Shown piece after piece: positions 1 to 64,000 of a stretch of DNA of 64,000 nucleotides. The position numbers were made by a program, and so were the translations under genes. Within the stretch, counting starts at the first letter, position 1, and each line of letters opens with the position of its first letter. The notes below the pieces were generated by a model. It made no database searches, was not told the DNA's origin, and worked only from the letters and a program-made list of their open reading frames with translations. This DNA is from Massalongia carnosa (lineage: Eukaryota), in contig OZ287081.1 of the NCBI GenBank assembly GCA_965645245.1, positions 868,001-932,000 of the forward strand. The letters are read 5' to 3'.

Positions 1-748
1 ACCTAACCCATTGACGCCAACCTCACAACCTTCCACATCAGCAGAGGATGAACTTGAAGTAGGAGGTAATCCCGTTGATCCTTCAGCCTCACATTTAGAG
101 AACCCATCCAACGCCGCCCTGCTAAGCGATCCGCCGCCCGCTAATGTTATCGACATTCAAGAAACATTTTACTCGTCCAATATATCGGTGTCATCGCTAT
201 CTGCCTCCTCCATGTCGTTTTCCACGGATCCTGAAGACGATTCCACCTCGTCCGAAGGCTCATCCTCATCCTCATCCTCATCCTCTTCCTCCTCCACCCC
301 CGAGTCTCGCTCAACCCAACATGCTCAGCCGGATGCAGCCCCTTCACTCAATCTCCGAAAAACTAGAACTATATGCCGTAATTTTCTTCATAACGGCCGC
401 TGCCCGAAAGGGAATCGGTGCCGTTTTCGACACGAGCTTCCGGAAAGGGGAAGCCGTGCTGAGAAGAAGAGACCGGCAAAACGCGAGGGAAAGAGGCAGA
501 GGATCGGTTTGTTTCAGAGAGTGAGTGTTTCAAGGCTTGGCCCCCTTTCGTATCGTACGAGTGTTGCCGAAGGCTAACCGTCCGCGTAGCTTATGGAGCA
601 GGAGAAGCAGAAGGAGGAGGAGGAGGAGGAGGAGGCAACGCAGATGGAACAGCAAGGTCCCGAAATGGTCTCAGCGACCATGCCACTGGCTGAACATGGC
701 GCTCTGGTGGAGACGGTTAAGGAGGGAAAGGATGATACCCCAGCATGA
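1..748 (+). CDS. 3' part of a CCCH zinc-finger protein (possibly NUFIP1/Rsa1-like); 5' end lies outside the window
   Basis: C-x8-C-x5-C-x3-H motif CRNFLHNGRCPKGNRCRFRH; intron 521-589 (GTGAGT..GCTAAC..TAG) joins GLFQR to LMEQEKQKEEE; TGA 746-748. Confidence 0.65.
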
Positions 749-1054
749 CGGATTGATGGCGATGGTGGCTACCTATGCTCGTGGACCTCGGTGGCAGCCT
801 AGACTCCACAATGGCACTTCACGATTGCTTCATATACGGTTCATCTAACAGGATATACCTAGATGCTTTACATAGAACAGCGAGACAACATGGGGTGTAT
901 GGCTAGGGGGGGAGTTTCCCACGAGGTATTAGTCGCTTTACCGAAACATTCCTATACTTTTCTCGCAGCACACGAGGTGGTCGTTGCTGCAAGACAGGTT
1001 TTATTTTTATAAACAATTGAGGTAACCTTTCGTTGCATGCGGACATTGAGCGTG

Positions 1055-1173
1055 ATTGCGCCATCGTTTGGGGATCCGGGTATTGGATCCTGATTCGATC
1101 ACGTGGATGTAATTTACAGCGAGTACGGCGTAGTTATGGCGTCATGTAACAGATCCCTGTACGATGACGCCAC
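1055..1173 (+). promoter_or_regulatory. Cluster of CYS-3/MetR-type bZIP sulfur-regulator sites, plus a TCACGTG E-box
   Basis: ATGGCGTCAT 1136-1145 fits the ATGRYRYCAT consensus; near matches ATTGCGCCAT 1055-1064 and ATGACGCCAC 1164-1173; TCACGTG 1099-1105; about 400-500 bp upstream of the cystathionine gamma-lyase ATG. Confidence 0.6.
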
Positions 1174-1561
1174 ACATAAAGAGCATCTTAGTAAGCTTCA
1201 GATACTCCCCGTTGCGATGGATTTGGAATCAACTTGCGCCTTCAACTTCGATATAAATTCCCTTGTTCTTCCTTTTGTTCTTCACATGCTGCAATTCTTC
1301 ACATGTTACGGATTTGATCATAATAGCATTATATCGTGCTAGAATGACGAAATAAATACTTTCAAAAGAACTCGTTCATTTTCTCATCCTTTCTTCGTCC
1401 TCTCTTTGTCCTATCTCTCTGCATCAGTTCTAGCTTGCTTATATTTGCTTGACAGAACTATTAATTAGTCTATTGGCCAGGGTTGGCCCCAAAAGTACCC
1501 AACTAAGCTTATGCATTCAACTCTGCCTCTTAGAATTCACGAAATAAACCACCAGCCAGTC

Positions 1562-2990
1562 ATGGCGCCTGCAAGCGGCTCGATTGAGACGCCGCCACGA
1601 GCATCATCGCCTGTGCACAATTTCGGTACATTGGCGGTGCATGCTGGAAGCCCCCATGATCCTTCCACAGGTGCAGTCATTGAATCGGTAGAAATACGCA
1701 CAATTCCGGCATTTCTAACGCATCCATGGCTCACATAAATCCAGATCTCATTATCCACCACTTTTGCCCAGACCAGCGTGGGCAAGCCAGTCGGTGCATA
1801 CGAGTACACCCGAAGCTCAAACCCAAACAGGTCTGTTGGGGAACCTTTCAGGACCTAAAGCAAGGCTTGTCTGACGTCTTTGTAGAGACAATTTCGAAAA
1901 AGCAGTCGCGGCGCTTGAGCACGCCCGCTACGCCCTTGCTTTTTCATCCGGCTCCGCAACTACGGCTCTAATCTTACAATCTCTGGCCCAAGGCTCGCAC
2001 GTTGTCTCCGTCTCCGACGTCTATGGCGGCACGCACCGCTACTTCACCAAAGTCGCCGCGGCGCATGGCGTGCAAGTAACATTTTCCCCCAGCATTGAGA
2101 TCGCCATTGCCGAATTGATTCGGCCGGATGAGACGAAATTGATCTGGATCGAGAGTCCTAGCAATCCCACCTTGAGCTTGGTGGATATCCGCAAAGTAGC
2201 CACGGTGGCGCATCGTCATGGGATCATGGTCGTGGTTGACAACACCTTTCTGAGCCCCTATGTGCAGAACCCGCTCGACCATGGCGCGGATATCGTGATT
2301 CACTCCGTCACGAAATACATCAATGGCCATTCCGTAAGCTTTTTCATTCCGATTTTTTGTTCCGATCCTGGACCGCTTACTAATATGCCCAACCAGGATG
2401 TCCTCATGGGGGCCGCAGCCTTCAACTCTTCCTCCCTTCACACCCGCCTCTCCTTCCTGCAAAACGCCATCGGTGCTGTCCCTTCCCCATTCGACTGCTG
2501 GCTTGCCCATCGCGGCCTCAAAACTCTCCACCTCCGAGCGCGCGAAGCCTCCACAAACGCCACCGCCGTTGCCCACGCACTGGCCTCCTCCCCGCATGTC
2601 CTGGCCGTAAACTACCCCGGCCTAGCATCGCACCCGCAGCGCGCCATCGCGCTGAAGCAGCACCGCGACGGCATGGGCGGTGGCATGCTTTCGTTTCGCA
2701 TCAAGGGTGGCCCCTCGGCGGCGGAGCGCTTCTGCCAGGCCACGACGATCTTCACGCTGGCGGAGAGTCTTGGCGGCGTGGAGAGCCTAGTGGAGGTACC
2801 GAGCAGCATGACGCACGCGGGCATTCCGCAGGAGCAGCGCGAGGCGGCGGGCGTGTGGGATGATTTGGTGCGAGTGAGCTGCGGGATCGAGGACGGCGAG
2901 GATTTACGCAAAGATGTGTTGCAGGCACTCGAGCGGGCTGTGGTGGGGCCGAAAATCGGGAACGGGCTGGTGGTCAACGGGGTTTCTTGA
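1562..2990 (+). CDS. CYS3: Cystathionine gamma-lyase (Cys/Met metabolism PLP enzyme), 4 exons
   Basis: Motifs FGTLAVHAG, YEYTRSSNP, WIESPSNP, VDNTF, HSVTKYINGHSDV (PLP lysine) and LAESLGGVESL; introns 1688-1744, 1831-1885, 2334-2396. Confidence 0.93.
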
Positions 2991-4679
2991 GGGATTTTTG
3001 GTAAGTGGGAAGAATTTAGACGAAGGGAAAGGATAAATTAGGAGAGTTGTTTGGATATGAGGGATGGATGAACCATGTATGAAGAGAATACCTCTCGGAA
3101 ATAGAGAAAAAAAGGGGGCGGGGGGGGTTTAAAAAAAAAAAACACATTAAATCGATCAATCACAGGAAACTCTCTCGTTTCCAAGGGCCGACAAACTAGG
3201 ACTAAACCCTTCTCCACTGCACTCCATCCCTCCCATCCCATCTCCCTCCCTCCCTCTTTCTTTCTCCCTTCCATCTAAACAACCCCCTCCCCCCTTTCTG
3301 GCAATCTTTTAACCTCTTTCCTGTCCCCACCCCAGGTTTTCCCAGGTTCTCCTACTTGAATAAACCAAACCAAACCAAAACCCAACAAAACTCCTCCTCT
3401 TCCTGCGATTTCGGGTAGACAGGTCTTTATATACACGTAGATAGATAGATAGATAGAGAAGCAACCCCCCCCCCCGCGTCGATTTCCCCGTGTTGAATAT
3501 CCAATTCCTACCAGCACAATGAACACCTATCAGTTCAATGAACATAGCACCTACGGCTGCCCTAGATTGACAGATGATCTACGGAAACCGTAGATGCCGC
3601 ATTAGGCTTAGTCCCAAGATAAGATAAGATCACCTCGCTTAGAAGGGTGACCAGTAATAGGAAAAGATTGCTGCATAGCAACTCTTCATCCTTAACATCA
3701 CGGTTATACATACCTTTATTATTACATAGCCATATAGCCATAGTCATATACCTATTTCAACACCCCGTGACTGTACTTGTTGGACATGAGGAAATTTTTT
3801 GGACGTTGAGGGATGGGATATGTAGGTACTGTAGATAATGCAGATATACATTCGCGCGCGCCCCCGGCGATAGTTGTTGTTTCGTTTCCCCCTTGGGGGG
3901 TTGGGGGGAGTTGTACCCTACAGATAAATCCCACATACCTATCTATCTAAATCCACACATCCAAACGTGAATGGAAGCACGTGAAAAAAATGGGTGGATA
4001 GGGAAACACGAATGGAAAGGAGAAAGGAAAAAGCGAATTGGGAAGAAGAAGAAGTCGAGAAAAAAATAATCATTTCATTATGTTTAATCTTACCACCGGA
4101 ATGACCTTTTAAAGAACATCTAATTTTGATCATGATTGAAGAAAAGAGCCTTTGGGAGTGTATTAGGAAGATATTCGGTATGGTACATAGAGAAGCTTGT
4201 CGCACGCGCGCGCAAGAGAAATAACTTTTGTGCGCTTGCGCAGCTGTATTTATGGCTGTTTTGGCTGATTGGACCGATAGACCCGACAGACCGACAGCAG
4301 AGGAGGAGGAGAGAAGTGGGAAGAGAAGAGAAAGGAAGAACGAGGCAAGCCGCTGCGGTGAACCCCCTCCCCCCCCTCCCTGCGTCTGGGCTGCCCTTTC
4401 TTGGAAATCCTAATCCCAGCCATGACCACATCCAGAAGTTTGACGGGGGAGGGGAGGAATACATGTATTTTGTCGAAATGTCCACAGGAGAAAATAGCCT
4501 GCCAAGCGACGGGACGTCCCGGGCGATTCCTTGACGCCTTCCCTAAATCCGAATTTCTCGTTATTACGTCCCTGAACTGCCCACATAACCTCGCGCCTAT
4601 TGTTCCTGTTTTCGTAGATATCGTTCACCTGGCGCCGACTCTAAAGAGAGAAAAAGAAGAAGAAGAAGGGAATGCCTAG

Positions 4680-7103
4680 TTAAGCGCCGATCCGATCCAC
4701 TTGTCCCGTCAAAGGCCCACGGTTTGGTACAGAAGGATGATGATATTGAAGCGGAGGAGACGGGCGCGAAGCAAGGAGCGATTCCTCGGCTTTAATGATG
4801 GAGTACCGCACCGGGGTAGAAGGAGGAACGCTGACTGTAGAGGTCAAAGCGGAAGGATCAGCGTTCAGTGATAGCTTTGCTGGAACGTCTGGGATCAGCC
4901 GACTTTTTTGCGAGCGGCTTCTTGATGCTGACGATGGGCGGGATCGAAAGAATACGCCAAGACCGTTACCTTTGGCTTTTCCAATCGGCACAGCCTCTTG
5001 GACGGAGGGTGCGGCCACGGTGCCATTAGTCGAAGCTCTCTGCCCTTTACCAAGCATGACAGCAACTGAGTCCTTGACCGTCAGATTAGGAAGATCGTCC
5101 CCCAGTCTCCTTGCCCTTTCTCCAGGGTTGGGTGTAGGGGTCGAAGACGTTGGTCTGGAATAAGGTCTGGTCAGTTCGATAACTCGTCTTTGTGCTATCG
5201 GGGCGGATGATGGAGTGTCGGATCTGGATATTCCGGAATTTTGACGTAAAATGTGATGGTTCTGATGTGCAGGATGTTGAGGATTTGCCCATGGGTTTTG
5301 CTCTAGGAATTGTTCCTCGGCTGCAGGCTTTTGCCATGAAAACCCAGCTGCAGCGAGGCTGGTACGTACAAGGGGTTGCTGGTTCTTCGTACGTGATGCT
5401 GGAGGCGCGGTAATCTGTATGATATACTGATCAGTAACATCCTCCGAGGGGAGTAGTCGCGAATCAATTCTTACACCCATGCTCTGTAGATCATCCTCAA
5501 TCTCACTCGCCTTGAGAGCGGAGAGTTCTGGCGCAGCAGGAAAGCCAACATGCTTCGCAACACCCGAGAGAATAGATACTTCGGCGTTGTAGGCCGTTTG
5601 ATTGGCTATTTGCTGCGATCTTTTTGTGGGGAAATTGTATGTGTAATCCGGAACCTCCCCTTCGACATTGCGCCTCTCCTTTTGTAGTTGGTAAGACTCT
5701 TCGTTAAGCTTTTCCAAGCTCCTCTCTCGAATATCTCGAGTAGTCTGCATGTACTGCGCATGAACCTGGGCCTTTTCCGCGGTGCTCGTCCTTTGGAGAG
5801 TCATAAGCTTATATTTCAGTAACGTCTGCTCATACTCGATTTTCTCATCCCGGCGGCGATCAATCACTCTCATCATGGCCAAAAATTCTGGATGGGTAGG
5901 ATTGGGCTGATCTAACATCACGAGCTCCTCATTATACTGCGCAAGTTTGTCTTTGAAAAGCCTAGGCACAGGTTCAGCGCAAGAAAGACACAGGGCTCTA
6001 AATATAGAATACAGACCTGTCTCTAAGGCTCGCAAAACATTTCTCGATTGCACTTAACGAATCCATGGCGGACTTCTTCTTGAACACTGTATCTGGTCAG
6101 CCCAAAGTATCGCAACAGAGGCCATAAAGCCACTCACGTCCTTCCTCGTTTCTAGCATTCAGGTCAATCTCTCCGTCCTCGCCAGCATCGTCTATTTCAG
6201 CCTCGTCCCCATTGCTATATTCCGTCTCCGCAGCGCCCGCATGGCCAATCTGAGCTCCAATATCGAGATTTACCACAGCCAACGCTGTAGGACCTTCGTC
6301 CTTGACCTTCTTACTTTTCCGCTTGCCCTTCTTGCTTTTCTGTTTCGCCAACGAAGTGTGTCCAGTAGTCCGAGCATCCCCGTCGTGCGCCGGAAGTATT
6401 TTACTCCCGCTTCTAGATTTCCGCATCTCATCTAATGTGTAAGGCACCGGGTGCTTGACATCCAAGGTGATTGGTTGGTTAACGGGTTCGCGTTCCGGTT
6501 GGGTTGGGTGCTCCACTCTGGGCTTGGTTTCACGATGCCCACCTATTAAGCTATCTTTTTCAGGAGTGGGCCGTTTCCGCTTTCTGGAAGATGGACTCAA
6601 TGAAGTCATCGCTTTGCTTATCTCTTCGCCAGAGTCTGCAAGGGACGACATTTCGGATAGTTGATCTAATCTCTCACCATCAAAGCCTGGGTCGTGTAAA
6701 AATTTAGCAGTGGAAAGATGCGCTTGGAATAGGCCGGCTCACCCGTATTGGAATCGCTGATAGGTAGATCACGGATTGTCAATGGACTTGTACCATTACT
6801 CAAAATATGGGTGGACGATTCCAAAACCACGTTTTTGTTCCTGCGGGTCTTTTGAGGCGAGTCATCCAAGCGTTCCGTTTCTGCCTCTGTGTCATTCACT
6901 TCTGAAATCTCAGTAGGTTCAAGGTGAGTAGATGTTAAATCATCATTGCCCACGCGATCGCCGATCTCGCTCAAGCTGCTCGATCGATCATCCCCTTCTG
7001 GAGTCAGAGATCGAGGGTTATGAATGCCATTGGCAAGCTCTGAAGAGGTCGGTAAAGGTTCTGAGTTGATTTCGATCGGTGGTGGGGATAGTGTCGACGT
7101 CAT
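4680..7103 (-). CDS. DEP1: Sds3-family Rpd3L/Sin3 HDAC complex subunit, Dep1-like; multi-exon
   Basis: N-terminal SSSLSEI..NDTEAETERL; spliced KKSAMDSLSAIEKCFASLRDRLFKDKL..HPEFL coiled coil; AYNAEVSILSGVAKHVGFPAAP; GT-AG introns link ORFs 6666-7103, 6097-6651 and 4680-6053. Confidence 0.75.
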
Positions 7104-8076
7104 TATAGTATGAGTGATGTTGAGAGGAAGGTTGGGATAGTATGTCTACCACATGAGGGGTCGCCCCAGCATGGGAAATGTATCGTGAAGTTGGTGAACG
7201 GCTGCGATGAGCTTGTATAGGTTAGCAGAAGGTTGATGTAGCCATGCGATTCTAAGGTGTTCGTGAAAGGCCTTGTAGACTTAACAACACGCCAGTGTTG
7301 ACGCTCGGAGTCGCAGGACTGTTTGGAAGGATCTGAAATGGCTGGGTAAAGATCTAAGGCGATTCTGCGAAATTACAATGGTGTAAGGAATGGGGAGCAA
7401 CGCTCAGTTTGAGAGACTGAAAGAGCAGTTGATCGTGGATTGTGTGGGGGGGAAGAAATCTGGGGCGGCGTCGTAGATTGAGTCTTCGATGCAGCGGGCA
7501 GAGTTGGGTGCACCAAGTGGCAGAGTGACGAGGGGAGAGGAAGTGGCTGGAGACCAGCGATGGTGGTGAAGAAGCTTTTGGCACCGGGTTTTTTTAAGTC
7601 GAAGGTCAATAGGTACGAAGGTTGGCTCATTCTGGGTAAGAGATCGACAATAAACGGCCGATTGACGCTTTCTTGATTGACTCTTTTGGGTCACAGTATC
7701 TTTCACATGAGCACAAGGACATAATGTGCACAAGTGCGTAACTTGTGACTTTCGGTTTCCCCTACTCGCGGAGCACCGGGCCTAGAGTGCCTCCATATCA
7801 GATCGATCATCCCTGCTAATCGGATGGATAAGACGGCGATTGCCATCGGTAGACGGGCCTTTGGAGCCGATAATCAGTGAAGTTAATTGGGCACGTTTAG
7901 GGTACCTGACATCCGGTACATTGTGCCATTCAGAAGAAATGAAGAAAAAAATTCCATGAATGATAACGTTGCGATACAAATCGTCAACTGTTCATACTCA
8001 AAATCAGCTACATCCTGGTGAGGGAAATCATCAGTCTGTGAAACAATAACCAGCAAAATTTCAACGACCTCCGGTC

Positions 8077-9844
8077 ATGAAGAAATCCAAGGCAGATAGA
8101 GAAGATGCTGTGGATGGTGCGGACAAACGTCCGTCTGCCAGCTCTTCGCAGGCTTTTGATCCAGCATTAGCTGCGTTGTTTGCGTCAAGTGTTGGTCTTG
8201 GAGATTCATGTTGATCAACTAATGATACTGAATGATTGCTATAGTTTGGCCCTGTAAAATCATTGCTCGACAGTGACACAGCAATCCTGGGACTACTACC
8301 AGACGTCGCTACGGGCAATATCACGCGTCATGTTTTATCGAAACAGAACGAAGAGGAACAATTAACCTCTAAATCCGCGGCCACAACCCCGAGAGCTACC
8401 TTGCAAGAAAGCAGTACCGATGTTTCAAGCTCGGACCGTGAGGTCTTCGAGTCCCGAAGCTGGAAACGAAAGCGTAATCGAACTGATGATGACGTTGAAG
8501 GTAGGTATATCCAGCGTCTAGGGCAAGAAGAAGCCAAAGAAGAAGCGAAGCGCCAGGGAGCAGGAGCTATTAAGCGTCAGAGGCAGGAGAAGGAGATCAA
8601 TTCCCCTTTGCTAGATACTACCCTTGATAGTGGGGAGACTCATCAACTAGTTGAAAAAGAAATCCCGGGTCCTAACATGCCACAACATGAAAGTCAAACC
8701 CCCTCTGGGAAAGAAATCGAGTTAGAAAAGGCATCAAGGACGGTTTTCTTATCCAATGTGTCTACGGCAGCTATCAAATCTAAGCATGGTCGCAAAACTT
8801 TAGCTGACCATCTTGGCTCTTTCCTACCCGCTCTTCAAGAACGAGGTACTCCTCACAAGATCGAGTCACTCCGCTTTCGATCCACGGCTTTCTCTAGCAA
8901 CGGGCTACCGAGGAAGGCGGCTTACGCAAAGAAAGAGCTCATGGATTCTACTACTAAAAGTACTAATGCCTATGTTGTATATACTACGCACCTAGCCGCC
9001 AAAGAAGCTGTGAATAGACTGAATGGTACCGTGGTTCTTGATCGCCATTTGCGGGTGGACGGGGTCGCCCATCCGGCAAAGATTGATCACCGGAGATGTG
9101 TTTTTGTGGGCAACCTTAGTTTTGTAGATGACGAAACCGCGATCAATACTGCACAAGATGAAGAAAACAACAAACCGGTCCGAAAAGGTAAAGAGCCTGC
9201 GGATGCAGAAGAAGGTCTGTGGAGGCAATTTAGCAAAGCCGGGGTGGTGGAGAGCGTTAGAGTGATAAGGGATAAGACTACGCGAGTAGGTAAAGGTTTC
9301 GCCTACGTTCAGTTTCAGGTATTAGAATCTATCTTATACATGGGCTGCGGGAAATGATTCTAATAGCGTACAGGATGTGAATGCGGTGGAGAAAGCATTA
9401 TTATATCATGAGAAGAAGTTTCCGCCTATGCTCCCTCGGATGTTAAGAGTCACAAGGGCAAAGTCCTTCCAGACTTCCAACAAGCACAGTCGTCGAACCC
9501 CACAAAAGGAGGGCGTTTCCCCCAGCTCAGCACGGGGATATAAGCCCAACCCTTCATCAGAGGTCCAAACATTATCTGGTCGTGCGAGCAAATTGCTGGG
9601 TCGTGCAGGAGCTGCCCAGCTCAAAGGGTTGGAAAGTTTAAACCGTGCTTCGACGGCGAAGATTGGTGGAATCTCAAAGACGCCAGAATCGAAGGTGTTT
9701 GAAGGCTACAGAGCAAGTATAACTCAGAAGAAAGGTGGAGTGAAGATGGAGGGTTCGGGAAAGAAACAGGGAAAACCGCGGACCCGTAGCAGCAAAAGGG
9801 GTTCTGCGTTCAAAGCATCTGGGGGGAAAAGGAATAGAACATGA
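8077..9844 (+). CDS. NOP12: Nucleolar protein 12 (two RRM domains)
   Basis: FDPALAALFASS start; RTVFLSNV, IESLRFRSTAF, NAYVVY, RCVFVGNL, VESVRVIRD..GKGFAYVQF; introns near 8190-8243 and 9319-9373. Confidence 0.9.
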
Positions 9845-11006
9845 ACGCTTTAGACACTTCAAAATACATTTCTCCCTCCAATGATATAGCCATATTGTCC
9901 TCTAGAACCTTACCAGCTACATTTTTTGGACCGACCAAACTAACTGATGGATTCTTGTCTGGTGACATATTACGCTGCAGCGTTTTCAGAGCTGATGTCA
10001 AACCTTAACCTGACAATCACCTTCTCACCAGCGTACCAGCAAAGCTTCACCGTTTCCCCTTCCTGACATGCACCTCCTTGTCAACCGGGGAACCCCATCA
10101 TGGTATGATATAGCTAGCCCCCTCTACTCCGCGTCTTTGCATGGCTGTCCTCGTTGACAGCCATCGCCTTAAGAACCCTTTTAACCGGCTATTTCCAAAA
10201 GGCCTATTACTTCATCCTCTGTCATGCAAACAACCAGTCTTCTGAAGAGTCTCGGGGTTTGCGATCGATTGCCATTCACAGCACTTCTGCTGACATGTGT
10301 GTGCTTCAAGTTTTGTGGAACCGATATGATGTATATCGTGTAACAGATACTTGAAATCATGACATGTTCCTGCAGAAGTCACTCTCCACCAAATGCAGTC
10401 TCGCGTCTTCCCATACGTCAAACGGTCGTAGCGCCGGCCGCTAACGTAGCGCCGGAATTTCCCTTGGAATCTCGAACAGCGTACTGTACTCTGTACTCCG
10501 TTGTTTCAGGAACAGTGTCGCGCTGTGCCCTATGTTCACCCTTCTACCTTTTCATACCTACCATCTCCAAGCGTCGATTAAAATATTTCCTATACTTAAT
10601 GACAGTATCGGTCATCATAGGATGGTCTTGTTGCATCATCGGCTCTCAAGTTCATGATCTCTACAAGAAAGAACCCTCCGTTGACGCTGCATCTGTCGGT
10701 TAGTTACAATCATCAGCTTGGGCAGTTCACCACGTTTTCGCCCTAACACACCTTAAAGCGTAAGCTTCACCACTACATACGAAATGAAACCACGTCAAGT
10801 TAGCCCTCAGCCTGAATTAGTGCGAATGAGGGCCTTTAAGCTTGAGACGGGCAACGGTATGCATTCTCCTTCAATCGCGAACTCATCATGTCAAAACGAT
10901 TAAGCAGGTTGGCCACAAGTTGTGGCCCGTTCAAAAATCTCTTGCTAAATCCACGATCTCTACAGAACCCCCTCGCATCCAAATCAACGAGCTCTTCTCC
11001 CCTAGC

Positions 11007-12006
11007 ATGAACCTTACTAGCTTTGGCAGCTTCATGTCCGAGGCCGACACACCAACCAACCAGAACGGTGAGTCTGCTGGAATCCCATGGACCATTGTAT
11101 TAGCACTAAGGCTGTTCAGCTCTTCTTTATTGTGCACTATCGCTGACTTCGCCTTGCACAACTTCAGATTCGGCGCTTCAGCGCACACCGTCGCGGCCAG
11201 CGTCTCAGCGAGAGACGTCGCCGAGCGAGTCTAACAGCTCGCCATGGTCCGCTGCAGTTGGCCGGGCGACCAGCGGCAAATCTGGTCGGGTGATCGAGCG
11301 GTTGATGGGAGACATCGACCGGCTCCAGCGAGAGAAGACCCTCGCGTGCGCCAAGTACGACGAGGAGCTCAAACGGAGCGAGTCGGCAAGATCAGCCATG
11401 GAATCATTGCAGGTCTCGAACGACAACCTACTCGCCATGCACGAGACAAACAAGAGCCTTCTGTCAAGGAAAGAGAGGAAAATCGAGGAACTCAAGGATG
11501 AGCTCGACAACGAAAGGGCCAAGCGGGAGCATGCGGAGACCGAAACAAAACGTACACGAGTTGAGCGAGACGAAATCGTTGCAAAACTCATGCGGGAGAA
11601 CGCGGAGGAGAAAGAGCTCTCAAGGCGATCAACCACCCAATACGATGTTCTCTCAAAGTCATGGAAAGGGCTCGAGGAGAGGTACGTTCGGCAAACAGTC
11701 CAGCTCAAGGGGTCGGTTCAGTCACTACGGGACGAGATGGCAGCAGACAAGCAGAAGCTCGCGCAGCTCGATATCATCATGGAGCAGTTAAAGCAGGAGG
11801 GCGAAAAGATCAGAAAGGCGAAGGATAGTCTGGCTCGGGAGTTCGAAGCCTACAAGACGGAACAGGTTCAGGGCGTTCGGGCGATGAGGGAGAGGGCCGA
11901 ACGGAACGAAGCGGCCAACGACCGAATCATGGAGGACGTCACGACTGTGCTGGGCGAGATGAAGTACGTGGTCAACGTCCAGAAGGACGTTCGAAATCCG
12001 GGGTAG
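11007..12006 (+). CDS. Coiled-coil protein of a conserved Pezizomycotina family (often labelled She3-like); start uncertain
   Basis: SPWSAAVGRATSGKSGRVIERLMGDIDRL followed by long heptad repeats; intron 11068-11119 joins the frames. Confidence 0.6.
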
Positions 12007-12640
12007 GGAAATCCCCCAGGACGGGGTAATGGACGGGGCCACATTTGCTTGCTGGAGTTTACACGGGATAACAGATACCCTTTGCTTTGCATGGCAACCG
12101 GCGCACGTAAGACGCATTTACAGGAGTCCGCTAGAGTCGCGTGTTCATTCCTTTCTTCCATCCCTCGATGTCTGGTACTTTCCTTTCGTGGTCAGGAATT
12201 TTTTTTTGTTTCCACGGTATTTATTTGTAATAGTACCCATGGCTCTTGGCGATAGACTTTCCGATACTAGGTCTGTACGGTGGTCCCTTGGGATTTTGGC
12301 CAGTCGGCTTGTCACGTTTTCGGTGATCGTGTCTGGAGGTATTCTATCTACTTATTCTATATCTTTGCTCTGGACCATGGAAGGGAATTTGCCTGTCGGT
12401 CCTCTGTGCAGTCAGCCAGCATAGATACCTCAAGCGAGACATGTACAACATAATGGAATTAAGCGGGAGCAGTAAGTCCCCTGTTGTTGTTGTTGTTGAC
12501 TTTGCCGACCTCTCCATCCATCTACAGAGTATTCATTCATTCACTCCTATCTAACCTCCCTCGACTTCCCTTCTCTTCCCATCCATTCTTAACCCACCTG
12601 CCCACTTTCTAGACTTTCCAACACGTAGTGAATCCCGTCA

Positions 12641-12690
12641 TAGGTAGGTGAGTAGGTGGGTAGGTAGGTAGGTAGGTAGGTAGGTAGGTA
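12641..12690 (+). repeat. (TAGG)n microsatellite
   Basis: About 12 mostly perfect TAGG units. Confidence 0.9.
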
Positions 12691-13674
12691 TTCACAAAGA
12701 TAGATGAGTCTAATAAAAAGCTCAGAACTGCACGTGCGATAGATAAACGTAGAAATAGAGAGAACCTTGGCAAAAAAAAAAAAAGGGTACATGCCCTGAC
12801 TAGTTCCCCCATTGTGTGGCTGAACTAACCACAGTACCTTGTGACCTCCTAGATATCTACTTTACACAGTACTTACCAGCTAACTAACTAATCCAGCCTA
12901 ACCCTAACTCAGTCTAACCCAGCCGGTGAGAAAAGCCACACCCACACCCACACGTACGCACACCGACCAAAGACAAAGAAACAGACAAGACCCGCTCCCC
13001 TGGAAAAAAGGGTTGACCGCTTGGTCGCTCGACAAACCCAGTCCCACCAAGCCACATGTTCGTGCCGCCGGTTTGGCGTCTAAAATCCGGGGGATGGAAG
13101 GGGGCCACGTGATTACATAAGTATAAACGAGAAAGGAGGAAGGAAAGGAACGGAGAAAGGTAGGTACCATGTAGGCTAGTTGGACTTCACAGGCCTCCCT
13201 TTGCGACCAAACAAAAGATCAGATTATCGATGAAGAAGGAGCCATCGGATTAATCGGATTGTTCCGATCACTTCACTGGCTTTCCTGTGCTCATTCACTC
13301 TTTTCTGCCCAACTGGTCTCGGTCCGAACCTTCCCTTCTCTGCACTTTTGTGCTAAAAGGATGTAAACACAAGGGAAAGACCTCACTTGTTTTCCTTTTC
13401 TTTCACAGTCACCACAATCGCCACCATCACCTCTTGCAACCTTTTCAACCCTTCAGCTTCAGAACCCCCGTTTTGCACCGTTTGCACCTAGAGTTCCCTC
13501 CCACACGAGCACCTTCACCTTTTTCACTGTCGTCCCCCATCTTCATCTTCTGCACTTCCAACACCAATTGTTCCCCAGCTGTCACCCCATACTCAATCAC
13601 CTGGACTGGCAGCAGCATTTGGACGCCTAGTACGCTCAAGTCATCACTGGAGTGCAATACCGCTGCCTTTCATC

Positions 13675-16600
13675 ATGGCAGCGGAGTGCGCCACGCACAT
13701 ATTTAGCTCGCTCTACACGTTTAGTGAGGCGGCGGTAAGTTTCACGATCACTCCCTTGCCCGGCTCTGTTGGGATAGCACATGGCTCACACGGCTCTAGA
13801 AGCACGAAATTCTTGAAAAGTTCAGGTGAGCTCATGTGGTCTACATTATTCGCTTCGCACCATTTCCCATGCTTACGAACCGTCTAGCGAAAAGGTTGTC
13901 GCAACCAATGTGCACCTGAAGCATGCTCCAGATGAGGTGAGTGAAAGTGGTCAATAAAGATCCATGGGGCTGATTTTATCCAAGATGTTTATTTTGACAT
14001 GTCCGGAGGAGGACAACACCTCGTTCCCAGCATTTATGGATATCATGATGGTTTTCATGAAATCAGAGTTGGCGAAAGAGCCGGATATGTTTGAGGTAGG
14101 GAAATATTTGATTGCTGCCTTGCAACCACATTGCTAAGGTGGCTGGAATTTGTGTAGGATATTAAAGTGAAGAGGATGGCCGACACCCAGACAGAAACGG
14201 AGGAGGTTCCAATCGTGGCTGAGATTGCGAAGCAGTCCAGCCGAGAACAGACACACAAGGTGGCGGTGGGTGAGCATCTGCTCATCCCACACGAGACATT
14301 TTCTCGGGATTGGAGCAGTAAGAAAAACGTTCGCTCGGCATCTCGACCGAGACTTGATAACCGACTACTTGGGTTGGTTGGCACTTTGACCAACTGTCGG
14401 GTGGAGCTCACCGTCGATGAGAAAAAAATCACTGTCAAAGGAGAGACGAATGAGGATGTCGATAAGGCGATGTTGAAGCTGGATGCGCTTGATCGTTGGA
14501 CTGTGAGTGGTTCAATACTTTCGCAACGTATGGGCTAACGGATCAGTATCAAAAATCGACGTTGCCTCATAGCTACGATTTCCAGTTCTCGGAGGGGGAA
14601 CTCGACATCATGCTGCAGTTGAAAACCCTCAAGGAGGTCCGAGACCGCAGGCTGCATACTACCCTAATTCCATTTAACTCCCCTAAAGTCAAATATCTAA
14701 GCAGTTGCATGACCGTTCTCATGATTAAGAACGGGGTTGAAGTCCTAAACACCTCAAGCGGCCGGCCTGCACTAATGGGGGTAAAACAGTGTCTCTTATG
14801 GAACCATCATTTATTCAAGCCCCTTAAGGACGAGACATTCGACCCCATGGACCCCCGGCAGGAATTTTCACCACCGTCATCTACTGTTAGCGCGATGTTG
14901 GGTGATACATCCACCCATCCCATAGCGAAAACAGTCGACCAATGGGTAACGCAAAGCGCGTCGGCAGAACTGGCCAACCCTTTTGCTCCGCCTGTTGTTA
15001 AAGACCGGTCGAGCTCAGTCCAAGAGGCCTTTATTCCCCCCCCAATCGAACCATCACCGGCGCTCCCGCCGCCACGCAAACGATACGCCAAGACGAGGAA
15101 GCCAATAGGTGTAGCTATCCCGTCAAAAGACGATTCCACTGAACCGGTGGCTCCTAGTTCGCATGAGCCCCTTGCTAAGGTGGAAAGTGAGATAGTGAGC
15201 AAAGAAAAGGTTCATTCCGAGCATTCTGAAGGTCCCCAACGCCAATTAAAAGACGGCCCTTGTGTCACTAGCTTTGAATTCTTCCGCCAAACTACTGACC
15301 CAAGGATCCAGCTGCCACTTTCAGCCAACGCCCAAGTCCTCGAAGCCCCGCCCATCGAGCCGCCCTACATGCCGACAGATGCAAAATCGTCCGCGTCTGA
15401 CGGTTTGAGTTCGGATTTGCTGTGGGAGCGATCGGTTGTTCTTAAGGCGCGTCCTGGCAAACTAGTGGACGACACCGAACCAAAGTTCCAAGTCAAAGAT
15501 AGCGTTCAAGCCGTAGATGAGTTTGACACTCGTCAACTGAGACATACCATGAATCAGCGCAAGTCTGCCTCGAGCGGAGCCTCCAGAAGCAGCTTTGTAA
15601 GCCTGCTAAAGGAATTTGAGCTAGCCATAAGTTGTGTCCTCAAAGTAGCGCAAGAGTCTTGGGGACCAGTGAAACTACGAGTTGAGATTGGCCGAATCCT
15701 GATTGATCATCTCTCGGGTTCTTCGGAGTACAAGAAGCGACCATTTCCGGTTAGCGAATGGCATCGTGCGTTTCCCAACCAGATGGGATCCAGCAAGATC
15801 CAGAGCTCATTTACGAACATGTAAGTGCTTCAAGGTACAAAGCTAGCGCGACGAACGCTTACATGTCATTCAAGGTTGACTTCATCACCTCTTGATGCCC
15901 AATTCACTCTCACCCTGAAGCTGCCCTCTGGTCGAAAAATCTTCCTTGAAGAACCCATCGAGCGAGTAGTTAGTTATCATTTTGATTGTATCACTAAAAC
16001 TAACGATAGAGTGTAAGGATTCTTCTTGATTAGGACGAAACGTTAGACACTAACAGCCTAAAGTTCCATTGAGGTGGATGAAAGCGGTACTTTTAAGGTA
16101 ATTACCTTCTGGACTCGAACATTTGGACATTGCTAAACCACTGGCCAGGTTCGGTGCAACAAGTACTTGATAGGCGCCATAAACTGGCACTTCCCGAAGA
16201 GATTCTGGGACGCTCGACTGACGGTGGAATCCTCGGAGCAATTGAGCCTCGAAATGCACAAGGCAGCTCAGGAGATGGTGGACAATCTATGCATCCGCCC
16301 AAGCCCGAATCAAAAAACCTTCCAGCTTTTCACCAAGGTAGAGAAGGGGGACCTTCGCATCCAGTCAGTCGTGCTCCGACGAGAAACTTGTCACCAAGCC
16401 TCCGAGTACCCAAACACGGTGCTTCACCTTTGCGAGGTGCAGGAACTGAGCCTTTTGACCGTGCCCGACACCAAGATTCATTATCAAGCTTCGCTTGATT
16501 CGAAGCGGTCAACCTCCAGCCTCGGAAACAGGATTTGGTGGGAAGTCTCTCTATCATCCAAGGTTGCAAACGAGACTTTTAAGGAAAACGAAGTGTTGGA

Positions 16601-16787
16601 GGTTGGTGATGTGGCGGGTTGGACAGCCCAAGAACTGGTGGGCAGAGAGGTCGTGAAGGATCTTAGCTATGTTGCACGAGATTTGGTAGAACGGATCGAT
16701 GCTGTGGGTTTGTCGAACAAAGGCCCGAAAGGAGGGTCCGCGACGAAAGCGAGCGAAAGACCAAAGCCCGTGGAGATGTACTGGTGA
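13675..16787 (+). CDS. Uncharacterised multi-exon fungal protein (about 9 exons)
   Basis: A chain of canonical GT-AG introns links small 5' exons to ORFs 14167-14538, 14496-15824, 15825-16016 and 16167-16787; ends EMYW-TGA. Confidence 0.7.
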
Positions 16788-17373
16788 TGATGATGTGAAA
16801 CGTCCTGAAGACGAGTTAGTGATGAGGCTTACCTACAACTTGGGATAGTGAGCGAAGGTGGATAGAGGTGTCTTGAGGCATAACACAAGTTGCTAGTGTG
16901 CAGTTCTCGAAGAACTTCGACAAGCTAGGCGTATGCGATGGATCCGCATCATAGCTTACAGGGGAAGCATTTTTCTCATGAAAACGATAGGGATTTCACC
17001 TGAAGTTGTTTAGTTGAGGAGATATGTGCAAGCAGGACGGATGATTATAGGTAGATTACTGATCAACCTGATATGTGTATTAAAGGCCAGAGCTAGCAGT
17101 TGTGACTCATCGAGAAAGTGTTGCAGCATCCCAAGCTCTGTCATCACGTGCGAACTAACTAGTTATAGCTTTTGAGAAATTTACGCTAGGGGACCCCAAC
17201 CCGGATCAATTCTAACGCCGTTCGATATGTGTAGCACAGAGTGTGAGATAAGTCAAAGATGGTGAGAAAGAGTTCTTTCTTCGACGCAACTCGTCTACGA
17301 TAACTTCTCCGTAAGCGGTGCAATATGGTCGGCGATGGACTTTCATCATTCACCTCAAATTGCATAAGGTGGC

Positions 17374-20112
17374 ATGGCCTCGAGACCAGCAAAACGACAA
17401 AAGAGGCCTATTGTACTGAGTTCTGACGACGAGGATATTCCTGCGTCACAAGCCCAGCAAACTGCCGTAATAGCCAATGGCAATAGCTTGGGGCTGAGAT
17501 GGAGTTCGACAAAAGATACCAGCACGAGCACTCAGATCCTCCCTGTCAGACATCGTCCAAAGACCAGATCCGCCACTTTGAAATCACGGCTACCCACGTC
17601 TACGCCAACGAGCCCGACGACTTCTTCCAAGAAACCTCAGCCAAGGGGAGCGCAGGTGCCAAAAGCTGGCACTTCCAGACCGCTACAAACCTTCTTCAAA
17701 CCCAAGGCTCATACACCCGGTTCTCAAGATGCGCCACGCCTTGAGGCAAAGCCTACGGAGGCGAGGATCGAGGAGGAGGACCTCATCGAGGATGACTCGT
17801 TCGATGAAGGATTTTTGAAACTCGTCGCATCACAGACATCGGCAAGGTCCGTCCTTGACCGACGGAAACCGCATCTGCCGCACACGCAAAGTTACGTTAC
17901 GTCGACGCCGTTTGAGAACGTCTCGAGCTCGAGCCAGAAATTCATCATTCCAGAAAGCGTCTTGCCCAAAAAGATCACAAAGCATGCCGAAGTGAAAGCA
18001 GATCACACGGAGCTAAAGCCATGGACCGAGAGGTACGGGCCTCGCAGCCTTGAAGAGCTGATGGTTCACAAAAGAAAGGTGGCAGATGTGCAAAAGTGGC
18101 TCGAGAAATCTAGCCAGATAGAAGAGCGAAAGGTGTGGACTTCGCAGCGGATCAAGCGTAGAATACTTGCTGACTCCTGGTAGGTGCTTTTGGTTTTAAA
18201 AGGCCCTGCTGGAGCTGGCAAGACGGCTACGATATGTACGCTTGCCAAGGCGATGAACTTGGATATATTGGAATGGAAGAACCCGATAGGCTCAAGCTTG
18301 ATGTCTGCAGGCTATCTCTCTATGTCCGCTCATTTTGAAGAGTTTCTAGGACGGAGCAGTCGGTTTGGCAGCTTGGAATTTACAAATAACCCGTCCATCC
18401 AACCCCCTGATTTATCTGCATATAAACCGAAAATAGATTGCAACAGGAGGAAGCTTGTCGTGCTGGAGGAGTTCCCCAACACTTTTACCGGCACCTCTGC
18501 GGCCTTGCTGTCGTTTCGTTCCAGTATTCTTAACTATCTAGCGGCTAATGCCCCTTCTATTGGCACAACACACCAAAGGCAAAACAACGTCCCCATCGTT
18601 TGCACCCCTATTGTTATGATAATAACCGAGACCCATCTCGTTGAGATGGGTTCGTCCAACGATAATCTAAGTGCTCATCGCTTGCTGGGTCCTGATATTC
18701 TAAATAATCCCACCGTTGATGTTATCGAATTCAATCCGATTGCCCCCACTCTTCTCATAAAGGCTCTTGATCTCGTCATCCAGAAGGAAGCCAGGCAGTC
18801 CGGACGAAGACGAGTTCCAAGTTTTGCCGTCCTGAAACGGCTTAGCGACGTCGGTGACGTTCGGAGCGCAATTGCTTCTCTGGAGTTTCTATGCTTACGA
18901 CGGGAAGATGGAGACGATTGGGGCGGAAATATTGCCGCCAGGGCCAGAAAAGCCTCCTCTGGTCTGACAAAGATGGAGAAAGAGTCTCTGGCCATGGTCA
19001 TGCAGCGAGAAGCCAGCCTCGGTATTTTCCATGCCGTTGGAAAGGTGGTGTACAACAAGCGCGATCAGTTTATCCCTACCGATTTAGCTCCAGAGCCGCC
19101 TTCCCAACCGCCAGATCATCTACCCCAACACGCCAGGCTCCAAATCTCCCAAGTGTCCGTGAACCAGCTCATGGACGAGGCCGGCACAGATGTGCAAACG
19201 TTCATTGCCGCTCTGCACGAAAACTACGTCATCTCGTGCGAAGGCGCCGCTTTCACAGACGTTCTCAACGGCTGCATTGATGCCCTATCGGATAGCGATT
19301 TGCTGTGTTCCGAACGGAGAGGGGGACGGTTTACGGGCAGCGGCATCGGCGCAGGAGGGTTTGGGCAGGCCAACGCTTATCAGGGCACTGCGTCAGACTC
19401 ATTAAGGCAGGCTGAGATCTGCTTCCATGTCGGCGTGCGGGGCTTGCTGTTTGCATTGCCGTACCCTGTCAAGAGACGTGCGCCACCCGCGGGAGTTGCT
19501 GGAAGGAAAGGCGGGAAGGGCGATGCGTTCAAGATGTTTTATCCTACTTCCTTCCGACTATCGAGGCAGATGGAAGAGGTGGAATCTTTGATCGATCGCT
19601 GGGCCAGCCGATATAGCGCAGGCGTTGCCACGTCGGAGCCTCTGCATAATCGGCCAAAATTCCTTGGACCTGCGCCTTCGAATCGTCCTCCCTCTACCCT
19701 GAGCACCAGCGATACCATCCTCTCGACCCCCACGCAGCAAGGAACCGCCGAACCCCACCGAACCGGTCTAAACGCCACGAAGCACTCTCTCGTCCTTGAA
19801 ACGCTCCCCTACGTCGCCCACATCGAGCGCAGCCGCAACCATATCGGACCAGGAACTCGCCACCTGCTCGGCGAGCTGGAAACCATGACGCAGTTCACCG
19901 GGGTTCGTCCGCCGTCCGAGCCCGGCTCTGTGAATGACAACGACGACGATGAGGGTGACGCCGATGGTGGGTGGGGGCGTGGCACTGCCGGGTCGAAGCC
20001 GAGGATGGATTTTAGGACAAGGGGAAGGGGGGCCGGGGGTGATCTGGCATCTGTTCAGGCCGAAGAAAGGGCGGAGAAACTCTTTCTTAGTGACGACGAC
20101 ATTGAGGATTGA
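17374..20112 (+). CDS. RAD17: Checkpoint clamp-loader large subunit (Rad17; S. cerevisiae Rad24)
   Basis: PWTERYGPRSLEELMVHKRKV, Walker A GPAGAGKT, LEEFP, FNPIAPT, GDVRSAI, LGIFHAVGKVVYNKR, C-terminal LSDDDIED; intron 18133-18183. Confidence 0.92.
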
Positions 20113-20191
20113 GGCACGGGATATGTTATGTAGGAATGCATTGTCGATCGATGGCGGCTTGCCACGGTCTTTCTACATCTGGTTTCTTTTT

Positions 20192-20549
20192 GGGGGGGGG
20201 GGGGGGGGGGGGGTGATTAGGGGCGAGAGGAGCAGCGAAAAGATGCTGGCTATGTAGCGGCGTGGCGTGGCGCAGCGTGGCTAGGACAGAATACATACCT
20301 AGATAACTACTTGAGCTAACAACTACCCACGTGCCTACGTCCCTTAGTTACTTAACCAGATTTGGGGAACGGGTTCCGGATCGTGGCTTGGTTGGTTGGT
20401 TGGCTTCATGTGATCTGGGTAAAATAGAGAGTTAGGTAAGGTATTGTATTGTATTATATTGTAGACGTAGGTAAGTAGACTAGATACCACCACATAGGTA
20501 CCACATACCTAGAAGGAGGAGGAACTCAACCCACCACTAGCTAGCTCTC

Positions 20550-20616
<67 letters not shown>

Positions 20617-20625
20617 ACACACACA
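20192..20625. repeat. Simple-repeat-rich convergent spacer: poly-G, (TTGG)n, (CT)n(CA)n
   Basis: G run of about 20 nt at 20192; (CT)n 20545-20601 followed by (CA)n. Confidence 0.85.
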
Positions 20626-21003
20626 GCAGAAGCGAAGTGGTGTTCCATCCCATCCCATCCTCCTACTCCAAGCTCCCATACATGGTATACATACATATAC
20701 CGGTCGTTTTTTTGAAAAAAAAGTTCCCAGCGTGCTGTGGACAGACAGACAGCCGCTTCCGGAACGGGGAACGAAAGGGCCCTTATTCTATATCAATCAC
20801 TCAATCAATCATCTCAAAGGTTGAGGGTAAACAGCAGAACTAGGCGATAGCACACCAAAAGGAGGGGGAAGGGGAGGGTTCGTGTTCCCCTTCTCTCTTA
20901 TCTTATTGTTTTTTTAGATGCCATGCATGCATGGCTAGATAGGTATGTAGAAACCTGGTAAGATCCAACACAAAGGAATGGATAAGCAGGACGCGTGCTT
21001 TTT

Positions 21004-24000
21004 TCAGCTCAAAGGGGCATCGTCACCATCGCTTGGCTCCCCTGTGTTCTCCGACTCTGCCTGCCGCTGCCGCTGCCGCTGCCATCCCTTCTTTCCCGCC
21101 GTTTCCGGCTCCACTGCCCCTCGAGGCTGCATGAGGTGGGCGTCCGAGTCGTATTCCGACCCGCTCTCGCGTCGAAGGCTCCCCCTCCTCGCCCGCTCGT
21201 GGACGAGGCCCGGGAAGATCCTGGGTTCAGCCGCCTGCTCGTGCCAGTAATGACTATTGCTCGTGGCCGGTGCGGGGGCGAAGATCATGGAAGAGGATCT
21301 TCCGGGCCTGGGCTCCTCCAGCTGCAGGTTTTGGAGGTCAATGTTTCGGAGGTCGACGTTAGAATGAGAACCGGACGGTCGCGCTAACTTCGTCGGTGAA
21401 AAGCGACCGATACGAGTCAAGCTGGGGGGTTGGGCTTCGTGAACCGGGACCGGAACCATGTGAGTCGGGAGGGGCGCCGTGTATCGATCGATCCTATAGA
21501 AGCGATTAGCAGAAGCGAAATCGTACTCGGGGAGAGGCCTTTACATTGCGAGTTGTTGGAGTAAGGCTTCGTGCCTGAATTTCTCTCTGATATCGGGCAC
21601 GTTGCTTTTCGAAACATCATTACCCCCAACTCCCGGAAGCTTGTAGTTAGAGCCAAGCCACCTCTGCTTCAGCTCATGCTCAAACCCACTTTGGATGACG
21701 GAATGCTGGGCAAGTTCACACATATCGACCGCGCTCAATTTGTAGATTTGCGCAGCAACGGAATATTCTTCAATTAGTGGTTCTTTGGTGAAGGCGAATT
21801 GGAGCGGATCGTCTGTGGACAACGAAACATTAAGGCCCCGGCGAAAGTATTTATGAAACGGGTTTCTCTCATATGCGAGAAATAACGCATTGTTGCTAAG
21901 AGGAGACATGGCGATGCCTATTTGCTCAAGGTAAAAGATATATTGTAGCAGAGGAGTTTTCCGAAGCATTAGTCCGTGGCTTATGCTATGACAACATATT
22001 ACCGCTGCTGCAAGATGCTCTACGTCGCCAGCCTCACCACAGTGAGGCCGGAGCACAAACGTGTTGAATCCTCGCCGCTTTCGCCACGTATTCAAGGACA
22101 CCATGTTAGCGAAGAGATGATATATCCAGTAATTATATGGTGGGTTTTGCGTCGTGTTCCATTCCCGCGGTGGTGGAAACTTCCTGTGAAGCCGACGCTC
22201 TGTCTTGCTTTCGTCATCAACGCTATCGAACCCAATCACCCGCTGTAAAAAAACGTGAAGCTTTGGGTGACTCGAAGGGTTTTTAGTTACTTCGAATAGA
22301 GGCTGGAAAACATTGATCAAGACTTGCTCAAAGTTACTCAATCGTCCCTCTTGCTTGTAGACCTGATAGAGTCGGGGAACTTGAATGAGCCATCGAACAT
22401 TATGAGACAATAGCTTATTGTCGACAACCCAGGCTGCAAGCTTATCCCACTCATGGGGTGTCCGCCCGTAGATTGAAAGGCGCCACTCAACTAATTGGTA
22501 CTTGCTAGACTCAAGATCTGATATGACCTCCTTAGTAATCTCGGCAAGATAGCGGCCTTGAATGAAGTTGTCCGTCTTGAGGAAAATCTCACGCAGCCTC
22601 GACTCTCCTACAGGATTATACTTTAGGTTAAATTTGTCAAATCGATGGAAAGAGTCCGTATGCGCCTATCTCCAACGTCAGCAACATGCGAAGAAAACAA
22701 ACAGAAAATATGTGGGTGGCATACATGCATGTCAAGGGTATCAATGCTTAGGTCGTATGCAGTCAGGTTGATGCTCTCAAACACTTCCTTGAGGGACAAC
22801 TGCTTTCCGTCCCGGAAGAGGACAATTTCATCTGGGGACTTCTTCATTTTGCTTTTGATGAACCGTAAAAGATGCTTTTGATTCATGCAAGCTGAGTGAT
22901 GAACATGCGTATCTACTTTTCTGACATTGTAAAAGTCCCTATGTGGCACCCTCTTGCAGATTGCCGTTTCCTCGTACTGATTCACCAAGAAGTAAAGATT
23001 GAATTTCCCCTCCAAAATGTCAAGCTCACGAAAAGCAAAGCTTTTGCTAGGCCCGTCAGAGCTTACAGCTATAACATATTCCAAATCGCTGTAGAAATCT
23101 CGTAGTGTTGGTACCTTGACCATAGGTGCTTCCGGCTCATCCCCTCTGAGGCTTTCGTACACCTGATAGACGCTACTGTCGTCAAGTCTGAAGGTCACAT
23201 CCCTTTCTTCTTCCGGCAATGGCAGGAGCTCCCCCATATCAAAATCCTCTCCAATATCCTGGCCTTGCTTCCGGCGCCTTTTCACCGGGGAGTAGGGTAC
23301 CTGTTGTATTGCCCCCCCAGTTACTGGGCTGGTTAATGCTTGGAGAGAAGAGCTTGATTGGGCCAGATCTGGAGCAATTATCTTGCTATTAGCCAGACTG
23401 TTGGTACCCGAAGTGAGGCTCCTGGGTCGGTTTTTGACTTCATCCCAGACCGGCTGTGGAGGTGGAGGGTATATCTCCCAACCGGCTTGATCCTTGGGAT
23501 TATCATTTGGTCCTTGTAACGACAATCCGGTATATTTCTGGCGAATTTCTTGGACCCTCTTGATATTGGTGCAAATTGCTCGCATTTCTGGAGCGATATC
23601 CGAGGTATCCATCGCTGAATTCCCGAACTCATCTTCGCGTACTGGACTTTGGGATCTGATTCCAAACCCAGGCGCATCATAATTATTATCTAGATGCTCT
23701 CCGGCTCGAGAATTCTCAAAGTTATTGAAATCTGTAGGTAGCAAATCCAAGTTATTCAACGACGCCACTCGGCTCGAGATGCCCGGAGTCATGCCAGATC
23801 TCGATATCTGCTCCCTCCTAGCGGATCCATGATCACTTCGACGTGAGGCTGAGCTGGTCGCCCGACTCAGCCCAAGCTCAACATTGGCATTGGAAGATGT
23901 AGTTCGGACACGGCTAATCGATCCAATAGCATCTGGTTCTTGCTGCGACGTCTCTAATCTATGTCTTTGATAGAATAGTTTGGCGTCGGCGTGGCTTAAG

Positions 24001-24191
24001 GATTTCTCTGAAGCGTAGTTGTAACGAGCAGTTCTTGCTGATTGCTCGGTGCTCCAAATATTGGGCTCCTTCTCCTTTAAGGGCGTTCCCTCATCCCCTG
24101 ATTCTCTATCCATGCCGGGGCCAGGAAACCTAGGGTCAGCGACGCCATTGCGGCTGCCGCGGTTAGTGCTGGTGGGGCATTGATAACAAAT
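21004..24191 (-). CDS. AMD1: AMP deaminase; the first exon(s) upstream of ~24191 are not resolved
   Basis: [48 protein letters not shown]; introns near 22667-22723 and 21496-21546. Confidence 0.93.
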
Positions 24192-25160
24192 ATCTAAAGC
24201 GGTTTAGTCATGGCGGGACAGGGATGATGCTTCAAAGTTGATAAATAGGGTTTCACATGAGAGTTTACACGAGCGTTTACACGGCAACATATGTCTCTTC
24301 TGTATACTCGACTACTCTTGAGAGCTCTTTGGTACTGGGTTCTTCGGTGGGCTACGAGTATACGCATATTCGAGGTTTGAAAACACATGGAGAGATAGAT
24401 AAATCAATACGGAGTGCAGAGTACTTAGTTAAACCCAAAGCCATCATACCTCATTTTATATGTATGCCCTGAGACGCCTGCATACTTGCGTACCTGCGTT
24501 GGATGAGTTTACTGGTCAGAAAAACTACATCTGATCTCCTGTTTTGAAGGAGCGGATGGCCTTCACAACCCCCAAGTCAACGAAATCAACGTGATGAATG
24601 GTTACGCAGTAGCGGTTGACATTAAATTATTACATGATCGGAGTTCAACTTACAACCATGATAAGCTGGTTGATGGGTTATTGACAGTATAATCAATTGC
24701 AAGTGTCTGCTGAACCGCCCATAGCTTCACGCAGTTCAATCTCCTCGAGCTGTAATCTCGCAGCCCTTCGAAGCAAAACAACCAAAAAAAATTGCCAGAA
24801 AATTACCCTAGACCCGCCAGCCACACATTTCCACTATTCTTGTACAATTACACTTGGTTCTTCACAGGTTTTTGCATCCTATTAAGAAGAAGAAAAAAAA
24901 AACGATTATGAAAACACTAGAGCAGAGACGGCATGGATTCTAAGGCAACACCCTTGTTGCACAAAAACATAGGCTGCCTGGATAATGGTAGCTAAGCAGT
25001 CTAGATCCATCTTCTCTGGCTCGGTCCATATATTTGAATAATAGAATGTGAAATAAGTATAATGAAGATCGCTGATGCACAGAGGCACGCCACGTCTCGA
25101 AAACATTTTTGAAGGCAGCAGGTTTGACGATACCCCTCAAAAATAGTAGAAATAAACATA

Positions 25161-28100
25161 TTAATACCGATAACCCGGAGAGAATGTAGGAGCACCATAG
25201 CCTTGCTGTGAAAAAACCGGGCTTGGATCTGCATGATAGAGCTGACCATGACGTTCATATACAGGCTCCCCTGGGTGGCCTCGGTCGAGCCGGACATAAT
25301 CAGACTGTGGTCTCATCTCAGTAGGCTGAGTGAGTACAAAGCGGCTGGGCTCAATAGGTGCAGATTCTCGGAATCTAACAGGGACATACTCAACTCGTGG
25401 CCGCAGCTGGTTGTGGGGCATATTTCGTTCATCATAATACTCATACCTATCTTGTACTGGATAATCGTAACTGATGATTCTCTGAGCATCTTTGCGTAGG
25501 GTGGGAGAGCGAATGTGGTATATAGGCTCATGTCGATAGTCCTCTCCAGGACTTCTGGTCCGATAGTAGGTGGTGCTAAGTGGTAGCGGCCGAGGAGACA
25601 TTGAGCGACTCCGGTATCGAGGATGTGTGGCTACATGGAAAGGCCCGTCACTAATACGAGGCACTTCTACCCTACCTCTCATCTCGTAGCGATTATCACC
25701 GACGGTATGTTGAGGAGCCTCATAAGCGGCAAAGGTTTCGGTCGATCGTCGCCCAATCCTGCTTACGTTTGGCGTGTGTTGTAATTGGGACGGTGAGCGA
25801 TGATGTTGGTCATAGCATCTCCGCGGTGGGCAATTCTCTTCATAAACTCTCTGTATTGAAGGGTTGTCACGCATAGAGCCAGCAGGATCGAGCTCTTGTT
25901 TTTGCCCAACGGCCAGCTCCGCTCTCCATCCTTGAGACTCTTCATTTGCGTCAACATGCTTCATTCGATTCCTATCTTGCGGCATCTCCTCTCGCCGGGC
26001 TATGGATCGACTCCCTTCGCGATCGAATGGAATAATCCTGTGTCCGGAGTTTAGATCTGGGCTAGATACTAGATTGTCAAGAAACTGGTCTGCAGCATTT
26101 GCTTCCTCATTCGACGACAAGCTTCGCTGCATAGGCTTGAAAGAAGTCGATCTATCCACCACTTCACCATCCTCAGATATGTCTTTGTGCTTCGTTGATG
26201 CATCAACAGCAGTATTATTCCTATTTGGATTCTCATCTAGGGGTTGCTCCCGATGGGCTGCATGCTCGTCGCCAAATCGATCCTCAGCTAACGGTCTAAC
26301 AACGTCTTGATAGGACGCACGAGATCGAGTGCGATTACTTTGCTCGTAGTACGGACTTGCATCATGAATCCCAATAACTCTTCGTGAAGGAGGTATGTTA
26401 TAAACAGGCTCGGGGCGTTCGATAGCCTCAGAAACCATAGAGTAAGTATCCTGACGACTTTTTAATGTTGAGGGTGTCGTATTGTCTGTGGAGGGAGCCA
26501 TTGCAGGCTTTCGGGTATGGATTGAGCTAACTACTGATGGTAGTGCGGGTCTATGAGGATCATACTCATCCTCACCAGGGGGCTCCGATGAACGAGCCGG
26601 CTGGGATATTTCTCGATAGGAGCTATATGATCTGTTAAACTGTTGGTCCTCAAGTCGACCTTCATGTCTGGACGGCGAGACACGAAATGCTTCGGGCCCA
26701 ACCTTCGATAGTGACCTTGTCCCCCTATCGAAGCTTTCGCTATAGACAGGCACGGGACCTATGTTGCTAGCGATTCCCATTCTTGGCAGAGGGGACGGAA
26801 AGACTCCTGGAAAGACTCGCGCAATGAGGTCTAATTTCGTATCGTCCAACCCGGGAGCATTGATTAGATCTGCAATCAAAGGTTCTTCAGGAAGCTCTAT
26901 CATGTCGAGCTTCCAGTCAAGCCTCGAACTCTCTATAACTCCTATCGAACCATTAAATGTCGGTGTAGTTTCCATATGTGCTGTCCTAAAATGGTTAAGG
27001 AGATGTGGCAAAGTGTATAGTCTCCGATCCCCAATAGGAAGCGGCTCTCCACTCGTACTGCTCCCGCCGGTGACGCATACTTTGCAGGCCAATCCATTGA
27101 GACTTCGAATGGGTCGCATGAGCTGACTATGATCGAGCCCATCGATAAACATAGCAAGACTAGGCTCGTTTGGGAACACCGCCTTGAATCTTGCAACCAT
27201 ATGTTGAATCACAACGAATATGCGTACGCTTTGAGGAATGTCTTTGATACCTGAAGTTGCAAACCAGACTTCGCGAGCATATTTTGCTATTTCTTCAATT
27301 TGAGGTTGGTACAACTCAAGAGCCTGGCCTATTAAATCTCGGTTATGCTCTGGATACGAACGTTGAAAACTTAAGGTTTTTGGTTGGGAATTAGACTGAT
27401 GTTGTGGAATAGAGGCCCCTCCATGGTTTCGTGAAAAGTAGTCATATCCAGGCAAACCTGTCGATCTCTGGTCTTGTAAGCATGAATTTGTTTTAGCATA
27501 TCTTGAAATTACCTGATTGTCCGTCGGCAGAAGTTGCCCAAACCGTGTGGGTTGAGGGCCATTGCTTGCAGACACCGCGTTTGCATAGGTGGTTTGGAGA
27601 GCATTGTAGGCGCCACCAAAATTAGGGTTTTGTTGAAATTCTTGAACTTGACCCGGGACACCTGGAATAGCATGTGGGAAGGTCTGTGTAAATGAAAGAG
27701 AGGGATGTTTCTCTTGCTGATGATCTTGGCCATAGCTTTCCTGATATGACCTGGGTGAATATTGCGAACCATTGTAAGCCGATTGAGAAACAGGGTATGA
27801 GACCGGAGCATACCCTTCTTGCTTGACTGGTTGTAAAGATGTACCTAGTGGCGTGGGAATCTTGTAGTAAGCAGCTTTGGCTACGCTGGGTTCAGGATGG
27901 AAGGGAGGGTGCTTCGGCCATTCAGCACGCCAATGTACCACCTGGTTTCCAAGGCTTAGATCATGCGTATGCTTGGCAGCATAGTGCTGCACAACGCTGT
28001 CAAGGCCATAAAACTTGAAGTTATCACAACCATTGCAAAGGAAGAGTTCCTTTTGAAAATGTTCTGTGAGAGGTTTAATCTTGGTATCAAAAAGCCATTT

Positions 28101-30348
28101 CATGTTCTCCAATATTAGAATTCGGCTAGTAGGTAAATTAGGGTTGGCGTCCTTATATTCCTCGCCGTTCAATATAGAGTCCTTGTTCTCTTGCGCTACT
28201 TCGTCGTAAAATCGTTGGTGAACATATAATAGAACGTCCGCTGCAAATTTTGCACAGTTGTCCTTCGTTACGCTTTTACCGTATGCCCATGTGTTGTTAA
28301 TAATCTCATCTGCTAATTCGCCAATTCGAGACCGGATTGGCGTTTGTATACTCGCCCATTCTCGATCTAAAGACTCTTTGGTTTCTTTAAGCTGGGCTTC
28401 CTGCTGGCGTCGCTGCTTGTATTCCGCTTGCAAAATTTGACTCTGCTCAAGTCGATCTTTCTCTTTTCTCTCTGCGTACGCACGTTGAGTTAGAAGACGA
28501 GGTTTCAACACTTGCCAAGCGTGATCGCTCAAAGGTTGAGATATCTGCATTGCTGCCTGAAAAGTCTCCATGTGAGCTAGAACACTTGGAAGTAGTGGTG
28601 GATCTAGCGCTGCACACCGGCGTTCTATTTCAGCTCGGCGAGCAGCTTTAGCTTCATTAACGTCACGTAGGTTCCGTTCCGGTCGAAGCTGAGAAATGGA
28701 CATTGGATTACGTGGTAGCGAGTTTTCAGCATGTGGCACAGCGGTTGTCCAAGGAGTTGAAACTGATGCTTCAAAAAAGTTAGCGAAATAATGCTGGCGC
28801 AAAGACAGGTACAACTTACTTGATGGCGGTTGATGGAAATAGGGATAATGTATTGGGGAAGCTGACGCAGGGCTGCCGGAATCACCACTCAACCTGGACG
28901 GAATTCGCATACCTAAAGGGGTTGATCGCTCGGAGTTTGGTCCGCCTTTGGTATCCAAGGTTTTGAAACTCAAATTCGTTTGTCCTTGTGTCATTGCTGC
29001 TCTCTGGTGTGGACGCGGGTTAACTTTCCTAAGCCCGCCCTTCGCTTCCCATTGTTCCCAGCGAATAACCTCACTAAGTCGGTCCTTACCCTCAGCCTCA
29101 AGTCCTTTGATCCACTCGTCAGCAGAGGCATTGCCTAGATCCTTGGCGGCTTTCAACCGATGCTTGATTTCTTCAATGTGTGGCTTGTAGTAATGCTTCG
29201 TTAGCTGAAGCATAGATGGGTGGGCTGGGTTGCGGAGCGCGGTGCTGGTAATATAGTTGTTTGAAGATGAAATGAAAGCAAAGGGAAGGGCTGGTAAGAA
29301 CACTGATGAACAATCGGAAGAGAAAAGTAAGTTCACTTCCTACGGAAGCTGTCAGTTAATAGCTGCAAGGTAAGATTGGTTCCATCAAGAAAAGAAAATA
29401 AACCTTTTCGGATTTTTCGTGAAGACATTTTCCACAACATCTTATTGCGAAGGGCCAGATAACTCTGACCCCGTTCTCCCCGGGTCCAGATTCCCATGGA
29501 TTCTCCGGATTCGGTGATAGGGCAGACCCTTTTGTCCTCCCACAAGTCTGGCAATCACGACCTCGAAGAAGTTGCCACATTGACAATTCTTGCAATCCCC
29601 GGATTGGTTTAGGCAACCCCGGACAAAAAAGCCTTCGAGAGGCGGCCCAGATAGCCTGAGGACTCAAAGGCTGAGCTACGCTGAAGGGTATTGGCTTCGG
29701 GTCTTGCTCATCGGCATTGTCTTGTGTAAGATACGTATGGAAAGCATGGTTCACGAGCAAAAGCCGTCCTAGAAATACTGGCGGAACGAAACAAAATATA
29801 TACTGCCAGAGCTCAGCAGGCAAACCATGCGATCGAAACAAATTTTGTGCTTGCGCTATGAAATGCGGAGAACTGTTATTGGGCTTAGGCCGTTTTTTGC
29901 TTGCCTGATCACCTACAGGATCTCGCTTCCCTTCATCGAGAAAGGTCTGGTTCCCAGATCCATAGCCAATACTCCTATTCAATTGCAGCATGTTGTTCGT
30001 GGGTTCTCTACTAGGTACTTTTTCCTGGGGTTCATCTTTTTCCTGATCTTCGCGCTTGCGTTTTTGATATCTTTGAAGGCCTCCATTAGCCATGCTGACA
30101 GCGTTGGTACGTGTTTCCAGGGACGTCTGGACCTCTTCGTTTCCAAATCCTTGTGGCACCGTTGTTACGCCTGATCGGAAGTGTGCAGGATCCTCCATAT
30201 CGCCACGATAACTACCTGAATTTGGATGGAGCCGTTCACTTCCTAATGGCAACTCCATAATCTCTTGGGCTCGGGCCTTGGGCTCTGCAGCGTCCATACC
30301 CTGGAACAGGTCCGATGATGAAACGATGCTCACAGGGGATGAGTTCAT
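25161..30348 (-). CDS. Large conserved fungal protein with an F-box-like motif and degenerate zinc fingers
   Basis: LPAELWQYIFCFVPPVFLGRLLLVNHAF (F-box-like), CQTC..CGKC, CNGC..QHYAAKH, CKVC..NHFRTAH; intron 29340-29403 plus a short in-frame intron near 28770-28820. Confidence 0.75.
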
Positions 30349-31156
30349 GTCTTGGCTGCGCTCTCATGGCGCTGAAATTGCGTCTCGCAGGTCGTGGAGT
30401 ATCTATGCGATAAGTGACAGGGTTTGTCTATCAATTCCAGAAAATCAAGCCAAACTCCTAAGAAATTTAGGAGACACGGCAAAAAATAGAAATGCACTTG
30501 CGCAAGAAGAGCAACATGCACAGAGCCGGATAAGATAAATAAAACTAACAACGCTCAACTGAACCGGTTTGAAGTCGACAGAACCCCAAGTGCGATTCAA
30601 CAAGGTGTCCAAAGTGGCCTTGGAGATAGATATAGAATACTTAACAAAAAAGCTTTCGCACTGGATAGCTGGAATACAATAGCTATTGAAAGAAGACTGA
30701 GGTTGAGGTTTATTTGGGGTTTGATTAAGCTGGGTGAAGTAAGGAAGAAACGAAATCGCAGGTAGGGCGAAAATCCAAAGTCAGGGCGACGAATCAACGA
30801 CAATTACCGTTAAGGCCAACTAGCCTACATTTAAATTACATTTACCTGAGGCAATGCATCACCATATCAAAAGGTCTCAGCCTTTTCAGCCTTTAATCGT
30901 TAACAACCATTCAATAATCATATTGTAAGTTTTTGGATTTGCGTACCAGACACCTGCCTTGACTCATGCAAATTTCGCAGACACTCGAAAGAAGCGATAA
31001 TCACACGACGAAGCCTCTGCTTTGGAACTCTCGACGCACTCTCTCTAGCTAAAGGTATATCGGCGATTTCGCAACGCTCAGATTTGATATTGACATTTGA
31101 TGGATCAGGTGTTAGCTCGATATTTTTTGTCCTTCTGGAATGTCAAAAGCTTGGTC

Positions 31157-33822
31157 ATGGCTACTTTAAATGTGTCTACTAATGGTTCTTCAATTTCAAA
31201 GAGCTATCAGACTGTTCTCAGTTCTAGTACCTCCTCTGGACCTGCCTCGAAATCGCAAACCTATGGACAATGGGCTGTCTTTTCTGTTTCCGCACCTCTG
31301 GCAAATGCCTTTCAGCAAGACGCTGGCGGGAAGGAGAGCTTACTCAAAGTGCAGAGTACAGGAGGTGAGCACTCTCTTCAAGAATGCCATTGTTAGCTTA
31401 CTAATCCTTCTTCTAGAGGGCGAGTTGGTTGACCTCATTGACGAATTCGCGGATGGAAGATTACAATTTGCATTTGTCAAAGTTAACGATCCAAATACCG
31501 CGCTGCCAAAATATGTTTTAATCGCTTGGTGTGGAGAGGGTGTTCCTGAACGGACAAAAGGCTACTTTATAAGTCATCTTGCGACTGTCTCCAAAGTTCT
31601 CCACGTAGGTACATTTCCCTTCAATTTGCACACGCCAAACACCTCTAACACTAAGTAAGGGCTATCATGTACAAATAACTGCACGATCAGATCGTGACCT
31701 TTCTCCTGAAGGAATTGTGCAGAAGGTCTCGGACGCATCAGGTTCGAAGTATTCAGCAAGTACTTCCAGTCTAAGTCAAAAAGGCCCAATTACCCCAATC
31801 TCATCAAAGCCAGCTTTCACGCCTACCCGTAGCAGTGGAGGTATCGGTGGATTTAATCCCTTGGTTGGCTCAAGGGGTAGTTCGAAAACCTCAACTGATA
31901 GAACCGTTGATGAAGATGGTTGGGGCCAGGATGCGCCTCCGGTGACCCGAACGCAGTTAGAGAAGGTTCAGTCTTCTTATCAGCCAACGAAAGTCAACAT
32001 GCGGGAACTCAGCTTACAGAAAACCGAACCATCACAACTTAACGCTACCCGCATTGATACTTCAGCAGAGAGCAGCGATGTCGTCAAAGGGGGATATCAG
32101 CCGGTGGGCAAAGTAGACATTGCGGCGCTGCGAAGACAGGCTCAGGAAAGCAGCAACACCAACGATGAGAGACCGAGCGCCGTGAAAGGTTCATATGAAC
32201 CTGTTGGTAAGGTCGACATAGCAGCGATTCGAGCCCGGGCGCAGAAACCGACAGAAGGAACACAATCAGCCTCAGAAAATACTTCTTCCGCGGTTCCGAG
32301 TCCTTCGGCGCGTACCAACAATCGCGCTTCAGGGGATACATCGCTTCCCGATCGATCGGGGCCTTCATCTACTTCTGAACGTCTTACGTCACTTCCTAAA
32401 CCAAAGTTTGGCAACCGCTTTGGGTCTGGTATCAATAACTTTTCAGGAAACGTTGCTCCAACACCCAGAGGATTCGACTCAGGGTTGCAAAGCAGTTCTG
32501 TTATACCGCCAGTTGGTGTAGGCAGGACCTTTGCGGATCAAGCTGGGAAAACCCCTGCCCAAATTTGGGCCGAAAAGAAGGGCCGCGATCGAGGTATCAG
32601 CGGCGGAAACGAGATAACGCCATCATCAGCTCTGGGAGGTCAAGCAGCTCCTCTTGTGAGCCAGAATTCGGGAGGAGGCGAGTGGAAAAGCGGTTATGGA
32701 GGGAAAAGCTGGGCTCCTGTACAGACGACGCGCACAAGTCAATCCTCCGGCAGCTTGGGCCACCAGGAAACCGGCGAAAATGCTCATGAGGATGCTCCTA
32801 CGTCTCCGGCAGGAGGGGTTGGCGCTATTCGTGACCGATTCAAAAATGTACCTCCAATTGGCGCCGGGAATATTGGTAATGACCGCACAGCACCTAGCCC
32901 ACCGCCGCTTGATACGTCCAACAAGCCTAACGCTGGTCGTGGAATCCCTCTTCCTGGCCTTCCAAGCCGACCCTCTCAAGTAGCTCCCGAAGAAGAACAT
33001 GAAGAAATCTCGAGGCTGCCCACGCCTCCACCCCAGCCACCTCGAAGTCCCACCCCCCCAACTCCACCAACTCGGGATTCTGGATCGCCCATTCGTGTTG
33101 CTAGACCTATCGGACGGGGAATCACACAAGAGGTAAACAGCGTTAGGGAAGAGCAATTCTCGCCACCTCCAGCTATGCCCACCCGCTCGCTTGCACAAGC
33201 AGTTCCTCACGAAGACGAACTTACCGAGGAGCCACCAGGGCATGATCCAGCTCGAGGAGCCGGGGAAGCTGCTGCTGCCGTTTTGTTTGGCCACGAAGCT
33301 GTACAGCATGCGCAGCCAGGGGCACTCGTGCATGGGAAACGTGCTTTAGTGCAGTATGATTATGAGAAAGCCGAGGATAACGAGGTAGAACTGAAAGAGG
33401 GAGATTACGTCACTAACATCGAAATGGTGGACGAGCATTGGTGGATGGGGGAAAACAAGCACGGCGCGTCAGGGCTCTTCCCGAGCAACTATGTTGAGCT
33501 AGTCGAAGAGGACGAACGCCACGAGGAAACCCCAGCACATCATCATGCGTATGGTCAAGAGAGTTCCGACAAGGTTCCCGCACCTAGCCGAGGTTTTGTT
33601 GCGACCGCTCTTTACGATTATGAGGCAGCCGAAGACAACGAGATCAGTTTTCCCGAAGATGCCAAGATTACCTCTGTTGTAAGTGCACTGTCCGTGGGAG
33701 ACGCCGCAATACCCCTTACTGATGACCTTGAATAGGAATTTCCAGATGATGATTGGTGGTCTGGGGAGTATGGGGGGAAGTCGGGGCTTTTCCCTGCCAG
33801 TTATGTGCGCCTTGAGGAATGA
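31157..33822 (+). CDS. ABP1: Actin-binding protein, Abp1/drebrin-like (ADF-H domain plus two SH3 domains)
   Basis: ADF-H region (LPKYVLIAWCGEGVP), KVDIAA repeats, Pro-rich linker, SH3 ALVQYDY..GLFPSNYV and ALYDY..GLFPASYV; three introns. Confidence 0.88.
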
Positions 33823-34033
33823 AAGGCCCCTAAGTCGTCTCCATACCATCTCACTACTTAACATGCATGGTCGTCAACCATATGATTACCTCCACCCATT
33901 CAGAGTTTTCTTTACTACGTACATGATCTACAAAAAGCTCGTTGAACAGCTTCTGTGTTATCGCAGCTTCCCAGAGAATCCAGCGATATTCCAATCGCTC
34001 GTTCTATGTAGTGTGCTGAAACCCTGGTCGGCC

Positions 34034-35089
34034 TTACTGCTTTGGGTTCTTCGAGTAGAAAAAGTTAGCCCCTATTTCAGTATTAGCATCTACAATCTTA
34101 TTATTTCTTTGAATCCGCCATGCATCCTTTCATCTGATTTGGCCATGCTACAGGTTGACTTCTCGGCAAACTTACCAACCACCACAAGGTTGTTATCCTT
34201 TGCCCATTCCCGAACCCCCTTCCCTACCTTTCCATAACCCCAATGAGCTCTCTCTTTTGGCAGTTTTAGCTCCGTTGACCCGACGGTCAAATCATTTCCC
34301 CCTTTCGATACGAGCAGAACAAAGACATAACGGTGGGGGCCCGTCTTCGGCGGTGGGGAAGGAGCAAGGTAAGATAATAGTTCCGTGATATTGCCGGCAA
34401 CCTTCCACTCGCCCCCACGTGTCAAGTGGGCAATCTCGATGGCATTAATCTCCGAGGCGGGTAAGGAGACGCCCGTGGTGATCCAGTGGCACATTTCTGC
34501 CATGACGGGATCGGCACGGGAGGTAGCATCGGGATCCGTCAGGACGAGGGTATACGTTACGTTGCTGCGGAGCGTGGGCGTGGGCGTGGACTTTAGGGAG
34601 GGAAATGCATGGATCTCGAATATGGGAGCGGAGGAGACTTCGGAGGGCACGATGGCATTGCCTAGGTTTATGGAGTGGTGCGAGGAGGGATAGGAGAGGG
34701 AAAGGGAGACTCGGGGGTAGAAATCATCCAAGACTGTGGGCATTAGGATAGATTAGCGGCTTCTCTGCATGGCTTTGCAACAACGGTACAGCTACAAGTA
34801 AAGGGTTTTTCTGGATGCTTCACGAACGAAGGAACGACTGGGAGGAGGCCAAACCATCGGGAATGATCTCGGCTTTCTTCAATCTATTCGCGGTTAGCAA
34901 AGATTATGGGAAGAGAGACGTTGCTCTGTGATCTCCATACTCCGTCTGAATCTGCTTTGGATTCGATAAAAAGTCGGGGCTAAGCGGGGACTGGTGCATG
35001 TCCGCCGCCCATAGCGGTGCGGCGACAGTTCCCCAGGGCAGACCCGCGAACGGTAGAAGGAGCTGGTAACACGAAGATGATAACATCAT
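34034..35089 (-). CDS. PEBP/RKIP-family protein (carboxypeptidase Y inhibitor Tfs1-like) with a possible signal peptide
   Basis: Spliced LKKAEIIPDVLDDF, LTDPDATSR..EMCHW, PSPPPKTGPHRYVFVL, last exon GANFFYSKNPKQ-TAA; three introns. Confidence 0.88.
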
Positions 35090-35694
35090 GGTTATTTAGC
35101 GGTGGAACAAAAATTTGATAGGGCTTGTCAAGGAACGCGGAATAGACTCAGATGAAGAATGATTGTTAATAGACTGCGAGTGAGTGAACCATCCATCCTG
35201 AATGCTAAATGGTGAGTGAGGGGCACCGGAACGTCATTTAGTCGAGATGGTGGTCGATCAGAAATTGCCAAGACTCTTGTTACTACTAAGCTTACCACCT
35301 TACCTAATCGAGAAAGCCGCATCGAAAACGCAAAATCATGCTTCCGCCATCCGAGAGAGTACAAACTTCGTTGATAGAATCAAAACACGCAACGAGCCTG
35401 CAAGTTTCTGGAGCTACCTAGGCATCAAGGCCATGTCGCCCTCTCGGAATTAGCCCGATCAGCATCGAATTGGACTTGCATTAAGATCAATCTGGAGCAT
35501 AGGAGAAACATAAAATAGGCCGCCTATGAACTTAACGACGTATTTGAACGTTAGAGGATAAAGTGGAAAACGCGAGCCAGGCCTCGTCCAGGGAGAGGAG
35601 CGCGTGACCGTTTGAATCTGCAAAAAAACCGTTGATCGAGAATAAACCACAGATCTAACATTCGGAGACTAGCTCGTTGCCAAAGTCCTTCGTT

Positions 35695-38328
35695 ATGGCT
35701 TCCCTGGGGGAAGACCTCCTAGGCATAGTCAACAAGCTGCAAGACCTGGTGTTTAATACCATCGGCAACGATTCGCTGGATCTTCCGCAGATTGTATGCT
35801 CTGCAATCGTCAATTGCTGTCTACAAACCCTTTGCGGTTTCACTCTACCGTAGCTAACTCATGTGCAGGTTGTCGTGGGCTCCCAATCGTCCGGCAAGTC
35901 TTCAGTCTTGGAGAACATCGTCGGTAGAGACTTTCTTCCTCGTGGCAGTGGGATCGTGACGAGGCGGCCCTTGATTCTACAACTCATTAACGTCCCTAGC
36001 GAGCGGGATGATAGGCTAGAAGGCGACGAAGTGTATGTCCCACATACAGCCGCAAGCGTGGCAGGGCAAGGCGAGTGGGCGGAATTTCACCACATGCCAG
36101 GTCAAAAGTTTCGTGACTTTGGAGAGGTGAAGAGAGAGATAGAAAATGAAACAGCCCGTATAGCAGGAAGCAACAAGGGTATTAACCGGCAGCCGATCAA
36201 TTTAAAGATTTACTCACCACATGTCCTCAGTCTCACGTTGGTCGATCTTCCCGGCTTGACTAAGGTACCTATTGGGGACCAGCCGTCGGATATAGAGAAG
36301 CAAACAAGAAATCTCATTTCCGAGTATATTGCTAAACCAAATAGCATTATACTGGCGGTGTCCCCTGCTAATGTAGACATTGTGAATTCCGAAGCCCTTA
36401 AACTTGCCAGACATGTCGATCCGATGGGGCGACGGACTATAGGTGTGCTGACAAAGGTAGACTTGATGGACCATGGGACGAATGCTCTCGACATACTTTC
36501 GGGTCGGGTGTATCCTCTTAAACTTGGCTTCATTGGCGTGGTCAATCGATCACAGCAGGATATTCAAGGCAACAAATCCCTCGCTGACGCTCTCAAGTCC
36601 GAGTCGGAATTCTTCAGACACCATCCAGCGTATCGAAACATGGCGAACCGATGCGGCACGCAGTTTCTAGCAAAAAGCCTCAACACGACTCTCATGTCTC
36701 ATATCCGCGACCGGTTACCAGATATCAAGGCCAGACTGAACACTTTAATGGGCCAGACCCAGCAGGAGCTTGCAAGCTATGGCAACATGCAGTTTAGCGG
36801 CAAAGAGCATCGAGGATCATTGATTTTGCAGCTCATGACACGCTTTGCCTCCTCGTTTATTTCATCTATAGATGGGACTTCAATGGAGATTTCAACCAAG
36901 GAGCTATGCGGTGGGGCGAGAATTTACTATATATTCAATTCTGTTTTTGGCAATTCCCTAGAAACGATCGATCCTACAACAAATCTTTCGGTCCTTGATA
37001 TTCGAACAGCCATACGCAATTCCACCGGTCCTCGCCCTAGCCTCTTTGTACCCGAACTCGCTTTCGACCTGCTGGTGAAGCCGCAGATCAAAATGTTGGA
37101 AGTGCCGAGCCAGCGCTGCGTTGAATTAGTCTACGAAGAGCTGATCAAGATCTGTCACACTTGTGGTTCAACTGAGCTTTCTCGGTTCCCTCGCTTACAA
37201 GCTAAGCTCATTGAGGTTGTCTCCGACTTACTTCGAGAAAGACTAGGTCCTTCCTCGAGTTATGTTGAGTCTCTGATATCAATCCAACGGGCTTACATAA
37301 ACACGAACCATCCTAATTTCCTCGGAGCAGCGGCGGCAATGTCGTCGGTAATTCAAAGCAAGCAAGAAAAGGAGAAGAAAGCTGCGGCAGCCGAAGAGAG
37401 GAGAAAGCGAGAACGTCGGAGACAGAAAGAGCTAGGGGGTGGTGTCAATGGCGCAGAAACCCCTGAAGAAGAGGAGGAGGAAGCGAATGAAGATACCAAA
37501 ACCTTTCATGGCCTCCCTATCCGACCTCACGCATCGAAAACAGGAAGAAGCATGTCTCCTGCTGTGGGACGTCATGTTGAGAATGGTCATGTGGGTCTTA
37601 CCAACACAATTAACGGGGGCCGGTCTAGCTCTCCGCCACGGTTCAGTAACGCCGCGGCCGGGGGTTCCAAAGATTCGTTTCTCAACTACTTCTTTGGAAA
37701 AGAGGGTGGGTTGCCTTCGGCTGGGGGGTTGAATGCAGGCGCAGTTGGTGGAACAGCTGCTGCCGCGGCGATGGGAAATCGACATGTAAGCCATCACGTC
37801 GAGCCAAGTTTTAGCCAGAGCATACGGCGAGGCGAAAACCGACTTATAGAACGAGCTTCGCCTATGCAAATACAATACGGCCAGGATGACTATGATATCG
37901 GCAGGTCTAATCGAGATTATGAATATGATTCACAATTTGTAAGTCTTCCATTTCCCTCCCGCTCTTTTGGTTAGACATCGGAAGGTCATGCTAAAATTTC
38001 GAAAAAATAGCCTCCAACTCCAATGCAAGACCCCGAGCTCACCGAGCGCGAAGCTCTCGAAACAGAACTAATCCGCCGCCTCATCTCCTCGTACTTCAAC
38101 ATCGTGCGCGAGACCATAGCCGACCAGGTTCCTAAGGCGGTTATGCACCTCCTCGTCAACCACTCCAAGGACGTGGTGCAGAATCGGCTCGTGAGCGAGC
38201 TCTACCGCGAGGAGCTTTTCGGCGATCTGCTGTACGAGGACGACGGCATCAAGGCCGAGCGCGAGAAGTGCGAGAAGCTGCTGAGCACTTATCGCGAGGC
38301 GGCGCGGATTGTCGGGGAGGTGCTTTGA
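35695..38328 (+). CDS. DNM1: Dynamin-related GTPase for mitochondrial/peroxisomal fission
   Basis: GSQSSGKSS, VTRRP, DLPG, TKVD, middle domain, and GED IRRLISSYFNIVRETIADQVPKAVMHLLVN; introns near 35794-35868 and 37939-38010. Confidence 0.95.
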
Positions 38329-38865
38329 GCTGTCGACGTCGTTTGGGAGGGTTAGCTAAGGGGGCTAAACTGAGGGTCATGGGTAAGTATAAGAGGTTTC
38401 TGTGTACAGCTGAAGAGAAGTGTTCCTGCGATGCTCGTGTGTGTGATAGAGTTTGCCAAGGGGAGGGCAGGGGAGGGCAGAGGAGGGGTTCAAGGCATTG
38501 TGGAGGGTTGTATTTATAATCATTCGCACGTGCGCATCCGACGCTCGAGCACTTTCTGCCATTGTGCGCTCTCGCTGGAGGGGGACCGGGACGATACTGC
38601 CTCATATGATGTATTCTAGACGAGCGAGCGAGCGAGAGAAAGGGGGGGACTCAACTTTACACTTCTGTGGAGAGGTGAGAGAAAAGGGGGAGGGGAGATG
38701 TAATAGTCAGTCAGCTAGTCAGTTAGTCACATCACTACTATACTCTGTGCCTACCTACATAGGTGGTACTTAACTACATACATACATACATACATATCTA
38801 GACTACCTTGCTCGTCTTTGGGTGGATTACGCGCTTGCCCATCTCTTTGTATTTATCAATCTATA

Positions 38866-40724
38866 ATCGTCGGCCTCGCTTAGCTGCCTCCATACGAGGT
38901 GTACCACCTCTAGTCGGGGAAAGCGGTCTGCGTAGGCAAGCGATCTGCGTAGTTTCAATCTTAGGATTCACCCATTTTACCACCTATTTTGCAGCTTTTT
39001 GCAACACTTCTCGACCGCAACCTACGACCGTTAGCTGTTATTAATCATACCATAGATAGATATCAACTGCACACCCTAACTGCTCATTTATCAACCGGGA
39101 ATGCATTATATTTTTCCAATTTCACCAGTTTTATCACCTATTTACAACTCATTTGCGACGCCGTCTCATCATGATTTGCAACCTCCATTTGCTTTATTTT
39201 CAACCTCATTTGCAAATATTATTAATAAGTAGATATATATCAACTGTGCGTTCTAATAGTTACTCCTAGTCTGACGATAGCCCCTTTGATAAAAGTTAAA
39301 CTGCTCATCCTCATCACCCTCATCACCCTCATCATTCTCATTATTCTTAGTGTTGATCTCTGCAAGGACATCTTGGATAGCCTTATCATGCCAATGCTTA
39401 TAGGGTTGAAATACGCCCACATCAAGGGGTTGCATACAATGAGTCAGATGGGGTATCAGGGGGAGAGGGCGAATGTGATTTTCATTGGCAAGCTTTATAA
39501 ACTCAGGGGTGCAATAACTAAGTCCCATGATTATCCATGTGCATCAATTTCTACTGCTTTGTAGGCCCCGAGTTTGTATTCGCAATGAAATGCTTCAAAA
39601 ATTCAATGGCTATTTTATCGGTGATGAACCCACTTTTTGATACTTCAGTCAGAGTCCCCGTGGGCAGCCCCTCTTGGAACCAGTTCTGCATTATTCTACG
39701 ACCTTGCATAATTAAAAGGGGAGAAGGTGGTTGATGACCGGCGGCGTTGATGCTTTCGATTATGAGAGATTTGCGATTTTCTGGACTGATTGAATAGAAC
39801 TCCTTAATATCTGATGGAACTAGAATTTCATGACCCTTCATACACTCAACTCGAATCCTGCTTTATCAAAGTTCCAGATATCTTGTGAATGAGTTATCCC
39901 CAACTCTGCAAGAACCCGCTGATATCGATCAAACCATAATCTTACATCTGACTCCTGAGCCGCAGTATATCGAACAACTGCCAGCGGCTTAGTCTTTATC
40001 TTGTGCAGGCCATTGTCTTTCCACCGTTGCCTAAACCACCGCGGACTTGGATCATTGAATTCGGCATCTTGAGCACGTTTCAGAGTCTTAATGGCAGCAA
40101 AAGCCACTTTATGAGTAGGTTGAATGCCATACGCATTCAGAGATCGAATGAATTCGTGAATGGCTCTGACCTGATGCTCCTCCAGTATTTTGTTCTACCC
40201 TTCAATTTTCTTCGACGGCATCTTCTCACGTTCAATTGAACTGTATAGAGTGATGTCGACGAGGTTGAAGATTCGAGCAGCGCAAACGATGCTCTCCTTG
40301 GGGTTTTCTAATAAAACTGCTTAGCATTTTGCACGCGCGTTGCAATAGAATCACTGGTTTTAATAAGGTTCTTATTCATGATGCTGCTGCTATTCATGAT
40401 TGAGGTGGGGAGCGGTTGATGAAATAGGGAGAGAGTGATTGACGAAATAGGAGGCATGCAACTGATGCGGTCGCGATTGAATAAAGGTGAATATCCCGGT
40501 TAATCAATGAGTAGTTAGGATGTGCAGTTGATATCTATGGTATGAATAATAACAGCTAACGGTCGTAGGTTGCGGTCGAGAAGTGTTGCAAAAAGCTGCA
40601 AAATAGGTGGTAAAATGGGTGAATTCTGAGATTGAAACTACGCAGATCGCTTGCCTACGCAGACCGCTTTCCCCGACTAGAGGTGGTACACCTCGTATGG
40701 AGGCAGCTAAGCGAGGCCGACGAT
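38866..40724 (-). mobile_element. Fot1/pogo-type DNA transposon (element A), internally deleted, with ~235-bp TIRs and a TA TSD
   Basis: TA|ATCGTCGGCC...GGCCGACGAT|TA; inverted repeats 38866-39100 and 40494-40724, first ~95 bp identical. Confidence 0.92.
39253..40397 (-). pseudogene. Frameshifted and deleted pogo/Fot1 (DDE_1, CENP-B HTH) transposase
   Basis: Fragments WFRQRWK, IWNFDKAGF, ESINAAG..PSPLLIMQG, SKSGFITD, PHLTHCMQPLDVGVFQPYKHWH lie in shifting frames. Confidence 0.88.
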
Positions 40725-41029
40725 TAATGTGAAAAGGGAAAGAAAGGAAAAAGAAAGATGAAAAACGAACTTCTCCATTTTATTTACCTACACACATACA
40801 TGCCTGCTTCCCTTTCATGCGATTCCCATTCTTTTCGTCTGAAGAAATCGCGGTCTGGCTGGCTGGTAAAGGCGTTTTTTTAGGTGGCTATTTAGCAGAT
40901 AGGCGAGGGTTCGTGCGTTCGTTCGTTGATTGAACATATCAAGGTGTGTGTACATATAATAATAAAACGGTTCTTTACAGAACGACGTTCAAAAGCGGTT
41001 ACGTTTACACGAAAGCATTTGCCTCGTCC

Positions 41030-42629
41030 CTATTTCTCGCCCGCCGGCGCGCCTCTGGCCCCCCCACCGGCCACTTCCCGGCCCCTCAGCCGCTGGCCCT
41101 CGGCGGCCCAGACGGCCGCGCTACCAAACACGATGGCCGCGCCCAGCAAGACGCCCTCGGGCAAGCGGTTGCCGAAGAGCCAGATGCTGAGGAAGAGGCT
41201 GACGAGCTTGCGCACGTTAAGCACGATGGTGACGCCGAGGGCGGACGTTTTCGCGCTGAGGAGGTTGACGCCGCGGATGCAGACGTACTGCGTGAAGGCG
41301 TTCAGGGCGAGGAAGGCTAGGTGTTTTGGGATGGCGATGGACGAGGGCCAGGACGGGTGTAAGAGTATGGGGGGGAGTTGGGGGCTGGAAGGGGGAGGCG
41401 AGGAGGCGAGTAGGAGCGATGGGGCGTAGTGGAAGGGGGGATAGATGGAGATGGGCGGGGAGGAGACGAGGCGGTGGAATTCGGAGAGGAGGGAGGGGAG
41501 GAAGGGGAGGAAGAGAGGGAGGGAGAGGAAGTGGCTGTAGAAGAGGTTTTCGTGCCAGTGGGAGCCGTAGGCGGCGTAGGTAAGTTGGGTGTAGAGTCCC
41601 ATGATTGCAGAGAGCAGCTGCGCGAGAGCGAGGATCACGAGCCCGGTGATGAACGAGGGGTCGATGCTCGAGGTGCTGCTGGTGGATGTCGTTTTGCCCT
41701 GCGGAATGGCTGGGTGTGAGACTCTCATGACATTGCGACATGATAGAGAGAAGATGGGAATGTGGTGAGGGATATACCTTAGAGTGTGCATCTGCCATTG
41801 CAGCTGTGATTATGCCTGCAGTGAGCATGGCTACGCTCAGCACTTGGACACGGGTGTATCGCTTCCCCCAAGCGAAGCCTACAAGCATCGAGGTCACGCT
41901 ACCGCCGCTCCGAAGGATGATGTGGACCGGAACCGAGATGTTGTAACCGAACGCAAAGTTGTTGAGGAGGTTGACGGTAAAGAAGAGGGCGATGTTGGGG
42001 AGCCACCGAATTAGGGGTACGGCGCGGGGTTTGAGAAAATAGGGGGGGGAGGAGGCAGAGAAATGGGCCGGCCAGGTGAACAAAGCCGTGACGAGAAACT
42101 GAATGAACGTGATAAGAAGGCCTTGGGGAAGAGGTGCTTTAGAAAATTGAGGTCACGAATGGGAACAAAAGAAGGGCCCGTACCGCTGTTGGGTTCTTCT
42201 CTGGCAGACCCGAATCAGCGCAAGTGAGGAAGCAGGCTGAGTGCTTCAAGTACTCACTTCACTATCTTCTCCAAGGTAAATACCTGCGGCATTTCAGCAC
42301 CAGCAACAGCAACCCCATCAGCGGCACGACCAGCAAGCAGGAAAATATTAAGTAAACGCCCCGAGGGCACTAACGTTGGAGCAACATCCTCCAAATATGA
42401 ATCCCATCATAATCCCCCATGGCAAAAGGGCTGATAGTCCCGCACTTATCATTTTCTTGGTAGTATCTGAAGTTGCGAGTATCCTGGGGCTTCCATCAGA
42501 GTCAACCCGAGTTCCCACCCTCCTCGTGAGCGCACCGTTGATCGCGTCCGTTTCTTTGGCTGCCTTTTCGTCAAGAGCCGGCTTGGGGAGATTGCGTCGA
42601 CGAGAAACGTTGGCTTGCATCGAAGACAT
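41030..42629 (-). CDS. YEA4: UDP-N-acetylglucosamine transporter (UAA family)
   Basis: IFGGCCSNV; micro-exons give VFTLEKIVKEEPNSGLLITF; ISVPVHIILRSGG, WHENLFYSH, TQYVCIRGVN, LNVRKLVSL. Confidence 0.88.
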
Positions 42630-43366
42630 GTCTAGGCTATGCGCAAGTTGTACATGATATCTGATACATCTGTCAGCTGCTCCGAAGCCATTTGAACGTG
42701 TATCAGAGATGGAGCATAGGCAGAGTTTTGGCTACCTACGGCTACGTAATCCGCGAAGAAGGCGAGAGAAGAGGAAGTTATTATACAATCGATCAAGAGC
42801 GGCTTGAAGGTTTTCTTTGCATACAAAAAATCTAGATATTTGTTTATTCTATAATCGCGATCCCGCCGCAGCCCCTGATTGTAAGGCTGAGGCCAGGTAG
42901 ACTACAGAGTCCTCGTAACGGATAATACTCCAGACGTGGAAAGATTAACCCTCAAGCCGCAGCTTGTTAAGCTGACTTTTGTAATGAAATTGCATAGGTT
43001 TATGGCTGTTGGATGTGCTCAAGAAGATTTTAGTATTTCATCTACGCTGTGGTTGAGTCTACCCCTCCCGGAAGCGCCCGTTTATATTCATGCATCGTGT
43101 TCCTCCGCATCGATGAAGTTGAATATTCGCGGCGTAAGGGGCCTCAACGATGCCTCAAGACCCACAAGAGTCCTCCCTACGGCCAAGGCTCTCAATGCAA
43201 GCTGAGCGGCGCACAGTTCGCTTCTCAGTCCTGGGATGGTTCATGCCTACCATAATGAGTCTTAGCCGATCATCCAAGAAGGGGGGATGTCGCCATATCA
43301 AGCATTATAAAAATGCCTTTGGATGCACGTAACATCAAGCCGCAATCATATGAACCACTTTCTTGC

Positions 43367-45291
43367 TTACAATGCCGAAAACACGAAAAGCTGGAGAGGT
43401 TAGGTCAGTCCAAAGTTCACCAAGCATCAGAGCTTTGAAACGTACATTGTTCGTGGCCGCAATTGCTATACTATCCTCAAATGGATGCCAGCTCATATGC
43501 AGGATTTTCTTGTTGAAATCTATTTGATCGGCGTCCGTCTCTTTTCTCATCCTTCCACCTTGACCCCCTGCTCCGGCTGCTGGGCTACCCGCTCTTGACG
43601 TTCCCTTTTTGCTCGACGGCCCGTTAGGGGGGCTTGTTGCCGAATTGATCGGAGTTGGGATCCCGACTTTTTTTGCTTTGAATGCCGACTTATCGGCTTG
43701 TAGCACAACTTCCATCTCCTTTTCGGGATCCGCAGGATAAATCATGAAATTATTGTTATAGCTCCCGGTCATAACATTCTTTGCATCACCAGAGAACACG
43801 ACTTCAAACTTGTCGAATATACTATCATTTTCGTAGGTGTCGCACAGCCGGGGACGTAGATGCTCATGGATTGGAATGGTCTTCACAGGGGTCCGCTCCA
43901 TGTTGACATCCCATATTTTGACAGTAAGATAATCCCGGGAGAGAATGTACCGGCCATCATGAGAGAATCGTACGTCAGATATGGAAGAGATTATTTCAGA
44001 GAAGAATGAGCGCGACGAGGGGTCTTCTTCTTGTTCGAACTCTGTGAATAGGGTATTAGCTGCCTGCTGGAAAGGCATTGTAATCATTAACATACGTTTG
44101 GAGTGTTGATCACACAGGGCACTTGCTCTCATATCTGCCAACTTGATGGTTCCTTTCGAGCTTGCATACATAAACCAATTACAACTCTGGGGATGGAATT
44201 CAGCAGCAGTGATCACCTCAGTCAATTCCTCCATATTTGCGGGCTTGATATCAACAATGTTGAAACTCTGATCCTGGATATTGAGATTCCATAAATTTAT
44301 TCGAAGATCGTCGCTGCTTATGAAGGTCTCTCCATCACTGTTGACCGATATGCTGTTAATATGATATGCGTGCGCGTTGGCGTAAGTTCGACGAGGGACG
44401 GCAGCCACGACAGTGTCATGATGAGTAAGTCGCGGAAGCTTTAGAGATGAAGAATCTTGAAATGAGACGTTAGGATTAGGACGTGGAGGGCCGCCCCCAC
44501 CACCGAGAGCCCCTCCTGGCGTGAGATCGTGGGAAAGATTGTTTTCAGCCACCACCTTTAACGACTTCTCGAATACTTTCCAAAGCTTGATTGTCTTGTC
44601 GTTTGTCGAAAGGAGATAGTGCGAGGCGTTCTGTCTTCGACACCATTTGATTTTATTTATCTTCTCCTCAATTTCGAGTGACTTCAGATAATCAAATTCG
44701 GGCTCATGGGATTGGAACTCGGTATGAAATTTGTATTCACAGGTTTTCTTCTGCTCTAACGTCAGCTACATCTCGAGGTTGCTAGTTTCTGTTTTCGGGT
44801 CTGAAATGTTAGGAATCGCAGACCCCGTCGCTCACCGTCTCGTTTCGTTCAAATAGCACTACCCGTCCTCCCTTATCACCAGTCGCTAGGTAATTTCCAG
44901 TGTGATCAAACTCAACCGTTGATATGATATCGGCTATGGCATAGCACTATCAGCAAGGGACCATAAGATTCAAAGGCGGTAGCCTCGATGGCTAACCTTC
45001 GGTAATATCTTCCACGTCTCCCTTATCGCCAAAGCATCTAGAACAAGGTTTTAGCCAATGCACTAAGCCTGTCGCATGCGCCTCCTCCGGGGTCATTTCT
45101 TCCATCGTTCATCAAAGCATTGTAGGGAAGATTCAAGGTAAACCCGAGGCAAATATAATATCGCGACACATGTAGCAAAGATTGACTGGTAAAGCAGCTT
45201 CCCGTAATGTTTTCCTGCTTCACTGACACGTAAGGAGAGTAACGCACTGGGTAAATTTCCATGTTGGCGGGCTCGGTTCTTCTGCCACCAT
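43367..45291 (-). CDS. CDC55: PP2A regulatory subunit B55 (WD40)
   Basis: Spliced [64 protein letters not shown]; last exon LFVFSAL-TAA. Confidence 0.95.
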
Positions 45292-46355
45292 TTTCACAGA
45301 TATTCGGTCAGAACCCACCCACTCCACACAAATATGTGCAGTGAGCGCTGCAAACGTGAAGGCTCGTACTCCTCGTATTTAGAAATGAACCCAAGGCGTC
45401 GCCGATCAATGAATATGGTTCCAGAAAGAGCGGATGCACCTGGAGTGGAAAGAGGATAAGGGAGAGAGATTTCTAAGTAAGCAGTTTGGGGTTGGGTCAC
45501 AGTTGGGCAGCAGTTGTTTATGCGAGTCTCTTCAGAGGACGGGAATAACGGGTTGGATCAGGCTGTTGTGGGGAAGGAGGTTAGAGGCAAACAAGGCGAG
45601 CTCGCGAGATCCTGCAGAGTGACTCTGTAAGGTACCTTGCCTTATCTAAGTCAGTAGTACTAAGTTAAGGCATGTGCGGCGAATGCGGTTTCAGAGGGAT
45701 TAGGTGAGCGTGTGGCGTAACCAGCGTGGCGCTACTAGTCCACTTCCATGCTTTCCGCCATATCCGAGGCTGTGACCTCCATTTTGATACATCGTGCCCG
45801 GCTTTTGCGTGTTGAGTTCTTCTCGTTCAAACATCAACCTGATGTAATAAGCTAGGAAAGTAGACAAGGACTTTATCGTCTCTTTCATCTTGTCTCAGCT
45901 ATTGAGTCTTAACCCGTGATAGGTATTCAACTGGGCTTGATCCCTCCTCAAAATCTACAAGTCTTTCCTTAATCAAAGGCATTCAAGTTGCAGAGATGGA
46001 TTAAACACGATCACTTAAGGCGCCTTGTCTATAGAGAGTAGATCCATTCAATTCTGTCAACATTATTACACGCATCAGGCTCTTATAGAAGCCATGCGAG
46101 CACTAATTGGTTACTCAATTCACACAAGTACTAGGAGGAAGACACCTGATCAATTGCGTCTAGTTTAGAATTTACTTTACCACCCTCGTTTATTATTTCG
46201 TTCAACTAAACTTCCTTTTTTACTTGTTTAACATCTGGTAGGAAATAGGTGAGAATATTCTTGATTGATGTGTGCTCCGCTCGACACTAGTTGAGCGTCA
46301 ATACAAAGTAATTGATTGAACAAGAATCTTGTATACTGGCCAGGAATCATCCCTC

Positions 46356-47393
46356 ATGAATCATCCCAACAGGTCGAGTTCGAATCGTGCGGTCGATCAG
46401 GATGGAAGCAAATCTGAATCTCTGACGGCACGCGCCAAAGCATCGGCCCTGGAATTGGTCAAGAACTCTTTGTTACGACCAGTCCCACACTCTGCAACTT
46501 GCTCGTTAACCTTACTTGGTGGAGTTAGTAGCAAGGGAGGATCGGCATCATCTTCCACAAATCCTTCAGGACAAAACTCATTCTCAGAAAGCTATTCTTT
46601 GTCAAAATCGTCCCTTACACATGAGCAACATGACTGGAGCCAAAGAAGAGAACTGGAGTTTATCCGGCCACAGAAGATGAATGGCTCAGGAACTTCCGAG
46701 CGGCCTGTTCTCGAGGATTTGGTGACTATCCCTGCTGATTCACCCCAGGCTTTTTCTCAGCTCAGCTCGTACATAGCTCTAGAAGGCCAGTTTGATCAGT
46801 CCCTGTATATATTTGACCGCTTTGGATTAAAGGATGATGAGCTTGATACACTCCCACCATCTAAGTTAGAATCCTCTTGGGGTCGTATGTTCAGACAGCC
46901 GAATAACGCCTATTTAGACGGGACGGCTGTTGTTGCTCTACTTTCTGATCCAGCGTTTTCTCCGGGTGATGAAACTGATGACCTACTACCTTTCCAGAAT
47001 GGAAACATCATGCAACAAGATGAAGAGACGCCACAATCACGCTCGCCATTTGACTCGGCTGATTTCTTTTCCATGTCCCCTCGCCGAAACATGAATAACA
47101 TCGCTTCCGAGGCCGTACTCCCAACAGCTTTGGATAAAAGTCTGCACGAAGCATTTGTCTCCAAACTCAAGCCTAGCGATCCAAAAATGGAAGACAGCAA
47201 TTCTGGATTCTGGCTTGATTATCTTAGGGGTTATCAAGACGAAGTTTGGGGATATGTCTTGCCCTCACTTTCGAAGGCTCATCAGAATAGGAAGGCGACT
47301 GAAGGGGGTAACGAAAGTACTGCCAAGGACCAAACCATCGTTAAACGACTCGCAATGATATTAAGACATATCGGTCATACGATACAACGATAG
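46356..47393 (+). CDS. Hypothetical fungal protein, single exon
   Basis: 345-codon ATG-started ORF containing DGTAVVALLSDP, YQDEVWG and RLAMILRH blocks; divergent from CDC55. Confidence 0.6.
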   Translation: MNHPNRSSSNRAVDQDGSKSESLTARAKASALELVKNSLLRPVPHSATCSLTLLGGVSSKGGSASSSTNPSGQNSFSESYSLSKSSLTHEQHDWSQRRELEFIRPQKMNGSGTSERPVLEDLVTIPADSPQAFSQLSSYIALEGQFDQSLYIFDRFGLKDDELDTLPPSKLESSWGRMFRQPNNAYLDGTAVVALLSDPAFSPGDETDDLLPFQNGNIMQQDEETPQSRSPFDSADFFSMSPRRNMNNIASEAVLPTALDKSLHEAFVSKLKPSDPKMEDSNSGFWLDYLRGYQDEVWGYVLPSLSKAHQNRKATEGGNESTAKDQTIVKRLAMILRHIGHTIQR

Positions 47394-47837
47394 AAGAAGC
47401 AATTTCCGGCCAACCTTGAGGACTCTCATCTACGATATGATAGTCGGGTATGAAATATTGGGGGGAGGCTTAGCTCGGCTTGGATCAGCTCAAACTGGGT
47501 AGTGGCATACGTACGGCATCTGAGACTCGGCCATGCTAGTGCCGGGGGTTTAATAGAAGCCCTAGACCTGAAAAGGGGGTACTGGGATGTGTTGCGCTGG
47601 TTAAGGAGCATTCCAAAGGCAATGAGAAAGGGCTATATGTGGTAAGGGATGAGAAACCGCTCTTTATAGGAATGAAGTTATGGAAGATTGAATAACTGAA
47701 GAAGGAAAGAAATGAGCATGATTAGAGACTATATGTCCACCGGAAGTATTAGACGTAAAGTGGTCCCGTTGTGACGGAAATGTCAAAAGCGATTAGCAAA
47801 CACTGCCAAGACTTTCACTCAAAACTAGTCGATTTCC

Positions 47838-48999
47838 TTACTCCAATATCGGCCACTCCTTCATAACCTTCAAAGCCCGTTCATACGTCCACATTGTAAT
47901 CGCGCTGGCCGGCGCCGACTTGACCAGGCTCACACTCAGGCCCCGATACAACCCCCTCCATCCTTCCGCCACCACGATCGCCGTCCCCGTCCCCCATACG
48001 CTTTTGCCGTAAACGGGTATCGTGCCGCTGGCGTATCGCCCCAGCATGGGTCCCTGCACCTGCAGCCGTTTCCGGATCACATCCAGGGGAAACACCCCGG
48101 TTTTTGCGACCAAACTGGCCAGCACGCCGGCCGCGGCATCCCCGGAACCGAACGGGAGAGCGAGATTCGCTAGCGGCGGACGGAGAGTCTCGTAGACGCT
48201 GAAGAACAGTCCCATATACGGCACCACCTGACCCACCCCGGCCCCTAACCCCTGGAAAAACCCTCGGAATCCCTCATCCCTTGCGATATCGCGGATGCTG
48301 CCGCGCAGGCTTGCATACACCCTATCGATGCCTTGCGCGGCGAAGCGGGTCCGTAGGAGGTCTAGAGGATAGGTGAAGGTTGTGGCCACCGCACCTGCTA
48401 ATGCCCCGGCGATGAAAGTCTCCGAGGCGCTGGGGAGCGCGAGCGGCTGCAGCGTCTGGGTGGTGAACCGATACGCAGAGAACTGGATGGAGCCGTAGGT
48501 GATGTAGAGCAGCTCGGCGGGAATGTTACCTTTCCAGAAACTCTAGGGAAACTCGAATGCTTAGCCGCGTTGCGCCATCCAAAGGCCGCCACGAAGGCGC
48601 GTCTCATGTTTGGATGGGTTTACCGTGATTCCCTCGTCATGCAGGATTGCCTTGAAAGTGTTTACGGTTCCCCGCTGTGCCTGGCCTGCAACGCTGCTCC
48701 CGGCAGGCGAGCCCCCCAACGAGGTACTTTGCAACTGAAGCCGAATCTTCAGCACGTCCAGCGGCGCAATGCAGAATCTTGCGGTGGAAAGGAAATCAGC
48801 GCGAGGAAGGCAGTGGAGGTTTTCTGGGAGCCAGGGGAGTTTTGCGCACCGTGAGATCAGACCGGCGACTGCTCCTGCGACGAGCACCTGCTGTCTCGAG
48901 CCCTGGGATCACGTTTGAGTACGCGCATTTTCACGGTGGGGGGCAGGTTCTTTCGATGCGGCAAACCTCATCTTTGAGATGCTCCCCGCCTCCCGACAT
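47838..48999 (-). CDS. TPC1: Mitochondrial thiamine pyrophosphate carrier
   Basis: [22 protein letters not shown]; carrier motifs [41 protein letters not shown]; three introns. Confidence 0.87.
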
Positions 49000-49279
49000 C
49001 CATCTGCTACTTCGTTTGATTCCTCGGACAAATGGACATGCGGAGTGTTGGATCCGTGAGTCTTGTAAATGTGAACATGCGGTATCCGGACGGAGTGTCG
49101 GATTTTGATAGTTAAACTGAACTCCCTAGCGCTGAGCATTTATGTTCCTCATCGATGTCAAAACAAACAACACAATGGAATTTTTGAGCTTTACTCTATT
49201 GTAAGAATTGTATTTTTGGGGGAGGGTTAAGTGTTTTGGTGTAGAGTACCCTGTCACGCTTGTATGTACCGAGACACTA

Positions 49280-51152
49280 CGGAGGCGAATCTCAAAAGTA
49301 ATGATAATACGCTAAAAGCTAGTGCCGTAATTTAAATTTTCCGTACCGAGCAAATTTTCCCCTTTTCTTTTCCCTTTTCTTTCCCCTTTTCTCATCCCAA
49401 ATCATTTACGAACCAACATTTGATCAAATCATCATCATGGTCAATAAATCAGCTGATATTTCTTTGCGGGCTCAGGTCTTGACGTTGTCTTATTGCACCC
49501 CGGCCTCAATTGAATTTATTGCAGCTACTACAGGTTATTCTGTCCCCAACATTTATCGTATTCGTCGCATTGCCAGGGATCGAGGATTTGATCCCGCCAT
49601 TTCTTTGCAGGTGCTTGATAAATACGCCCGTCATGAAGAAAAATCTGGTCGACCGAGAAAGGCTACTACTGAGAAAGAAGATGAAGTCATTGATCTAGTC
49701 ATAAAAGACAGATACACCCGTGAAAAAACCAGTGCCCAGTTGGCAAGGGAAGTTGGACTGTCCAGATGCACCGTGTGGAGAATCCTGAAACAAAGAGGCT
49801 ATAAAAAAGTCAAACCGTCGTATAGACCAGGGCTTACTCCTGAAATGAAAGCGGCTAGACTGGCTTTTGTCTCCTGTATAAAGACTGGACCGTGGAGGAT
49901 TGGAAGCGGGTTATTTGGTCAGATGAAACAGCAATAGTGCTTGGTCACCGTCGCGGAGCTGTCAAAATTTGGCGTACAACCAAGGAAGGAAGAAGACCAG
50001 TCAAATCCACCGTACGTGCCAGGTGGCATGGGGCTCATGAATTCATGTTTTGGGGATGCTTTTCCTACGATTGGAAGGGGCCATGTCATTGCTGGAAACC
50101 GGAGACAAAAGCGGAAAAAGCGGAAGCCAAAACCAAGCTTGACGAGATGAATGCTGCATTGGAAGCCAGTGAGAGATTAAATTGGGAGCTGACCAATGGA
50201 ATGAGACGTCTTTCAACTCGCAATTTACCAGGAAAAAAGCCGCAATGGAAATGGGATGAGGAACATGGAAAGATGATCAGAAAAGAAGGTAAAGGAGGCA
50301 TTGATTGGTGGCGGGATCAAAACGTCATAGTTCTGCCAAAACTGATTCCTTTTGCTCAGCAATGCAATGCAAACAGAAGAGAAGCCGGACTGTCTGAAAT
50401 GATCGTACAGGAAGATAAGGCTCCGTCTCATGCTTCCAAGCATCAGATTCCCATCTTCTCTCGTCATGGCATCGAGCGTCTTTTATGGCCCGGAAATTCT
50501 CCTGATCTCAACATGATTGAACCCTGCTGGCCCTGGATGAAGCGACGTACAACTGCCAAAGGTCCTCCTAGTTCTCGGTTAATTGCTGAATCTATGTGGC
50601 ATCGCACTTGGGACGATCTACCTCAGGAGAATATTCAGGCATGGATTGAAAGAATTCCACGTCACATTGCAAAAGTCATTGAATTGGAAGGTGGAAATGA
50701 GTATTGCGAAGGACGTTAGTACGTTGATGGACGGACCAAAGAAGGAAAAATGCGACTTCAACAGCTGAGGGAAGAATTGCTCAGTAATACAGCAAAACCA
50801 GCTTCTTCTTCTTCTTCTTCTGTGGCGTCAACGAGACCATCATCCAGACAATCAAATGATGATACACCCAGCCCGTTGAATGTCAGGGCAGTTACCCCTG
50901 AGCCCCCTACACAGAAGCCATTGACACCCCCCTTATTGAGAAAAAGAGCCGTTTTATCTCCGAAAAATCACCTTCCCCCACGCATTCAGAAGGTTATTCG
51001 TACTGCAGCCAGTTTCAGACCAAAAAGACGTTGATTAGATGGTTGGTAATGGCATTTGTAGATAGTTGGTAGAATTTCAGGCTCGGTATGGAAAATATAA
51101 ATTACGGCGCTAGTCTTTAGCGTATTATCAATACTTTTGAGATTCGCCTCTG
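49280..51152 (+). mobile_element. Tc1-type DD34E transposon (element Tc1-A) with 72-bp TIRs
   Basis: TIRs 49280-49351 and 51081-51152 (C[GA]GAGGCGAATCTCAAAAGTA...); TA on the left flank, TT on the right. Confidence 0.9.
49437..51034 (+). pseudogene. Tc1 transposase with a 1-nt frameshift (~49865) and an in-frame TAG (50717-50719) followed by an open extension
   Basis: HTH with SGRPRK; WSDE, QEDKA and SPDLNMIE give DD34E spacing. Confidence 0.85.
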
Positions 51153-51171
51153 TTCATAACTATACCTATTA

Positions 51172-51209
51172 ATTGTGCTAAACCACTTTCGGAATGGAAG
51201 AGCATCCCT
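51172..51209 (+). mobile_element. Outer half of an older, mutated Fot1/pogo family-B TIR; its inner half resumes at 58377-58432
   Basis: ATTGTGCTAAACCACTTTCGGAATGGAAGAGCATCCCT is a degenerate copy of the TIR starting at 51212. Confidence 0.8.
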
Positions 51210-51332
51210 TAATCGTGCTAGACCACTTTCGGAATGCAGAGAGCACCCCTCGGCTTAAAGACTCTACCGGCTCAAAGACGCTTTTTCAACATTTTACATC
51301 TCAACGTCGACACGTCAACAATCAACAACATA

Positions 51333-51932
51333 ATGGTCAATTCATATTCAGCTATCGAGGATCGAATTGACAGTGCAATTGACGCGTTACACGATGGTTT
51401 ATATACTAATTTTCGAGCTGCAGCCATAGCTTTTGACGTTGCCCCTCGTACGGTTCAAAAACGATGGAATGGAGGCAACTCCAAAAGCAGTCGACCTAGT
51501 ACCAACAAAGCTCTGACGGATGACCAAGAACTAGCTGTTCGTGACTACATCGAGCGATTGGACAAGGCCAACATGTGTGCGCGACCCAAATTGATCGTGG
51601 GGGCTGCAAATTATCTGATTCGTTTTGAGAATCGTACTCTTGGTCATCAGTGGCTGAAGCGATTTCTTGATCGAAATCCCGAGTTTCATGTACGAAAACA
51701 GAAGCCTCTCGCGGTCGATCGAAAACATAGTCACGACGTTAACGATATGGTTGAATATTTCAGCAAATTAGAAAGGGTGATAAGGGAAAAGGGAATAACG
51801 GAGCTGGATGTATGGAATATGGACGAAACAGGCTTTCGAATTGGATGCGGACGAGCTCAAATAGTAATTACCTTGGACCCACGAAAGCCTCTTCGTATGA
51901 CTGATCCGGATAATCGTGACTACATTACTTCT
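51333..51932 (+). pseudogene. 5' part of the element-B pogo/Fot1 transposase; C-terminal remnants at ~55109-55205 and ~58055-58190
   Basis: HTH_psq/CENP-B-like N-terminus, WLKRFLDRNP, VWNMDETGFRIG, NRDYITS, then an abrupt switch into a minisatellite. Confidence 0.85.
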
Positions 51933-52160
51933 ATGATCAAAAGGTGATATGAGGGGTGGACAAAATGTGGCCTGACAGGTGGACAAAAGGTGGTCTAGAT
52001 GATACAGTACTAGGCCAAAAGTCTGCGGCCCCGCACCCCACCAACATTTCAATCATTCTATTCAATCAACAATCAACCACGTCACGATTGCTGAAATGTC
52101 TTGAAACTTTACATAATGATTACATACATACTAAACAAGAATTCCCCCAAAAATTGATTT

Positions 52161-53590
52161 TTAATATTTAGTATACCATCCTTCCGATGCTATACACGCT
52201 TTTATCCTCCTATTTATGCTCTCTATTAACCTCCTCATCATTTTCACATCTATCAACGTCTAGGCTTCTTCTAACGCTTTCCAAAGTAACTCACGAACAG
52301 TTTCATCACTGCCGATCACCAAATCTATGTTCGGGTTGACTTGATAGACGAGCTTTTTGAGCACATACCAAACGTGCTCGATGGGATTTAAATCAGGTGA
52401 ATAGGGGGGCCAATCGATGACCTCTATGCCGTTCTCATTGAACCATTCCATCACCTTTTTAGCCTTATGTATAGGTGCGTTATCCTGCATGAAAATGAGT
52501 CCCGGTTGCCAAATTCCAAGCAGATTATCGTTCAATAATTCCATATATGAGTTCGCCGAGTACCCCATCTTCTTCGCAGCAAAATAACGAGCCAATTTGT
52601 AAAGAGCTGACCTGTCATCTCCCCAAAAAGCTGCCTAGACCATGACACTGACTCCTTTGCCTTTGGGGACAGGTTGTATCATCTCTTTATTCCATTTTTC
52701 TTTCGGCAATCTGAACACCCACTGACGCTGTTTTCCTGACCCCTTTTCCACTGAGCACTCATCTGACCATATAACTCTTGACTACTGCTCAAAAGTCCAC
52801 TCTGTTGTAATGTGCAAAGTCACCCGGCTGATGCCTAGTAAAGTGTTCAGAGTCACATAGTACCGCATTGGGATTAGTGCGTTGGTAAGAATATTAGGCA
52901 ACACATAACGACCTCGAGAAGCACCGCAAAACTTCTATGAACATTCCCATCGAGTCATAAATTGGATATGAGTCAAGCACCAATCTTAGATTTCTAGGAA
53001 GCAGGAAGGTGAGTCATAGGGAGAACGGTTTTCGGCATGTTTTTCTATCTATATAAACACGGTCCTTAGATAGGTAGATAGAAAAATCAATCGTTTCAAA
53101 AGTGAGCTTTTTACTACGCCAGCAGAGCTTCAATTACAATACACTCACGCCGCAGCAAGCACCAATCCAATCGTTTCTTGGCCACCTCAGGCGTCAATAA
53201 AGGTCGTTTTTTAGCCACCCAGTTGGTTAAACCATACAGTTTGAGTGCCCGATAAATAGTCGGACGACTGCAGCCGAGCCCCACTTCTAGTTTGATTTGT
53301 GCATAAGTGATTCGTGGATTGATTCGTGCATGCTTGATGATATAACGTCGATCGCGTTCTGATAGCACTTCAGGCCGTCCAGAACGTGATTTAGACACGC
53401 CGTCGTTGCGAATTGAGTGCTTCTGAATGGTGCTCTGCACGGTCGATTTAGTGAAATTAAGAGTCTTCCCAATCTCGGTCGGTGTGTGCCCCAACGCCTG
53501 GGCCCCAACAATCATACCACGTTGATATGGCGTCAATTCAGTATTACGAGGCCGATTACCACTTATGGGGGTCAAAGAAGCACGAAGCAT
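52161..53590 (-). pseudogene. Tc1-B transposase, interrupted by a solo LTR and three TAG stops
   Basis: ELTPYQRG..RSGRP HTH, IWSDECSV, QDNAPIH and WPPYSPDLNPIE (DD34E); stops at 52782-84, 52635-37 and 52260-62. Confidence 0.9.
52803..53141. mobile_element. Solo LTR (339 bp) with a 5-bp CACTC TSD
   Basis: CACTC|TGTTGTAA ... TTACAATA|CACTC; removing it restores the Tc1-B frame LLRREWTFEQ. Confidence 0.88.
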
Positions 53591-53990
53591 GGTGAAATGA
53601 TGAGGTGGAAGATGGGGGGTTGATGAGTTGAAAACGCGAAATCACGAAAATTACGGGTTGGGCCGCAGACTTTTGGCACGGGACTGTAGATAATAGATGG
53701 TCAAAAGGTAGTCTGGACGATGGACAAAAGGTGATCTGGGTGATGAACAAAAGTTGGCCTGACAGGTGGAAAAAAAGGTTATTAGTGGTGGACAAAAGAT
53801 GGTCTGGGTGATGATCAGAAGTTGGTCAAGACGATGAACAAAAGATGATATGGGCGATGGACAAAAGATGATGTGGACGATGGACAAAAGATGATCTGAC
53901 AGGTGGACAAAAGATGACCTGACAGGTGGACAAAAGATGATCTGACAGGTGGACAAAAGATGATCTGACAGGTGGACAAAAGATGATATG

Positions 53991-55108
53991 TGTAATGCGG
54001 ATGGCGCTAGAAGGATACGTGATCGCCTACGGCGGTTGCGGGATTTACTAGCATGAGCCAAGCCGTAGTACTTAGTCGCATAGCCGTCGAGGTTGACACG
54101 ACGCCACCTTGCCACACAACTCCGAATTAGTTGTTACTACGTTCTAGACTGCTTACAGATCAAACACCTGTCGAGGCCGTGGTGGTAGATTGCCATGGAG
54201 TAAGGCGAACTCCTGTGGAGAAGCCGTGAACTCTATATAGAATCTACTGGCCTACTCGGAGCTACTCGATCTCTTGATGGATCAAGAGTTGTAGCAGGAG
54301 GCACGGCTAGCTGGACGCAGCTTGAGCTCGGCCTCCCCGGTGTAAACTTCAGCTTCAACCTTTATTGCTACGTTGGTAGTGATGTCGGCTGAATCAACCT
54401 ACATGACCTTGTGGTCTAGACCTTGTGTCTAGAGGCAGGTCCGCAGTGTAGATAGAGATTCAGTCGGAGGTAACCTTCTATCGCTACGTTGGTAGTGGTG
54501 ACGGCGAAATGAAGTTACATAGCCTCGGCGTCTAGACTTTATGTTTAGAGGCAGGCTAGCAATGTAGTGAGGGATCTAGCCGGAGGTAGAAGTGTTCTAC
54601 CTTGCAAGGGAAGGTCTAGAAGGCTGCTCGAGGCTGACTAGATGATCCAGCGAACGCCGAGTTCGTAGATGGATCCTGAGGGATGGTTGGATGTAAGGCG
54701 ATAAGGTCAAAAGTGGGTTGCAAGGCTCCTAAAGTTCCAAGGCTCCCAAGGCTATAGGCTTGGGGTGAGTAGGATAAATACCAGAACGAATCCTGTAGTA
54801 TTCGTTAGCAATTAGTCTTTATTCTATGAACAACCTACGTTTGGGTCTCGGACGAGATCTCTTGGTCTAAGCACTTCCACATCCATTAGTTCTTTGGATC
54901 ACATATACTCTCGGAGACCAGCACGTAGTAGCTATCTTCCACCTCTCACGCTGAGCATTTCCCCTTTCGAGATCAGTGACGCTCGTGATTAGCTTACTGG
55001 TCTCGTAGCCCATTATACTATTCCCGTTGCACCTGACGAATACTACAGACCGCTCTATATAAGACCAAATACCCCTCGCGCCTGAGGCACCGAAGAAGAC
55101 GCGTAGCA
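53991..55108. mobile_element. Putative long-LTR fragment, truncated, with an internal 115-bp tandem duplication
   Basis: Begins TGTAAT where the minisatellite stops; non-coding; duplication 54357-54590; TATATAA 55056-62; no matching ..CA end seen. Confidence 0.45.
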
Positions 55109-55378
55109 CTTCAGCAAGTGCAAAAAGCCACCACATCACGTAAAAGTCGGGCCGCTCTCGGGGGTCAGGTAACTGCAAAGGGTAGAGTTATAAAATTCAG
55201 TCAATAGGGGTTTTCAGAGTAGAATTTCGACTTTTATAAATAAACCATTATTTCTTATTCTATAAACCATTATTCCCGTATTTGCCATTTTGCTCTGAGT
55301 CCCCCTATCACCTTAAATTTCAAAAAGATTAATAAACTGCTTATCGCCTTATCTGATCATCATCAAAAATCAATCATC

Positions 55379-56635
55379 ATGAAATTCTCTAAATCATCAT
55401 CTTATCAAGCTTCTGAAATGCCTCGATACAGCAACAAGCTTCTTTTACAAAGAGATCTGTACCACCTTTTCTTAGCCAGTAGTACTCTTGCCACCTCTTC
55501 CAATGAGGCCGATGACGCTTTGGAATACCTCATTCTTTCTGAAGGATTAAAGGATCAGAGATATCTTTTTTCCAGATCTTCCATTCTCAAGTCCAATTGG
55601 GCCGTTCGAGTCCTTCCCACTCTTTCAGATAATCGATATCGAGGCTATTTACGAATGAGTCGTATCTCCGTTCAACGAATAGTTGATTTAATTCGATCCG
55701 ATTCGGTCTTCCAAAACAATTCCAATATTCAACAGGCACCGGTCGAAAGTCAACTTCAATGTGCCTTATACAAGCTTGGTCATGATGGTAGCGGAAGCGG
55801 GTTTCTTTCAACTGCCACCTTTTGGGGAGTATCCGAGGGACACGTTTTCGATTGTACCAAGCGAGTGGTGGAGGCCTTATGTCGGTTGAGGAATAGCTTC
55901 ATCAAATGGCCAACTGCAAGAGCTAGGACAAGAGAAAGCTTAGCCAATGATACTCGAGAATCAGGATTTATCGGAGTAGTAGGAAAGGTGGATGGGACGG
56001 ATATAGTGCTCAGTACCAAACCTGGAGGTCGTTATGACGGCGAATTATTCTTTAATCGAAAGAAAAGATACGCCCTGGATTTATGTGCCGTATGCGATTC
56101 CGACAAAAGATTCATTTACTTCCTCAGTGGTTGGCCAAACTCTCAGCACGATCAGAGAATCTTCGCGGCGGGAGATTTGAATAGAAATCCTCATCTTTAC
56201 TTCTCGGAAGGGCAGTATCTTCTCGGCGACAGTGCCTACACCAATTCTCGCTATTTGGTGACTCCATACAAGGCCCCTCATACCAGAGATGCGAATGTTC
56301 GAAAGTTCAATAGAAGACTGTCTCGAATTCGTATTGACATCGAGCACACCTTTGGAATTTTGAAAGGAAGATGGAAAAGTTTAACCGGGCTGAGACTTCG
56401 AATTAGAAACAAAAAAGGTTACATCTACGCCATTCGTTGGATTACTGCATGTGTAGTACTGCATAACGTTTTGTAGGACATGCATGATGAATGGGAAGAA
56501 GAAGAAGGATGGTGGACATCAGAAGAGGAGGCTCATGATGAAGAATTAAAACATTTGGCTACAAAGCAAATGATGGAGGGCATTTTGAAAAGGGAACAGG
56601 TAAAAGATCTAGTTCTCAATGATATTGGCAGATGA
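55379..56635 (+). CDS. Harbinger-type DDE transposase (DDE_Tnp_4/HARBI1-like); one TAG at 56474-76 precedes an open acidic tail
   Basis: LRMSR, GVSEGHV, VGKVDGT, FFNRKKRY, GWPNSQHD, LLGDSAY, RIDIEHTFGILKGRWKSL, ACVVLHN. Confidence 0.88.
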
Positions 56636-56684
56636 CTATTAAGCAAGATGTATCTCATCTTTGAGACATCAATGAAATAAAATC

Positions 56685-57653
56685 TTATCTCTGGGACGTC
56701 TTCTCCAGCTCGATTTGTAGTCGTCGCATGGTCTCCTCATGTTGCATTTTAGCCATGATAATGGATTCTTCATGCTTCAAAATAATCTCCTGATGATGCT
56801 GATCTCGTTGCTTGATTTCTAGATCATTATTCCTTTGCAGTCTAGCCTGATCAATCTCGAAATCTTTAGATTTCATGAGTTGAACCTCAATCATTGCATC
56901 ACCCACGGACTTGTTTTTAGATCTTTGCTTACTTAGCTTGGGACGAGACGTCTCGCTGTCGCTGTCCACATTCCAGGGACGTTTAGTGGATGATCCCATC
57001 TTCTTGTTAAGGGTAGAAGGTTTTAAATGTTTAACCGTCTTCTTCTTCATCGGACCTTCTTTCAACAAATCCGTTTCGGATTGATTATCTTCATCTGTAG
57101 TCTTATCCTTAAGATCAATCTCGAAGTTATCATCTTCTGAATCATCGTTCAGTTCTTTTCCGCATGTCATCAATTCTGTAGTAACATCAGGCTGAGTGGA
57201 CTCTATGAGAAATGGAGGGGTAATAGTAGGTAGATCCCCCATGATCTCTTCAAATTCATAATACCATGCGCATTTCTTCAAGATAACCTCCTTGATTGTC
57301 TCCCCGCGAGTGTTGTCGGCGACAACATCATGATTGGTAGGATCCACTCCCTATCCAGTTGTATCGGCCAGACTCCGCGTCTCTTTGAAAGTCTTTATCA
57401 TCTGACCGATTTTGTCCCTCGTCTTTTCCTTTGAGATGTCCGGTCGTTGCAGTCCCAATCCACTTTCTTCCAACAAACGTCTGGATGCCTCCACTTTATT
57501 ACTCTTTTGATAGGTGTTTAGATGAGTAAGGACTCCATCGCCATCTCGAAAGCAAAGCCATTGAACAATCTGCTGAATGTCTTCATCTTTCCATCTGATG
57601 TTGGGAGCCTGGCGAGTTCGAACGATACGAGTAGGAGGGGGTGTGGACGTCAT
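56685..57653 (-). pseudogene. Harbinger accessory ORF (Myb/SANT/trihelix-like DNA-binding protein with a C-terminal coiled coil), one internal TAG
   Basis: WKDEDIQQIVQWL..DKIGQMIKTFKE..TG*GVD..CAWYYEFEEIMGD; ORFs 57351-57653 and 56685-57347 are in the same frame. Confidence 0.75.
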
Positions 57654-58432
57654 CTTTATTTTAGAACTGTTGGGGCTGATTCTGAGAATTTCTATTAACT
57701 AGATTTTGAGCCCTGACAAGAACACCCTGACAAGAACAGTGGTCAGCTATGAAAGAAGACGAGGTAGTAGTATTCTTACCTTAATTGTACGATTCGTTGA
57801 TGCCATTGATCATTTACCTTAAATAATTCTGATGAATGAGGTTAGTGGATTGAAGGATTTATGAGATACAGGTTTATGAGATAATGGTTTATCGGTCGAT
57901 TTTGACCGATAAACCATTATTCCCGTGTTCCCGTATTTATAAAAAAAAGGGGTAGAGTTAAATCTATATAGGTTTAGTCTGCTTACTAATATTTACGGGA
58001 AAACGGGAATAATGGTTTATAGACTCGAAAATTTCTACTCTGAAAACCCCTAATGTAGAGAATTATGTTTAATTCGTCAAAAAAAAATAAGAAGAAAAGG
58101 CTAGACGAAAGGAATAAAGGGAGGCTAATAAGTGGAAAAAGGCCTCATCAACCCAGTTAGACAACGTCCGATTTTTACTAGGGTAAGGCCCGTTAGTAGA
58201 ACAGACTGAGCCGTAGATTTTAAACACGAAATGAAGCTATTTGGACGTCTTTTCATAAAGATCTGATTAATTTAATGTTGAGGTGTTGAAAAATGCGTCT
58301 TTGAGCCGGTAGCGTCTTTGAGCCGGTAAGCACTGAGGGGTGCTCTCTACGTTCCGAAAGTGGTCTAGCACGATTAGTGCTTACCAGCTCAATAACGCAT
58401 TAGGCTCAATGTCGTTTTTTCCATCATCTACC

Positions 58433-58645
58433 TGTAAGAACCACTATCCAGGGAAGACGAATAGTAGTCAGCTACCTAAGAGACTAAGCATGAAGAAGAG
58501 AAATCTATCTACAAAGAAGAATGTGAAATCTATATGCCCGTTTGCCCTTCTTCTCGAAGTTTCCATCCGGCTCTAGAAGCTTATCTCCGAAGCTTCGGTC
58601 GGAAAGAGCCGTTGGATTTAGCGCTCCCACACCCGAGTCCTGACA
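58433..58645 (-). repeat. 3' LTR, 213 bp
   Basis: TGTAAGAACC...GTCCTGACA; matches 63921-64000; polypurine tract adjacent. Confidence 0.93.
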
Positions 58646-58682
58646 CTACCCCCCCTCTTGGTTAGCGAGCTCCTGATCGCTG

Positions 58683-61600
58683 TCATGTGATTAGCTTCGG
58701 TCGCGGCTTCTTTGGATATTTCTCTTCCACAGTTTCTTTTGAATTCGCAAAATCTTCGGCCGGATACCATGTGTTATCCGGTGGGTAATTGCTCCATTTT
58801 ACCTTGTATTGTAGCTTCTTGTTGAAAGTTCTTGAATCCAAAATATAATCAATTTCAAATTCTTCCTCGTTGTCAATAATTACCGGTGGTGGAGGCGGGG
58901 GTATTTGTCCGGGCAATGGGTCTTTACTTGCTGGTCGGAGTAATGATGAATGGAAAACATCGTGTATTTTCATCGATGCTGGAAGATCTAACTTATAGCT
59001 ATTCCTCAAAGCTTTTAATATCTTGTACGGTCCGATCATCTTATGATCTAGCTTTTTCGAAGGCCTTTCCGTTTTGATATTTTTGGTTGATAGCCAAACT
59101 TCATCTCCTTCTTTATAGGTTGGTGCCTCCTCCCGATGATTGTCCGCGAATCTCTTCTGACTTTCTTGGCTTCGTACTAGGTTTTCTTTTCCGAATTCCC
59201 AGATTTTCTCCATTGCTTGGCCGATATTTTTTGCTCGAGTTTTCAATATTCTTTCTCTGGCCGATCCGGTAGATGCGTCAATCGGATAGAAGCTCATCCT
59301 CGGTTCAAACCCATAGTTGACCTGAAATGGAGATAATCCACTTGAAGCTGAGACACAGGCATTTGATGCGAACTCGGCCATCGATAGCCACTCTGTCCAG
59401 TCATCTTGCTGATAATTGACATAGGTTCTCAGATATCGCTCCATTTCTTGATTGGATATTTCGCTTTGACCGTCGGTCTCGGGATGGAATGCGGTTGATA
59501 ACTTGGCTTTTATTCCCAGCATTACGCATAGCGATTTCCATGCTAGCGATACGAATTGAGGTCCCCTATCTGAGATTATCGTGGTCGGTAGGCCATGCAA
59601 TTTCCATACATGTTTTATTAGCATTCGGGCCGTCTCTTCGGCAGTTGTCCCTTCTTCGTCCGTGGTGCATGGAATGTAATGATGCATCTTGGAAAATCGG
59701 TCTACTACCATTAATATTGCATTATGACCTTTGCTTTCAGGTAGGCCAGTTACGAAATCCATTGATATATCTGTCCAGGGCCGGTCTGGTATAGTTAGCG
59801 GATTTAATAGTCCGGAATAACCGTCCCTTGGAGCTTTTGCTCTTTTGCATGTATGACAATTTCGAATGTATTGTTCTATGGTCCCTTTCATCTTTGGCCA
59901 AAAAAAGAATTTCTTCATCATCTCGTAGGTCCGCTTTATTCCCGGATGGCCAACGGCTGGTTGATCGTGAACTTCCTGTATCAGCTTCATTCTCTTTTCT
60001 TCGGGGACAAATAGTTTGGCATTATTCTCGAGCGGATCTTTCGACTTTTCCGCGTTGATCTCGTTCATTTCAAACCCCATTTCCTTTTGGATTTGAGGGT
60101 CTAGGCTTTCGAGAGGTAAGATTATCTGATGTTGATGCCTTTGCCTGTCATCTTCCTCTGATTCGGGCCTGTCTCCTGGTCTTCTAGTTAGTGCATCTGC
60201 CTTTGTATGGAATTTTCCAGCTTGGTATGTGATGACAAAATTGAAATCGGCCAGAAATTCAGCCCATCTGGCCTGTCGCCTATTTAGCTTTTTGGTTGTC
60301 ATGAAATATTCCAAGCTTTTGTGGTCGGTCAACACTTTGATTGGGAGCTCGGTGGATTGCAGCTCAGGCCTCCATTGTTCGAAACATTTGATTATTGCAA
60401 GCAATTCTTTATCGTATATTTCATAATTGCATTCGGCTGGCAACAGGCTCTTTGAAAAGAAGGCTACTGGTCTGATAAGTCCATCTTCACCTCTTTGCGA
60501 TAATACTCCGGCTGACACATAATCAGATGAATCCGATTCCACGAACGTTTCTCGGCTTGGGCTGAAATGCGCGAGGACCGGGGCCTCGGTCACCCGTCTT
60601 TTCAATTCGGAAAAAGCTGCTTGGCAGGCTGGGGTCCAATTGAATGGTTCGTCTTTTCGAGTTAGATGTACGAGGGGTTTGGCTATTTTGGAGAAGTCTT
60701 TGATAAAACGTCTATAAAAGTTGATAAATCCTAGAAAGGCCTGCACCTGTTTAAGATGCCTAGGGATGGCCCATTCGACGACTGCCTCAATTTTGGTAGG
60801 GTCCATCTTGATCCCATTCCGCCCGACTACCACTCCTAGGAACTTTGTTTCGGTCACATGGAATTCGCATTTATCCACATCAGCCTGAATACCAGCTTCT
60901 CGAAGCTTTTGTAGAACTTTTCGAACATGTTTTCGGTGGTCAGTCATGGTTTCACTATAAACCAAGAGATCGTCCAGATAGGCTATTAGGAATTCGTCTA
61001 GATATTCTAAGAAGGTATCGTTGATGAAGTTCTGAAACGTAGCAGGGCCGTTGGTCAGTCCGAAGGGTAATACTAGAGATTTATATGACCCAAATCGCGT
61101 GCGGAAGGTTGTGAGATCTTCGTCCTTTTCGGTTTTCATCCTAAGTCGGTTAAAGGCATGTCGAATATCTATTCTTGTCAAAAATCTAGCCCTGGCCAAT
61201 CGAGACATTATCTCAGATATCAGAGGTAGGGGATATCGATTTTTTTTGGTGATTTCGTTTAGCTTTCGATAATCGACGCAGAACCGAAGTCCACCACTCG
61301 GTTTCTTGGCGAATAGTATCGGCGAGGCAAAAGGGGCCGAGCTGGCTGTAATAAATCCTTTCTTCAGATTTTCTTCCAAATATCTCTTGACCAGTAGGAG
61401 TTCTCCCTCTGACATATTATATAGCGGGGCATGCCCGGGTCCTTTACCTTCTAGCAATTCGATGGTATGGTCATGCTTTCTATGAGGGGGCAGTTCATCA
61501 GCTTTTTCCTTAGAGAAAACATCAAGAAAATCGTGATACTCGGGGGGGACTATGGTCTTAGGATCGGTGATTGGCTTTTCTCCCTTGGCTAGTTCAAAGT

Positions 61601-62381
61601 TGATATCTCTCAGCGAGACTGCAAATATCTCGACATCCTTTTGTTTCGTTAATACATTAAATGGGTCTGCACCTATCATCGCTATATCCAGGGCTTCTTC
61701 GCTCTCGGCGTCTTTTCTCCAAGACTTTTGCTTCAAGATATCTTCCTTTCTTGATCTTCGAACTGAAATCGGGTTCGAGTTGCTATGATTCTTTTCATCG
61801 GGTTCGTCTCTTTTCAATATCTTCTTTGGTTGGAATATAGGCGTGGTGTCCTTTGTTGAGCCCGGTTCTTCTCTCCTGATTGGCGACGATGGGAAAGGCC
61901 TTTCAGGGGCACCTAGATGATTGCAATGATCGGGACGAAAAGAAATCGAATTCGTATGCCCATGATAGCTAACACCATGTTTTCGCATCCAAGGCTTGCC
62001 AAGAATAATCGTTTGTTGGCCCAGCTCGGTGATCAACATTGGTGTTGAGCTCTCGGTATGATTTCCAATTTTCAGAGATGGATAAATGGCCTGGGTAATA
62101 GGCTTGCCTTTTCTTCCATCATATGCCTTTATCTCTTTCCGTCTATTTAACGTCACCGGTGAGATATTAGCCTTTTCACATATTTCCTGCGCAGTTAGTC
62201 TATCAACAAAACAATAACCAGTAGATCCAGTATCAATCATCGCTCTCGTATTAAATTTATTTCCTACGATACAATCTTCCATTACTGGATGGTCATCGAA
62301 TAAATCATCCTCCATAAAGAAAGATGTGATAACCAACTCATCTACCCCCGCCGCGTCTATGACGGAGGTGCGTCTTTTCCC
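58683..62381 (-). CDS. pol: Pol polyprotein PR-RT-RNase H-integrase-chromodomain, in the -1 frame relative to gag
   Basis: IDTGST, LRFCVDYRKLN, YLDD, SDSSD, NYEIYDKELLAI, HHCC zinc finger, SMDF/SDRG/GQSE, GPY, chromodomain FEIDYILDSR..YKVKW..TW. Confidence 0.95.
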   Translation of the reverse strand, partial: GKRRTSVIDAAGVDELVITSFFMEDDLFDDHPVMEDCIVGNKFNTRAMIDTGSTGYCFVDRLTAQEICEKANISPVTLNRRKEIKAYDGRKGKPITQAIYPSLKIGNHTESSTPMLITELGQQTIILGKPWMRKHGVSYHGHTNSISFRPDHCNHLGAPERPFPSSPIRREEPGSTKDTTPIFQPKKILKRDEPDEKNHSNSNPISVRRSRKEDILKQKSWRKDAESEEALDIAMIGADPFNVLTKQKDVEIFAVSLRDINFELAKGEKPITDPKTIVPPEYHDFLDVFSKEKADELPPHRKHDHTIELLEGKGPGHAPLYNMSEGELLLVKRYLEENLKKGFITASSAPFASPILFAKKPSGGLRFCVDYRKLNEITKKNRYPLPLISEIMSRLARARFLTRIDIRHAFNRLRMKTEKDEDLTTFRTRFGSYKSLVLPFGLTNGPATFQNFINDTFLEYLDEFLIAYLDDLLVYSETMTDHRKHVRKVLQKLREAGIQADVDKCEFHVTETKFLGVVVGRNGIKMDPTKIEAVVEWAIPRHLKQVQAFLGFINFYRRFIKDFSKIAKPLVHLTRKDEPFNWTPACQAAFSELKRRVTEAPVLAHFSPSRETFVESDSSDYVSAGVLSQRGEDGLIRPVAFFSKSLLPAECNYEIYDKELLAIIKCFEQWRPELQSTELPIKVLTDHKSLEYFMTTKKLNRRQARWAEFLADFNFVITYQAGKFHTKADALTRRPGDRPESEEDDRQRHQHQIILPLESLDPQIQKEMGFEMNEINAEKSKDPLENNAKLFVPEEKRMKLIQEVHDQPAVGHPGIKRTYEMMKKFFFWPKMKGTIEQYIRNCHTCKRAKAPRDGYSGLLNPLTIPDRPWTDISMDFVTGLPESKGHNAILMVVDRFSKMHHYIPCTTDEEGTTAEETARMLIKHVWKLHGLPTTIISDRGPQFVSLAWKSLCVMLGIKAKLSTAFHPETDGQSEISNQEMERYLRTYVNYQQDDWTEWLSMAEFASNACVSASSGLSPFQVNYGFEPRMSFYPIDASTGSARERILKTRAKNIGQAMEKIWEFGKENLVRSQESQKRFADNHREEAPTYKEGDEVWLSTKNIKTERPSKKLDHKMIGPYKILKALRNSYKLDLPASMKIHDVFHSSLLRPASKDPLPGQIPPPPPPVIIDNEEEFEIDYILDSRTFNKKLQYKVKWSNYPPDNTWYPAEDFANSKETVEEKYPKKPRPKLIT

Positions 62382-63652
62382 GAATCTTCTGCTTCTGCGC
62401 TCATCTCGCTAACCCGTCCCTTTCTAGGCTGAGGGCAGTCTTTGGCCATATGCCCGGTCAGATCGCAGTTAAAACATCTTCCTTCCTTCATTCTTTTCTC
62501 CATGATTGGATCGGGATGGGGGGCTCGGGCCATAAAGGGCGTTGAAGATCGGCTGCTGGTGGCGGAAGGCATTGCGGGAGTACGGGTTAATGCGGGGGTG
62601 GAGGCCTTTACGATGGAGGTGGTCCCACCGGCCGTGCTTGCGATAGGTATTGAGGGGCCAACAAAGTTCTTTCGATAGCCTTTCGTCTTGGTCTCAACCT
62701 CGCGGATGGTCTGATCAGTATGCATGCATAGGCGTGCGAATTCATACAAATCGGTGGCCTTGTAGGCCTCGACGGCTAGCATCTTCTGGAGCTCAAAGTT
62801 CATCTTGTTGCGGAGCTCATTCAGTAGGGTCTTTTCGGAATATTCAAGTTCGTTGGCTAAGCGTTGGAATTCTGACCAGAAGGCATGGAATTCTCGATAT
62901 TTACCCACTTGTTTAAGGTCGCGGAATTCTCGCAGTGCTGTTTGTTCCTTGTGAGGGTCACCATATACTCGGTTTAAATCATCGAAAATCTCTTCAGCAG
63001 TGGTAAATGGTTTGGTAGACTCCTTTCTAAATCTAGAGGCTATATGCTTGACTGCCTCACCACCAACCCGAGTCCGTACGTATGCCTTTTTCATGGCCTC
63101 GGTAGGGTACCAATCCGCATTGCCTTCTAGCTTATTTCGCATGCTAGATAGCCAGTCCTCGAAGTTGTCGTCTTTATTATTTTCGAGAATGGGTGGGTCA
63201 GGAAGCTTGGAAGATTTGCCAACTCCTTCGGGGGCAGGTGTTGACGCGGTAGTGGTCGTGTGTGTATGCACATTCTCGGCCGATACGGTGCTTGCGGACG
63301 ATATGTTGGTGTTTTGAAGAAATTGGATTATCACCTTAGCTTTATCCAATTCCTCTTGGGCCGAGTCCCGCTCATCGCGAAGGGTCCGGGCTATCTCTAA
63401 CGTTTCATTGAATCTTTCGGCCACCTTGTTCAATAGGTGGGTCTTCGTTCGGGACTCCGTCTTCAACTCAGTTATCATTTCCACCACCCGCTGGGGGTCC
63501 TGGCGGACAAATTCATTCAGTCTATCCACGGAGTCGATGCTATATGGGGAGTCATCATCGATAATATTAGGGACAATGGACTCACGTCGGCCCTCCATGG
63601 GTTCGTCCATAGTGAGCCTACTCCTTCGAGGCTCGCTGATTACTCGGGGCAT
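62357..63652 (-). CDS. gag: Retrotransposon Gag with a CCHC zinc knuckle
   Basis: KLPDPP..FEDW capsid-like region; CFNCDLTGHMAKDC. Confidence 0.92.
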   Translation of the reverse strand: MPRVISEPRRSRLTMDEPMEGRRESIVPNIIDDDSPYSIDSVDRLNEFVRQDPQRVVEMITELKTESRTKTHLLNKVAERFNETLEIARTLRDERDSAQEELDKAKVIIQFLQNTNISSASTVSAENVHTHTTTTASTPAPEGVGKSSKLPDPPILENNKDDNFEDWLSSMRNKLEGNADWYPTEAMKKAYVRTRVGGEAVKHIASRFRKESTKPFTTAEEIFDDLNRVYGDPHKEQTALREFRDLKQVGKYREFHAFWSEFQRLANELEYSEKTLLNELRNKMNFELQKMLAVEAYKATDLYEFARLCMHTDQTIREVETKTKGYRKNFVGPSIPIASTAGGTTSIVKASTPALTRTPAMPSATSSRSSTPFMARAPHPDPIMEKRMKEGRCFNCDLTGHMAKDCPQPRKGRVSEMSAEAEDSGKDAPPS

Positions 63653-63920
63653 TTCTTCTTTCTTTCTTGGGGGTGTTCTTATCTTGTGATCTTCTATTCG
63701 ATGGCCGAGAAATCCTGGTTTCTACGATCCTGGGTTCTGGTTCTTCTGGGTCTGAGTTCTTCTTTTGATTCTGGTAATTCTGGTGGCCTAGAAATCCTTG
63801 CTTCTAAGGTCCTATGATCTGGTTCTAGTCTAAGTTCCGGGTTCTTCTTCTAATTTTCCTGGTTGAACGGTTTAATATCGTGTTCAGGATAGCAAGGGTT
63901 AAAGAAGATGCTTAGTCTAA

Positions 63921-64000
63921 TGTAAGAACCACTATCCAGGGAAGACGAATAGTAGTCAGCTACCTAAGAGACTAAGCATGAAGAAGAGAAATCTATCTAC
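63921..64000 (-). repeat. 5' LTR (partial)
   Basis: Identical to 58433-58512. Confidence 0.93.

Follow-up and report, generated by a model that had tools for sequence, protein, structure and literature searches.

Among the PHIS transposons, the Pangu group has been defined by an ANT target-site duplication (TSD), terminal inverted repeats (TIRs) of 11-40 bp starting with AG or GG, and two open reading frames (ORFs), the second of which is mostly devoid of recognised motifs (Han 2015, PMC4482050). The group corresponds to Harbinger2 of Repbase (Kojima 2025, PMC12730594). Han 2015 recovered its Pangu representatives as a single clade and put the group beside bacterial IS5; the function of their ORF2 is given as unknown and 2 of the 34 Pangu families were scored as potentially active (PMC4482050). 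For Harbinger3_DR, a canonical PIF/Harbinger element, a two-protein mechanism has been described in which a Myb-like protein binds the transposase as well as a subterminal motif of 9 bp (PMC9710019).

The published record for fungi is mixed. Table S1 of Han 2015 (PMC4482050) contains no ascomycete among the TWA Harbingers, and the median fungal assembly, of 1,726 drawn from all groups, has 0 transposase-bearing PIF copies (Muszewska 2017 supplement, PMC5751038), both of which agree with the statement in our initial annotation that PHIS elements are uncommon in Pezizomycotina, while the main table of the latter study describes PIF/Harbinger as ubiquitous in fungi, which speaks against it. That a Pangu element should be unexpected in an ascomycete finds no support, Table S3 of Han 2015 already listing four such families, three from Tuber melanosporum (2731-3156 bp) and, with 2567 bp and AWT, Pangu_Tsti of Talaromyces stipitatus (PMC4482050).

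Here we describe an element of 2,846 bp at positions 55206-58051 of a 64-kb stretch of DNA (the window), which lies in a genome of 52.16 Mb comprising 25 contigs. We read it, with a probability of nearly nine in ten, as the dead copy of a cut-and-paste DNA transposon with two genes, young and belonging to the PHIS group Pangu (Repbase Harbinger2), which inserted into an older pogo fragment. The assignment to Pangu rests on the structural definition (TSD, TIR and ORFs), and the Tuber and Talaromyces families were compared by their table rows.

Anatomy of the element and its two proteins

The perfect TIRs (19/19 matches, ends AG..CT), together with the DDE_Tnp_4 transposase and, converging on it, a second ORF, confirm that a real element had been recognised (Table 1). 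The stop codons of the two genes face each other across 49 bp. Each ORF carries a single TAG, as originally reported, but the description "near-intact" was an overstatement in that both genes are broken by changes absent from the other genomic copies (56475 T>A and 57352 C>T). The window copy, now dead, belongs to a cut-and-paste element that has been spreading recently. All five copies of the 12-bp motif ATAAACCATTAT in the window are located inside the ends of the element, and the whole region 49300-64000 constitutes a nest of mobile elements.

Table 1. Features of the transposon and of its neighbourhood (positions in the window)
Feature	Position	Strand	Remarks
Left TSD	55203-55205		AAT; from flanks, genomic copies and empty sites
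Left TIR	55206-55224	+	19 bp, AGGGGTTTTCAGAGTAGAA, begins AG; first 11 bp common to family 2
Subterminal motif ATAAACCATTAT	55240-55273	+	two copies, at 55240 and 55262; candidate ORF2 binding sites
PHIS DDE transposase gene	55379-56635	+	private TAG at codon 366 (56474-56476)
ORF2	56685-57653	-	private TAG at invariant W101 (57351-57353)
14-bp tandem repeat	57711-57738		upstream of ORF2; copies L008, L009 and L012 have insertions at the same position
Three further ATAAACCATTAT copies	57881-58020		57881 reverse, 57909 forward, 58009 reverse; inner palindromes
Right TIR	58033-58051	-	19 bp, reverse complement of left TIR
Right TSD	58052-58054		AAT; from flanks, genomic copies and empty sites
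Host pogo/Fot1-type fragment, left of insertion	55109-55205	+	95% to intact copies
Host pogo/Fot1-type fragment, right of insertion	58052-58376	+	94% to intact copies
Tc1-like pieces	49323-50719, 53114-53641
pogo pieces	51222 onward, 55109-58376
High-copy repeat	~54331-55015		382 candidates
Ty3-type pol with chromodomain	58683-62408

In intact copies the transposase has 418 aa; the conserved start may be M14. The transposase gene matches PF13359 (DDE_Tnp_4) with E 9e-29 to 1e-28. Among 32 homologues D205 and D284 are invariant and E322 is conserved in >=90%, yielding the DDE_Tnp_4-type transposase with a D, D, E triad that characterises the PHIS superfamily. In the predicted model, which is confident (pLDDT 88), the three residues lie, as expected, on a strand, a strand end and a helix, respectively. 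The best Foldseek rows are DDE transposases, but no solved structure reached E 0.001. In the window copy the stop comes after the catalytic domain, and 53 residues are lost. Neither protein gave a Pfam match to THAP, YqaJ or Myb domains.

The intact ORF2 protein of 322 aa consists of an N-terminal helical, putatively Myb/trihelix-like region, an acidic linker and a long C-terminal helix, and the TAG of the window copy replaces the invariant tryptophan W101. Its initial labelling as Myb/trihelix-like has indirect support. Against it, Pfam yielded no direct Myb match, also for none of eight aligned homologues (0/8). In its favour, ORF2 scored 0.92 in the Atlas, which counts as one source, to an automatically named Myb/SANT-like cluster (the N-terminal part scoring below 0.9), and there is a two-step profile link, from ORF2 to the ORF2 of metagenome contig L141 (HHalign probability 74.5) and from the latter to PF13837 (E 4e-4, below the cut-off). 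Against the Myb ORF of the canonical Harbinger in the same genome (family 3, see below) the probability was 5. The predicted model of ORF2 is poor (pLDDT 53), with no Foldseek match at E 0.001 and no sequence match in the PDB, and its VIA-align matches, taken up by generic coiled coils in residues 246-322, barely probe the N-terminal domain. A complex prediction of transposase residues 14-418 with ORF2 residues 235-322, run without alignments, gave no verdict (score 0.00). Taken indirectly, these similarities point to a putative Myb/trihelix-type binder.

By analogy with PIF/Harbinger elements, and with Harbinger3_DR in particular, ORF2 would bind the repeated subterminal 12-bp motif and bring the transposase to the ends, whereupon the DDE enzyme would cut the AG..CT ends and join them to a target with a 3-nt stagger. 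Intact copies could supply both proteins in trans and broken copies would, as in PIF/Harbinger, still be movable.

Copies, target sites and host genome

A DNA search of the genome, in which 40/40 candidates were scored, revealed 11 contiguous copies of this element (family 1), a further two that large insertions have split, and two fragments of the right end. Family 1 has reached at least 13 sites by transposition. The two TAG stops occur in no copy but that of the window, and both ORFs are open (418 + 322 aa) in 7 of the 11 copies. Individual copies differ from the majority sequence by 4-22 substitutions (0.1-0.8%); no two are identical, 10 differences separating even the closest pairs, so that present activity is conjectural. 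Copies L003 and L004 lie in different flanks yet agree in six substitutions and in two insertions of 1 bp, a pattern suggesting that a broken copy was moved in trans, although gene conversion or an assembly error could also have produced the shared indels. Among 49 exact end matches (control, 1) there were no short MITE pairs, and three end matches were unpaired. The split copies L068 (987-6885) and L069 (1037-6605) are interrupted within about 15 bp of one another, near the start of the transposase gene, by insertions of 5.9 kb and 5.6 kb, respectively, the latter with TG..CA ends and a 5-bp duplication.

The genome contains 42 DDE_Tnp_4 matches in all. Family 2 (L055-L067, L210; on C1, C4, C8, C12, C16, C20 and C21) is a second Pangu-type family, of 3.9 kb, with about 70% identity to family 1 in the transposase and 50% in ORF2, and it shows AWT duplications (AAT or ATT) at 9/9 two-ended loci of the 13 fetched, two of these nine retaining both ORFs. 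Its convergent ORFs are separated by a 1.1-kb non-coding spacer which includes a 440-bp piece repeated elsewhere and a 41-bp stretch 93% identical to window positions 57667-57707, upstream of the family 1 ORF2. Family 3 (L206-L209; on C9, C10, C16 and C22) is a canonical Harbinger with GGG ends, a TTA duplication at 3 of 4 loci and an ORF2 carrying PF12776 (Myb); its transposase is 24-27% identical to that of the window element. It is a TTA-duplicating Harbinger, and Table S1 of Han 2015 is without an ascomycete TWA Harbinger (PMC4482050). A fourth, decayed DDE_Tnp_4 family (L212-L215; on C11, C2, C18 and C13) shows 26-28% identity over a short stretch.

Between families 1 and 2, dN is 0.22 and dS 1.9 for the transposase, and dN is 0.22 with saturated dS for the N-terminus of ORF2; within family 1 pN/pS is 1.0-1.4, a range which may be inflated by misaligned codons near indels. 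As judged from these substitution patterns, both proteins show evident purifying selection between families, and both genes have been needed over evolutionary time, with individual copies drifting neutrally after insertion.

The window carries genes of SHE3 and DUF7892 type and the genome yields 37 HET-domain matches. There are, in addition, what we take to be one DIM-2-like and two RID-like methylases, and these markers (SHE3, DUF7892, HET and DIM-2/RID) presumably point to Pezizomycotina. The genes at L217 (C17) and L218 (C15) have open catalytic exons, and we assume them to be RID/Masc1-like from their motifs. RID/Masc1 is on record only from Pezizomycotina (Muszewska 2017, PMC5751038). RIP seems to be weak or absent despite the RID-like genes, many transposons being intact and near-identical, and family 1 has persisted because it was spared by RIP. 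As a source of the two stops of the window copy RIP was rejected since one of them is a T>A change and C>T changes among the copies are without CpA bias (CA 20/338, CT 20/360, CC 15/265, CG 12/214). The insertion lies in a decayed remnant, with stops of its own, from the 3' part of a pogo/Fot1-type transposon; an intact copy of this transposon (L091) matches DDE_1 with E 6e-21. In this fragment (55109-55205 and 58055-58376) 13 of 22 substitutions are C>T or G>A, a mild skew relative to about 48% in the Pangu copies.

Each of the 11 contiguous copies is flanked by a 3-bp ANT duplication (AAT in two, ATT in six, ACT in two and AGT in one), where two random local 3-mers would match by chance with P ~0.02 per copy; the two split copies each have one mismatch (AGG/AGT and AAA/AAT) such that 11 of the 13 two-ended copies are perfect. 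Family 1 targets ANT in AT-rich DNA, mostly as Y-ANT-A, with T or C at position -1 in 10/11 and A at +1 in 9/11 contiguous copies. The flanks also fit another register. If the boundary is shifted inwards by one base, the element starts with GGGG and TA stands on both sides in 11/11 copies, as would be seen in an element that duplicates TA or TWA in the manner of PHISTA or of canonical Harbinger, and empty sites were therefore needed to decide. At the best 14 of 42 matches to the pogo/Fot1 host, 14/14 read CAGTCAATGTAG, with a single AAT at the empty paralogous site and no room for the alternative register. Moreover, the middle base varies between A, T, C and G and is part of the duplication in all contiguous copies; TAA or TTA, which the initial annotation had considered decisive against its own reading, is duplicated in none (TWA, 0/11). 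The TA and TWA registers are both ruled out by the empty sites, and we regard such a duplication as next to impossible. The ANT duplication is established by copies and empty sites together.

Intact sister copies of the pogo element read VIKVSQCRELCSIRQK across the empty site, in the frame VSQCRELC, bearing out, with the 14 single-AAT sites, the AAT duplication and restored SQCRE frame proposed at the outset; the frame is real, but it belongs to the decayed transposon fragment and not to a cellular gene of the host. The features by which Han 2015 (PMC4482050) delimited Pangu are thus all present, namely ANT with empty sites, the 19-bp AG..CT TIR, a transposase free of further domains and a motif-less ORF2, and they uphold the designation Pangu-like PHIS. 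Other PHIS groups do not fit: ISL2EU elements have an AT duplication, a THAP transposase and a YqaJ ORF, where this element has a 3-bp duplication with a variable middle base; PHISTA duplicates TA, which the empty sites exclude; Nuwa I and II use CWG or C-TNA-G targets, which are not those seen here; and Spy inserts in AAATTT with no duplication, whereas a 3-bp duplication is present here.

Phylogenetic position and possible transfer

Trees were built from 207 of 242 candidate sequences (FastTree) and from a chosen subset of 58 (UFBoot), with supports read per bipartition. The transposase falls in a clade of 36/58 sequences (UFBoot 100) or 37/207 (FastTree 1.0), the only named members of which are three Tilletia proteins, 45-50% identical and lying outside a 32-sequence group that contains the query (UFBoot 99), the other members being mostly 50-67% identical to the query. 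Both trees separate the window transposase from the TTA Harbinger of the same genome and group it with the Tilletia proteins; the sequence searches retrieved no named Pangu reference protein. The branching suggests an old fungal lineage, with no direction of transfer given. A metagenome scan gave 72 loci, most of them short; of those exceeding 2.3 kb, two had paired TIRs and a 3-bp duplication. Metagenome contigs L141 and L143 carry a 2.9-kb element with proteins similar to those of Rhizophagus, convergent in layout and with AGG..CCT ends, flanked by ATT in L143 and by TAT in L141; as a distant relative flanked by a triplet other than ANT, L141 was counted against our reading.

A recent horizontal transfer into the host fungus, with the family nearly unchanged in unrelated organisms, would account for the presence of 0.68-0.86 of the 31-mers of the element in five sequencing runs under three organism labels and from three studies, which is about as expected at 99.5% identity; one further run at a share of 0.08 and four at 0.00 provide no evidence, and no RNA run was listed among the holders. 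The origin of all copies in one recent burst, and the restriction of named tight-clade members to proteins of the basidiomycete Tilletia, could be taken the same way. The labels, however, may stand for a single fungus, for closely related congeners, or for hosts and mixed samples that contain it, and one run may be the source of the assembly itself, while a recent burst is possible without transfer. Beyond the query's own 90% cluster protein identities do not rise above about 67%, the Tilletia proteins at 45-50% are not nested within the 32-sequence group, and a second family in the same genome at saturated dS fits long residence equally well. Transfer of this kind appears improbable to us. 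We would give an equally small chance to an undescribed fungal Pangu sub-lineage, spanning the Pezizomycotina host, Tilletia and about 30 environmental sequences, which is still moving between unrelated organisms, the labels then denoting different species. If true, this would amount to a recent horizontal invasion at about 99% identity, with intact copies escaping RIP in spite of the methylase genes which we take to be RID-like.

A somewhat more doubtful proposal is that the element represents a separate PHIS lineage outside the Pangu/Harbinger2 clade which reached its ANT choice independently. The query clade does stand on a long stem of 0.39-0.54 substitutions per site with supports of 100 and 1.0, and TSD and clade can disagree within PHIS, Nuwa I and II being in one clade (PMC4482050). 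None of 30 clusters is named from Tuber, Talaromyces, Melampsora, Tremella or Chondrus, and the two that are named are both from Tilletia, but the absence of these genera says little because names are scarce in the collection. Length, TIR, TSD, the two ORFs and the motif-less ORF2 all fit the Tuber and Talaromyces rows of Han 2015, and the Pangu representatives are a single clade in that paper (PMC4482050). A dead copy of a young Pangu element remains the preferred reading.

Comparison with known systems

A literature search, conducted without Repbase entries and most subscription papers, found no description of family 1, and among the literature searched there was no transposition assay for a Pangu element, the matches concerning Buster and Spy elements (Spy: PMC11304231). 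The genome adds one more Pezizomycotina host of Pangu beside Talaromyces and Tuber. Copies such as L006, which is four substitutions from the majority sequence, fit two open and apparently unspliced ORFs into 2.8 kb and offer natural test material; they could show if ORF2 is required by Pangu elements and what makes ANT the target instead of TWA, the TWA Harbinger of the same genome serving as a control.

The canonical PIF/Harbinger elements (Harbinger3_DR, rice Pong/Ping and family 3) resemble family 1 in combining a DDE_Tnp_4 transposase with a second gene (Myb-like in these elements and putatively so in family 1), a 3-bp TSD and a repeated subterminal motif, whereas family 3 differs in its TWA target, GGG ends, Pfam-detectable Myb domain and distant transposase. 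The unannotated DDE_Tnp_4 proteins of Tilletia indica and T. controversa (KAE8243924.1, KAE8228482.1 and CF328_g4359) belong to the same supported clade, but they derive from basidiomycete hosts; the comparison was made between proteins. The nearest systems in form are Pangu-1_Tmel/Harbinger2-1_TMe (2731 bp, AWT, 404 + 343 aa) and Pangu_Tsti/Harbinger2-1_TSt (2567 bp, AWT). With these Pangu elements, family 1 has in common the ANT duplication, a TIR of 11-40 bp starting with AG, a domain-free DDE_Tnp_4 transposase of about 400 aa, a motif-less ORF2, a copy number of 10-40 and a Pezizomycotina host. It is unlike the Pangu families of Han 2015, few of which were scored as potentially active (PMC4482050), in that seven natural copies, diverging by less than 1%, have both ORFs open.
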